From Podarcis filfolensis (taxonomy: Eukaryota), in NCBI GenBank assembly GCA_964270895.1, contig OZ185435.1: DNA of 64,000 nucleotides. One strand, given 5' to 3'. Under the pieces are notes generated by a model. The model searched no databases, was not told the origin of the DNA, and saw only the letters and a list, made by a program, of their open reading frames with translations. Position 1 is the first letter of the stretch. Every line of letters starts with the position of its first letter. This document shows, in pieces, positions 1-64,000 of the stretch. A program made the position numbers and the translations under genes.

Positions 1-219
1 GAGTACTTTTGCCTGATTCTATGCAGGCATTTAATTTCAGGAGGCTTGGGCACATCTAAATCTGCATAGGGTTAGTTTGATTATATGTAAGATTATGTAC
101 TGCAGTGGTGCTTATTTGGGAATCAGAATTCTGGAACATTGTTTCTGCTCCTGCTAGTCTAATGCGTGAGATGCAGGAGAGCAAATGTGCTTATACATGC
201 AAATAAATATAGGCTATGT

Positions 220-530
220 CATGGGTAAGCAAACTAAGGCCCGGGGGAAAAGATCCGGCCCAATCGCCTTCTAAATCCGGCTTGCGAATCAGCATGTTTT
301 TACATGAGTAGAATGTGTCCTTTTATTTAAAATGCACCTCTGGGTTGTGGGGCCTGCCTGGTGTTTTTACATGCGTAGAATGTGTGCCTTAATGCATGAA
401 TCTGGGGGTTATTTGTGGGGCTTGAGAATTTGTTCATTCCCCCCCCCCCTGAAAAAAATATAGTCCGGCCCCCCACAAGGTCGGAGGGACAGTGGACCAG
501 CGCTCTGCTGAAAAAGTTTGCTGACCCCTG
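220..530. mobile_element. hAT (Charlie-like) non-autonomous DNA transposon
   Basis: Terminal inverted repeats (TIRs) CATGGGTAAGCAAACT / AGTTTGCTGACCCCTG (14/16). Flanks gctatgt / gctatgc look like a degenerate TSD. Confidence 0.75.
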
Positions 531-867
531 GCTATGCACACCTATAAAATACACACAAGCAGGAAGAAACAGACTTTGCAGCATAAGCATATCCCAACAT
601 TACAGATATATGCAAATGCGCTGTTCCAGATAGGGCTATGTGCTCCTCGAAGCAGTTTACTATAAGTGTAACTGTTCAGTGGAAAAGGAACTGCATGTTC
701 AAATACACGCTATGTACACATTTGACTTATTGTTTAAATTTAAACTAATATCCCATTAGTGTTTATTATGCTTCTATATTATAAAATATAAGTGATACTA
801 AGTATAATGTCCTGGTCAAAATAACAAAAACAAAGCAAAACAAAGCAAAACAACCACCACCACCCCT

Positions 868-1010
868 GATTTACCTTGGGTCAGTTGTACTCTCAGCCTA
901 AGCAACCTCACAATATTTGTGAAGGGGGGCCTGTGGAGAGGAGAGAAAATGTATACTACCTTGAACTTCTTGGAAGAAAGGCAGCATACAATAAATGAAA
1001 TAAATAAATC
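868..1010 (+). mobile_element. 5'-truncated tRNA-derived SINE (Squam3-like) 3' half
   Basis: ttgggtcagttgtactctcagcctaagcaacctcaca...gaggagag...aataaat tail; similar to the copy at 47548. Confidence 0.5.
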
Positions 1011-1772
1011 AAAATGACCACGAGGGTCGCCACTAAGAATCTCATTAGTTTTTTTTCATCCACTCTTTCTTAATCTTTAGGGAAAAGCACCATGTTTTGC
1101 TCACCACCAGAAGAAGATCCCCCTCTTTCCTATGTTTCCCCTTCTATTGAAAAGGGGCAAGGTATCAAATGCACACATAGGTTGGGAGTGCTGAAAATAT
1201 TCCTAGCCTTTCAAACCTAAAGAAAGCATGGTATCTGAAATATAAGCCATTTGTTATGATATCTGGATTAATGGACCTGATCCTGTGGAAGTGGGCATAT
1301 GGAGTGTTATAAACATACACATTCTTACCTAAGCCAAGCCACCTTCTCTGCATTCTGTATCTGACAAACAACAATGACCCTGCTCAGAAGTTTTTAAAGG
1401 CTATTTTGCTTTGAATCATAGACTCTCAAGCTGTTTCAAAACCAGTTTGCTATGCACCCATGCTCTATAGCAAGCTAGTTTTGAAACGCCCTTCAAAGTA
1501 AAGTATCAAACATTGGGCTAGAGTATTACAAGCTCCTTGCATAATTACCCTAAGCAGTACCTAGATTCCACTGAGTATTCCCCATTTCCAACTGAAAAAT
1601 CCATCCACCATGATACTCCTAGGCAACCTTCTGGAAAATTATATTTGTGCCAACAAAATGGCCTTCCTACTGCATACCAACTTGCTACAATGGAGACTGA
1701 CATAAAAAAAACACACGTAAAAATTAAATGAGACTTGCATCCCTTCTCTTTCACAACATAAAACAGGAAATG

Positions 1773-1811
<39 letters not shown>
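1773..1811. repeat. (CA)n microsatellite
   Basis: Direct reading of the sequence. Confidence 0.98.
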
Positions 1812-1812
<1 letters not shown>

Positions 1813-2574
1813 CCTATTCACAGCTTGTTTTCTTAAAAAAATATACCCAAATCAGTAGGCTCCCAACTGCATTTTGCTCTAAATATGTCACATCTACTTA
1901 TTTAAATAGGAGATTCTTAATCACATGCTGGGACCTTACCACTGAAACCAATTAGAGTTAAACTGCAAACTTATTAGTCTCTGGGACAGCATTCCATGGG
2001 GCCGTAGGACACTGTGGATTTCTCCCTCTGTGGATGGAAAGCCCTGAGTTGAGCAGAAGGCTTGCCCCAGAGATATCCTCCAGCTCTTGCAACTGTCCCT
2101 CCATCATCACTAGTACGCTGAGAATGGAGAGGGCAAAATGAATGCATTACTGGAGTGGGTAAGGGAAGGCTTTTAATCTGCTCATTCCAAAGCTCCTTCC
2201 TTCTCCCAAGCACACCCCCAGAAGAGAGGGACCCTGGAACAGGTTTACTTCCTTTCCCATCCATTGGGAGCAATACAAAAACTGTAAACAACAACACAGA
2301 AACCACAAAGCTGATGGAAGGAAAAAAAGAAAAAATGTGGACCTACCTTCTGCTCTGTTGCCACAAGCTCACCTTGGCTTTGGACTGGGTGATTTGTCTG
2401 CCTTTAATTCTCCCCCCTTTTCGATAGCTCTGTAACTTGCAAATATATTTATTTAAAAGACGCACCTGTTGCCTTTTAGGGCACTATTCTCCAAACCTAC
2501 TTCAATGCTATATTAAAATACAAAATTTTAAAGTATATATATTCAAATAATAGGTTAGTAAAATAAATGTGGTT

Positions 2575-2874
2575 TTTATTTTTAAAAAACCAGATTCCTT
2601 TATAATTTATCGTTTGATAACTTTATAAAAATTGTTCCCTGACTTGTCAAACAACTGCCACTAGGAGTCAGCGTATCTATCTGTAAAGAGCTTGAGTTTG
2701 ATACGTAACAGCGACGTGTACACTGTTAAATTAAGATCTGCATAAAAGTACAGAAATTATATCCCTACGTACTGAACAGATGTTGTACATATTTGTTATT
2801 GGGAAACAACTGAAACACAATTTTATTTGAATTTTTTATTTCATTTTGGTGACTCATCAAGTCACAGCTTTATT
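2575..2874 (-). terminator. Cluster of AATAAA polyadenylation signals
   Basis: + strand TTTATT at 2575-2580, 2822-2827, 2835-2840 and 2869-2874. U-rich sequence lies downstream of the distal signal. Confidence 0.55.
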
Positions 2875-3616
2875 AGAGAGGGCTGCAAAATAATGTTTTG
2901 ATTTTTTTTTCAACATTTAGCAATTTAATTTTTTGTTAAGCTGTGCACTGATGGACTTCTTGATCCAGAATACAAGGCACTGTAACTACAATACATGGAT
3001 GTTGAAATAGTATTTCTCATCAAAAGATCAACAGTTTGTAACATGATTTGTACAAGTCAGGTTCAAAGTGTCCGAGGCCCGCACTTCATCCTTGTATGTA
3101 CTGCGTTCTGATGTACAATTTCAGTATACAACTCATGGTCAGTGCTGGTACTGTTCTTGAGTATTATCCTGTTGATGCAAGTCTTCACTCTGTGCTGTAA
3201 GGTGGCCAATGCAATATGTTTGAAATTAACCAGTTTCCTGAATGAAAAAGCTTTAACAAAGATGTGTAAATTACTACCTGGAACCAGACCCAGCACTCGT
3301 AATTCCATAGCATGGTGCGAGGCTAGTTTTATTATTATTATTATTACAAAATAATAATGTGTGCAGGTATAACCGTATCTATAGCTAGATAAAGATATCC
3401 ATGTATCTTGGCAGTTAGAATAACTGAATACAATTAACACTGAAGAAAACAAAGCTACAGAATCCTTTGAATATCAGACACAATGGACATAGACCAGAAA
3501 CCCATGCATGGGAGAAAACTAAACCTCTAAACAAAGCCAAATCCCATCTATTATGGAACATAAATTTCATAACTGCATTAAGGCATTTTCTTCCATGAAT
3601 CTTCAGAATTTAAAGC

Positions 3617-3752
3617 AAGGGCAGGAAACCTGTGGCCTCCCAAGTGTTTTTGTCCTCAAACTTCCACCAGCCCCACCTTGCATGGGCCACGGTCAAGGAT
3701 GATGAGAAGTGGCCTTCAGCATCTTTTGGAGGGCCTCAGGTTCCCCACATCT
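3617..3752. mobile_element. Degenerate short hAT-type MITE inside the putative 3'UTR
   Basis: gggcaggaaacctgtggcc...gggcctcaggttccccacatctg imperfect inverted ends. A related fragment lies at ~15985-16078. Confidence 0.55.
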
Positions 3753-6700
3753 GACTTAAAGGAAAAAAAGGTGAGGGGAATCAGATGAAGAAACAGAAAG
3801 CTTAGAATATTCAACATTCTTCCCATGATAAGGGAAATGCAATCCTTCCATAGGAATTGATGAACTCCAATTGCAGAATACGAGTGATGGAAGCATAACG
3901 CACTTACACCTGAACTGCGTTAGGAAATAAGCTTCTGTTTCCCGATTCCCCTTTCTGACTATAATTCTCTATATGCAAACGGTTGCTGGACAAAAGGGGA
4001 GTGGGAAAGGCCTTTATTTAGCTTCACATTTAGTAAAATGCCTTCATGCAGCGCACAGTTAAACTTTGGAATACTCTCGCGCAGGAGGCTGCAACAGCCA
4101 CCAACTTGAATGGCTTTTAAAGAGGATCAGGCAAACGGTAAAGGAGATATGCTTGGAATAAAGGCGTCAAAATGGTCTGCTGTTAAATCTCTCGTCCAAT
4201 AGGGCAGGCAGTCCCTTCCTCCTCCACACGGTCAGCACGCTGAGAGGGAAGAGCAATGGCGGTGCTACTTATTTGCAGCCCAGTGAGGGACGTGAGAATC
4301 TTTGAGTCACAGCCCTTGCGTCTCTTTCGTAAGGTGCCTTAACATGGGGGCTTTCTACTAAACTATAATGATTTAACATCTGAAATGACAACTAATTGTC
4401 CTTTGGGAAGCTCAGAAAACTGAAATCACTACAATCGGGGGGGGGGAAGATTGCTAAAACATCCATCAAAGCAAGAACTCAAACCACCCTTACATAAACG
4501 TGTGTTCTCTCATATTTCTACAACTCACATTTCTCATCTGAAATTCGGATTTGGAATCCACAATAATGATAAGTAGTCAGATATCTTGTGGGAGCTAAAT
4601 TAAAGGTAACTGGAACAGTTTTTAAAAAAGAAATATTAAACAGCAAGTTTTGGCAACTCTTTTCAAAAACAAAAGATTCAGACTGCTCTTACTGTTTGTA
4701 ATCAGAACCACAACCTTAGTGCAATATTATATTTATTTCTTACAGTAATTTTGGTTGCCATACAAGAGTAGTAAGGATTAGGGAAAGTGCAAGTTACAGG
4801 AGCTTGATTTTGTTGTCATCAATTTGAAATAAGAGGAATTAAAGCACAAAAATTACAGCAACAAAGATAACATGAACACAAGTTGTTACACAAACTATAG
4901 CGAGAAACATTACTATCTAGAAAATAAAATAAATGTAATGGAAAAATTATCAGTATTAGAGGCTCATACACAGAGTCATTGCCAGATCAACTGGGTAATG
5001 CTTGTTTGTAAAGGAACTCAGAATCAGAAAATCACTTTTATTAACTTAGGTACCACAAATAGTTAGCTTTTGTGATATGTAAATTCTGTAAATCAACAGT
5101 CACATATAGTCATTTTATAATATATGAATTAAAACTTAAAATGTTCCCAGACACCCAGGGAATAGAGTCTGTGCAGTTATACACAATTTACATCTTGTGT
5201 GATTTTGGTATTGTATACACAAATATTACAGAAACTAGGCATGTAAATGCAATTTATTTAAATTACAGTATATAAACAAAAGTTGTTCCTAAAACCTGGA
5301 ATATCATTAACAAGATTATCTCTAACACCTTATTTTGCACCATCATAGTAGCAGGAGATTAGAAGGGCCATTCCTGCTCCCAACATTTTCAAAACTGATA
5401 AAAATGCTAGGAGGCAACTGTATCTGTTACTATTGCTTTCTGTGATAAAACCATCAAACAGTACCAAAGACTACTTCCTCTTGGCAAAGGTGTATTTTAT
5501 TGATAAAAGCAGTTCCTTGTAGGCCCTATTACTCTTTCAATCATAAGACACAATGTAAAAATAAACTATTTCATTAGCTCTTTGATGTTTAAATCTCTTT
5601 TCTACTAATTCTATTGTACCTACTATATAAGTGCCTGAAAGAGATACGTATCTAAGAGACCCCTTTTAAGAAAGGGATTACCATCACTTGTAACTTCGGT
5701 GTACACCACCATAAGATATTCAACAGTAAAAGGGTATGATTAACAGCAGCTTAGAAATAATTCTCTCTATTTTCTTTTCCTACCATGTGTCCTCTTGTAT
5801 TTCCTGGCACATATTGTAGAGGTAACACCAACTGCATTCAAAGAAGCAAAAAGGAGCATGGCGTTCGTGGTTTATTTACTGAATTCTGCAATATCACCAA
5901 ATGGAAGACAATGATGGCTGAATTATCATTTCCTTTTTTACACCCCCACCACCACAAAAAAAATATTTGATGGCTTTTTGTAGCCATTGAATATATGAAT
6001 GTCATCCTCTACATAATCCATATAATTATGGAAATTTCAGGACTTTTGCATTTAAACTAGATTTTAATTATAAGGTTACTTGGAACTTTCAAATGCAAAT
6101 AGGAACCTGTGAAGGATACAACAACAGATGTTAAGTCAAAAGACCAGTTTTTGCAGAAAGTGAAGTGGGGGGAGAAGAGAGAGATGAATATTAGTTTTCA
6201 TAATTAACCACTGCATTGTTAATTGTAACCATGTTTGAAGAAACACTCATCTTCTGAAGAAGTTCTAGCAAAGATAGAAAATATAACACAGCTCTGCTGG
6301 TTCAGATGCATCCAAATGAGGTTGATTTAAAAAGGTCAAGACTTAATAATTATTCCACAGAAATAGTAGTAAACCACAAAAGTTTTATTTTATTTTTTTA
6401 AATTTCTAGCATTGAAGTGGCACAAAGGCTGCCCAGTAGACCAGCCACTTATATTCTTAAAATATTGTGCTTATAAACTATCTGTACAACTATTTAAACT
6501 TGCAGTAAAGAAAGATATTGAAATTGCTAAATTTTATGTACTAGTTCTAGACCTAATTAGACACTTCGTTGTGAGAAAATATAATTAGAGATAGGCTGGG
6601 ACATATTAAGGAAAGAATTTAGATGCCTTCCAAAAATATGAGGCCTTCTGAAAGTTAAGTAGTTTGATGACTGAGTAACCACATATGATTTAACCTTCTG

Positions 6701-8532
6701 TTATAGGCTGAAGTCTTCAGGAAGGCGGGAACCACAAAATTCATAATGTGTATTACTTACAGTGGGAGAGAGAATAAGCTGGGAGAATACTGCTAATCTC
6801 CATAGGTTACGAAATCTAAATATATATCCCACAATAAAGACTACCATTCTAAGTATGCATTCCAACCAATTCATAGCCATTTCATTGGTTTCAACTCAAT
6901 GTTAAATAAACTCAACCCAGGTTGTGAGCACAAATGTATTCTCCTGCAATGCTGGTCTAGTTCATGCAGCAATGCAGAAGCGAACTTTGGGATTTTTGAT
7001 TTTCAGTCAAACTGAAGCAGGTGTGCCAACTTTAGGCGGCTGAAGTGTCACCCTGAATATTTGTTGGAATGGGGTTGGGCCCTCTCAATGTTGAGGGGGT
7101 CGCATGTTGCAGTATCAGTGGGTGGCTCCTCCACAGCACTCGTGACACGACGTGTGTGTGCCACGCAAGACAACACACGTGTACAAAGCATGCCAGAACC
7201 CCTCAGTCTGGTGGGCAACCTGGCGCCTCTGAACTGAAGCTAACTTGAATTTTTAGAAATTGTTCCTTGCATCTATAATAGGTGCCCACCAGGTTTCTGA
7301 AAAAAAAAAACCTGCATCTTGCTTATAGTTTCAGTTTCTGCAGGCAATCGCTTTTAGATTTTCCTCTTCCTGGTGCCATAAAAGACTAATGCCAACACAT
7401 AAAGATACACTTCTGCATGTAAAAACAGGCTTTGTGCCACGTGGATTCAGCAAGAGCAGAAAGATGATCTTTTGAGATGGAAAATCCCACCCTATGCACA
7501 GTTGTGAACATAGCTTGTGCAAAAGTTTGTGCATTCACATGCAGAACTGTAGAAACAATATATATTGTTCTTTTATTTATACTTTGGATCATAGCAGTAA
7601 TTGAGTCCCTCACCACACGTGATCACTTTGACACAGCAAAAGCAATCGGTGCATAAAAATACTTTTCTTTGCATGGACAGCTCATTCAGATCTGAATCTG
7701 TGTGGGAGGGCAAAAATTAATGAAAGTTATGTAACTAGTTACAAAGGATGACAAGAACTAAATTCATTAGAGATAAACCAAGGAATGTAATAAACAAGCC
7801 AAAAGGATGTCAGAAAGTTGTTTGTTTTTTTTGAAATCTCTGCTTCTACAACCCCACGAATGTATTGATTTTTAATTAAAACCAGTAAATGTGCTATGAA
7901 AAAATGTGAATGTTAGTATGGTGTCTAATTGGCAGAAGTGAGAATCAAAACAGGAGGACCTACAGGAGCCATGGAACTGAGTGCAATGGGCATGTGGAAT
8001 GACTGGGGGGGGGGGGAGAGCAGAAATTGCAAAAAGAGCTAGACATAATACTTTATTGTGAAAGGAGAAACACCAATATGTTTCAAACCAAAAAGAAACT
8101 GGCACAGTATTGTTCAGGCAGAAGGGCATTTCTGAAGGGCAGGAAAACAATTCATGAATACCAAAGGATGAATGTTATTCCCATGCCCCATAAATAAAAA
8201 TACTGTAATAATTTTAGAAATAATTTCAGTAAGACCAGAGCTTACACACACACATATATTTTTTTTTTAAAATTAGCATTTTCCCCCTTTCCTTATTCTC
8301 TCCCCTTCCTTCCTTCCTCTTTGAAATATATAGTCCCTTTAATAACGTACAATTACTTGGGGCTGCTCCCGGGCACCAAACTTACAATCTACACTCTTGC
8401 ATATCAAAAACTATAGCAACCAACTGATGCTTCAATTTAGTGGTACTCTTGGGGAGCCAAGGCATTTGGGGTGTTTCAGTACCAGCCCATCTCTATTTAT
8501 AACAAAGGTATGTGAGGCAAGCGCAGCCATTC

Positions 8533-9106
8533 TTATCTGTCCAGTAGCTGTTTCAAGGCTCTTTCTATGTTCATTCTGTGACCAACTCTAGTCACTCCAA
8601 GGTCTATCAAGTCTTCCTTCTGAAGGTTTGGTAAGTGAGTGCCATCTATTTCATTATCCATAAAGGTCTCTTTATGTTCACCTAAGTTTAAACTCTCCAA
8701 CCAATCTGCCACATCTGGCTTGGTCCACAGGTGGACAGGCTTAGTTGTAAAAGGCTTATTTGATATTGGCTGTTGCAAGATTGAGGGAGAAGGAGACCTG
8801 CTGCGCCCTGTGTTCAAAGCGAAGAGGTCCCCCGAAGGAGGCTGGCTGGGTAGGCTAAAAACATCAGAAAGTGTTGGAGAAGGAGATGCAACTGGAGCAG
8901 CAGCAGTCAGAGGAGCTGGCATGATGTCCTTACTTATTTCTGTTGGTGAAACCACTGGGCTTGGAGCATGTCTTGCTCCTGGTGTCCTACTATCATAGTC
9001 TGGGGATCTGCTCTGCAGTGTGATTGGCTGGCTAGTCCCAGGCCGGACAGTAAAAGTGATGGTTGAACTTCGAGTACCTGAGACAGTGCTCATGACTTCT
9101 GTGCCC
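8533..9106 (-). CDS. SHANK2: SHANK2 last coding exon, SAM domain (...WTKPDVADWLESLNLGEHKETFMDNEIDGTHLPNLQKEDLIDLGVTRVGHRMNIERALKQLLDR*)
   Basis: tatttcag|G GGC ACA GAA...AGA TAA; the phase-2 join with the upstream exon gives R-G-T-E-V-M. Canonical Shank SAM C-terminus. Confidence 0.98.
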
Positions 9107-9690
9107 CTGAAATAAACAAATAAAAATGAACAGGAAATATTCAGACTATCCACGCATTAAAAATACAAACCAGCTCATTGCTAACTTATGACACGATTAC
9201 GTATTAAAGATATATATAAATGCCAAAGAGATACCATACGACTTTATGAAAACAATAGTGGCAGAAAACTATGAGCAAGCTTTACAAATATTTTAAAAGT
9301 CAAAGACAATGTCAAATATGCTGCTAAAAATTAACTCTAGCCATTGAATCATTGCCCCAAAGAGCATTATGGTAGCAGAAGGTGTTTAATTGTGGTGAAT
9401 CTCACAAGAGAGTTCCAAAACTGGACAAAACAACCAAGGATGCTTCTCTGTGTCATTGTTCTAATTTGTTGCACAGATGATGCACTAAGGAAATTACATC
9501 TAAGAGATCACAGCAGGGTACAGAAGAGGAGGCAGTTCCCAAGGTAAGTTATATGCTGAAACCAGTCTTGCTAAGCATAGGCCAGAATCCTAGAAGAACC
9601 CAGTTCTGATGCTTGGGAACTTTACCTTCAGGAGGCAGGCCATTGTGTTTTGAACTAGCTGAATGCTCTTAGTACAGTGACCTGGATCAC

Positions 9691-10064
9691 CAGGGGTAGT
9701 TCTACGCATTGGCAGAGCAAGCCAATTGGGTGCCTGGGGTGGCATGCGTGCCCTGCACCCAGGGGCAGAGCCAGCCGCCTACGGACAGGGCGAGCCAGGG
9801 CAGGATGCTCTGTGGGGCCTCCGAGGAATCTGCCTGCCTCCTCCCACTTGGCCGCCCTACAGCTGAGGGGGAGGTAGCGGGTGGACTGTTTGGGGCAGCG
9901 AGGAGCCTGCAGGCGCCCAAGCCACCGCGTCATTCCCAGACGAGATGCGTGGCTCGGGCGTGCTGCAGGCCCTGTGGTGAGTGCTGCCCGGCATTTTGTT
10001 GCCCCCCTTAGTGGTGCCACCTGGGGTGACCCACCCCCAGCACACACCCCTTCCTCTGCCCCTG
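9691..10064. mobile_element. GC-rich hAT-like MITE
   Basis: Ends CAGGGGTAG... / ...CTCTGCCCCTG; GC island in an AT-rich intron; end resembles the 26742 element. No TSD found. Confidence 0.5.
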
Positions 10065-13000
10065 GTCCTATGTACAGTATATTAAGAGTCCAGAGGTGGT
10101 TCAGATATTTGCATACCCACATAGTAAGTCAAATAAAAGAGAGCTGAAATCTCCAAAAAAAATCCAGAGGAAATACATTTTGCACCCAGTGAATCAAATT
10201 TGGTGAACAGAAACTGCACTCAAAAACACATTGTGAGAGAGTTTTATCTTGGAGATGGTCTTGTTGACATGCTTTGGTTCCTGACAAGTAAGCCTAAGGT
10301 CTATGCTTAGGCAGCGTAGAAAGCAAGAGGGGTTTATCAATAGGTAACTAAAGGGTAAAGACACACATATGTATCATTTGCTCTGAAGATCTGCCTGCTT
10401 GTTTTAATGTTATGATCAGGGCTGGCTCTAGACACATCAAAGAAGCATTTCAGCTTATAGCGTTGTAAATTTAAACAGGGAAAACAAGTAGAGAAAAATG
10501 GGACTCCACATCGCTATCTGGTGACACAATGTTATATCGCACATACAACACATATAAATCGCTTTTTCTTTACCAGTCTAGCGGAGTCCTGGGACTAAGA
10601 GTAAATGAATGTGTATGGACTATAGATTTTTATTCATCCTTACTTTTGGCATTTCTGATGCATCCTCTTTTATTAATATACAAAATAATGCATTTTGATT
10701 TTTTTAAAGGCTAAAAATAAGAGCAGTCCCTGTTTTTATTTGCCAAAGCAAGGTTGTATTACAGATCCAGCTCAAAGCAAGATTGTATTACAGATCCAGC
10801 TCATCTGAAGGCTCTTTTTCACCTGGGGAAATCTGAAGCTAGTAACACTGCTAGCCTCCCACGTTCAAAGGAAGAAAGTTTATCATTCAGGTAGGAGGTC
10901 TCTGATCTCTGACAATTATATGAATCTAGCCTTGAGGTCATGAAGCATAAATAATTGGTAACGAAAACAAAACTGAAATAACAGGTTGCAGTAAACTTGG
11001 CAAAGAGGACTTCTAGCTACAACTGTAATTGGGGCATCAAGATGGAGCAACAGATCCAAGGAAGTCTTAGCAATGCAAGCCTGACTAATCAGAAGGGATA
11101 TAACAGGTGTTAGTGTCCACTCCAAGTCACAGCACATGCACATTTTCAATATCTCAGACTTGCTTTTATTCAGCTTCTATCCACTCAGCTGCACTCGTTG
11201 CCCTTCCTTCCACAACTCCCAATCCATCTTTAATCTGTTTTTGATTTGAGTGAGAATTGTGCCTTTCTGGTGCTTTTAAAGATTGTTGTGTGAATAACTT
11301 TTAAGTATAAAAAAATATAGGCTTGGATCTAAATAGGTACTTCAGGTATGTCAAGTGATATTTTTTACTTTTTTCCTTCATACAGCAGAGACACATATCA
11401 CATTACAAACTACTTCTGAATGCCCCTTCGTTTTCAAAATACGTTTGGCATGCAACGGGTAAAAAAACACAAGCACAAACTCACTTGAATATGTAAAACA
11501 AGTTGCATAGTTCTTGGGATTTGGGCCATAATCTGTACATTTTAAATTATCAACACAGAGTTGATTAGTTGTATTCTAATATTATTTTCAGTTAAAAACA
11601 AATTCAACTTCTACACCAAATGATGAATGAGACCTCAGGTGTCAAAATGTCTTGGGCCAGCCTTGGTCACAGTTTATCTCCCCCAGACAAACCATGTGTG
11701 GTAAACCATATAATTCTTTGCTAGCAGATCACACTTTGTCTGGAATGAGATAAAGTTTGGCTTAGCATTATGCAGATCAATGGATGGAAACAAGTCTTGC
11801 CTACCCCAGGTTTGCATGCTTCCCCCTTCCCTCTCTGGTGTGGTCATAAAAGGGAGTTCAGAAGTTCATTTGTGGCACAACCTACATAGTAGTAGTACAA
11901 CTAATGTATGGGACATCAGAAATGTCAAATTCTTATACAGAGAAGCAGAAGGAGTGATTTAAAGTGCAGCATGGATGGGCTAGTATTAATAGCTCTCTGT
12001 ATGGATAAAGGCAATCTTCCCAACATGGCAGTAAAGAATTAGCAAGAATGCAAAAAAAAGTTATTTGTAACCAAAGAAAAGGTTTTCTAATGTCAGTATT
12101 CGATTTCTGCAGAAATGACTGTAAATTACAGTGGGTAAAAAATAATTTAAAAATTACTGTGGATTCTAGAATGTTGGTGCTTAGAGCTTGTCCACACTTC
12201 CGATTTCCCCGTCACTTTCCCCTGGGAAAACCCATGGTTTAATGCTGAACTGGAACAAGTGGCAACTGGGCTTTCTGCAGATTGCCATGTGTTCCAATTC
12301 AGTAGTAAACTGTTTGTTTTTCCAGGGCAAGAGAAAAACCTCTGGGTCCTGTGCTTTCTAGGCATGGGACAAGCAGAATTGTGGACAAGCCTTCAGTCTC
12401 TAACATCTTGTTTTATATTCTTAGCAGATTGTTATCTCAGAGAATACAAAGACTAAGGAGAAGGGTCAAAATGTGCACAGCACATGCAGGCTCCTTTCTT
12501 CCTTTCTGTGCATTGCTTCTGGCCTTATCACATACCAAACTGCATGTCTATAGTGACAACATGCCTTTGATGGCATGCTAATAAACAGGCCAATGGGGTC
12601 TGGGTTGGTTTGTACCACATTCTCTGGCACAAAGAAAAACATGTCTCAGACTTTAAAATGTACCCTGAGAAGACTTTGCCCATGAAGCTATTTAGGTGAA
12701 TGGGAGGAAGAAGACAACTCGGAAGTATTTAATGCTGCACTTTCCACTGCCAAGTTGGAAACATCTGTTAAGTTTAAAAAGTAGCTTCTCTCTTTGACAG
12801 AAGTGCTGCAGGAAAAACGTCAAATACAAATCACCAGCACTTACAATTCCCAGCATGTCTAAATAGTTTCTTTGAATTTGTGGTAATTATTTTACAATCA
12901 CAGTGAGAGAAACATTGGTCAAAGGTTATTGATTTGTAATTCAAACACAAAGGACCTGAAAATTTACCCAAAATAATGATTTATATTAAAAAATTACATT

Positions 13001-13572
13001 AAATGACATCCAGACTAAAGCTGTGCATTTTATTTAACATAGAACAGTTAGGGATTTTAAAAAAATCTTTCAGAAATTAAAAAAATACTAAATTGAGCTG
13101 CTTAAAATATTGATTGTCAGAAGCGGGGAAAGAGTTTCTTCTAGAAATATCAAACACATCCACATCCATAGCTGTGTGAAATAAAGTATTTGTTAGCAAC
13201 TTCGGACTATACCCTTTTCTGTAAATTGTCAATAAGCGGTTATTAGACTAGAGACAATTCTTTCCAACCAAATTTACTTTTCTAATATGGCTTTTTATAT
13301 TGTCAGGAATATATATATATATGAAAAGCTGGCTCTATTAGGAATAAGCATACAGTGATATTTTGTTGCAAATATTCACTTCCTTTGATTCCTCTGATTG
13401 CAATACACATTATGTTGTCTTAGATTATTTCACAATATGTAATTACTGTGTCACATCACTGAATTTTCCCAGGAAAAGCAGTCTGTAGGCATGAATTCCT
13501 ATTAAGTTATTTTGAGCCATTTTAATAGGATTTAAATATAGTACTACATTTTAAACAAACGTTTACTAGCAG

Positions 13573-13849
13573 TAGGACTGGGCGATATATCAACATGCCC
13601 CAAACCAGTTTGAAATCCATATAGTGATATCAGTTTCATAATTTTTGACCTGGCAATGTATCGTGAATCACAATATGTGTGTGTGCGCATGCATGCTATG
13701 AAAAAATTACAGAATGGGAAAAACCGTGATGCCAGCCAATGCCTCTACATAGCTCCATCCTTGTTTCAGACATTGTGATATATCAGTATATTGTGATGTT
13801 TAGCTGGTGATATATCATGATGTTGAAAACCAGACATTGCCCAGCCCTA
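13573..13849. mobile_element. hAT MITE (TAGGGCTGGGCGAT type)
   Basis: TIRs TAGGACTGGGCGAT / ATTGCCCAGCCCTA; perfect 8-bp TSD ACTAGCAG at 13565-13572 and 13850-13857. Confidence 0.9.
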
Positions 13850-14329
13850 ACTAGCAGAAAGCTTCAATATACAAGGTGGTTTTTTTCCTGCTACAAAGAA
13901 CTACATGGACACAAGAGTCATTTATATGCCAAACTGTTGCCCAAACATCTTTTTAAGATGTACAATGTGATCCTATGTATGTTTACTCATAAGAAAGTTC
14001 TCATGAATTCAATGGAATTTGCTATTTAGCAAGTGAACTAAGGACCACAGGATGTAGAGCCAAACTGTACATGATGTTCATCTTTATTTTAATATGCATT
14101 TTAAATAATTCAAATAATAGCCACCTGGTGTGGGGCTTATAATGATCAAGATTGCAGCAGTCAGTGGGTGGGGAGAGTGAGAGATTAAATCATTATTTCC
14201 CTGCTGGAGTCATGACCAAAATAAGACATTTGAAGCGGCTGTTTGCATTGGGAGGAAATCCTGAATTTGTGTTGAAGGTCTCTTCCCCCAACTTCTGCAA
14301 TCAGTCCCCTTTCAAGTGGCTGTCATTTT

Positions 14330-15300
14330 GCAGCTCAAGCTGTCTTGCTCTGGCGAGCAACCTGGATGCCGAATTCTGCACCTGCTGAAGTTTCCAAGCA
14401 GTCTTTAGTGGCAGCCCGACGTATAATGCGTTGCAGTAATCTAACCTAGCGGTTACCAGAGCATAGACAACAGACGTTAGGCTATCCCTGTCCAGATAGC
14501 CACAAGCTGGGCCACAAGCTGAAGTTGATGGAAGGCACTCCACGCCACTGAGACAACCCAAGACCGCTCTTTCAGAGGGAGTGTAACCACATCAAAAGCA
14601 GGAAATCTCCCATTCATCCGATCCAGGGACCATCCACTAACAGTGCCTCTGTCTTATCTGGATTGAGCCTCGGTTTATTGGCTCTCATCCAGTCCATAAC
14701 TGAGGCAAGACATCAGTCCAGCACATCCACTGCCACACCTGCAGATGCAAAGGAGAAGTAGAGCTATGTGTCACCAGCATATTGCTGATGACATACTCCA
14801 AAACTCTGTATCTCCACTCAGGGATTTCATATAGATGTTAAACAACATAGGGGATAAAACTGAACCCCAAGGAACTCTGCATTGAAGATTCTACAGGACC
14901 AAAGAGCAAACCCCGGCATCACCCTCTGGAAATGACCATCCAAGTAAGACCAGAACAACCACAAAGCGGTGCCATGAACCCCTAATTCAAACAACCACTC
15001 CAGAAGGATTCCATGGTTTATAGTATCAAAAGCCACTGAGAAGTTGATAATTGACTGGAACGCATTTCTTTCCTGACAGAGATCATAATGTAGTTTCTGT
15101 GCCAAAGCTGGGCCTAAATGCTGACTGAAATGGATCTAGAAAATCAGTTTCCTCCAAGAGTGCTTGGAACCCAGAACATCTCGCAGAAGAAGCAGCTGCA
15201 GTGTAGGCTTCTGAGTTCTGGCGAGATTTTGGTGGAAGCCGGTTGCTACCACTTCTCTGGGAGGGGAACCTGGAAGCCAACGCTACAGACATGTAACCTG
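14330..15300 (-). mobile_element. L2-clade LINE reverse transcriptase fragments (frameshifted)
   Basis: Peptides LDPFQSAFRPSFGTETTL, SVAFDTINHGILLEWL and RLDYCNALYVGLPLKTAWKLQQVQNSASRLL lie in different frames and are typical of L2 ORF2. Confidence 0.85.
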
Positions 15301-16484
15301 GTAAGCCATGCAACCCCAGCTTTGGTGGGAGGTGGGGAGGGGGAGTCAGCAGATGCCACCACTAACACAAATTCCAATCTATGTATCTCTTAAAAGAATA
15401 GCAGTTCCATTACAACCTGATAGTCTTCAACCCAGCATAGTCTCCAGCCCTCCAGAAGCGACACTCAGACTTCTGTCTTGCCACTATTGTTACTAGGCCC
15501 CATCTGAAGTTTTCATTGGCTCTTGTTTTCTTAAACTCCCATCCCTTCCCCACCCATCGTTTCCTCAGACCTCTGCTTTTTAATGCACTGCCTACTTTGT
15601 CCCACTGCTTTAGCCAGTCTGCTGCATGTGCAGATTCGCCACAACATTCATCTCTCTTCCCCCATAGACCTTCTAGTCCTTAAGCATTATGCAATTTCTT
15701 CAGAGGTCCTCCTTGCCTCAGAAAATATTCTGACAACGCTATTTCCTTGGCAGTTGGGAAAGTGCATGAGTTTGCACCAGCTCAGCCAACAAATACCAGA
15801 GGCTTCTCTATCATCATCATTATGTGCAATACAATTATAGACTAGAAGAAATGGCTGCCTAGAAAATCTCAATATGTGAAATACAGTCACCTGCACTGCT
15901 CACTGATACTTGTTGCCAGTTCACAACGCTACACTAAAGGCAGAAGCAATAACTGGAAGAATTTTCTTGGTGTATCTAGATTCTGGATAAGTCTTTGCCA
16001 ACCTGGCCATGCTGGCTGGGGCCCATGGGAGTTGTAGTCCAAAACATATGGAAGGCACCAGTTTGATGAAGGCTGTTATAAACCTAACAGCTACTTTGTT
16101 ACCCTACATTTTTCTTAACTAGCCTACCTAGCTCTCCTTCTACAGCATATGTCAGGAGTGACATAAGCTATGTCGAAGTTTCTTCAGAGACCACTTTTGC
16201 CACAGTTCTGTCATCTTTGCACTTTACCTCATTCTCCGCTTACTTTTCTTTCAAGATTGTCCTCCTCAGAGCCTTCCTTCAGATTCCTTGCCTCTAAATT
16301 TTCTGTCCATTAACTTCTCTGCAACCCAGGACCTATTTTCAGTCCTAAGTCTGCCCCCGTGCAACTTCTTACTCCCAACCAAACTAACACTCTCCCTTTC
16401 CCTCATGGAAATTGAACTGAAACTTTCAGCAACCTGAACAATAACTTAATCATTCATGCCAATAGTTCATGCCACCATACTAGG

Positions 16485-16679
16485 CAGTGGAGGTTGGTCC
16501 ATTGGGGTTAATGGGCATTGCCCATCAACCTCATTCTGCTCTCAGCCACTCACACCTGTTTGACGTCCAACTTTTAACCAGTTAGGGGATGGCTCTGCCA
16601 ATCACTGGCTCTGGCTCTATCTACTGTTGGTCACCTGGCCTTCTGCCCTATCATTCCCAATGGGCACCAGTCATCACTG
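16485..16679. mobile_element. hAT MITE (CAGTGGAGG type)
   Basis: Ends CAGTGGAGGTTGGT / ACCAGTCATCACTG; TSD ATACTAGG / ACACTAGG (7/8). Confidence 0.75.
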
Positions 16680-17338
16680 ACACTAGGTAAGAGGCTTTAC
16701 AAGTACAATGCAATATAAATTAAGCATTTGACTGTGTCATTGATTTCAACAAGGCTTAGACATGGCTGAATTTTATCCTTTGGCTCAATTTCTCATATTT
16801 TAATTTATTTTTTTTAACTACACACTTTCACTAATTCTAGAGTTGGAGTTGTTGGAGGCAAATTTTCCCTGGCGGCAGATGACAGAACTACAAGACTGGT
16901 TTAAAAACCCTCAAACAAGAGTTTATTACGGCTATACAAACAACAAACACAAAGCATGTGGGTGTTCTCTTTCTGTAGGCAGTTGCAAACTGCAAATTCT
17001 TCTCTTTATACACGTCACCAGCTGTGCCTAATCAGCCTGGAAAACCACACCCAGAACTTAAGGACCAAAACGTCCTTAAAGTTACCTGCACCCTTTTCCT
17101 GTTTCTTGACAAATGATACCTAACAGGAGTACTATGAGTACTGGTGAAAGTTATGTAAGAAAGGGTCTAATGTTGAAAACCTATGGTGAATTTTAAAGAA
17201 TGGCTACCACTTCTGGATAGGAGAAATATCTAATCCAAACTATGAATGAAAAATGAACAAAAGGTAACGAATGTGAACCAATGAATGGATTAAAAAAAGA
17301 AACAAACCCCAAATAAACCCCCTTTGGTCGTCACTTAC

Positions 17339-17365
17339 TTCATGGCACTTCAGAATGCCCCTCTT
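17339..17365 (-). other. Candidate 27-nt SHANK2 cassette microexon with in-frame stop (R-R-G-A-F-*)
   Basis: tgtcattttatttgctctcatgactgccgttaacag|AAGAGGGGCATTCTGAAGTGCCATGAA|gtaagt; perfect donor, pyrimidine tract, and UGC at -12. Confidence 0.45.
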
Positions 17366-18510
17366 CTGTTAACGGCAGTCATGAGAGCAAATAAAATGAC
17401 AAAATGGCATGACTGAGACACTGTAGAGTTACAAAGCAAAAGCATCTGCAAAATTGGCCGACAAACAGTTAACAAGATGAAGTGAAAGTAAAGGATGTAA
17501 CAAAGTTCAGCTTTAAAAAAAACACCTCTATTAAAATGATGAACTATTTTAACAATAAAAACTTTAATTAAAAAACAAAAAAAACCCACCTCTCTGATTG
17601 TTGGGTTATTTATGAAACACTAAGGTTATGAAGTTCAAAGGTGACCAATTCAACATCTGCCAATGCATATACTCATCTTCTTGATTTACTTTTCACTTAC
17701 CTGTCTGGGGCAAAATTGTGTTGACACTGAAACATTTACAACTCAGTATATTAATGCATGGCAATGAAACACTTGAATACCTCCTGGCTTCAGGAAGGAC
17801 TGAGGACACATAGTAAAAAATATCACAAGCGTACAAAAGAGTGTCAGAAGAACAGAATCTTCCCTGAATAAGATATTAAGTCAACAGTTTCAGGCTGGCA
17901 ACCCTGCAACTATTGTTAAATCTCAGTAACATGACCGTTAGACCCATAACATCATTATGGATTAGAATAAACCTCCAGGATAACAGATGCTGGTTCCAGC
18001 CTAAACTGTTCAAGATGCTTCCCGCCCCTTTCTTTCCCAATTCACAATTACCTCCTTTACTCTATTGATACAGCAATTATTCAGTGGATACTTGATCATT
18101 ATGTTTTAATACAACTATTTGGTTCAGAGGTAGATTAACCTGCTTATTTACTTGCTAATGTATTTACCTGCGTATTTATGAATGGGTGGTGGTGGTAGGG
18201 AGTACAGAGTTTATAATAAAAGCTGGGGAGAAGGAGCTCAAACAGCTGCTCTCTGATAATCAACAGGCTTTTGCAAGGTCTTTATAATTTGCTTTTTGTA
18301 AGATTAATTTAACAAAGATTATGTGGCAAGGACACCCAATTTCTTCCCATAAACAGCTTAAAGCAGGATGGGAGTACAAAGAACAAAAACTAACCCATCT
18401 GCTCAGGGACTGATTTTTTATGCTTATCATTTACAGATTGAATTCAGCTAAGGACTTAATTCTTTTATTTTGGCAATTTTACTATGCACTTGGTTTTGAT
18501 GGCATAATTT

Positions 18511-18511
<1 letters not shown>

Positions 18512-18549
<38 letters not shown>
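18512..18549. repeat. (CA)19 microsatellite
   Basis: Direct reading of the sequence. Confidence 0.98.
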
Positions 18550-18552
<3 letters not shown>

Positions 18553-18676
18553 GTGTCTTTGAAATGCATAGTAGTTGAAATATATATATTTTTTCCTCCA
18601 AAGGGTATAAAACTTGTTTGGAAACATCCAAACTCTTAAGACTGGTATGGAGGTAGGCTGGTTATATCTTTTCAAG

Positions 18677-18680
<4 letters not shown>

Positions 18681-18716
<36 letters not shown>
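18681..18716. repeat. (TG)18 microsatellite
   Basis: Direct reading of the sequence. Confidence 0.98.
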
Positions 18717-18719
<3 letters not shown>

Positions 18720-20728
18720 GAGGAAGAGCACTCTTAATTTTGCCCTTTATACACTTGCCTGGATCAAAAAGCAATTGCTGAATGTGTGAATTGCTGGGTG
18801 TGTGTTTGTGTGCATGTAAATTAGTGAGAGCATTCTCCGAAAGCAATTTTCAAGGCTTTGTACACTGTCAGAAAACCACTGTTCTACAGCTGGTGGTGCC
18901 TTCTAATGCACACATGTATGGGTGTAGCCAGGACTTTTGGGGGGGCAGAACCGATGTGACTGGCCAGCTAGTTAAGTAATTCTGTTGCTTTACTGCCCCC
19001 CTTGACTATGCCCATGCCTAAATCAATACAATAAATCGTGGTTTCCAGCATTTTTGTAAAAAGAAAAAAAAAGCGCTTAACAACATTTAGGGTGTCCTGG
19101 TTTTTACTTCTTGAAATATGACATAAAAGTCAATAAGGAAAAAAACCCTTCCATTGTTCAAATATCAGTATATAGAAGTATACAGATTTTTATTTGTAGC
19201 ACTTACAAACTATAGCAATGCGGAAAAATAAACAGTTTTCAGGGAAATCTGTATCCAAATGATACTACAAGATAAGCTTGTAAAATTGACAATGACATAG
19301 TCAATATAGAGTGGCATTCCTTTTTCTTTGAACTACCTTAATTCTGTCTAGTTTAATTCATATGTTTTAGCTATGTTATATTTGTTATACCCCATTAGGG
19401 AAATCTGATTAAAAGGTGAGTGTACTGGCACCATAGGAAAGACTCGCACTGATACAATTACTGTGAAGTACCTTAACATTTAAGCTAGTTTATAATTGGG
19501 ACTTCCACTGCCAGTTGAGTGGACAAATTTTTAATAAGTATGCAGCACAGGAAGAAATTACCTTAATTTGCTTATTAAAATTAAATGAATCTTCATACTA
19601 AACTGAAAGTTGCAAAGTTAATCAACACTCCAGTATACTGTTAGGATTGCTGCATTTCCTTACTGAAAGCCACAAATGCCATGGCAAATTTGGCTGCCAA
19701 TTCTACATATGCTTTCCAATATTATAATTTCCAAATACTGCTAACACTGAAGACACACAAACCATACTGTTCACATCTCTACAACAAGCAGAAAGCTAGC
19801 CACATTTTGATTATTACTTAAACTTCATGATTTAGCAAGCTCTTGTGGATATGACTTGCCATGCCTTTGGATTTTCCTCACTCTGTGACCTAAGCCAAGA
19901 ACAGAAAGAGTAAATCCTGTTGTGTTTTAGCTACCTCAATTGAAACTAATGGAAACCATCATTTTTTTGGAATTCCATGTGCACCTCTGAGTGTCAACAG
20001 ACCCCTGGAACAGGGAGAGCATTGTAATTTATAGAGTAACAGAAACTTAGCAGTACTTTTGATATTACAAGTTGGGTTCTGATTTGGCCTTTCCTGAACA
20101 GAAGGGCTCCTTCCATATATGGAAAGGATCGAGATCCAGAGAAGATTTCTACTGGAACTGGAAGAAATGGCTGAGGCCCTTTGTATGATCCTACCCCACT
20201 TCTTCCCATAGCCACAACACTGTTCTGGAAGGTCCACAAATCTTCTGGAGCATATTTTCAAGGGGAAGGGGAAAATCAGTAAAAAAAATGTGTCCTTCCT
20301 ACACCTAAAAGTTATGTTTTATAAAAAGGCAGGAGTGAAATAAATAAAATAAATACTTTACAAAGAGTACACCTTTGCCTATTCACTGGTAAATCAGATT
20401 GCTAAATGAAAAGGAAGAACAAATAAGAACTGCCAGGTTCACTAACAGGAGTATAATTTTTAGGTATCCACTTGTGGTTTAGATGTTCACTTGGCTTAAT
20501 ACATTGGAGAAGCAGCACAGCACCCCCCTCCTTCGACCCGTAAAGTAACATGATATGGAAGCTCTACATAGAAATTTCATCACTGCCCCACTGGTATGTT
20601 ATCCCTAGTTTGTGTGAGAACTGACACAAGAATTGAGTGTCTGTGCACATAGGATCCCTGTGGATCATTTGTATTATACAATACGATGTATGGTAATGGG
20701 CAGAGGGACTCATGACAATTCTCTACCA

Positions 20729-20909
20729 CAGGCATGTCCAACTTTCAAGAGACTGATATCTACTCTTACTATAAAAAAACTGACAGTGATCTACCAAAGT
20801 TGTTGAGCTTTCTTTGGGGCGGGGGGAAGAGTTCCACGATCGACTGCGATCTACCACAGACCCCACGCAATCTACCAGTAGATTATGATCTACCTGTTGG
20901 AAACCCCTG
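20729..20909. mobile_element. hAT MITE with internal GATCTAC repeats
   Basis: Ends CAGGCATGTCCAAC / GTTGGAAACCCCTG; perfect 8-bp TSD CTCTACCA at 20721-20728 and 20910-20917. Confidence 0.88.
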
Positions 20910-20971
20910 CTCTACCACATAAAACCTGTTCCCATGTAGCTGAAGCCTGAACTTTGCTAGGAAACAGGTCC

Positions 20972-20974
<3 letters not shown>

Positions 20975-21019
<45 letters not shown>

Positions 21020-21095
21020 TAATAATAATAATAATAATTTGTATCCCGCACACCCCGGCCAAAGCTGGGCTCAGAGCGGCTAACAACAGGTAAAA
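20975..21095 (-). mobile_element. L2-related 3' end fragment with (AAT)n tail
   Basis: (AAT)~21 followed by tgtatcccgcacaccccggccaaagctgggctcagagcggctaacaac, which recurs at ~45815-45865 next to L2 coding remnants. Confidence 0.6.
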
Positions 21096-22647
21096 ATAGG
21101 CACATTCAACAACAGGTAAAAAATGGTACATTCAGCGTTTGGGGTTTCTTACATCACTCTACTGTTCCACTACCATGGGTCGCCACCTTCAGTTGAAAGT
21201 CCTATCACAGCAAGTGCAACAAATCCATCCAAAGGCTCAGTAAATTTCACAATATTGACTTTCAAAATATGCCTGACAAATGCAATCTTTCAGTGGTACT
21301 GGTTGTAAGGCAGGGTGGTTGAAGATGGGATGCAAAAGCTGACCCTCACCATATACTACCACCATGGAGAACATTTTTGTTAAAAAAGTTTTAAAAAAGC
21401 AATGTATTATTCACCATGGCAGTTGTATGCTCTGATGAAGAGGAGAGGATGACAGAACTCTCACATTTTTAACAGCTGTGTAGAAAATGAAATTTTTGAA
21501 AGTGCAGCTGCTTTCACCCCTGCATGATAAGATGCACACAACAAAATTCCACAATTGAGAGAGGAGCAAAAGCCCTTGTATCCTTTGTCTCCGGCCACCC
21601 TGGAAAAGACTAAAGCACAGGCTTTGTGACTACTCTTCTTCCAACAATTAAAACCAAACATCTCAAACAACAAATCATTAATGTACGTTGATCGCTTTAC
21701 TGGAGCAACTGAATGTGCACAGTGTGAGAACAAGATGCTAGACCAAATGGGCCGCTGGCATGATCCAGCAGGAAACTTGATTTAAAAAAATGAAACCCGA
21801 ATATGGTCCATTAGTGCATCTCCTTTCTTGCATGTGCTGAAGTCCATGCAATAAAATAAATATTTTTTAGATTAAATGTGTCACTTTTGGTTTTTCCTAA
21901 AGTTGCATTAATATTTATTATCAAATAAAGGACAGATTTTTATTTCATTTACTAAAAAAGCATAGAGAGATTCCAGATGGGATCCAAAGGTGTGAGCAGA
22001 AAGCGCTTCTACATTTGCATGTGGGACTGCTGATTTCTCTCTTCCCTTCCACCTCCAACTGGATTCTCAGGAGTGCTTTGTTGGAGGTTGTAATGGATTG
22101 CAGCAGGAAGACGAAAAACCTTGGCAAATACACGCAGTGCCACATGTGGCCCTCTGCATTGTAAACTAGACATATGTATCATGCAAAATAAAACACACAA
22201 AACTACTCAACATATTCTAAATAAGATAGCTACTACTGAAGCAATATCAACTTGAAATTAAATCAGAACTATAACCAGTCAGCTGTCACTTAGAGCCACT
22301 TTGAAACCTTTTCATTAAATGTGGAGAAGTTAGGGGTAAACCATAAAACACATAACCAGGGATTCTAGAAGGGAGAGGTGAAATTGATTCTTAACTAGCA
22401 GCATAGTAAAAGATAGCATGTTTCAATACGTGTTAATATCATAAACAAAGAAGGGCAAAGGTAAATAATGATAATAGCAATTAACGTATTTTGTAGATTT
22501 TAAAGAGGGTCACAAATTAATACTGGAGCATTAATACCATGCATTTTAAACATAAGATTAAATGGTATTTAAGACATTATTAATGAAAGCAAAGGCAATT
22601 TAAACTTACGGACACTATAGACTTAAAAAAAAATTAGTTGCATTTAC

Positions 22648-25063
22648 CTTGTACTAAGACTTGCTGTTTTTATTCCTGGAGGTGACTCCAATCCTTCCCC
22701 TGGCTTTGATGATTTCTCTCTGTTCATTTGCTGCAGTATTGAGTTCAATTCACTAATGACATTAGCCTTTGGGCCTGAGAGAACTGGGCTTTTAACCTCC
22801 GTTACATCACCCCATAGCTTAGAGGTCCTTTGCTGTACAACTTTAGCCATACCGGGCTGTGCGCTGATAGGAGGTGGGGGTGGGGCAGGTGGAGGAATAA
22901 CAAAACTATCTACAGTTTCTTCAATTAGCGCATCCTTGTAAAGTGCATTGCTTTTGTTGATTATGGGCTTCATTTTTGGCTTAGGAGGTACTGGGGGTTT
23001 GTCCACCAGAAATGTTTGCCCATCTGCATAGACTGTACAAGTATCCAAGTTCTCACCACCTTCAGAGGATAAGGTAGAGATGCTGGACACAGTTGAGATA
23101 GTGCTGGTTGTCTCTAGGTGATGGTCACTACTGCTTCGACTGTCCACCTCTTCAATCCCAGAGTCAGTGACATTATCAAAATTTTCAGGCGGTGGTAAAA
23201 ATGAGGCAGGCAAACAGTTTGAAAGACCCACTGGTTTCTTACTGTCTATTGAATTTGAGGGTTGAGTAGGATTGAATGAAGCAGGCGGAGTTCCATTTTT
23301 TCTGTGTTTGAGCAAGTCTGTTAGTGCAGAGCCTGGGACAGAATGGTCATCAGGGATATCAAAACTGTTAGCAAATTCTAAAGGCGGTGGTAATGGCTCA
23401 GTAAAGATGAAATCTTCATCAAGATCAACAGATGCTAAAGGGGGTGGAGGGATACGGAACGGTAAAATGATTGGATCATCAACGGAGCCAACTGCTACAA
23501 TAGTTTTGCAGGGAGATGCAGGTAGCTCAGGCATGTCAGCTTCATCTAGTCCACTTTCTGCTGTTTCTGTACTTTCCTGCGCCTCTGGTGGAGGCTTTTC
23601 AGTATCCACATCTATCTCAGCACTTTCCTCTTCCTTTTCATCAGGGGTATCATTGGACTGTGCTGTATCTACCGTATGAACCATGAGCAAACCAGCTGAC
23701 TTCTGCTGTGAGGTATCCACAATATTTATCAGCATGTTCTTCTTTTCTTCAGGCCTCCTCTCCTTCCCCGTATCGGTCTCATATTTGTTCTCCGTCTCCT
23801 GCCGCCTTAGTGGACCACGCGTATTTTGCCTAGCAATTGTAGCTGTCACTGGAAATGTAGTTTCGATGTTGGACCTCATCTTTGTATCTATATAAAGGGG
23901 TTTATTAAGGTCTGCTTTGCCAGATTCTCCTTTCCCTGGAATTTGCTGGGTTTGTTCCTTCATGGCTCTATCTCTGGCAGAAAGGGCAAGGGCTAAAGGT
24001 GAATTTGGATCCAGTAATTTCCCTGTGAGTGGATGAACATAGTTATCCAAACTGGACATACCAGCATTCTGAGTTGCCAACACATTATTTTCTGAACCCA
24101 TTGATGTTGGGGTTGAAGGGTTTGGTGTCCTTGCATCACTTTGATTACTTGATTCACTGCTATTAAAAATATTTTCAGGCTCTCTAGGTGCTGGGATAGG
24201 AGATGGTGATACAAGTTGCCTAAAGTTGTCTTCATTACCAAACATTCCCTCATCACTAAACTTAGACTGTCTCAAACGTGGCATTGGAGGCGACAGCCCA
24301 ACATCCTCATCTCCCAAATCTGTGGAAAGGAAAGCTGGAGAGTTACGCCTGGCTTCTAATCTTTTCTCCCTATCCCTCACTGCCCCTGCAATGGCTGCTG
24401 CAAATGGACTACTGACAGTCAAGTTATCTTCAGGTCTGAGCTGTCCTGGTTGCTCTGAAGACTGTGGGTCAATTTCCATGCTGCTTCCTTGACTACTTTT
24501 CCCACTACTGCTGGTAGATGGCTCTTTAACAATGATAGTTGGAATTGGAATAGAGCAGGTTTTTTCTGGACTATCCTCAACATTAGATTGTTTCACTAGC
24601 ATTCCCTTCCGTCTTGCTGGCTTGGCTGGGACATACACTGCTTTGCTTGCTATTTTTCCAACTTCAGAGTATGGGTTCTCCGGCATCTGACCTCTCTTGT
24701 TTCTGAAGCTTGCCTGAGTTGAGGCATTTCTGCTATATAAGTCCTCAGAATCTAGAGAATAACGGTCCATCTCTCTCCGGTAATATATCCCTTTGTCCCT
24801 TATCACCGTTCCCATATTTTCAGATCTACCTGAAATAGCTAACTTTGCACCTGAATTCTGATTAAATGCAGGCTTAATTGTCCCATATATTCTAGACACT
24901 GGAGATTTGGGGGAGTTGTAAAGAGAAGGAGATGGAGGTGGTGGTGATGGAGGTAAAGACTGTGGAGGAGGAGGGATATCTTCAGAGGTGTCTGGCATGG
25001 ATAGACTTCTGGTAAATTTTAGCATGGGAGGAGCCAAAAATTGCCGTTCTTCCTCTGTTATCC
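22648..25063 (-). CDS. SHANK2: SHANK2 large proline-rich exon (Homer- and cortactin-binding region)
   Basis: ttttaaag|GG ATA ACA GAG GAA...ACA AG|gtaaa; 2416 nt, covering the 797-aa ORF. Contains the PPxxF Homer motif LPPPLEF (23373-23393) and the cortactin SH3 motif KPPVPPKP (22977-23000). Confidence 0.98.
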
Positions 25064-26741
25064 CTTTAAAAAAATCACAAGCTACAATTTTTAAATTGCT
25101 CTTGAATTTTAATTATCATCCATTGTCACCAAAGACATAGTAAACCAGGTACAGAAAATACTGTATTATATATTACTATGCATGGTTTGGTTTTAGAATA
25201 TGTCTGCAACTAGATCTTCAAGTTTACATTTTGGCTTGCCTCAGTGTCCCTATGCTGATCTTCCAGCATTTTCTTACATATATGTGCACAGAGAATTGTG
25301 CATCCCTAAAGTAATGTTTTTTATGAACTGTGCATAAAAGGAAGTGTATCAGCCAAAAGCTATGAAAGACTGGAAGAAGAAAGGAAAGCTTAAAAATAAA
25401 TAAATGTATGCATGTTGGCATTTGTGAATAGGTGGCCATGCATGAAACATGATAAAACAATGTTTCTACATGGGTAAAGAGAGTGGATAGAGAGGCATTG
25501 TGAAACAACCTTCCAAACAAACATATGTAACTTTGGAGTGAGATTGCTACCTGTTGTATGAGGTGCTAGATTTCATGCTGGAAAGCTAGAAGTGAAGCAC
25601 TAACCAGGGCAGGTCACAGCATGAAGCAATGGCTTCACAAGCTACTTGTGGTACTTCCTGGTTCAGACAGAGCAAAGAGATGCTCTCCTTACACAGTCTC
25701 TGAAGTAATAATTAATATAGCTGGCTTGCTGGTTTGTGTTCAGGATGAAACAACAGCAGCAAGAGGGTCTATCTAAGCTATGGGCTGATTGCTATTCCTT
25801 GTAATAGCTGATAATATACATTTCTTTCACTGTATTTCCCATAACTATTTTTATGTAGAGAGTTGCAAAGAAAAACTTCATTATTTCACCAGGGAACAGA
25901 ATATCCCTTCAAACATAAAGGAGAAGAAAGGACAAGAAAAACGTTGCCTCTCAGCTTTAGCTCCCATATTGCAACCTATTCTAATTAAAGTTTTGTGTTA
26001 AATGTATCTTTTCGGTCTCTGCTTGCCATTGCTATTACAGCAAGAATAGCAATTGAAATTGTGGGGAATAAGACCTTTGACTAAGTTTCCAATATGACTA
26101 AAACAACATCATTTTGCAGAAAAATACATTTCCATAAAGCATATGTTGACTCTGTTTAAATTCCTCATTGTACAACCAAATACTTCTACAGCAAAATGGA
26201 CCAATTAATATATATTTTCCTAAAGCTTTCTGTCATTATTTTGAACAAAAATACCATCTTATCACATACACACAGATTATAAAACACAATTTTAGCAAAG
26301 AAGAATGATTTCATTTAAGACTAACCTCTGAGTAACTTTTACCAATAGTCTTTTTAAAAATTCTTCTTCTTTTTGTAGTACGAATTTGGCATTGTAATAT
26401 AAACAAAATTATATACATGGAAATCAGAATGCTACAACATTTTCAAATGTGCAAAAGTAGATGCTTTTGATTCAATAAACATAAAATTTAAATGTGTATT
26501 AAATTTGGTTTGGATTTTACCATGCTTTATAGGGATTGTCTGCTGTTGGTTACTTCATTACTTATTAATTTTGTAATTTATAAATGCATTTTGTATGCTA
26601 AGAAATTCTGATATTAAGCAGTAAATAAATATTTGAAATAAACAAGCTAAAAAGCAATGAATTACTTAAGAAATTGTATATTTCAAAGAGCACAAATTCC
26701 AGTTGTAATATTCAGTTAATGTTACTGACAGACACTGGCCT

Positions 26742-27131
26742 CAGTGGCGTCGCAACGGGGGGTGCGGGGGGGTGCACTCCCGGTGCCATGTCTCCAGGGG
26801 TGACAAGGCGGCGCCCCACTGCGGTGGCGTGAGCAATCATCATGCCGCTGCAGCCACGAACACAAGCACGCTACGTAGTGGTTTGCTGGCGCTGCTTACG
26901 GCTGCAGACACATGTAGAGGATCCTCCATTCGTGGCTGCAGCCAAGAGCAGAGGATCCCGGGACCCCGCCGCCAGCAAACTGCTACATAGCGCGCTTGTG
27001 CGGCGTCGCTACATACGGCACATGCGTCGTATGTAGTGACACTGCACATGTGCGCTACGTAGCGAGGCCCCGGCCCTGGGTGCACATCATGTTTGCCGCT
27101 CCGAGTGCCCGAGCGGCTTCCTCCGCCACTG
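26742..27131. mobile_element. CpG-rich hAT MITE (CAGTGGCG type)
   Basis: Ends CAGTGGCG / CGCCACTG; TSD ACTGGCCT / ACTGGCCC (7/8). Confidence 0.85.
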
Positions 27132-27681
27132 ACTGGCCCGGTTCACATGTCACATGATATCTTAGTTACAACTAGCTATGGTTTATTGTGAATGTGCTGC
27201 TGAATGCTTCTAAAAAGCAGAGATGCTTTGCTCTTCTGCTGCTCATGCTGTGCTTCCGCGAAACAAGCCATGGTCTGGTATGCCATGTTGTCTAAACCTG
27301 GACTCATAATTTGTTTTCCCCAAAGTGGTAAGCCAATAACAAACCTTGGCTTCTGCTCATGGTTTGTTTGGATAAAAATAAACGATGAACTTGTGAAGCA
27401 AAACCACATCTTGTTTCACGGCAATGCGGCAGCAGCAGGAGCAGAGGGGGAGGAGCAAAATACCTGCCATTTCTCAAACATGCATTAGCATGCTACTCTC
27501 TCACATTAAAGTACAGCTTATTTTATGGTTCAATATGACATGTGAACGCGCCAGTTTGTTCTCACGCAATGGCTATTTGATCAAGACTCAAAATCAACCC
27601 ATGAACAAATGCATTTGAAGCAAACACTGTAAGCAATTGTTGAAAATAATGAAATGTCGCTTGTAGAAAGTTTCATTTTAC

Positions 27682-27793
27682 CTATTGATTTTTGTCTTCT
27701 CACGGTACCTCGTGGTACACCCAGAAACGGGCCTTGGGAACTCCCAGGGACTGTTGGTGGCATCACAGCAATCCCTTGTCTCTCATACATAGA
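27682..27793 (-). CDS. SHANK2: SHANK2 exon (SMYERQGIAVMPPTVPGSSQGPFLGVPRGTVRRQKSI)
   Basis: ttttgtag|TCT ATG TAT...TCA ATA G|gtaaa; 112 nt, phase 0 to 1. Lies within ORF 27581..27790. Confidence 0.96.
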
Positions 27794-27934
27794 CTACAAA
27801 AAACAAAAAGAAAAAATAATTGTAACTGAAGCCATAATTTAATGTTCTGTTTCATTCTCACATATAAGCCTGGTTTACATAATACCTTGGGCAGTATGGC
27901 TCCATGTCTTCATTGTCACTTTCATGCCATTCTA

Positions 27935-27936
27935 TC

Positions 27937-27979
<43 letters not shown>

Positions 27980-28000
27980 ATCTATCTGTCTGTCTGTCTA
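27935..28000. repeat. (TATC)n/(TGTC)n microsatellite
   Basis: Direct reading of the sequence. Confidence 0.95.
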
Positions 28001-29314
28001 TCTCTATCTTTATCTCTATTTCTATCTCTATTCCTGACCATGTCAGGAGGAACAGATTGCATGCTGGTGACTGGGGCAGATGTGAATAGTGTGGTTAGTA
28101 ATGATGTAATTTGGCCTAGGCAGATGGATTATATGTTACTGGAGCAGAACAGTAACATTTACAGCAGGTAGTGGCAAAATACATGCTACACTTCAAAGAA
28201 ACATGTCAACTTGGCCATAGCTTTGATATTCACTTCAAATAATAAGTGACAATTTGGGAAAAAAATACATTATACTCTACACAATTTGGCCATTATTTTG
28301 AGACATCCAAAATATTTGTTTCATTGGATATTTGGGAAATTGGGCAGATTATTTCTATATTACACAGCAAAACGGCAACACAAAAAGGTAGGTGAAGGAT
28401 CTATTCAGAACCAGACAACTGGGATGAAGGAAAACCTGGCTAATGGTACCAAATGCATTTGTAGACTAAAGTATGTCTAAGAACAGACATCCCCTTTGAA
28501 GAAAAGCACTTATAGGAAAGGATTGTTATCTTCTTCAAATGGTGGTATGTGCTACCGTACACATAGGTGACCAGAATATTGCAAAGTAAGAACTGAGAGT
28601 AGAAGCCATTAATGTAGAGCAGGTAAGGCACCATTCAAAACCCTGACTTGTGTCTGACATCAATTATTAGATAATTATCCTGCACACCTCTCCTAAACAT
28701 CTCAAGTTAGGAAAAGGAATATAAACAAGTAAGCCATAACATGCTATCCAGAAATCAACAGGTCTACAGCCACAATGCGCTAGTATTCAGCTCTGGTATG
28801 AAAAATCCCCCCCCCCCCGAAGAAACAGAAGTATATTGTTAAGTCCCCGTGACGCCTTGATATACATGGTTTCTTAAGGAAAAGGTATGGGAATTGAGGT
28901 CATATCCACAGAGGACTGGCCAGGTGGTACAAACTGTTAGACAAGAGTAGAGCAAAAGACTGCAGAATCCGTCCCTCCAAGGGTCTCTTCTTATACTAGG
29001 TCTGCATGACAGTTTCTTGTCTGCACCTTGGTATGTGCCACTTGTGTTGACATCAAACAAAGAGTCAGAGCTCCCGGGACTAAGGAAGTTTAGCAGTGCA
29101 CCCAAGAATAAGCAGGAAAAGGAAACACTCTACAATACAATACAATCACATTTATTCAGAAACCTCAGAACAGAACTAGAAACTTGTTTTCCTTGTTCAT
29201 TTACAGGGAGTAATAAAGAGATAACAACCTAAGGTATACTGTGAAAGGATAACGTCTTCTATTAGAAGACCTCACTAGTCTTCTCAGGTGACCTCAACAG
29301 TCCACAACACATTG

Positions 29315-29488
29315 ACCTCAATCTTCTTTCTCTTCCTCCCCCACAACAAACACTGTGAGGTGAGTGAGGCTGAGAGATTTCAGAGAAGTGTGACTAGTCC
29401 CAAGGTCACCCAGCAGCTGCATGTGGAGGAGCGGAGACGAGAACCCAGTTCACCAGATTACGAGTCCACCAATCTTAACCACTACACT
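29315..29488 (-). mobile_element. Squam1-like tRNA-derived SINE
   Basis: Reverse complement is roughly 88-90% identical (by eye) to the copy at 31881. A-box TAGTGGTTAAG and B-box-like GGTTC are present. Confidence 0.8.
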
Positions 29489-29503
29489 ATACTGTTTTTT
29501 ATA

Positions 29504-30010
29504 CAGTCATACCTCGGGTTACAGACGCTTTGGGTTGCGCGATTTCAGGTTGCACACCGCGCCAAACCCAGAAGTACCAGAATGGGTTACTTCCAGGTTT
29601 CAGTGCTTGTGAATGCCCATAAGTGCTAAATCACGCTTTGCGCATGCGCAGAAGCACTGAATTGCGACCTGCATGTACGCAGACACGGTACTGCGGGTTG
29701 CGAATGTGCTTCCTGCATGGATCACATTCGCAACCCGAGCGTCTACTGTATGTGATTGGGTCTCACGTTTTTGGCTGTACTGGTGTACCTCTGGTTATGA
29801 ACATAATTTGTTCCGGATATCTGTTCTTAACCCAAAACCGTTCTTATCCTGAGGCGCACTTTCACTTATGGGGCCTCCTGCAGCCGCTGCGTGACTTCCA
29901 CTCGTATCCCGGGGCAAAGTTTGCTACCAGAAGCACCTACTTCCGGGGTACCAGAGCTCATAACCCGAAGTGTTCGTAAGGAGGACGGTACGTAACCCAA
30001 GGTTCCACTG
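29504..30010. mobile_element. Tc1/mariner (Tigger-like) MITE
   Basis: TIRs CAGTCATACCTCGGGTTAC / GTAACCCAAGGTTCCACTG; TA TSD on both sides. Confidence 0.85.
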
Positions 30011-30261
30011 TATTGTTACTTGGAGTGAGACAAAACATGAGCCAGAGTCACATACAATACTACAGATACCTTCAGAAAAATGCTGAATGCAGCACACCAA
30101 CAGCTAACTAGCAGTTAACAGGCAATTTGTAAGACCAAATTTATGTGCAAGTATGTGAGAAAACTATGCACATAGCTAGAGATTTCTTTTGTTTCCATTG
30201 CAGTGGCTCACACTCCTGAATTTGCAAGCACTTTTCAATTTAAAATGCAACCTGTCTCCTC

Positions 30262-30264
<3 letters not shown>

Positions 30265-30333
<69 letters not shown>
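30265..30333. repeat. Compound (CT)n(CA)n microsatellite
   Basis: Direct reading of the sequence. Confidence 0.97.
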
Positions 30334-30334
<1 letters not shown>

Positions 30335-31744
30335 CAAGCTTTACTCAAAAATTCACATTTTTTTCATTTTAATGATGGATTTGCGGCTGTCCTCCAGTCC
30401 AGAACCTAGACTCAAATCTTTTCTTTAAAAACAAAACAAAATACACAAATAAAAGCAGCAGATGTATCATAATCTATTTTCCTCCTGAAAGAAGAATACA
30501 GCACATTTGAAGAAAGCCCGTCTCCACTCCCCAACTCCCCCCCAAAAGTAAAAAATGCTTCCTAGAGGAAGTAGATGCTAAACAGCTGGAATTTTATGCG
30601 AGAAGAAACAAGACCACTGAATAACATAAATAATTTTATAAGGCATAAGTAGTGCATAGAGAATAAAAGTGAAAACGATTATTTTGCAAATGAACAGTGA
30701 GAGAGATAAGAAGTGGGGTTCATTCCATAGCTTTACTGAAAGGCCAGCTCTATCAGACACTGCCTGTCCCTAAACTGATTCCATTCCGCGTTGTCATGAT
30801 AATAACTACTATTTAAACTTTAAGAATTGGCCTCTGAGTTTCCCCACCTTCATCCCCTGGACACTTTCCCTTCTGTGCTGTTTCTTTTTTGTTGTAAGCT
30901 GACAGACAGTGACTATCTTGATTGTATGCAAGCCACTCCAGGAGCCTTTTTGGCTGAAGACTGGGGTATAACTTTTCTAAAGAAATTTAAAATTAAAAAG
31001 ATTTTTTTAAAAAACAATGGGTTGGGGAAGATAAGTTGAGGTGGACAGGTGGACAGTCTCAATTCTTCCAAAATATTATCAAGAGATTATGCTTCTGTCC
31101 TCTGGCACTTTACTTTCTGGGAAAAGCTAAACATCTGCCTCAAGCACCTGAAAAGCACAGAATCAGAAGTTCCTGAAGTGTTACTAGGAGCCACAGAATT
31201 TAATGCCATCTTTTGCCCTGCAAACTGTGACTTGAAGGAGATACAGTTCAGAAACCGTATCTTTATACAGTGAAATAAACTGTTATCCCAAAAGCTTACT
31301 GGAAAAGGGAAAACTTTAGACTAGCTAGAAGTATCAAAGCCAGAGCCGAGCAAGACAATCAGAAGTTTCATATTTCTTTGGCATGCCTTCCCTGAGGAGG
31401 AGAATATTTATTATTCCATCCAACTGAGGTCATTACTTCCTGTACGCTGTCCATCACCAACCAGAACACACAGCAATCCAACTAACAGCAGGTCAGTTTC
31501 TCCCTTAATTCTTTCTGCCTCAGTAGGTGGGGAATCAAGAGTAGCGGATGCACACAACTTGTACAAAGCAGAGCCTTCCACACTAGTCGTGGTATTTGAA
31601 CGAAGAGCTTCTAAAGTCATATCAAATTCTATGAATGACAGTATTTGTGAAATAGGTGGCAAATTTGTCATTCTGGACAGAACACATTTCTTGAGCAACA
31701 TTTCTGATGGGAAGGAAAAGAAACACACCATACTGCACTGTAAA

Positions 31745-31800
31745 AAAGGTAAAAGGATCCCTGACCGTTAGGTCCAGTCGCGGACGACTCTGGGGTTAGG
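31745..31800 (-). mobile_element. Sauria SINE / RTE-type 3' end fragment
   Basis: aaaggtaaaaggatccctgaccgttaggtccagtcgcggacgactctgggg matches the recalled reverse-complemented (ACCTTT)-tailed end. Confidence 0.6.
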
Positions 31801-31880
31801 AAGACATTTAAGTTTATTATGTGTGATTCTTGGACAAGATCTGATTCAATATTTAGATCTATTTCATAGATCTAAATATT

Positions 31881-32120
31881 GCCAGTGTGGTGTAGTGGTT
31901 AAGAGCGGTAGACTCGTAATCTGGGGAACCGGGTTCGTGTCTCCGCTCCTCCACATGCAGCTGCTGGGTGACCTTGGGCTAGTCACACTTCTCTGAAGTC
32001 TCTCAGCCTCACTCCCCTCACAGAGTGTTCGTTGTGGGGGAGGAAGGGAAAGGAGAATGTTAGCCGCTTTGAGACTCCTTCGGGTAGTGATAAAGCGGGA
32101 CATCAAATCCAAACTCTTCT
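31881..32120 (+). mobile_element. Near full-length Squam1-like SINE
   Basis: tRNA-like head GTGGTGTAGTGGTTAAGAGC...GGGTTCG, core ccacatgcagctgctgggtgaccttgggctagtcac, and tail aaactcttct. Confidence 0.85.
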
Positions 32121-32542
32121 ATCTAGATACAGTCCCATTGCACCATTACAATAAATCATGAGGAAGGTTTTGATGTTGATTTCAAACTTTGGAAATTAGC
32201 CATTAAAAGGGCATTTGAATATACCATTGCTATGGATCCAGTTCAAGAATATGGTGTAACAAAGGTGTAATTTTACAGAACATGAATATATCACACTTAT
32301 AGAGGTGCCTCTCGTTTACTTCAATGGGACTAACTTCCAAGTAAATTTTCCTAGGAAATAAATCTTAATCCGTTACAGTGAGGAGTGTCATTCCAGAAGG
32401 TGATCATGGGCACAAGTCAGAAGAATTAAGGATAAGTGTGCAAAAAGAAAAGGAAAGCTTGGAGGATTATCCTCTACTATTAGGAATCTGGAAAGATCTT
32501 AATTTAGTCAAAATATCAGAACTCTTAAGTACATTTACTCAC

Positions 32543-32673
32543 ATTCATATCTGTAGCCGAGGGAAAGCATCTGCTGGAAGGTCGTTGTTTAATTGTTGCC
32601 ACTCTTGAGTCCACGGCTGCATTGTCTGGAATTCTTGATGGCTTGGAAACTGGTACTATTTCATCAACTTTAT
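32543..32673 (-). CDS. SHANK2: SHANK2 exon (DKVDEIVPVSKPSRIPDNAAVDSRVATIKQRPSSRCFPSATDMN)
   Basis: ttacag|AT AAA...ATG AAT|gtgagt; 131 nt, phase 1 to 0. Homologous to mammalian DKPEEIV...VATIKQRPSSRCF...DMN. Confidence 0.95.
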
Positions 32674-35600
32674 CTGTAACACAGAAATATTTGCTAAAAT
32701 AAATCTAATTTGTCCAAAGACTGAAAATCTAAATAATGCAATGTGAAATTAAGAGTTTAACTTTTTTTAAAGATGCAAATAAAAAGGGGATTTTGGCAAT
32801 TTAACAAGGCAATGCTTCAGCATCGTAAGTCGTGCAAGCCGAGCACTTTTATTGCTGCTGCGTAACATGCATGCTTTAGTTTTAAGCCTGCATGCATTTA
32901 ATGTTTACTTAGTGTGACTCGAAAAACAATCCTCTTCTTCAAACCTTCAAAATGTGAAGGGAAAATATCTATATAGAAATGGAAAGAAAACCTTTAGAAA
33001 TTTTACACCTCTAGAGCACTATTCCACACAGTAGTCACTAGAATGCTAATGAAATTTTAGACAATAATAGGTATTTTTAAGTGCTCTTTATGCTATTACT
33101 TTGTAACCTATTCCTGATGTCAGGCTATTAGACAAAACGATTTGGCACTGCTATAACAGCACTTTTTAAAGTCTCTTAAATATGCAAATACTTAATTTTC
33201 TATGGACTTCTAAATGTTAAATGAATCATACTTAGGTCCAATGAGTCAAGTTTCAAATCTTCATTAGAAACTTTGCTATAAGCCTGGCAATTAATATCTC
33301 AGGGCTAATTCTCATGGCCACGTTGTTAGTAGCAAACCACTTTCTAAACTCTGGAGTACTATTTTCCTGCATTTGCCTATGAGGAAGTAGTCATGAAACA
33401 TTTTGACCGCAAACTCAGATGGTGTTACTGTTTGCCACAAATGTTCAAAGAGTATGTTTGAGTGATGGCCATCAAACTGTGATCTCAAAGTCATAGTATG
33501 ACCACTTCACTATGGATAAAAGGTAGGAAAACTAATCTGAGCTGGATAAATAAAAGCAGCCCGTCACAGACAAGGTTATGAAGAGAATCAGCCCTCAGTT
33601 TTAAGTGAGCTATAGAGGCCAACCACACAAAATTTATCTCTACCCTTTGTAGCACAGGGAAATTTGGATCCAATAGGCACAATGCAGAATGCGACAAATT
33701 ACAAACACAAACCAAAATAGAAGCAATCGATACAAGTGATTTCCTTTTAAGATGCAAGAGGAATGTTCAAATCTAGAGTTAGGCAACAACTGGATTATAG
33801 CATTATACAATGGGTATCATCCCTTTGTATTTATGTTGAAACTGAGTCATTTTACTGATCTAAGATCACACATCAATTCATCCTCCACACTTGGAATAAG
33901 AGCCAACCTTATACTATAAAAAATAGTCCTATATTCTTTCTTTGCCACACCTTCAGTATCAATGTTCAGAGAATGCAGTCAGATTATATATATGCAGTGG
34001 TGTTTTTTTAACATTTAGATTATCAAAGCAAAGTTAGCAAAATATTCATCCTAACCACAGGGCCCTGGATACTCAGCATATATGCATACATAAAAAGTTA
34101 TGTAACAACTGGAAGAGACTCCACCAATTTCTTTTTTTCATCATGTCCGACAACTGAAGTCTTAAAGGCATCATACTTCCCAACTGATTTTTCTAGAATT
34201 AAATACAAAATACCTGCATTGCAAACTGCTTTAGGAAGAAAGAGAAACTAGCCCATTAGTTACCAACTCAATACAGTCACCTCAATAATTTTCTACAGAC
34301 AATTCCACCCATGCATAGTGTTGAAATTAGAGATTGTAATTAGATATGTAGAGCATATTCATCTCTTAAGAGTGTGGTTTAGAATGGTATATGGGAAAAG
34401 GAAAATGGATTTTAATGTAGCACATCTAGTTAAATGCAGAGACGCTTCCTGAACCAGAGCCCCGTGTGTGCTGCAATGTGCACAAGGAGCCCCTGCATGT
34501 GTGGGTTTCTCAAATCACAGCAGTGGATGGAAAAGATCTATGTGCATATCTCTATGCATGTGATACCAGAGATGCCTCGACCACTGAAGTGAATGGAGAA
34601 GATCCTGTGGCTGGGTGAGATCAGAGCCCTTGTGCCCACAAGGGATAGCTGGATCAGGGCAATGGTGTTTATAGGAATCACAGTTAACTTCTCTACCTGT
34701 GAAGAAAATTGTCATAGAAAAGCAGATTCTTAAGTCACTGAGAAGGCTCAAGATCTACTGCCAACATCATGGAACTGGACAATGCTATAGATTATTTGTA
34801 AATATCAATATCTTTCAGTATTCTATTTTTTTTGCCTGCTTTTTAAAAGATTCAAATGTGATGTGAAAGATTTATACTCAATTTAGCAGAAATCTGAATT
34901 CTGTCTTTCAAACTATGACTAAACCTTTCCAATTTGCAGTAAAACATAAACCTTACAGGTTTCACCTTTGACATTTGGGTATGCTGGTATATCCACCACC
35001 AAGAGGGAAGATTTTGTGTTATGCCTCTCTAGTCCTGTAAATGATGCCACAAACCTTTTGTGATCAACAGTGAAAGATTTTGAAGATGGGAAGTATTTGT
35101 TACTCAATGTCTGCAAGTAATGTAATATTCCATATAAAAACTCATAACTTTTGTAACTGAAAAGACACACGTAGCCATATTTCTAGCCAGACAATGAGAA
35201 CTACAGGGAAATAATGAATAGGCTTTGACAGATACAAGAAAAAAGCATGGGTATATTCACTTTGAAAATGATAAAAACCATGCATACCTCCATTATTTTG
35301 CAAGACAGTATTGGAAGTCTGATCCAAGCACTAGATCTGACTACAATATCAGTTTGCAGGTATTCACTAACAAAATCTGATATTGCCACCACACATTAGG
35401 TTAGTGGGAAACTCTATCTTTTGTTGATCTTATTATTGTCAGCTCATTTTTCCTTGCCCTACAGCTTTTTCCACTCAAATGGCAGGTATTGCAACCCTTT
35501 CTAATCACAGATAGCTGAAACAAGTTGGAATGGGGAGGGGGCTTTGTATATTACTGCAAAGAATGAATTTTGTGCTGATTTTTTTTTAATCGCATACTGA

Positions 35601-36062
35601 AGTTGGGATGCAGTATAACCCAATGAATTAAATGTATTAAATTTAGGGAGGAAATCTGGACTTTCCAACAATGGTTATGTTTGAACTGTAGTATATTTGT
35701 CAAATTCTGAATACCCCCCCTCCCCAATTCCATCACACTTTTAGAGTGACATAATGCAAATAAACACATCTTCATTATATTGTAGATCTAGGCTGATCTC
35801 AGGATGTTTGTGGAACTCCATGTATTTCCCTTTTCAAACATATTAATAAAAGGCTAATTTTCAAAGAGCTCTGCAGCTTGTTTTTGTTTAGGACTTTGAA
35901 AGCTACATTGGAACCTTAACAACTTGCGTTTCATACTTGCTTGTGACACTTCCCCTTAGTTGTTGTTTTTTAATGTAATTTTGTAAGAATGTGTATTCTT
36001 GCATCATGATTCTTACATGCTTCAATTTGAAATGTATTTATTTATAAAGGCATCTATATATA

Positions 36063-36222
36063 CCATATTTTTCCGTGTATAAGACTAGGTTTTTTTCCTT
36101 AAAAATTATGTCAAAAATGAGGGGGTGTCTTATACATGGGGCCATCTCCCCCCATTTTCTTAAATTTGAGTCCCCCAAAATAGTCTTATACATGGAGGCA
36201 TCTTATAGACGGAAAAATACGG
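36063..36222. mobile_element. Tc1/mariner MITE
   Basis: TIRs CCATATTTTTCCGTGTATAAGA / TCTTATAGACGGAAAAATACGG; TA TSDs. Confidence 0.85.
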
Positions 36223-37931
36223 TATATTATGTTTAACAAACAAACAAGAAATAAAACAGGCACAGATGGGGCACAAGTGGTATGCAGGTGTGAAAGGTCA
36301 TCCCTGACAGACCGGGTGCATTTAGAGTTTATGGTCAAGACAGCACACCCATGACAGCTCATCTCTCAGGACAGATACCTGAACCGTACGTTGTGCCTGC
36401 ATGAGGGGTTAGCCCACACTAGCTGCATTTCACCATTAGCCCAGTCACTTAGCAAAAAGCAGCCACAAGCAAATATTTCACTAAGAAGCATATTATGGCT
36501 GGTTTGTACTGCAGCAAAATGCTTCTTGCTCTCAGGTTTTCTTCCGTCTGAAACAAGAGTAGGTGGAAGAGATGGCCCACATGGTCCACAGCCTGTTTAG
36601 ATACAGCCACAAACTTGGATTTAGATATGGGCTTGATAAATATGCTCTCACAAATATGCTCTTTAGGGAATTTAGCTCCAAAGTGAAACTGGAAAGTGAA
36701 GCAGGGCCTACACTGTGCCTGTAACAGTGGTGGTGACCACACAACCCAGTTTGGTGGTGAAAACAGGATGATCTTGAGTACCACTCAGAAGCCACTCTGT
36801 ATTCCTTATATGCATCTAGATGCTTTTGTGTCCCGCTTTTTAACAAACCCTCACAGAGGCAGTCCCAACAGTAATAAAAATGCTCTCCAACCCATGTGCA
36901 TTTGTTATCTGCCTAGTGTGCTAGGACCACTCTTAGCATCAGTAAATGAGGTGGCCTAAAGGAAGAGGAGAGATTTTCATATCGTCTGCAATGCAAAGCT
37001 GTTATTTAGACATTGTGGCACAGAACGCAACAGCGTGTTATGACTCTTAAATTCTGAGAAGGTCTGGCTACAAGGAAGGCGATTGCTTTGATCTGTAAGT
37101 GTCTGTGATAGTATTAGGGATAGTTTCTCCTATGATATTTCTTTATGGGATTCACATATAATAAATGCATTGCTATTTTCCTCTGTTTCTAAATCTCCAA
37201 ACTTCCCCATGGGATAACAATGTTGCTCGCCAAACCATCAGTTCAACAAGGAAGGAGCTTTTGAAAGTGTAGTTCATGTGCCTAGATAGGTTTGCTGGCA
37301 CAGTTTTTGTACAAGTCACAAGTGCTGCAATATAGTCCTGGCATGTTGCTTATTACACAACCCAGCCAAGATATGTAATTTCCACAAAATAGGCAAGAGA
37401 TTAATCTGGTCAGACCCACAGAGGATAAGATTATTATCAAAAAAGGCACTTACAGGCTAATCCCAACACCTCAGGCCAGCATGCCAGAAACACCAGGCAA
37501 AGACTGATCGAACACAATTTCTGAGGCGAATATTGCCAAGACCCACATACTTACCAAAAACTCCAGAATGCTTGCTCAGAGGGAAAGGGGGAAGGGGGGA
37601 TAATGGAAAAAGAAAACTCAAAAAACAACTGTGTCCAGAAATGATTTGTATTTGTAAGAAAAGCAATGAATGTCTGGCACAGTGTAAAAAAATGCTCTCA
37701 TGAAGCTGAAGTGAAAGAACAGAAGCAAATGTTCTTCAAATACCAGTAGCACACATTGTTAACAATGCAAATATAAACTACAAAATGTAAGACTAATCTA
37801 GTCAGCCAGAATACAATGTTAGCCAAATGTAAAAATGGTCAAGTTCTGCCACTCATGGCCTTATGGCTAAGAATTAAAAGGACAGGCACATTAAAAAAAA
37901 CCCTTAAAAATACTATCACTAGTGTGATAAA

Positions 37932-38788
37932 TTATTTTTTCTTCCCTCCCCCCTTTGCTTGGCGCATGGGCATGGGCAACGAGGCCCTTTCTGTTATGGC
38001 TCTCTGCATTCGGCCACTGCGACGAGGCAGTGTGGCTTGCAGTGTTTCTTGAGAGTCATTAATCCCTTCATCCCTTGGTAAGTATCCAGTGGGCATCGCC
38101 ACTGCATCCTCACCAGTCCACGTTGAGGCACTCGTTAACTCAACATGAGGGGTGGCTCTTTGGGAGATACGTGTTTCAAGGACCTGTGTCCTTGGTTGTT
38201 TGAGGAAAGCTAAAATCTCAGACAGGTAGTTATGGATGGCTCTTGTGGATGTAGCCACAATGCCTAGCTGCAGCTCCATCCGGCCCATGGACTGGGACAT
38301 GAGACCCATGGACTGTGCATGCTCTCTCTTGATATTTTCCAGCAGCTGTACAATCCTACTATTGGTTTCCATTAATAACCTCTCTCCCTCTGTCAGCTGA
38401 GTTTGCCCTCTCCAACCCCGATCCCTAGGGACAGGCTGAACACCATGGTGCTCTTCGTTCATTTCATCATTTCCCTCCACAGGAGAGTCACTCTCATATT
38501 GGGGAGTCCTACTGAGAGACTGATCCCCAGGAGATTGTATGTCCATTGTACACTGCGGAGTCCGCTCTGGTGTTGGAAATCCCTCAAAATCTTCCCCCAG
38601 GTTGCTGTGTGTTTCAGATGATGACAATGGCCATGGCCAACTCTCTGTAGTTCTGGCTGGTGAATCTTCATCAGAAGCTGGCACTGAAGATTCTTGCTCT
38701 TCTGCAGGTGTGGATGGTGAACTTCCTCTCTGGTGCCTGGGCTGTCCAGAAGATCCAGGAACCTCCCCATCTTGCTGCCCAGTGACAT
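37932..38788 (-). CDS. Nested intronic ORF: acidic/Ser-Pro linker, predicted coiled-coil and basic tail; putative last exon of a Harbinger-type Myb/SANT-like protein
   Basis: 287-codon stop-free frame (TTG start in the track) with acceptor tcctctatttgattgccag| at 38789. An upstream segment resembles the C-terminal helix of a Myb/SANT domain. Confidence 0.4.
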
Positions 38789-39086
38789 CTGGCAATCAAA
38801 TAGAGGAGCAACAACCACTGTATCTGAGGCCAGGCAGATGGAGGAATCTACATACATTGGACAACACACAGAAAGAAGCCAGTTGGGAAACCAGAGTGTT
38901 TGTGTTTGGGCAAATAGTTGGGCAGACTAAAATTTAGAGACTGAAAAGTGCAGGTGGCACTTCATAAAATGCACACCGTGCTGCACCCATAACACATACA
39001 ACTGTACTGGATCCCAAAGAACATCTTTCAATACACCTTATTGTGATTGTGACAGTAAATGTCTGTGAACCTAGCAAAAAGCTCAC

Positions 39087-39274
39087 CTATGCATTGTAGT
39101 GATGTCACAGTCAGAAATCTCTGTGATGAACTTTGAGTCAACTTTCCAAGCGACCTGAGCTTCCTGTGGTGTCAGATGTGCTCCACCACTGGCTTGTGTG
39201 GCAACTTTTGAAGCACTGCTTGCTATCTTCTCTTTTGTCCGGCGTTTCATCTCACCCCTAAACTCCTTCCAGAA
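39087..39274 (-). pseudogene. Partial Myb/SANT-like segment (FWKEFRGEMKRRTKEKIA...SGGAHLTPQEAQVA...ITEISDCD)
   Basis: Translated by hand; ends at AG|gtgagc. Resembles the WNDFKRRTKEKLA motif of MYPOP-type proteins and the following GG..LT..E motif, as recalled. An in-frame TAA at 39275-39277 lies just upstream. Confidence 0.45.
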
Positions 39275-40762
39275 TTATTGCCACAAAATCTGTGTGGCAG
39301 TCAATCAAATTTATCCTGTGAACAATGTCTCTTAGGTCTTCTGTATGCATTCATTTCCTTTTTGTTAATATTAAACTGAAAGTAATTATGCACAATGGCA
39401 TTGTTCACCAGGATGCCTTTTGTTTGTCTGAAGATAAATATTTCCCTTGCACTTGCCTTGCTGACTCCTTGCCTGAGTACTTTTATAAAGAGTTATATAA
39501 CACGTGTACAATGCAGTTTACAAAGAAAGGTCAAGCATTAAATAAGGGCATTTGTCCATGTATGTTATTTAAATTCACATCTACTCTTAAGAAAATGTAT
39601 CCCCAAACACTTTAAAATGATTATATATTGCATGCACTTCCTAACTAAGCAGTTACTTTATGCATTTATATATATTATGCAGGCTAATGAAGAATGAGAA
39701 AATGTCCTAGGTTGGGGGGAAAAATAAAGTAAGCCTTCTGCCTCTGGGACAATTTACCCATTCATATTTATCTGAGATGTCCTCTCAAATTATCATAATA
39801 ATCACTTATTCAAAGTACATTTCCCAATCTTAAGCAAGATTTGTGTGTGAACAGCATGATTCTCACTAAGTCTACCTAGTAAACAAGAGTAACTACTACT
39901 AATCATTCCTGGTGAACTGGTTGCTCTGTGTGGTTGGTGCTAAGTAATTTGCACCTGCTTTGCAGAATCTCCAAATGAATTTGTATTTGGTTAGGTGTCA
40001 CTCCTGCTCATTGACACACACCACATGCTGCTCTTATGAACTTAATTTGGAGTTGTGTATTTGCACCAGAGGGACACGAGTGTATATATGTGTCTGATTT
40101 GTAACAGTGTTCCTTATTATTTCTTATCCTTTGAGATCATCCATCTTATTTTAGTGGGAGAGGGATGTTGGGGGGTGGTTCCTAGAGAAAACCATGGTCT
40201 CTCTCACCACTCCAAATCCTGAACCCCTCCAACCATATATTCATTTAAAGGGCCTTGTACATTTCATGATTCAATATAACTGAATATTTAATCTCAACAT
40301 TAATTACGTTGTGAGCGCTAATAATTTCTCCATCTATTAATTAACGTATTCACATTCAAAGTATTCACACCTGTTTGTGTTTGTTTAGACTGTCCAGTTG
40401 CATGTTTATGGAAAGTGAGAATGAAACTGTTTGTATATAATATGCATGAGTTCCTTATGAAAATGGATGTGGAGACAGAGCGGCAAGCAAGCCTTGGATC
40501 TTCCACTGCATGGATACTTTGAAAAGGGACTTCACGAGACAATTTAAATGTAATACCTGCTGCTTTTGCACTTTAATTCCCACCTTTGCTCCACCAGCCC
40601 AGCGACAGCTGTAACCAGTGATTCCTATATCCCTCAGATAGATAGTATAGGACCACAAAATCCACTTTTCAAAATTCTCTGCTAGGGTACACATATAAAA
40701 CAGGGATATTTTTAACCACATGAGCAAATGTCTGTTTCAAAATTCTAACTGAACCTCTAGAG

Positions 40763-41142
40763 CAGGGATGGCCAGCTGAGGCCCACGAGCAAGATGTGGC
40801 CCAGGAAATAATTTTATCTGCCTTACTCCCTGCTACATTTTAATCAGTAATAACATTTTATATAAAAAGGAAACTATTTTTTTAAAAGGTTGTGTGAGAA
40901 GCCTTTCACGTTGTTAGCTGTGCAAATCTATGATTCTATCTCCAGGTTTTGAATGCAACAGCCCAAATCATGATCCAGCACACATGCACCATAACTATGA
41001 AACCGCTTTTCCTAGGTCATGCTGAATACAACTTCTGACTAGTTGCGAGAAGGTCCAGTTGGACAGCAAAATATACTCCCCTTCCAGGAACGGAATCTAG
41101 AGAACTGAGTGGCCGCTCATAATGCAGAAGTTGGCCATCCCA
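40763..41142. mobile_element. Old hAT MITE
   Basis: Ends CAGGGATGGCCA / TTGGCCATCCC; TSD-like CTCTAGAG / TTCTAAAG (6/8). Confidence 0.55.
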
Positions 41143-44100
41143 TTCTAAAGAAGGGATATTATTATTATTGGATATCACTGATCATATGAAGCCAGGCATT
41201 TTTCATATTTTAAAACTCTTTGTCTGAACATTTACAATAGAACCAAATGGAAAATAGTAGACCTGATAAAATAATCTGAAAAATATAACCTATCCCACCC
41301 CCAGCTGATGTGTGAACATTGATATACAAATAAAATAATATTTTGGCATAGTTTGTTATTTATGTTGATGGTTCATTTGCCATTTATTGGTGAATCCCAT
41401 TTCCTAACTTGAAAAAAAAATCCTTATTGCTCAGAAACATTTTATTCGCTGCAACGTCTTCCTAAGCAAATAACTTCAGCCTTCCAATCAGAGAGATTGG
41501 CATGTGTGGCCAATCACACAAATAACAAACTGAGTAAACAGTTTATAAACAATCAATGGACTTAAATTCTGACACTGTTGTCGAATACTTATGAATCATG
41601 AATACATTCAAAGAGGTTAAGATGGGTTGTTAGACTAGCCATTAACAATGAAGGGGCTGAATCAAGAGGCAACATTAACAACAAAGAGTTCAAGCATCTC
41701 TAATAACTAGGATTTACAGCCTTTATTTAATATTATTATGGGGCACAGAGAACCTTAAGCTGATTTTCATTCAATGCAGAGCAACTGTGGCAACTTGGGA
41801 TAATGGTTGACATCACTGTGTTATATGCATCAGGCTCTGCTTGAAAGGTCATTTTCTTGCTGTCTGCAAGTTGGCCTGATAAAATTCAGGACTTGGAAGT
41901 TGTTAAGATGATGGCACCAGTGCTATGTTGGTGGTGTGGAAGAAGTGCATTTGGTAATATGGAGACAATGGAAATTTGGTGTGCCTAGAAACTGTGCTGC
42001 TCAGCAGCAGGACTGAATGATCAAATGGCTTACGCTTCTGCACCATGTGACTAGAAATATTAAAATCAAGTTAACTTCTCTCTTGAATTAGGTGCCTTGA
42101 TCTTGCATTGTTGCCTAGTTCTTCACCAGGAGCATACAACAACTGCACTGCAAGGATCAACATGTAAACAAAATCAATATTATGTATTTATCTTCTAAAT
42201 ACTTTTCATCTACAGATTTGGTTTCATTATGGGGGCACAAATCACTAGCTTGTGGTTACACTCAATGAGATGTAGAAATAATAATAATGAAAAGAAAATG
42301 AAGCAATTATTTATGCCCAGTGCAGATGCAACACTGTTGATCTTTTACTCATGGTTAAGAGACTGGGAATAAGCTGCACATTAGATCACGCAGGAGTTAT
42401 TTACTGAGCTAACCGTAATGCTAACACTAACCATGATTAACGCTCAACAGCTTTACCAGGGTTTGCCAGCTTATTGAAGCCTTGCTTCAAATCCTGATTA
42501 ATGCTTAGTGAAGTCAAGCTTTTAACCATGCTTAGTACCACTACAGATTATTTATTTATTATTCTCAAAAATATTTGTCTTTCTATAGGAAACCAGCACA
42601 TAAGCTGACACTACATAAAAACATGTTAATACAATTGCAGACAAAATGTGAGACTCTGAAATGAATTTAAAATAGGAACAAATAAACCAAAGCAGATGTA
42701 ATGATAAATATAATTAAAGTTCAAAGGAGAAAGAGAGGAGAAAGAATGCCTGAGACAAAAGGAGACAGAGGAAAGAGAGGGTTAGATTCAGACCTGCTGT
42801 TCAACAAATCGAAGGCCTCCTTCTATTCACAAAAGCAAGTCAATTCCTGCAGAGGCTCCCGTAGGTGAGAGGATAACTTTTGATAGTTCCCCTCTCCCCC
42901 TCCATACCCATATCCATGCTGTTCCGGAGGATCCCCCCCAATCCTCTGGAGCAGATTTTGGAGAGCACAGAAGGCTCCAGGAGGAAAGGAAATATTGAAA
43001 ATCATGTTCCAGCTTCCACTTGTGGGAACATCCAGTTTGCATGGCTGCCCCCTCCCCACCAGGGAAGGAGGGGTGAATGAAAATCTACATCGGGAACAGG
43101 ACGGGGGAGGAATAAATATCTGCATTGGGATCTGCTGTCCATGTGGATCCTGCCGCCTGAGTCAGATGCCTCACCTTGCCTCATGGGTGGGCTGACCCTG
43201 CCAGTTTGTGCAATTCTGCTCTGCGCAAACCTGTATCCAACCCATGGTATCTGTGCATGACCAACTCCCACTCTCTTAACCATGGTTAAGAAATCAGCAC
43301 CATCATGTCTGCACTCTGCTTCAGACCCCAACACCCTTACATACTACATCTACCTAACCGAACAATGTATTTTTAAACCGCTGCTAACTCAATCGTTTTC
43401 TTTCTAGACATACAGTGAGTTATAGGGTATGTGGATGCATGGCTTCCTATACTATGGTTTAATCAATATTACCTGGTTGCATTTTGTTCTGGCATGCCTA
43501 CCAGAGTTCTCAACTATAAAGATGTATTTGAAAACAGACAGAGAAAGGGAAAGCAAGAGGACTGTGCCAAGAGCCTGGTAATTTTTGGACCGGGTGCTCT
43601 TTTAGATTTTCATTCCATAGTGTTGTTGTTTTTGAATTAAAAACAAAAAACCCCAGACAATGTGTTTGGGTTCTTTTCAGCATCTCCCCTATAACATTAT
43701 TTTATTTGTCAACTGGCTGAATTTTTAAAGTGTTGTGTGCAAAGAGGCAGTGTTAGACTTCTCACAGTCCCTCTCCTCAATGTGATCAGATGCCTCCTTC
43801 GTTTCTGTGATTTAGTACATCTGTGTCATACACCTGGGCGTATTGTTCTGACACCTCCATGTGCATGATACACCTCATAATTTTGTGTTCAATATTCGTA
43901 GTTTGCCTACTCCCTGCCCTGAAGAATAAGCTGCCTTGGACAGGATGTTTGTCAAATGTTGCCAGAAGTCAGGACTACACCAGCTCCATAGATGCTTGGG
44001 TAGGATCATGGTGCTGGCGTACTGCTGGCTCCTTGAACATGGTTATCATGCTTCTAGTTTCTCAGTGAATGTAGGATACCATTTACAAGTTATTCGTGAT

Positions 44101-44264
44101 ATAAAAGCTACAGAAGAAACACCAAGGACAACTTAGTTCTAGGAAGTATATGGAAAGAGCACAGGCTACAGTACTTATAATAATCAGAGGTTTCAGCTAC
44201 AAGAAACATATTTAAATTGATTCACTGAAAATAGTTATCTCTTTATGGCCATGTTGAGTCTTAC

Positions 44265-44352
44265 CTGCCACTTGTATTGGCAGCTGATCCCTCCCCTGGG
44301 AAGTGCTGCTCTCAAAGAGTCCTTCCTTTTGAGATCCCACCAGATTTTTCAT
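44265..44352 (-). other. Candidate alternative first coding exon (MKNLVGSQKEGLFESSTSQGRDQLPIQVA), phase 1
   Basis: gagATG start, 29 codons + G, donor CAG|gtaaga. In frame with exon 32543-32673. Confidence 0.25.
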
Positions 44353-45789
44353 CTCCACTACTGGATTGCTTTCTTTTCCTTATATATTCTTTCCTTTCCC
44401 CCCATATGAACAGCTGGATTGCAGGAGTAGGTATGATCTTCTTTGTTGCCAGATAACTGGAAAGTTCTTTGGGTACAATTAAATACAGCTAGCAATGCAG
44501 CAGCCATAGTAGCACGCTTGAGAAAGTTCTTGGAGCCGTGAATTGTTCCTCTGCACTTAGGCCCATGTTTGCAGCATGCCCCTTCTTCTTACTGTTCAAG
44601 CTGCTTTAGATAGGATGAAAGTTTCTGAATACCTAAGACAGATACAGATAGAAACTGTGCCATGCACAATAGGTTACATCAAACTGGGTGCAACATCCAT
44701 TGCACCTTCATACTGTGGCTTCAACCACATTATTAACTTCAGAAATGAACCATAACCACTATTTTTCACGTGTGTTGTTCTTCCTCCCAATATACCCACC
44801 CAATGTACTAATGAAAGGACGATACATCACATGCTATGAGATCTATATAAAAGTAGAACTTGTGAAGCGTTCTAGCACATGTTCAGTTTCCCCACCAAAA
44901 GACACACAACTGACAACCTGAATCTTTAGGGGTTGCCGATCCCATGGCCTGGGAGCCACTCACAAAATGAAAAAGCTTCGTATAAATTCTACCATACAGC
45001 AGTGCAAAAATGCATATTCTGAAAGGTGTTGTGTGAATCTGCATTCAAGTTCTAGACCACATGTCTCATGTCAGTGTAAGATTGCAAAATTCCAAGCGAA
45101 GTACAATTCAAGTGTGCTTTCTCCTTATTCAGAGCAATTAAAAAGAAAACTATTCCATGTTATCTAATATGTGTTTGAAAGAAGCTAAAACTTACAAAAG
45201 GTACCTGCCTAAATATTAGAGCATAAATGTACATTAAAAAGTCATTTGTAAATTCTGTGCATATTTAGCTATTGATGGCTTTTGAAAGCACTCTTTTTGG
45301 CAGACATTGCAGATGCAAAGCAATAAACACAAGCATGTACACTGCAGAAGAAGTACCGTTAAGTTGTCTCTCAACAGCTTTAGGAGGGAAAGGGAGAAAG
45401 GCATGGCAGGGGGGAAAGAAGAGGGCATATGGCGTGTGATAAAGGAATAATGTGGCGTGTTTCGACCAAAGTTAAGAATTTCAAGTCCAACTAATTTCAA
45501 CTAGGAAACATATGCATGCTTCCTTAGAAGCAAATCCCACTAAGTTTACTTGAGCTGTGCACAGGACCACAATTTTAAACATGTACTCAGTTCACCCACT
45601 AAAATCAATAGGACTTAAAACTACTTTGCTGTGGCTGCTGGTATCCATGACATTCTTTGGACATTTTAAATTTATGATAATTTAATATTGTTGATTTTGT
45701 GGGTATTGCTAATTCTCATTAAGGCAAAGGAAACTTAAGAAATCTCTCACTCAACTGAAACATTTTCATGTTAATAATTTCAATAAATA

Positions 45790-46070
45790 ATAATAATAAT
45801 AATAATATTTTTTATTTATATCCCGCCCTCCCTAGCTGAAGCCGGGCTCAGGGCAGCTAACAACAATAAAATAATGTCAAGTCCCTCAGGGCCCTAGTCT
45901 CTTGTGGCAGAGTGTTCCACCAGATCGGAGCCACAGCCAAAAAAGCCCTGGCTCTGGTTGAGGCCAGCCTAACCTCTCTGTGGCCTGGGACCTCCAAGAC
46001 GTTTTTGTTTGAAAGATCATAAGTTCCTCTGTGGGACATACCAGGAGAAGCGGTCCCGTAGGTACAAGGG
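45790..46070 (-). mobile_element. L2 LINE 3' end with (AAT)n tail
   Basis: Peptide RARAFLAVAPIWWNTLPQETRAL is typical of the L2 ORF2 C-terminus, followed by a 3'UTR and tail. Confidence 0.75.
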
Positions 46071-47547
46071 ATCATCAGAATACGGCTTCAAGATTAGCCA
46101 AAATACCCCAACATCAGTAATGGTACTTTGGAGTGATTATGGCCAGGAGCCAAATACATCTGTGCTGATGTGATTGAAGTGCTTCTGTAAACACGTGAGA
46201 TACTGCTGAGTTTTGCTTTCAGCTGCGGTCCTTTGCACTATGCTAGATACTCCACTGGACAATCATCTAATCCTCCTAAGAGGCTTCTCAGGGAGACACC
46301 GAAGGCTGCTGTGAAATGTGGAAACCGGCAATCTTGGTGTACACAGGGAAACAAGGCAGAAATTTTGAATTTCAGCCCAATATAGTCACCCAATGTACTT
46401 AAGAGCAAGATATAAAAGTGACAGCTTCAAATGGAAACTCACTTCACTTGAAAGCGCTCCCCACCTTGTTGTGGGGGCTGTCCAACATAGATCTATTCCA
46501 TGTCTATATATACTTTAATTTAAAGTCTACATTGACAGGTAAATTGAGATAGTTTCTCAATGCATTGTGTATGTGTATTAGACATGGCATCTCTTAAACA
46601 GCTGACTAGCATTAAGATGTAATTTTAAAATTAAGAAAAAGGATGTTATAGCCTGATCTATAACTCAGTAAACCTTGAATATTTGCATATCAACCAGTAT
46701 GGTTTCATTGACTAATTCAAAGATTGAAAAAGCACAAATTCAAGTATTTAAGCTTAGATTGGTTCCAGAAAAGGATAGTCCTGAATGGGAAAAGCAAGGG
46801 GGGAAATGTTAGTGCTGTTTGAAATGTATGTAAGATGACCTTATTTGATTATAAAAAGAACAATTTTCCTCTTTTATTATTACATAAATTTTATTTGTTA
46901 ACAAAGTTTAATAAAGCAAACTTAAAATAGTTACGGGTCAGACAGTTAATTACATTTGCTCACAAGAAATAACCACTGATACCATATTCAGTTTGTGGCT
47001 AATTTATTTAACATTTGCAAGCTTTTTACAGATGCCAAAAATGAATGCAATCGAATTATTCTTATTTTATATGACATTTTAAGACACAAAACACAGATTC
47101 TCTCCATATGTGAAATGTATAACATAAAAATGTTATCTCAGGGGAGTCTGATATTTTGTACATAGAAATTCTGTAATTTACTACTAAAATGCTACTAAAG
47201 ATGAATTGATGGTATCAAGATAAAATAATCTAAATCTGGAATCAGACATAATGACTCAAATTCAGACACAAATCAAAGCATGATGTGATGCCTGAATTGA
47301 CAACACATAGCCTGTGATTATCCAGCAAATCATATAAGAAACCATGGTATGAACTGGTCTTGCAAGCCATGGTTTCTGCTATTATGGTTTGGCATGATAG
47401 GAGGTCTTTCCTAGGGTGTGCACGATGCAGGACAAAGTACATTGTTTAACTTCCATGACATTTTTATACATGTGAAATTCAACTAAACCAGGAGGTAGAG
47501 AAACCACAATTGGATGTCTTGAGAAAACATCTGGAAGACTCCTAAAA

Positions 47548-47760
47548 GCTAGTGTGATGTAGTGGTTAGTACCAGAGCAGAATCTGGAAGACTCAGGTTC
47601 AAATATCCACAGAGGAAAGAAGCTCACTGGGTGATATTTGGGCCAGTTAGTGCTTCTCAACCTAACCTATGTCACAGGGCTGCTGTGAAGGGAAGGGCAG
47701 GAATCATGTACTCTACCTTGGAGGAAAGGTGGGATACAAATGTAAAAAATAAATCAAATA
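47548..47760 (+). mobile_element. Squam3-like tRNA-derived SINE
   Basis: A-box TGTAGTGGTTAG, B-box GGTTCAAAT, core gctcactgggtga...ctcaacctaacctatgtcacagggctg, and A-rich tail. Confidence 0.7.
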
Positions 47761-50700
47761 AAGCTTTTAGACAGGTGCCTGAGTTTGAATCTAGAACTCT
47801 ATACAAAGCATTTCTAGGACATACACCTTAACCACTTACTCTATAAGATAGCTTTAGTAACAGCAAAATGTAGAATTGATATTCTCTTTTCACACCTTTA
47901 TTATTCATACATTATAAATATAACACGTGGCCTTATAAAACAGTTTCAACATACTAGATTTTAGTAAGAAATTCTGTCCCATTCCATCCCCACTCCAAGA
48001 AACAGAAAAGAGCAGAGAGTGCACTAGTAATAACTTTCACTATTAAAAGTAAAGGTCTTTAGTATAATGCCATTTATGTAGGATTACTCACAACGATATT
48101 TGGTTGTACGCAAGTAAATATTATTGAATTAGTTGGATTCAGGATTTGCGAGCCTCAAATGCAGTTTAAATAGGTGAATGTGGTTGCCTCACATTCTTGG
48201 AATTCAACATGGGATGAGACGCAAAGTAAGTAGGGTAAAAATAACAATACTCCCCCTACCCCGCATGGGAGAGGGAAAATAATAACTTTTCTGTCATTGT
48301 TTATTGGAAATAGTTTTCTCTTAATGCAGGCATGCCCCTACCCCATGCCTGCATTTCCTGGAGCCACAAAAGAGTGACTGAATGCATGGTTTCTGCCTAG
48401 CCACTGGCCTGTTATTTGTCCATGTACAGGACCTGTAGTCATGCGTGCTGTGTAAAGGTGTGGGCCCCTGAGAGCACTGGACCTAGGCAGTTACCTATAT
48501 TTGCCCCACATGGGAAGGAACTGACATGATGTAGCAGAGCAAACAAAAGCAAACAAGCAGCTCTAACTCATGCTTTGTCTTTACATTTGCAAGCTAAAAC
48601 CATGGTTTGGGTTCTAAACTACAATTAGTGCAAAGCATGCTTTGGTGTGAGGTCTGAATCAAGCCAAACTGTAAGATAAATGAAATTAAGACAGTGTATT
48701 GTAAAGTATGCAACCGTACAGCCCAACGTAAGAGGCTGACTATTTCAGATTATGCAAGAGGGCTTCTAAAATGTATAGTCTGTTTAAGAGAACTGGGAGG
48801 AGATGCTTGCATCTCTTGGCACACCTCAAATCAGACATTGTACAGGATAGAATCATTGTACAGGGTGGGGGAAATGGTATATGAAACTAATACCAAATAC
48901 TAATTTGAAAGCAACAGATTTACAAATCCTGTCACCTAACATCTTAACACCTATATACCTCTTATCTGGAAGAGGTGCAAATTAAAAAGGTATCTGGAAA
49001 ATATGATGTGTGCTTCAGTAATCAGATTTCACTCTAATGCATGAAAGATAATATTTATAGATTAATAAATTATACTATAATCAATGGGCAGAAACTAATA
49101 AGAGATGACTGGGTCATATTAGATACATATGCCGTGCTTCAAGAATAGTTTTTAGTAAAAACGTTTAAGACTTAGGGAACACAGAGCCACACAGGTTGAA
49201 TCACTTGATATTCATTTGAATCGTATCTAGGGATCCATTAATTCTTTGCTGGCCAAATTTTAGACTATCTGCCTTTTGGGAATATTTACTAATATTGCTG
49301 CTGAATTAATTCTACTGGGAAGCTTTATGAACATACTGACCCCCAATCTCATCCTTCCTTTCTGTAATGTGGTTTCTATCAAATGAAGAACCAAAGGAAA
49401 AGTCATTCTAAATTAGTCATTCCAAACAACCAGCTGCTAGGGATAAGATAACCTCATGATAACATTGTTATCTAATGCTAGATTATATCTTACTCCATCA
49501 CATGGAATGACAACTCAAATCCCCAGATGCAGATGAAAAGAAATATTATGTGTGAATGTATGCATAGATGCTCCATATGTTTGTAATCTTACAACACAAG
49601 AGATATTTTACATTGCAGAAGCAACAGTTATTTTAGAAACACAGTATTTATTTTTCAAAAAAAAAAGTTATTTCATTCTGAAAACATGGAAGGTTTTCAG
49701 AACTGAGAAAATAAGTGGAAACAAAATGTGCTAGATTTGAGCCAGCATTCGAAGAGATGGAATTTGGAGATGGGGAATCAATCTTCCAAACATTATAGTA
49801 AGTTATGGTGCAATTCTGCAAACACATGAGCCAGCTTGTAGAACTGAGCAAGGCAAATGAAAACAAACTACAAGATGCCTAGAGTAATTTATTTTACAGT
49901 TTTAATTAGGAGTCAACATGACATTGTTAACAACTGAAAAAACAAACAATGTGGAATGGGAAGAAAAGGCCTTGAAAAAATAAGGAAGGAAATCAGGAAG
50001 AAAGGAAAGAAAGAATGAGAGAAAGGAAGAGTATGCTGTCCACCTCTCTGGTACCTTAAATAAGGCATACTGAAGTTTAAGTCACAGTGGCAGCATTACA
50101 GCACCTGAAAGACAAAAAGATTAAAAGCTTTGAAAATGCGTTCTGTGTGCAACCTTTAAATTCTGAAAATCTTAAATAACAAACTGTCTAAAAATATATA
50201 ATAAAGTCTTACTCATCTTTCAGCCAACAATTTCCAGGGGTTTTGCTCAAAAATTTCACACCTAATGGCCGTAGTAATATGATTCTCTTGAATACTTACG
50301 ATTCCATCACTTTATTTTCTCTTGCAATGTTTTCCTCACTGGGATGGCAAAGTCACCCTCAATTACTTTTCTCTAGTGAAGAAAGACAATGAAGTGCTTT
50401 ACATGTGGGGATGCATGACTAGTTATAATTGTATGAGTATTCTGCTCATAATAGACAGCAAGAACAATGGCAACATGGAAGCTTTAAAAGCCCTCATGTA
50501 TTAAGGACTGCAAACATTTTCAGAAGCACTACTAATTTTCACCACCTGATTATGAAATCATGCTGAATGTTTCAGAAATATTCAGCACCTGGATTCATTA
50601 TCTCTGAGAACTCCCAGAAAGTACTGAACAGAACTTAAAAATTCACCCCTTGTATTTCTTTCCTCACTAACTCCTTTGTACCTCTTTAACAGATAACGTT

Positions 50701-51534
50701 CTTACTGATACATATTAGAAAACAAGTGAAGTCTGATTCCTTGCTATACTAATAAATATGGCTTAACCTCATTGGGATAAATGAACAGTTATTTAATAAA
50801 TTTGCTAAGAGAAGACAGAAGATCACCCCATTTAAAAATGATTAAGTGTGCATTCAACACATCTCTACAAAACTTAAAACTGCATACCATGAAATAGTAA
50901 TATTAACTCAGATTTTCATTTGGTGTCAGCAATTAATACTTACACAAATATCCTTCAGAGGATCCATGTTAGATTGGTAACGTCAGGAATATCCATATCT
51001 TTGACGGTAAGGTTTCTTTCTGGTGACTTAAATAATTCTGTCCAAAGCATCTTTCCGAGATTATCATCATATTTGAAGGTGTGAACACTTTAGAGCTGGT
51101 ATCATGTCTGCTTTCACTATTTCTTTGTTGTGAAAGTCCTATGATCTATTCCACAGTGCTGAAATACCTGTAACCGCAGTGTGTAGCCTTTTCACATGAG
51201 GCCACTTTTCGGTCCCTATTACATTTGGAATTCAAGTATTGGATTTAATTTATGTCTTAATTGTTTCAAATGCCATCATTTCACACTTTTTTTCTGGAAA
51301 AAAATGATACTATACCATGTACTATAAATATTATTGCTTTTATTATCAATGCCACTGATACGTTTCTTTTAGAAGATACCACTATTAAACATTGTTTTGT
51401 TAGGTGAGTTGCATCTCGTATTAAATTGCACTATGACCCAACTTAATGTTTCTGCAGGCGATATTCTAATATTCTTCTAGAATTAAAATTTATACTCCCA
51501 AGAGAAAGATCAACAAAAATAGAGGAAGGCAAAA

Positions 51535-51660
51535 ATATTCCTGTTTCAGAATTATTATTTGGCTAGCACCAATCCAGCAGTAAAAATCCCCTAAACACAT
51601 ATCTGATTATTCTTGTCACAAATCAACATTTTGGAAGCACTTATAGATGGAGAATTGAAC
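51535..51660 (+). repeat. 126-bp direct duplicate, copy A
   Basis: Matches 63313-63441 with 2 substitutions and one 3-bp indel. Confidence 0.95.
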
Positions 51661-52693
51661 AATATCCAGTTTAGAAACTGTTCAGGGGGAAAAACCAACT
51701 AGCTAGGCTTAAAATCTCAAATAAGATCAAAGGAAACCTGACATTGCTTAATACACCAAATTCACTAGGATAAAATTTGGTACTGATGAATTAGAAAAGT
51801 GTTCCAAAATAGCTATGCAAAACCTGCTCCCCCTACAAATTCCATACCTATCTGGTCATGTAAACCATCATTGCCTCATGATTTATTTAAAAAATAATAA
51901 TCTATAGATAGGCTGGTTTATTTTGTTGCTGTTTCATTTTTGAAAAAAATGAATTAATAGGCTGGAATTCTTTAATTTAAAAATTCTAGCCATATTGTGC
52001 TTGTACAGGTGAAATAATCATATAGCTTGTTGTTTGGGTATGTTTTTGTTTGATTCAGTGGGGATGTGTTGGGCATTGCATTATCACATGCCCTGATAAA
52101 TCTTGTTTTCACCAAGACATGTTAATGGAATTCATTGTTCATTTCAGTGGAGGTGCCCTATCCCCATATGTCCTATCATTGGCACACTTAGTTTGGGTCT
52201 ATCCGCTAAAATAAAGAAATCCTTTAAAAGGTTGGGAGACACCATACACATACATATACATGTATATGTGATCTCTGGATCGGTGCAAGGATGCATAGAC
52301 ATTATACAGAGGAAATATATTGCTATATAATATATTGTTCTAAAACTCTATGAGATACAAAAGGTGTGCAAAAGTTTTGTCTGAATTATGCAAAAATCTC
52401 TCTGTGTTATTTGTTTTGCTAATTTTAAGATTTTTTCCCATGGAGTTCATGGTCTAGACTAGCCACCTTGCTAAGCAGTGGATACTCCAAAAAAATTTCT
52501 GCAATTTAGATTAATTCATTTATTAATACATTCAACTGTGTATTTTTTTGCGTCAAATTTGTATTAATTTTTCAAAATATTGTAAACCAAAAGAAATAAG
52601 ACCAGTTTCCAAGTTGAAATAATGTGTATTTTCAAGTTGAATGGCTTAGTTCTGAGTTTGAGAAGGATGATGAAAGGGAAAATAGCAATGTAA

Positions 52694-52775
52694 CAGTGCA
52701 ATCCTGTAAAAGTCTACTCAGAAGTAAGCTCCATTGAGTTAAATGGGGCTTACTGGCAGGTGAGTCTACAACTGG
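52694..52775 (+). repeat. Short ~90-bp palindromic interspersed repeat
   Basis: cagtgcaatcct...ctcagaagtaag..ccattgagtt.aatggggcttact; an inverted copy lies at 59082-59173. Confidence 0.7.
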
Positions 52776-53371
52776 AAGCTAAAAGGATGTATTACAGATT
52801 GAGAAGTTAGGTTTTTTTAGCAACACTATGCAACATTCAGAAGTAAAGTTAAAAGTAGTGAAAAACATAATATTTGATTTTAATCTTACAAGGAATTCTA
52901 TCTCTTAACTGTATAGCTAAACCACGGCCCTGATCCAGTGGCTCCATTGTAAATAAGGGGCTCTGATTTAGAGTAAGAAGGGACTCCCTTATTGTCTTCA
53001 ATTTCACGGGAAACACCAAATATATCCATATGGACCTATGCCTGCTATTGGGACAGCCCCTGCCTATATAGAATGCCATGCAAAGTACAATGCAACTTTG
53101 CATAAAGACAATTCTACACATGTGAGGTCTGCTTTACAAGAAACATATATGCTTTAAAGTATGTGTATATGTGGCAGAGACAAATTCTTGACTTTCTGGC
53201 ACAAGTAATGACTTTTGTGTCAACGTATACATCGTTCAAAGTGGATGTCAGTTTTAGAGTATGGACTGCATATATACACTAAATGTTCTAACATGTGAAG
53301 TGGACCTGGATGTGCACGGTTTCAAAAGCCATATTCAGGGCATTTACCCTCCCCCTCAGTGAAACAAAAGC

Positions 53372-53376
<5 letters not shown>

Positions 53377-53414
<38 letters not shown>
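53377..53414. repeat. (AC)n microsatellite
   Basis: Direct reading of the sequence. Confidence 0.97.
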
Positions 53415-53418
<4 letters not shown>

Positions 53419-53769
53419 AACATTATACTTATTGGAGAACCCATCTAGACTACAAAGTGTTCCAAGTCACTGGGGCTCACAACTAGTTAAGAGGTTTTAT
53501 TCTATATGGGTTTCTGTAGAAGGGTTTGAGTGGCAGTGCTGTAGGTGTACTTGGAGCTCTTGTTAATATGATCAACAAAAGGAAGAGAAACGAGAGAGCT
53601 GGGAAAAGTGTAAAACAAAAAACAAAATTAAGTAAATTTAACTCCAGCCACTTTGCTTCACCACTGTAACACAGCATCAAAGTTAATGCTTCACACAACT
53701 CTGTAATCTACACATGACTTATCCTCAATTTCTTCTACCCCTATGGATTAGCAGTGTGCTAGGCAATCA

Positions 53770-54200
53770 TATATACAAAAAAAACAAAGTTCCCTGCCTT
53801 GAAGAAAGCAGGTGACATACAAAGGGTAAGGAAGAAAAGGGATGCAGCTAAATATATGCAACCTTTATATACATATATTTATTTATAATTAGTATTACTA
53901 CAAAATGTCAACAATCCCCATCTGTCCTTTCACTTAGCAATCTGTCATTGCAAGTTGTGCAATAGGCTCAGTAGGCATTGCAGCAGAGGTGGGTCTCAAG
54001 GAGATAAAGGAGAGGAGAGTCGTGACCTTATGGATCAGTTCAGGGAGGGCATTCCATGCATACGGGACAGTGTGGAAGATGCTAAGTTCAACCTGAAATT
54101 ATGCAGAGCAGCAGTTCTCCAGGTAAAGACTCAAGGTGTGTGTGAGGTGCCTATTTTTGAGACAGAGGCAGTGTGGTTTTGTAAGTAACGACTGGCTATT
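53770..54200 (-). mobile_element. Old L2-like 3' region
   Basis: aaagttccctgccttgaag and agggagggcattccatgc resemble recalled L2 3' motifs; highly degenerate. Confidence 0.4.
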
Positions 54201-54831
54201 AAGCAGGCAAGTGAAATAAGTGATGCAGGACTACACCAAACTCCGGTTACTTGCCACTGCTTTTCATAGGGCTGCTTCATTCATGAGTTTCCTACATGAA
54301 GGGAAACTCAGTGCAGAAAAATATGTGTACACCCACATACACTGTTGGGCATGAAAATGGCACAAGTGTTTATTCTGCCTTGGTTACACATGTTCAGAAG
54401 CTGCAGCAGGTGGTTCCAAATACAGGTAACCACAGCAGAACAGACATACAACATGACGTGTGTGCACATATTTTTTTCCTACCTGGGGACATGCCATGCA
54501 TGAAATAGCCCTAAGTGATCACCAGTTAGCACAGTAACTTTGAAATAATGACTGGGGAACAACTGGGAAGGGATCTTAAACATATAAAGGGAGAGGGAGT
54601 GGGGATGAAGGAGGCAAGACAAAAGAAAGAAATGGGATCATCTATTTCAAATGTGAAGGAAATTAGGTTATTTTATGTGATTTCAGTTCATTATCTAAAT
54701 AGCTAAAACATATTAATAAGTTATTTTTATGACTGACAAACTGGACCATTTACAACTATGTATCCTCCTTTAATATGAAAAGGTGTAGGGGAGAAAAAAC
54801 AAATTAAAAGAGATAAAATGCTTCCCCTTAC

Positions 54832-54852
54832 CCTTCTTCTTCCGTACTGAAG
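54832..54852 (-). CDS. SHANK2: SHANK2 21-nt microexon (A-S-V-R-K-K-K)
   Basis: tccctttctattttcaag|CT TCA GTA CGG AAG AAG AAG G|gtaag; frame-preserving and identical to the recalled mammalian peptide. Confidence 0.92.
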
Positions 54853-56149
54853 CTTGAAAATAGAAAGGGAATGAATGGTAAATAAAATGTGAAGAGAAGG
54901 TCATTCTAAAATGATAAATCCCTGTTTGAGTCTCAAGCACCAACACTGAGAGTACTCAGTACTATGCTTTCCCTTTTTCAAATCACCATAAGCATTAGCA
55001 AAACTAGCACAGGCTATGTTTAAACTCTAATTCCAAAAGATACAAACTAAAAGGCAGAATACCATGGCTATGCCGAAAAGGAAGATCTCATCCCAACAGT
55101 TAAACAGCATGATTTAGATTTTAAAATATATCAGCATGATCGTGGAGGGGCGTGGCGGGGAATATTTTCAGAGTTTGAATTCAAAGGGGAAAGAATTGTG
55201 ACAATTTCTTAGGCCATTAGTTCCTGACAATCTTAGTGCAGATTCTAAAGAGGGGCAGACATGAATTAGAGCTTGTGCAACACTAATTGGGAAGCAGCCG
55301 TGTAATATTACAGGGGGCACAAAGCTGAACATGAGCTCCACAGAACCACTAAATTAGTTCCTTGACCCAATGGGCTGTTTCCTCCAAAATAGCAGCCCCT
55401 TAATACACAGAATAGAAAAACTGGTTTGAAACTGAGGGGGAGTTTTTAAACAAAACAATTCATTCACAAGGAGGGCACTGTCATGTGTTCAAAGAAAGGA
55501 AAAGAAAGAAATTCCACTGGGATACCACAAGGTAAGAAATATTATTGGTCACAAATAAGAAAATCGTAGTGTTGGACATTCAGCCCAGACTATTGTTGCT
55601 TTCGAGGTGGGGAAGAATAACACCCGCCCCTGAAGATCCGAATCAAAGAACTTTAGGGTGGGAGTGAGCTTATCTTCAGGCTGGGATGGGAGAGGATATT
55701 TGTAAAGGACCCTAAAAAACTCTCCCAATGTTTCAAGTGGCAGCTTGGCTGCCCTGAGCAATGCATTGACACTCCTTTGTAATTCAGTACAGAACGCCCC
55801 CTGAGAATTATGCTGTGTCATGATGTAGTATTATTCCTAGAGGCGTTATTGAGGGTGGTGGTGGGGAATGGTGGCTGTTGTCATTTACTGTGGCAACAAA
55901 GCTTTTCTATTGTTAAAAAAATAAAGTATTCATGACTGAAGTGTAGACCCACATGGACTCCAAAGTTCTTTGATTGCTTCCCACCCATCACTATAAAAGT
56001 CACCAACATCCCCCCACTGCTTTCAAGGGGAATGAATGGCTCTGTGAAAGTGCAGTGGGGGGAGGCTGGTTCAGTTTAAGAAGAGAGAGTACAGAGAAAA
56101 GTAGGAAGAGGAACCCATTAAGAAGAGGGACAATACAAATACACTTTCA

Positions 56150-56290
56150 ATGATAAATAGTGAGCACATGCTTTCCATGCAGAATGTTCCAAATTCAATC
56201 CCTGGCATCACCAGATGGGATTGGGCAAGATTCCCATCTGAAACCATGGAGAGTCATTGTAGAAATTTTGGACATATGGACAAATATTTG
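56150..56290 (+). mobile_element. Squam2-like tRNA-derived SINE (diverged)
   Basis: gagcacatgctttccatgcagaatgttccaaattcaatccctggcatcaccagatggg...tgaaaccatggagag matches the recalled consensus. Confidence 0.65.
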
Positions 56291-56710
56291 TACTATGTTC
56301 TTATGGCAGCTTCCTGTAAGTCTATCTTTTTTATATACTGGCAAATAAAAAAATATTTTTGAAGCCATTTAAACTAGTTAATAAAACATTTATGTGCACA
56401 ATAGATATAGTTTCTTGAACTATTTTTGTTAGACATCACTGATGAAAGGAAGTCGATAAACAGTAACAACAGCAGCAACAATAATAATTTAAACTATTGC
56501 CATGACTAAAACGTAATTTTCAACTCCATATTCTGCGCAGCATGAACGTTTGCATACTTTTATAAATGGTAGGTGGTCTTTCAAAAGACACCATCACACC
56601 TACAGCCTTATCCTATGCAAGTTTACACAGAGGAACATAGAAATGACATTAGTGGTATTTACTCCTAAGTTTGCAGAGGACTAAAGCCTTTGCATATTTA
56701 GCAGCATTGG

Positions 56711-56879
56711 CAGTGGCGTAGCGTGGGGGGTGCAGGGGGGGCCGGCCGCACCGGGCGCAACATCTGGGGGTTAGGGTTAGGGGGCGCAAATCCACGGGTT
56801 AGGGGGCGCAAATCCATGGGTTAGGGGGCGCAAATTACTTGCCTTGCCCCGGGTGCTGACAACCCACGCTACGCCACTG
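56711..56879. mobile_element. hAT MITE with internal telomere-like 21-bp tandem repeats
   Basis: Perfect 17-bp TIR CAGTGGCGTAGCGTGGG / CCCACGCTACGCCACTG; TSD AGCATTGG / AGCACTGG (7/8); three GGGTTAGGGGGCGCAAAT units. Confidence 0.9.
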
Positions 56880-58750
56880 AGCACTGGTAGGCATGCAGGA
56901 GTATTTTAAGTATTGTGTGCTCTTTCCCTGTATAATCAAGGGTGTCCTGTTCTCTTCAACACAATTCCAGAAAATCTTGCTTACAATTATGTCATGGAAG
57001 TAAATAAGGAAGTTCCTACTCATACATTCATGGACTTTGAATCACGTTTGGTGTGGATATCTCTAGCTCTTAAGACAATTTTTCATCATAGCAAAGTACT
57101 TAATTTTCTATAAAATTATATAACCATTTAATATAAAAATTATGAAGGACGAAGAAACCTCAAGTTTCTATATTATAATGGTCAGGAAGACATTTTCTTT
57201 ATTGCCAACTCCTTTAAGGTTATTTATGTCTATCCTTTCAGTGATAGACTTCTCAAAAATAAAATACCCAACATGTGCAACCAGAAGGCAAGAGCTTTTC
57301 TTGTATTTCTTTAGAGAAAATGTGAACTAACTAGAGTTACACCTGGACAGAGTAATTATCACTGTTTAGAGTGTTAAAACATGTAGCAATTGATTCCCTC
57401 CATAGCTGCTTTTATAGGTCTTAGCATTCTACCAAGAACTATAAGAAAACACAAGTTTTCCTACGGACAACCTAGACCTTCCTGCTGAGCTTATTTCATT
57501 CCAGCTCCCATTCAAATTTGCCCTCCTTGGCGGGAAGACCACCCCCTGATACTGCTGGCCATGGGGAATTTCCCCAGCAGCAGCTGGCCAGCAAGCGAGT
57601 ACGGCTTGGTAGCCGGGGATGAAGGCAGAGAGCAAAGGGGGCCGCAGTGATCGCCCCCTGTGGACATGGTGAGCAACCACGATTTCCACATGGTTCCAGG
57701 ATTAATCATTCAGGCATTTCCTGATCTCATCTTTGCTGACATCGTCTTTTCACCACTGCCTACTAGGCAACATCTCCTCTGAGGGAAGGGAGTGGAACTT
57801 GCTCAGCTCCTGACAGAAGCAACTTTTCTCTTGCAGGTAGCTGTCAGGCTCCCAACGATGACCTCTGATGCAAGCGAGTGAGACTGAGCTGCTGTGATTC
57901 ACTCAAGCCCATGGTGGACGCCAAGTCTTCCCTTGATGGCAGTTGATTTCAAATTACAGCCGGAGAAGAACTGCCATTCCTTTGAAGTTGTGTGATTTTA
58001 TTGGGGAAAAGAAAGGAGCTCAGAAGGAAGGTGCAGTTGTGGCCCAAAGAAAGCTTTTTCCTGAATCTCAAAATGGTTCTTGAGTCGGATGCTAAGACCT
58101 ATAAAGGCAGCATTGTGAGGAAGTCAATTACACTGAGTACTACACATTTTCATAGCTTAAATAGGTCACCCTGGTGATTACTCTCTCTGCTCAGGTGTAA
58201 CTTCTTGTTAGCTTACAATGTCCAGATTGAAGAAAAATGCCCTAGTTAGCCAACAAGATCATTATTTTTATGGTTCATAAGGGAGCCTTTCCCATTTTTC
58301 CATGGCGAATGAACAAGGACTGTGCTATGATACAAAAATTTGTTTAAAAGGATAACTTCATGATATTCAAAGCAAGTGAAACAGGAATTTTATCGTTGGC
58401 AAAAAAATTTTAAAAACCCAATAACTCTCATATAAAATAGCCCCCTATTTCCCACCTAATCCCTCCAAAACCTAAACAGTATTAATTGCAAGTGGTCTGT
58501 TGTGTTATTTAAAGCAGGAAATAGCACAAAGGAGGGCATATTTCTGAATAAAATTGCTGATAATTCACAATCAAGAAATAAATTTAAATGAAGATTATAT
58601 AAAAAATAAACTCTTCATTTGAGAAACCTCTGTAATTTCTATTTTAAAATGTTTCAGCTTAATACCTCTAAAGGTATTAATAAACAAACTCGATGTTACC
58701 TAGGACTCAGCGAGACTGGTAAAGAAATAGTGATTTATATGCATTGTATG

Positions 58751-58776
58751 TGCAATATGTGCCACCAGATGGCGAT
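58751..58776 (+). promoter_or_regulatory. Putative CTCF site with upstream motif
   Basis: TGCAAT-atgtg-CCACCAGATGGCGA matches the CTCF core plus the ZF9-11 upstream motif at 5-bp spacing. Motif only. Confidence 0.55.
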
Positions 58777-59081
58777 GTGGAGTCCCTTTTTTCTCTACCT
58801 GTTTTCCCTGTTTAAATTTACACTTTAAACTGAAACACTTCTTTGATGTGTCTAGATCCAGCACTAGACATCAGGATATCTAAAGTGTTTTCTATGTAAC
58901 AAATATTTGATTACTAAAAGGTAGGAAAATGCTGAACTGTTTTCTTTAAATAAAAAAGACCTTATATCAGAAATATTTTAACTAAATATTGTAAAAATGG
59001 ATTCTACTACTATAACGCTATTTTATTCTGCACAAAAATAGGTGAAGTAAAGATTAAGAAATGTTCTTGTTCATGCAAATT

Positions 59082-59173
59082 CAGGCTGCAATCTTATAGA
59101 CGCACACCTGCAAGTAAGCCCCACTGAACTCAATGGGATTTACTTCTGAGTACACATCCATAGGATTGCACTG
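59082..59173 (-). repeat. Short ~90-bp palindromic interspersed repeat (inverted relative to 52694)
   Basis: Terminal IR GCTGCAATCTTATA / ATAGGATTGCAC; its reverse complement aligns to 52694-52775. Confidence 0.7.
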
Positions 59174-59405
59174 GATCAAATAAATAAATAAAGAAAGAAA
59201 GAAATAAAGAAAGAAAGATAGGCCCTAATCCAGGAGGAGAGATAAAAATTATGGTAGGGAACATCTGAGAGCCGAAACCTGCTTTAAGCTAACAAATTGC
59301 TTTTGCTGGATTGGGGGCAATGAACACCAATAAGAGATAGTTTCCTTTCAGGTACAACACTTTGTTTCTGGGTCAGCTTTTATAGAACGACAGCTAGCAG
59401 CTTAC

Positions 59406-59414
59406 CTTTGTCCA
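59406..59414 (-). CDS. SHANK2: SHANK2 9-nt microexon (V-D-K)
   Basis: ctctcattag|TG GAC AAA G|gtaag; frame-preserving. Restores the mammalian ELEEL-VDK-ASVRKKK sequence. Confidence 0.88.
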
Positions 59415-59765
59415 CTAATGAGAGGCCACAGAAATTTAAAATAAAACAATATTAGATAAACTGATTTCTTAGGGGGGGAAAAACAAGCTAATAAAATATG
59501 CTTATAGCTTTAAATTAATGTGTAAAATAACAATGCACATAAATGATAAAACACATTCTGTCGCAGAGCTGGAAACAAAATTAAACACAACAAAATCACT
59601 CATGCTCATCATGCACACGTGGGAATCTCCAGAAAAGCAACATTCCCATGTAATTTATTTTCCAATACCACGTTCTGTACAGGGTGCAGTTCACTTTCAA
59701 ACAGTCTTAACATTGCCTTTTCATCTCTGCTATTGCAGCATGCTCATTAAGAAACACTTTCTTAC

Positions 59766-59846
59766 CAAGCTCTTCAAGTTCTGAGGTCATTGACTTAGAC
59801 CGCAAGGTCAGTGCAGTGGTTGGAGCCCGTTTTGGAGGTGGTGGGG
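59766..59846 (-). CDS. SHANK2: SHANK2 exon (APPPPKRAPTTALTLRSKSMTSELEEL)
   Basis: aaag|CC CCA...GAG CTT G|gtaag; 81 nt, phase 1 to 1. Matches the Shank2 post-PDZ segment. Too short for the ORF track; read by hand. Confidence 0.96.
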
Positions 59847-61299
59847 CTTTGCATTAAACAGAAGGACATACATGATAAGAAACAGCACTCACTGCATGCT
59901 CATATATGCATTATTCATATTCAACACAAAAATGCATTACCAATTAAATGAAAATATGTGTTTCTCTATGTAGCTAATCAGTTAACTGATCTCTGGAAAC
60001 AAGGTATACAGTAGTTTCCACACATAGGAAAGGAAGACACCACGGTATTTCTTTGACATATATTTTATTTTAGGAGATATTCATGCCGCGTTCACAACTA
60101 AGCTTATGCTATTGAATCTTATATGCTTAAAGGTTTATCAAGTGAGACGTGGTACTGTAGAAGTCTGTAAGCTCTGCATTTCTACATTACTCAAAGAGCC
60201 TCACATGAACGGCTCATGTCGACAGCAGCAAATGACCTGAAAGTTATCTGACTGACAAGTAGGTTTGACCAGAAATCATGACTGGACACAAGCAGTGAAC
60301 AGGAGAACCATAGAAAGTGATAGTTTATAATAATGCTTCTAAATCTTTGAAAAGCAATAGGCTATACGCAACTTTTGTATTGTAAACTGAACTAAAAAAG
60401 AAAATGATTGAAGCTGTGTTCATTGATAGTTTGAGTTAGACACGTAAGTCATTGTAGCCTACAATACAATGATACATTAGCTGTGTGGAGCTCAAAGCAG
60501 TCAAATGCTCCAGAACTTACAACCAGAGATAAATATTTAAGTTGTTACATCCAAAGTGTATTATATCAATTTTTGCTACCCTGCCCAAATCAGCTTATCT
60601 CAAGTAGCCCTTACTATGTTTGTTACTGAAAGTCACATATATAAAACTGGCAGCCGTTTGAGCTTAATGGGTCATGCATTCAAACTGTACAACTGACTTA
60701 TGCCCTGCTTTAGAAGTAGATAATGGAGAGCAACTCCAAGCAGACATATTTTTGGCCAAGTTATTTCAAAAGGAAATGAGCTACATATGTAAATGCACTA
60801 TGCTATTGACCCCTTTTTCACAGGACCATGGCAAATGAATATGCAGGAAATGATCATGTTATAAGAGATAGTATATAGGATTCAAATCAATCAAGAAAGA
60901 CCCATTAAACAAGCCCCACCCACATGGTTGGGCTATTCATGCACATTTTCCAAAAGTGCAGAACTGCACCAGAAGGAACTAGTTCTCATGTCAATTGATG
61001 TCTATTAAAAAAGAGTATTTTCTCAACTTTGGAAATTAACTCTTCCGTAAAATAATACAACACATATTAAATTGTGGGATGAAGCTCAAATTGTGCAAAT
61101 TGAACTTAACCTTCCATCAATAATTGAGGTCATATGTACTCCAACTGTGCTGAAAATAAAAATAAAACTTCTGTGCAAGTCTTTCACAATTCCAGGTTCT
61201 ATGTATTCTTCAACTATTATGAGGTTTGAACTGGTATGTGGTGTTCCAAGTCACTCCACCCCACTGGAATGACTAAAAAACTGAAAAACCATGCACATT

Positions 61300-62735
61300 A
61301 GGTGCTAGGGGTCAAAATGACCTCACAAAATGCTGCTTAATTTATTAGTTTCTTGCCATGGCTACATATACTTAGCCTAGAACCTTTTATTTCAATTTCT
61401 TGTGAAAAGGAAAATAGATTAAAAAAGTCTATTTTTATATCAAATTACTCACTTTCCTCAGTATCACTACAAATTATATTAGAGGTCAATAATACCCAAA
61501 AGGCTAATAAAACTAATTTTCAAACCTTAATACTGTATATTGAACATTTTTGTCAGTGAGAAGGTCCTTGTTTACCCAGCCAAACTATTGTTTTCCTCAT
61601 AGCTACTTGTAGACTTCATTTGAACAATACTTATTTATTCTGCTTTGGGGGTCATTTTCATCTCAATTGCATCTTTAAAATTGCAAACAACCTGTACCCC
61701 CCCTTCTGCAGGTGGGCAGACTTAATGGCAAATCTCCATAGAGAAACTTTAGATTTTATCTGTTTACATGAAGATATTTGAAAAATATGTTGTTGAGAGC
61801 TGCCTTGGGCATCTCTGCGATCAGCAGCTCAAATTCCAGGTCAGACAGCGGTTGACAAACGAGCAACCTATTTACAGTCTTCTGGACAGAATATAACAAC
61901 TTTTTCACCAATAAGCAGGAAAAAACCTGACTATGGCAACAACATTGAAAAAACAAGCAACCAGAAATCCCCCCAGAGTTCCTTTCCCACAAATTCAGAA
62001 GTGTCAACAGCAGCATTTTTTGTTTTTGCACTTACATATTATGTGCTAAGGAATGGAAGGACAGTGATTTTCCTTTCTTCAGTGCATGAGAATGCAGCAA
62101 TCTTAGTCCACAAATACAAGTCTGAGATCATTCTTTCTTATAATAAAACTAAAGCTGGTATGCACAACTGTGACCTGATAGTGTCTGTTTAAATGCCTAT
62201 ATTTGCTTGGAAGGTAAGCAAACCACAATGGAGTGAACATCCCCAAATATTATTTTCCTGGTATACCTGTATCTGGACTTGATCAAACTCTGAGCTGAGC
62301 ATAGACACATAGCCAACCTGCCTGGGATGTCAAGCGGCAGCTCCAAAATTGGTAGAGCCTGCCTATGCTGACACCAGGAAAAGGTGAAGGCATGATATCT
62401 GTGATTGACACAATGGCAGAAAATCACAGCAACAATGTGCTTTATGTAAATATTCTGCCTCCCATATTCATGGTGTTGTAAATGTGGCAATTGTGCATAA
62501 GCTGCTCAAGTAAAAGTCATTTGCAACTCACAGTAAACTGCATTGTTATACTCACGTAACAATTTATAATGAGGTTATATGTATGCTAACAACACAAGAT
62601 TCCTTTGCTCCATTTTGGAGGAAGGATGGAATATAAATCTATCAAATAAATAAATAAATAGATTATATGTTGCTTTGTGTTTTAAAAAAACCTCTGGGAT
62701 CAATTAGACCCTACACACCATTCTTGTGGATTTAT
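61300..62735 (+). mobile_element. Decayed, internally deleted piggyBac element with transposase fragments
   Basis: Frameshifted fragments SGQNIT/NFFT, KNLTMATTLKK, PEIPPEFLSHKFRSVNSSIFCF, TVIFLSSVH..KSEIILSYNKTKAGMHNCD, and a Cys-rich tail KR*RHDICD*HNGRKSQQQCALCK. Palindromic GGGTCA-N-TGACC-like motifs at 61308-61324 and 62696-62711. Ends are approximate. Confidence 0.8.
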
Positions 62736-63018
62736 GCATTTTATGTTGTGGGTTTTCGTTGTCCCTCGTTAGTTCTTTTCTTGTTTTACTGCAAAAGAAA
62801 ACTTCTCAATAAGGACATTTTTCAGAACACTTAGATGGGACCTTCCTCCAGCTATTTTAAAAATGTTTTTCTTGGGATATATTTGATTTCAAAACTGCTG
62901 TGATACAGTATTTTTTCTATTAATAGAGGGTTACATATTTCTAAATAATTTCTCATTTACACTGTTCTCTCAATGAAAGGAAATACGATAAACAGTCCAA
63001 ACTATGAAAAGAATGTAC

Positions 63019-63154
63019 CTTTCTTTCTGGCTGTGTCATCTGGATCAAGATTCCTGGTTACTGTGACAACTTTAAGAACTAAATGATTGCCTCCTTGCCG
63101 AATCATGTTCACCACTTGCCTATGGCCAACTTTAACTACATTTTCATTATTAAC
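63019..63154 (-). CDS. SHANK2: SHANK2 exon, C-terminal half of PDZ domain (VNNENVVKVGHRQVVNMIRQGGNHLVLKVVTVTRNLDPDDTARKK)
   Basis: Minus strand ctgcag|GTT...AAG AAA G|gtac; 136 nt = 45 codons + 1. The peptide matches the Shank2 PDZ as recalled. Confidence 0.97.
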
Positions 63155-63312
63155 CTGCAGGGGGAGAGAGAGAAAGGACAGAGTTATACTAAAACACGTG
63201 GAAAATAATACTTGATTGTAAAAGATAAAGTAAAACAATATCTATAAGGTTTTGAAGAGTGTTGAAAGAATTTGATTTTGACCTAATCAGCAGCTCCCTG
63301 GCTAATCTGCAG

Positions 63313-63465
63313 ATATTCCTGTTTCAGAATTATTATTATTTGGCTAGCACCAATCCAGCAATAAAAATCCCCTAAACACATATCTGATTATTCTTGTCAC
63401 AAATTAACATTTTGGAAGCACTTATAGATGGAGAATTGAACTCCACTTATAGATGGAGAATTGAA
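63313..63465 (+). repeat. Direct duplicate, copy B, plus a local 22-bp tandem re-copy
   Basis: Matches 51535-51660; CACTTATAGATGGAGAATTGAA occurs at 63419-63440 and 63444-63465. Confidence 0.95.
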
Positions 63466-64000
63466 TCAATATTTTTCCACTGCAGTGGAAATAAGGTACA
63501 ACAGACCAAAAGATACTATATATTGATATTAGTTTAATTTGACTCATTTTCTTTATATCCCTGTCATGCTTATAAACCATAATGGCGACTTCCAGCCCCC
63601 AGAAACATCTATTGCTTGCATGATTTGTAAACACACCGGGAAGCCAAACCATAATCATGACAGCCTTTTAACGCGTACCCAGACAGCTGTGAGTGTAATT
63701 AAATATAAAGTGTCTTTGACCAAAATTTGCTCTTGACACAAATCTGCACAGGAACCACATTGGGTTTTTTTCCCACAAGTACTTAAGTACACTTCAGAAG
63801 GTCTGTACTTTATTTTCATAAAATATTATTGTTATTTAAATTCATTAGTCACTTGCTACGTAAAGAATCTCTAAGCAACTTACATAACTTAAACTTCTTA
63901 AAGTCAGAAAAAATGACAAAACAAAAATCATCAAATCTTTTAGTGTAGTCAGGCAGGTGTTGGTGGTGAGGAGGAAGAGTTCCACATTGGAGGCCTCTGG

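Follow-up and report, generated by a model that had tools for sequence, protein, structure and literature searches.

We consider it likely that the intron between the proline-rich and SAM exons of SHANK2 in the wall lizard Podarcis filfolensis harbors a real, alternatively included cassette microexon, which would date from the amniote ancestor or earlier, truncate the protein before its SAM domain, and do so in an mRNA predicted to escape nonsense-mediated decay (NMD). The candidate is 27 nt long (AAGAGGGGCATTCTGAAGTGCCATGAA) and lies on the minus strand at 17339-17365 of the window, by which we mean the entire 64,000-nt stretch of contig OZ185435.1 analyzed here; orthologous copies are present in five other species. 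To judge by these copies, its splice sites, its TGA stop codon, and the spacing between the acceptor and that TGA have been kept for about 300 million years, while the flanks, the encoded peptide, and the stretch beyond the stop have drifted.

By its coding content, the window is the 3' end of wall-lizard SHANK2 on the minus strand, because it matches a known lizard isoform and its last open reading frame (ORF) encodes a SAM domain. The 237 residues that end the minus-strand ORF at 25037-22644 (residues 560-796 of its translation) are 100% identical to Podarcis muralis SHANK2 isoform X7, and the last ORF, at 9153-8533, matches Pfam SAM_1 (E=2e-22) and SAM_2 (E=2e-18). The first of these ORFs, together with its translation and the donor AG/GTAAAT at 22648 (here and below, a slash marks the splice junction), defines the proline-rich exon at 22648-25037 on the minus strand, with an approximate 5' end. 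This exon closes in phase 2 with ...AGT ACA AG/gtaaat, and its translation contains both a Homer-type motif (PPPLEF) and a cortactin-type motif (KPPVPPKP). The last coding exon (8533-9106, minus strand) begins after the acceptor at 9106, where the sequence reads tttcag/G GGC ACA GAA, carries the SAM domain, and continues through the stop codon. The intron between the two exons is 13,541 nt long. The first residue past the junction (9103-9106, minus strand) is Gly in Podarcis and Lacerta, giving R-G-T-E-V-M, and Ser in the other sauropsids seen.

The initial annotation had placed a 27-nt exon at 17365-17339 between a CAG acceptor and a GTAAGT donor, and all of these coordinates are correct on the sequence. 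On the minus strand, the element AAGAGGGGCATTCTGAAGTGCCATGAA is immediately preceded by ...ttttatttgctctcatgacTGCcgttaacAG and followed by GTAAGTgacgacc; over the wider stretch from 17400 to 17330, it is flanked by ttttatttgctctcatgactgccgttaacag and gtaagtgacgacc. The 5' splice site, AA/GTAAGTG, occupies 17332-17340, and its donor (17338-17333) matches the GTAAGT consensus. The 3' splice site, with its AG at 17367-17366, adjoins a 45-nt zone free of AG dinucleotides, and the two together span 17366-17412. The 25 nt preceding the acceptor in Podarcis are about 68% pyrimidine by hand count, which is under the 0.70 cut-off. What follows the acceptor is AAGAGG rather than GTAAGT, and the element does not qualify as a recursive splice site or RS-exon.

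Read on from the phase-2 end of the proline-rich exon, the microexon gives AG+A AGA GGG GCA TTC TGA, or R-R-G-A-F-stop. The TGA occupies 17350-17352 on the minus strand and leaves 11 nt before the donor, so both the frame and the stop position originally proposed are borne out by the exon phases. The flanks had also been described as unusually rich in retained CpG. This stands for the lizard sequence, where the CpG observed/expected ratio is 0.45 over 17250-17500 against 0.22 for the whole intron, but does not extend across species, as the bird and the turtle share only the CpG that follows the donor.

For comparison, the same part of SHANK2 was fetched by exact protein look-up from a bird (the roadrunner Geococcyx, L001), a snake (the cobra Naja, L002), the green turtle Chelonia (L003), the frog Engystomops (L004), the mammals Marmota (L005) and Sousa (a dolphin, L007), the gecko Sphaerodactylus (L006), and a shark (the catshark Scyliorhinus, L008). 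Podarcis, Geococcyx, Chelonia, Sphaerodactylus, Marmota, and Sousa make up the six-species alignment; the cobra falls outside the comparison owing to a 1000-N assembly gap at the expected position of the block described below.

By far the best-conserved part of the 13.5-kb intron is a block of about 250 nt around the microexon (17250-17496, minus strand). When the lizard intron is compared with that of the bird by blastn, this block is essentially the one strong match, with 180 nt aligned at 82% identity (E=1e-43); identity in the coding exons on either side is 90%. Searches with nhmmer recovered the block from the turtle and gecko introns as well, from the marmot intron with a profile built from lizard, bird, and turtle (E=5e-8), and from the dolphin intron with a five-species profile (E=1e-25).

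Within the block, conservation falls on the positions that splicing and termination would require. The longest invariant run in the alignment is the donor run AAGTAAGTG, which is identical at 9/9 positions in each of the six species, and the TGA is likewise invariant (6/6). The acceptor is CAG in five of the six and CTG in the gecko (L006:21926-21955), where an AG 3 nt downstream keeps the frame and the exon would be 24 nt long. With the donor GTAAGT in 6/6 species and an acceptor AG in 5/6, the two sites show the conservation of a functional splice-site pair. The distance from acceptor to TGA is 15 nt in all six species, and because the proline-rich exon ends in AG/GTAA in each of them (6/6), the TGA is in frame in every species. 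The sole length change in the microexon, 27 nt in sauropsids versus 22 nt in marmot and dolphin, is a 5-nt indel located after the stop, where the frame no longer matters. The encoded peptide, by comparison, differs between species (Podarcis has RRGAF, the bird RGGSC, the turtle RRVSC, and the mammals RRGSC), so the constraint is on splicing and the stop and not on the residues. Overall, invariance across the six species extends to 10 of the 11 positions that make up the splice sites and the stop, versus 58 of 191 alignment columns (hypergeometric P = 3e-5, a value that is indicative only, because neighboring columns are not independent).

Alignment across squamates, birds, and mammals had been named at the outset as a check on the element, and it returned conserved splice sites and a conserved TGA. 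As far as alignment can tell, the pattern is what an exon and a stop codon in actual use would leave, and neither that of a coding insert nor that of a generic conserved element. Outside the amniotes, the 1,142-nt frog intron contains no counterpart of the block, and the catshark gave a nonsignificant match (E=0.44) without the donor. On the present comparison, the microexon is at least as old as the amniotes.

Two further features of the intron were noted. An ATG at 17341-17343 (minus strand), which Podarcis shares with the bird, lies two codons past the TGA and would read in frame into the SAM exon (M-K-G-T-E-V-M...). Its counterpart is GTG in the turtle and ATA in the gecko and is absent in the mammals, and a role in reinitiation is therefore unlikely. 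A second conserved block lies in the same intron at 13335-13471 (minus strand), with 72% identity over 139 nt to the turtle and 78% over 63 nt to the bird. This block did not turn up in the gecko or the mammals and has no obvious exon features.

If the microexon were included between the proline-rich and SAM exons, Shank2 would continue past the junction with Arg and four further residues and then end at the TGA. The resulting protein would retain its PDZ domain along with the Homer and cortactin sites of the proline-rich region and would lose the last 190 residues, including the SAM domain, on which polymerization and synaptic targeting depend. Retention of both binding sites had been predicted from the start, and the prediction holds up, since both motifs map to the exon upstream of the insertion. 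A stop codon escapes NMD when the last exon junction follows it by less than about 50 to 55 nt. For the microexon stop, this distance is 11 nt (6 nt in mammals), where the next junction is counted as the last since the SAM exon runs through the stop codon, provided that the 3' untranslated region has no intron. Because of this position, the mRNA should escape NMD, and the earlier argument to that effect is sound as far as stop position goes. The microexon-containing mRNA would then be stable, and the truncated protein would be made.

The initial annotation had also invoked a need for the SAM domain in synaptic targeting, and this is documented: the domain is required for the synaptic localization and function of Shank2, and artificial or patient-derived Shank2 lacking it fails to reach spines and to support AMPA-receptor transmission (PMC8760046, PMC5731535). 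Because experimental SAM-less Shank2 fails at spines, a natural SAM-less form with its Homer and cortactin sites intact could work away from the postsynaptic lattice or as a competitor of full-length Shank2. More tentatively, and with the odds in our view against the full proposal, the element may represent an unannotated, amniote-wide SHANK2 switch that would yield a stable scaffold able to bind GKAP, Homer, and cortactin but unable to polymerize or to anchor at the postsynaptic density.

The anatomy upstream of the microexon resembles that of the neural microexons that depend on SRRM3 or SRRM4 (nSR100), of which a 9-nt Shank2 microexon used in a splicing reporter is an example (PMC11283458). 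The likeness extends to a length of no more than 27 nt (27 nt in sauropsids and 22 nt in mammals, within the 3- to 27-nt range of the class), to a very strong 5' splice site combined with a weak acceptor, to a long AG-free zone between branchpoint and AG with UGC and a CUCUC stretch, and to a strongly conserved flanking intron in a synaptic autism-risk gene. According to published work, SRRM3/4-dependent microexons combine a long distance from branchpoint to AG with a strong 5' splice site, and about three quarters of them have UGC between the branchpoint and the AG (bioRxiv 10.1101/2024.09.17.613571); the median predicted branchpoint distance given for microexons of this type is 45-47 nt (bioRxiv 10.64898/2026.01.16.699960). 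In our alignment, the AG-free zone upstream of the acceptor measures 44-58 nt across the six species. UGC occurs in the Podarcis zone at 17377-17375 and again at 17389-17387, together with four YCAY motifs and a CUCUC stretch. The UGC positions are -12 and -24 in each of the four sauropsids, -9 and -5 in marmot, and -24 in dolphin, and each of the six species also has between three and five YCAY motifs upstream of the microexon, along with a stretch of CUCUC or CUCCC. UGC is thus no more than 24 nt from the exon in 6/6 species, each with the extended AG-free zone and the strong 5' splice site, although UGC near the acceptor is a weak test for SRRM4 because about 30% of such stretches carry it by chance. 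A UGC-type SRRM3/4 architecture was part of the first reading of this element, and in UGC, AG-free zone, donor strength, and length the sequence agrees with the published description.

Inclusion of the microexon is probably regulated rather than constitutive, because the annotated isoforms, among those listed, all skip it. That regulation is probably neural, given the weak acceptor, the very strong donor, the long AG-free zone with UGC and CUCUC, and the strongly conserved flanking intron. Control by SRRM3/4, PTBP, or NOVA might be envisaged, going by resemblance only. A typical neural microexon adds a few residues and leaves the reading frame intact, whereas the SHANK2 stop microexon would end it.

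A search of sequencing runs turned up small contig sets of sister species that contain the proline-rich exon but are not recorded as RNA, and four raw-read RNA runs of a sister species, two bulk and two single-cell. We also looked for the predicted product among known proteins and in the literature. The 284 Shank-family proteins listed (in clustered listings) take in many RefSeq isoform sets from reptiles, birds, and mammals. None of them is a Shank2 that closes with the microexon tail (RRGAF, RRGSC, or similar), and none is a SAM-exon ORF starting M-K-G/S-T-E-V from the ATG of the microexon, which would mark the microexon-to-last-exon junction in lizard or bird. The absence of the tail from the listed proteins is weak negative evidence. 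SHANK2 is known to contain microexons of 9 nt and 12 nt (PMC11283458, PMC8627023), from which the stop microexon is distinct, and its brain-specific exons 19, 20, and 23 lie between the PDZ domain and the proline-rich region. Among the papers searched, we found no description of a stop-carrying exon between the proline-rich and SAM exons, and the MicroExonator supplements do not mention Shank2. A second small exon, suggested by the residues SIEG common to gecko and whale models, was considered and rejected, as nothing in the other loci corresponds to it.

Reading through the donor at the end of the proline-rich exon (22642-22650, minus strand; AG/GTAA in six species) would add Arg and an immediate TAA. 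Several Logan ORFs of 1028-1029 aa (P0046, P0184, and P0190) end exactly at this read-through stop, in ...LAPR. They are longer than the big exon and are therefore spliced upstream. These ORFs suggest that mammals have transcripts retaining or ending in the last intron, which would be a second route to a Shank2 without its SAM domain.

These transcripts bear on the most serious rival explanation, which is that the element is a conserved decoy, a nonproductive exon that engages U1 and U2 and controls splicing, retention, or early termination of the last intron while being rarely or never included itself. A decoy of this kind would fit a donor that is the most conserved part of the element, as well as the lack of the microexon in any annotated isoform among those listed. 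It would also fit the Logan ORFs, in which upstream splicing is combined with an end at the read-through stop of the big-exon donor and which therefore indicate that transcripts keeping or ending in the last intron exist. What a decoy does not need is an in-frame stop at a fixed distance from the acceptor. Since the TGA and its 15-nt spacing are invariant and the only indel falls after the stop, we regard the decoy as unlikely and prefer an exon that is included.

It is also conceivable that a longer exon is used with the same donor, starting at 17411 (after CTCAG) or at 17445 (after TTGCAG). The second of these starts had been flagged in the initial annotation as an alternative acceptor leading to a stop; its AG is present at 17446-17447 on the minus strand, and the stop was confirmed. 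The outcome would again be a SAM-less protein, with another tail, as both readings run into a stop codon. About 130 nt upstream of the microexon are conserved, and the AG of TCTCAG is kept in five of the six species. The AG at 17447-17446 is present in three of the four sauropsids: bird and turtle share it with Podarcis, the gecko has CAT in its place, and the mammals cannot be aligned there. However, the stretch contains a 1-nt indel between the lizards and the bird and turtle, so there is no frame constraint on it, and the conserved AG-free zone of 44-58 nt adjoins the proximal acceptor, as expected if the proximal AG is the one selected. On balance, a longer exon seems to us distinctly unlikely, and the 27-nt form is preferred.

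Alternatively, the block might be a conserved noncoding element that plays no part in splicing, for example an enhancer or a structured RNA, with an exon-like appearance that is coincidental. Conserved intronic elements are common in neural genes. An RNA structure could also be drawn: RNAalifold predicts a hairpin (17332-17392, minus strand) in which the donor AGUAAGUG is bound by UAUUUGCU from upstream and the exonic GUCAUG by CAUGAC, with one compensatory change in marmot. However, its covariation was reached by 118-135 of 500 shuffles, and single-sequence z-scores were -1.5 in Podarcis and +0.5 to +1.3 in the other five species. The idea of a donor-masking hairpin or structured regulatory RNA was rejected, as the hairpin did no better than the shuffle and z-score controls. 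An Rfam search with the element returned no family match. For enhancers and structured RNAs alike, the concentration of invariance on splice-site and stop positions (10/11 versus 58/191 columns overall) would be hard to account for, and we consider a function outside splicing very unlikely.

Finally, a functionless pair of splice-like motifs in a long intron is almost inconceivable and in practice refuted by the cross-species alignment, because an intron that is otherwise unalignable shows exon-like conservation here among lizard, bird, turtle, and mammals. In the single lizard genome, the pattern is no more than chance would give: the 13.5-kb intron contains 5 GTAAGT motifs versus 4.7 expected from its composition, and 12 pairs of AG...GTAAGT within 51 nt. 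Across species, judged on the aligned sequences, it is far beyond chance. Very probably, then, the microexon and its stop are functional and ancient.

Natural Shank products that end before the SAM domain have precedents. The rat short SHANK2 isoform AF141901 (Lim et al. 1999) ends in an alternative 3' end of exon 22, termed 22b, as described in PMC3276563. It is alike in being a natural Shank2 product that ends before the SAM domain, but it stops upstream of the proline-rich exon and is without the Homer/cortactin region, whereas the product proposed here would keep that region and lose the last 190 residues. In Shank3, the variants E21-22S III and IV arise by 3' alternative splicing and are C-terminally truncated and SAM-less (PMC4113141). 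Their stop comes from a frameshift caused by skipping of exon 21, while the SHANK2 candidate is a dedicated, stop-carrying microexon. A functional parallel may be drawn with Homer1a, a short form of a postsynaptic scaffold that keeps the ligand-binding part, lacks the multimerization domain, and uncouples the scaffold network. Homer1a arises by activity-induced early termination within an intron and not by way of a microexon, and its likeness to the proposed SAM-less Shank2 would be one of function only.

Among the genes for autism and intellectual disability, SHANK2 is a major one, and entry of the protein into the postsynaptic lattice is decided by its SAM domain. If our reading is right, cells deliberately make a nonpolymerizing Shank2 by means of a dedicated, conserved exon that ends the protein just before this domain. 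On the more tentative reading of a full switch, this would amount to a regulated, built-in competitor of full-length Shank2, following a logic like that of Homer1a. Noncoding variants or antisense oligonucleotides at the block could then shift the ratio of polymerizing to nonpolymerizing Shank2. A dedicated exon would also bear on splice-switching strategies, on the interpretation of C-terminal patient variants and of deep-intronic variants in the block, and on how Shank2 knockout and truncation phenotypes are read. It would also add a clear case of a microexon that acts by terminating the frame and not by inserting residues. Should the exon already be present in mammalian transcript catalogues, the finding would reduce to its extension to reptiles, birds, and turtles.

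Other features of the region were recorded along the way. A GC-rich stretch (GC content 0.58-0.67) at 9600-10000, 500-900 nt upstream of the last exon, has long ORFs on either strand. No Pfam family matches it, nothing in the other species compared corresponds to it, and it is possibly a lineage-specific repeat. The minus strand at 14301-15313 contains a series of short ORFs, none with a Pfam match, that have the look of a decayed retroelement. Between the proline-rich exon and the microexon lie three microsatellites, (CA)19 at 18512-18549, (GT)20 at 18676-18716, and (TAA)21 at 20975-21038.
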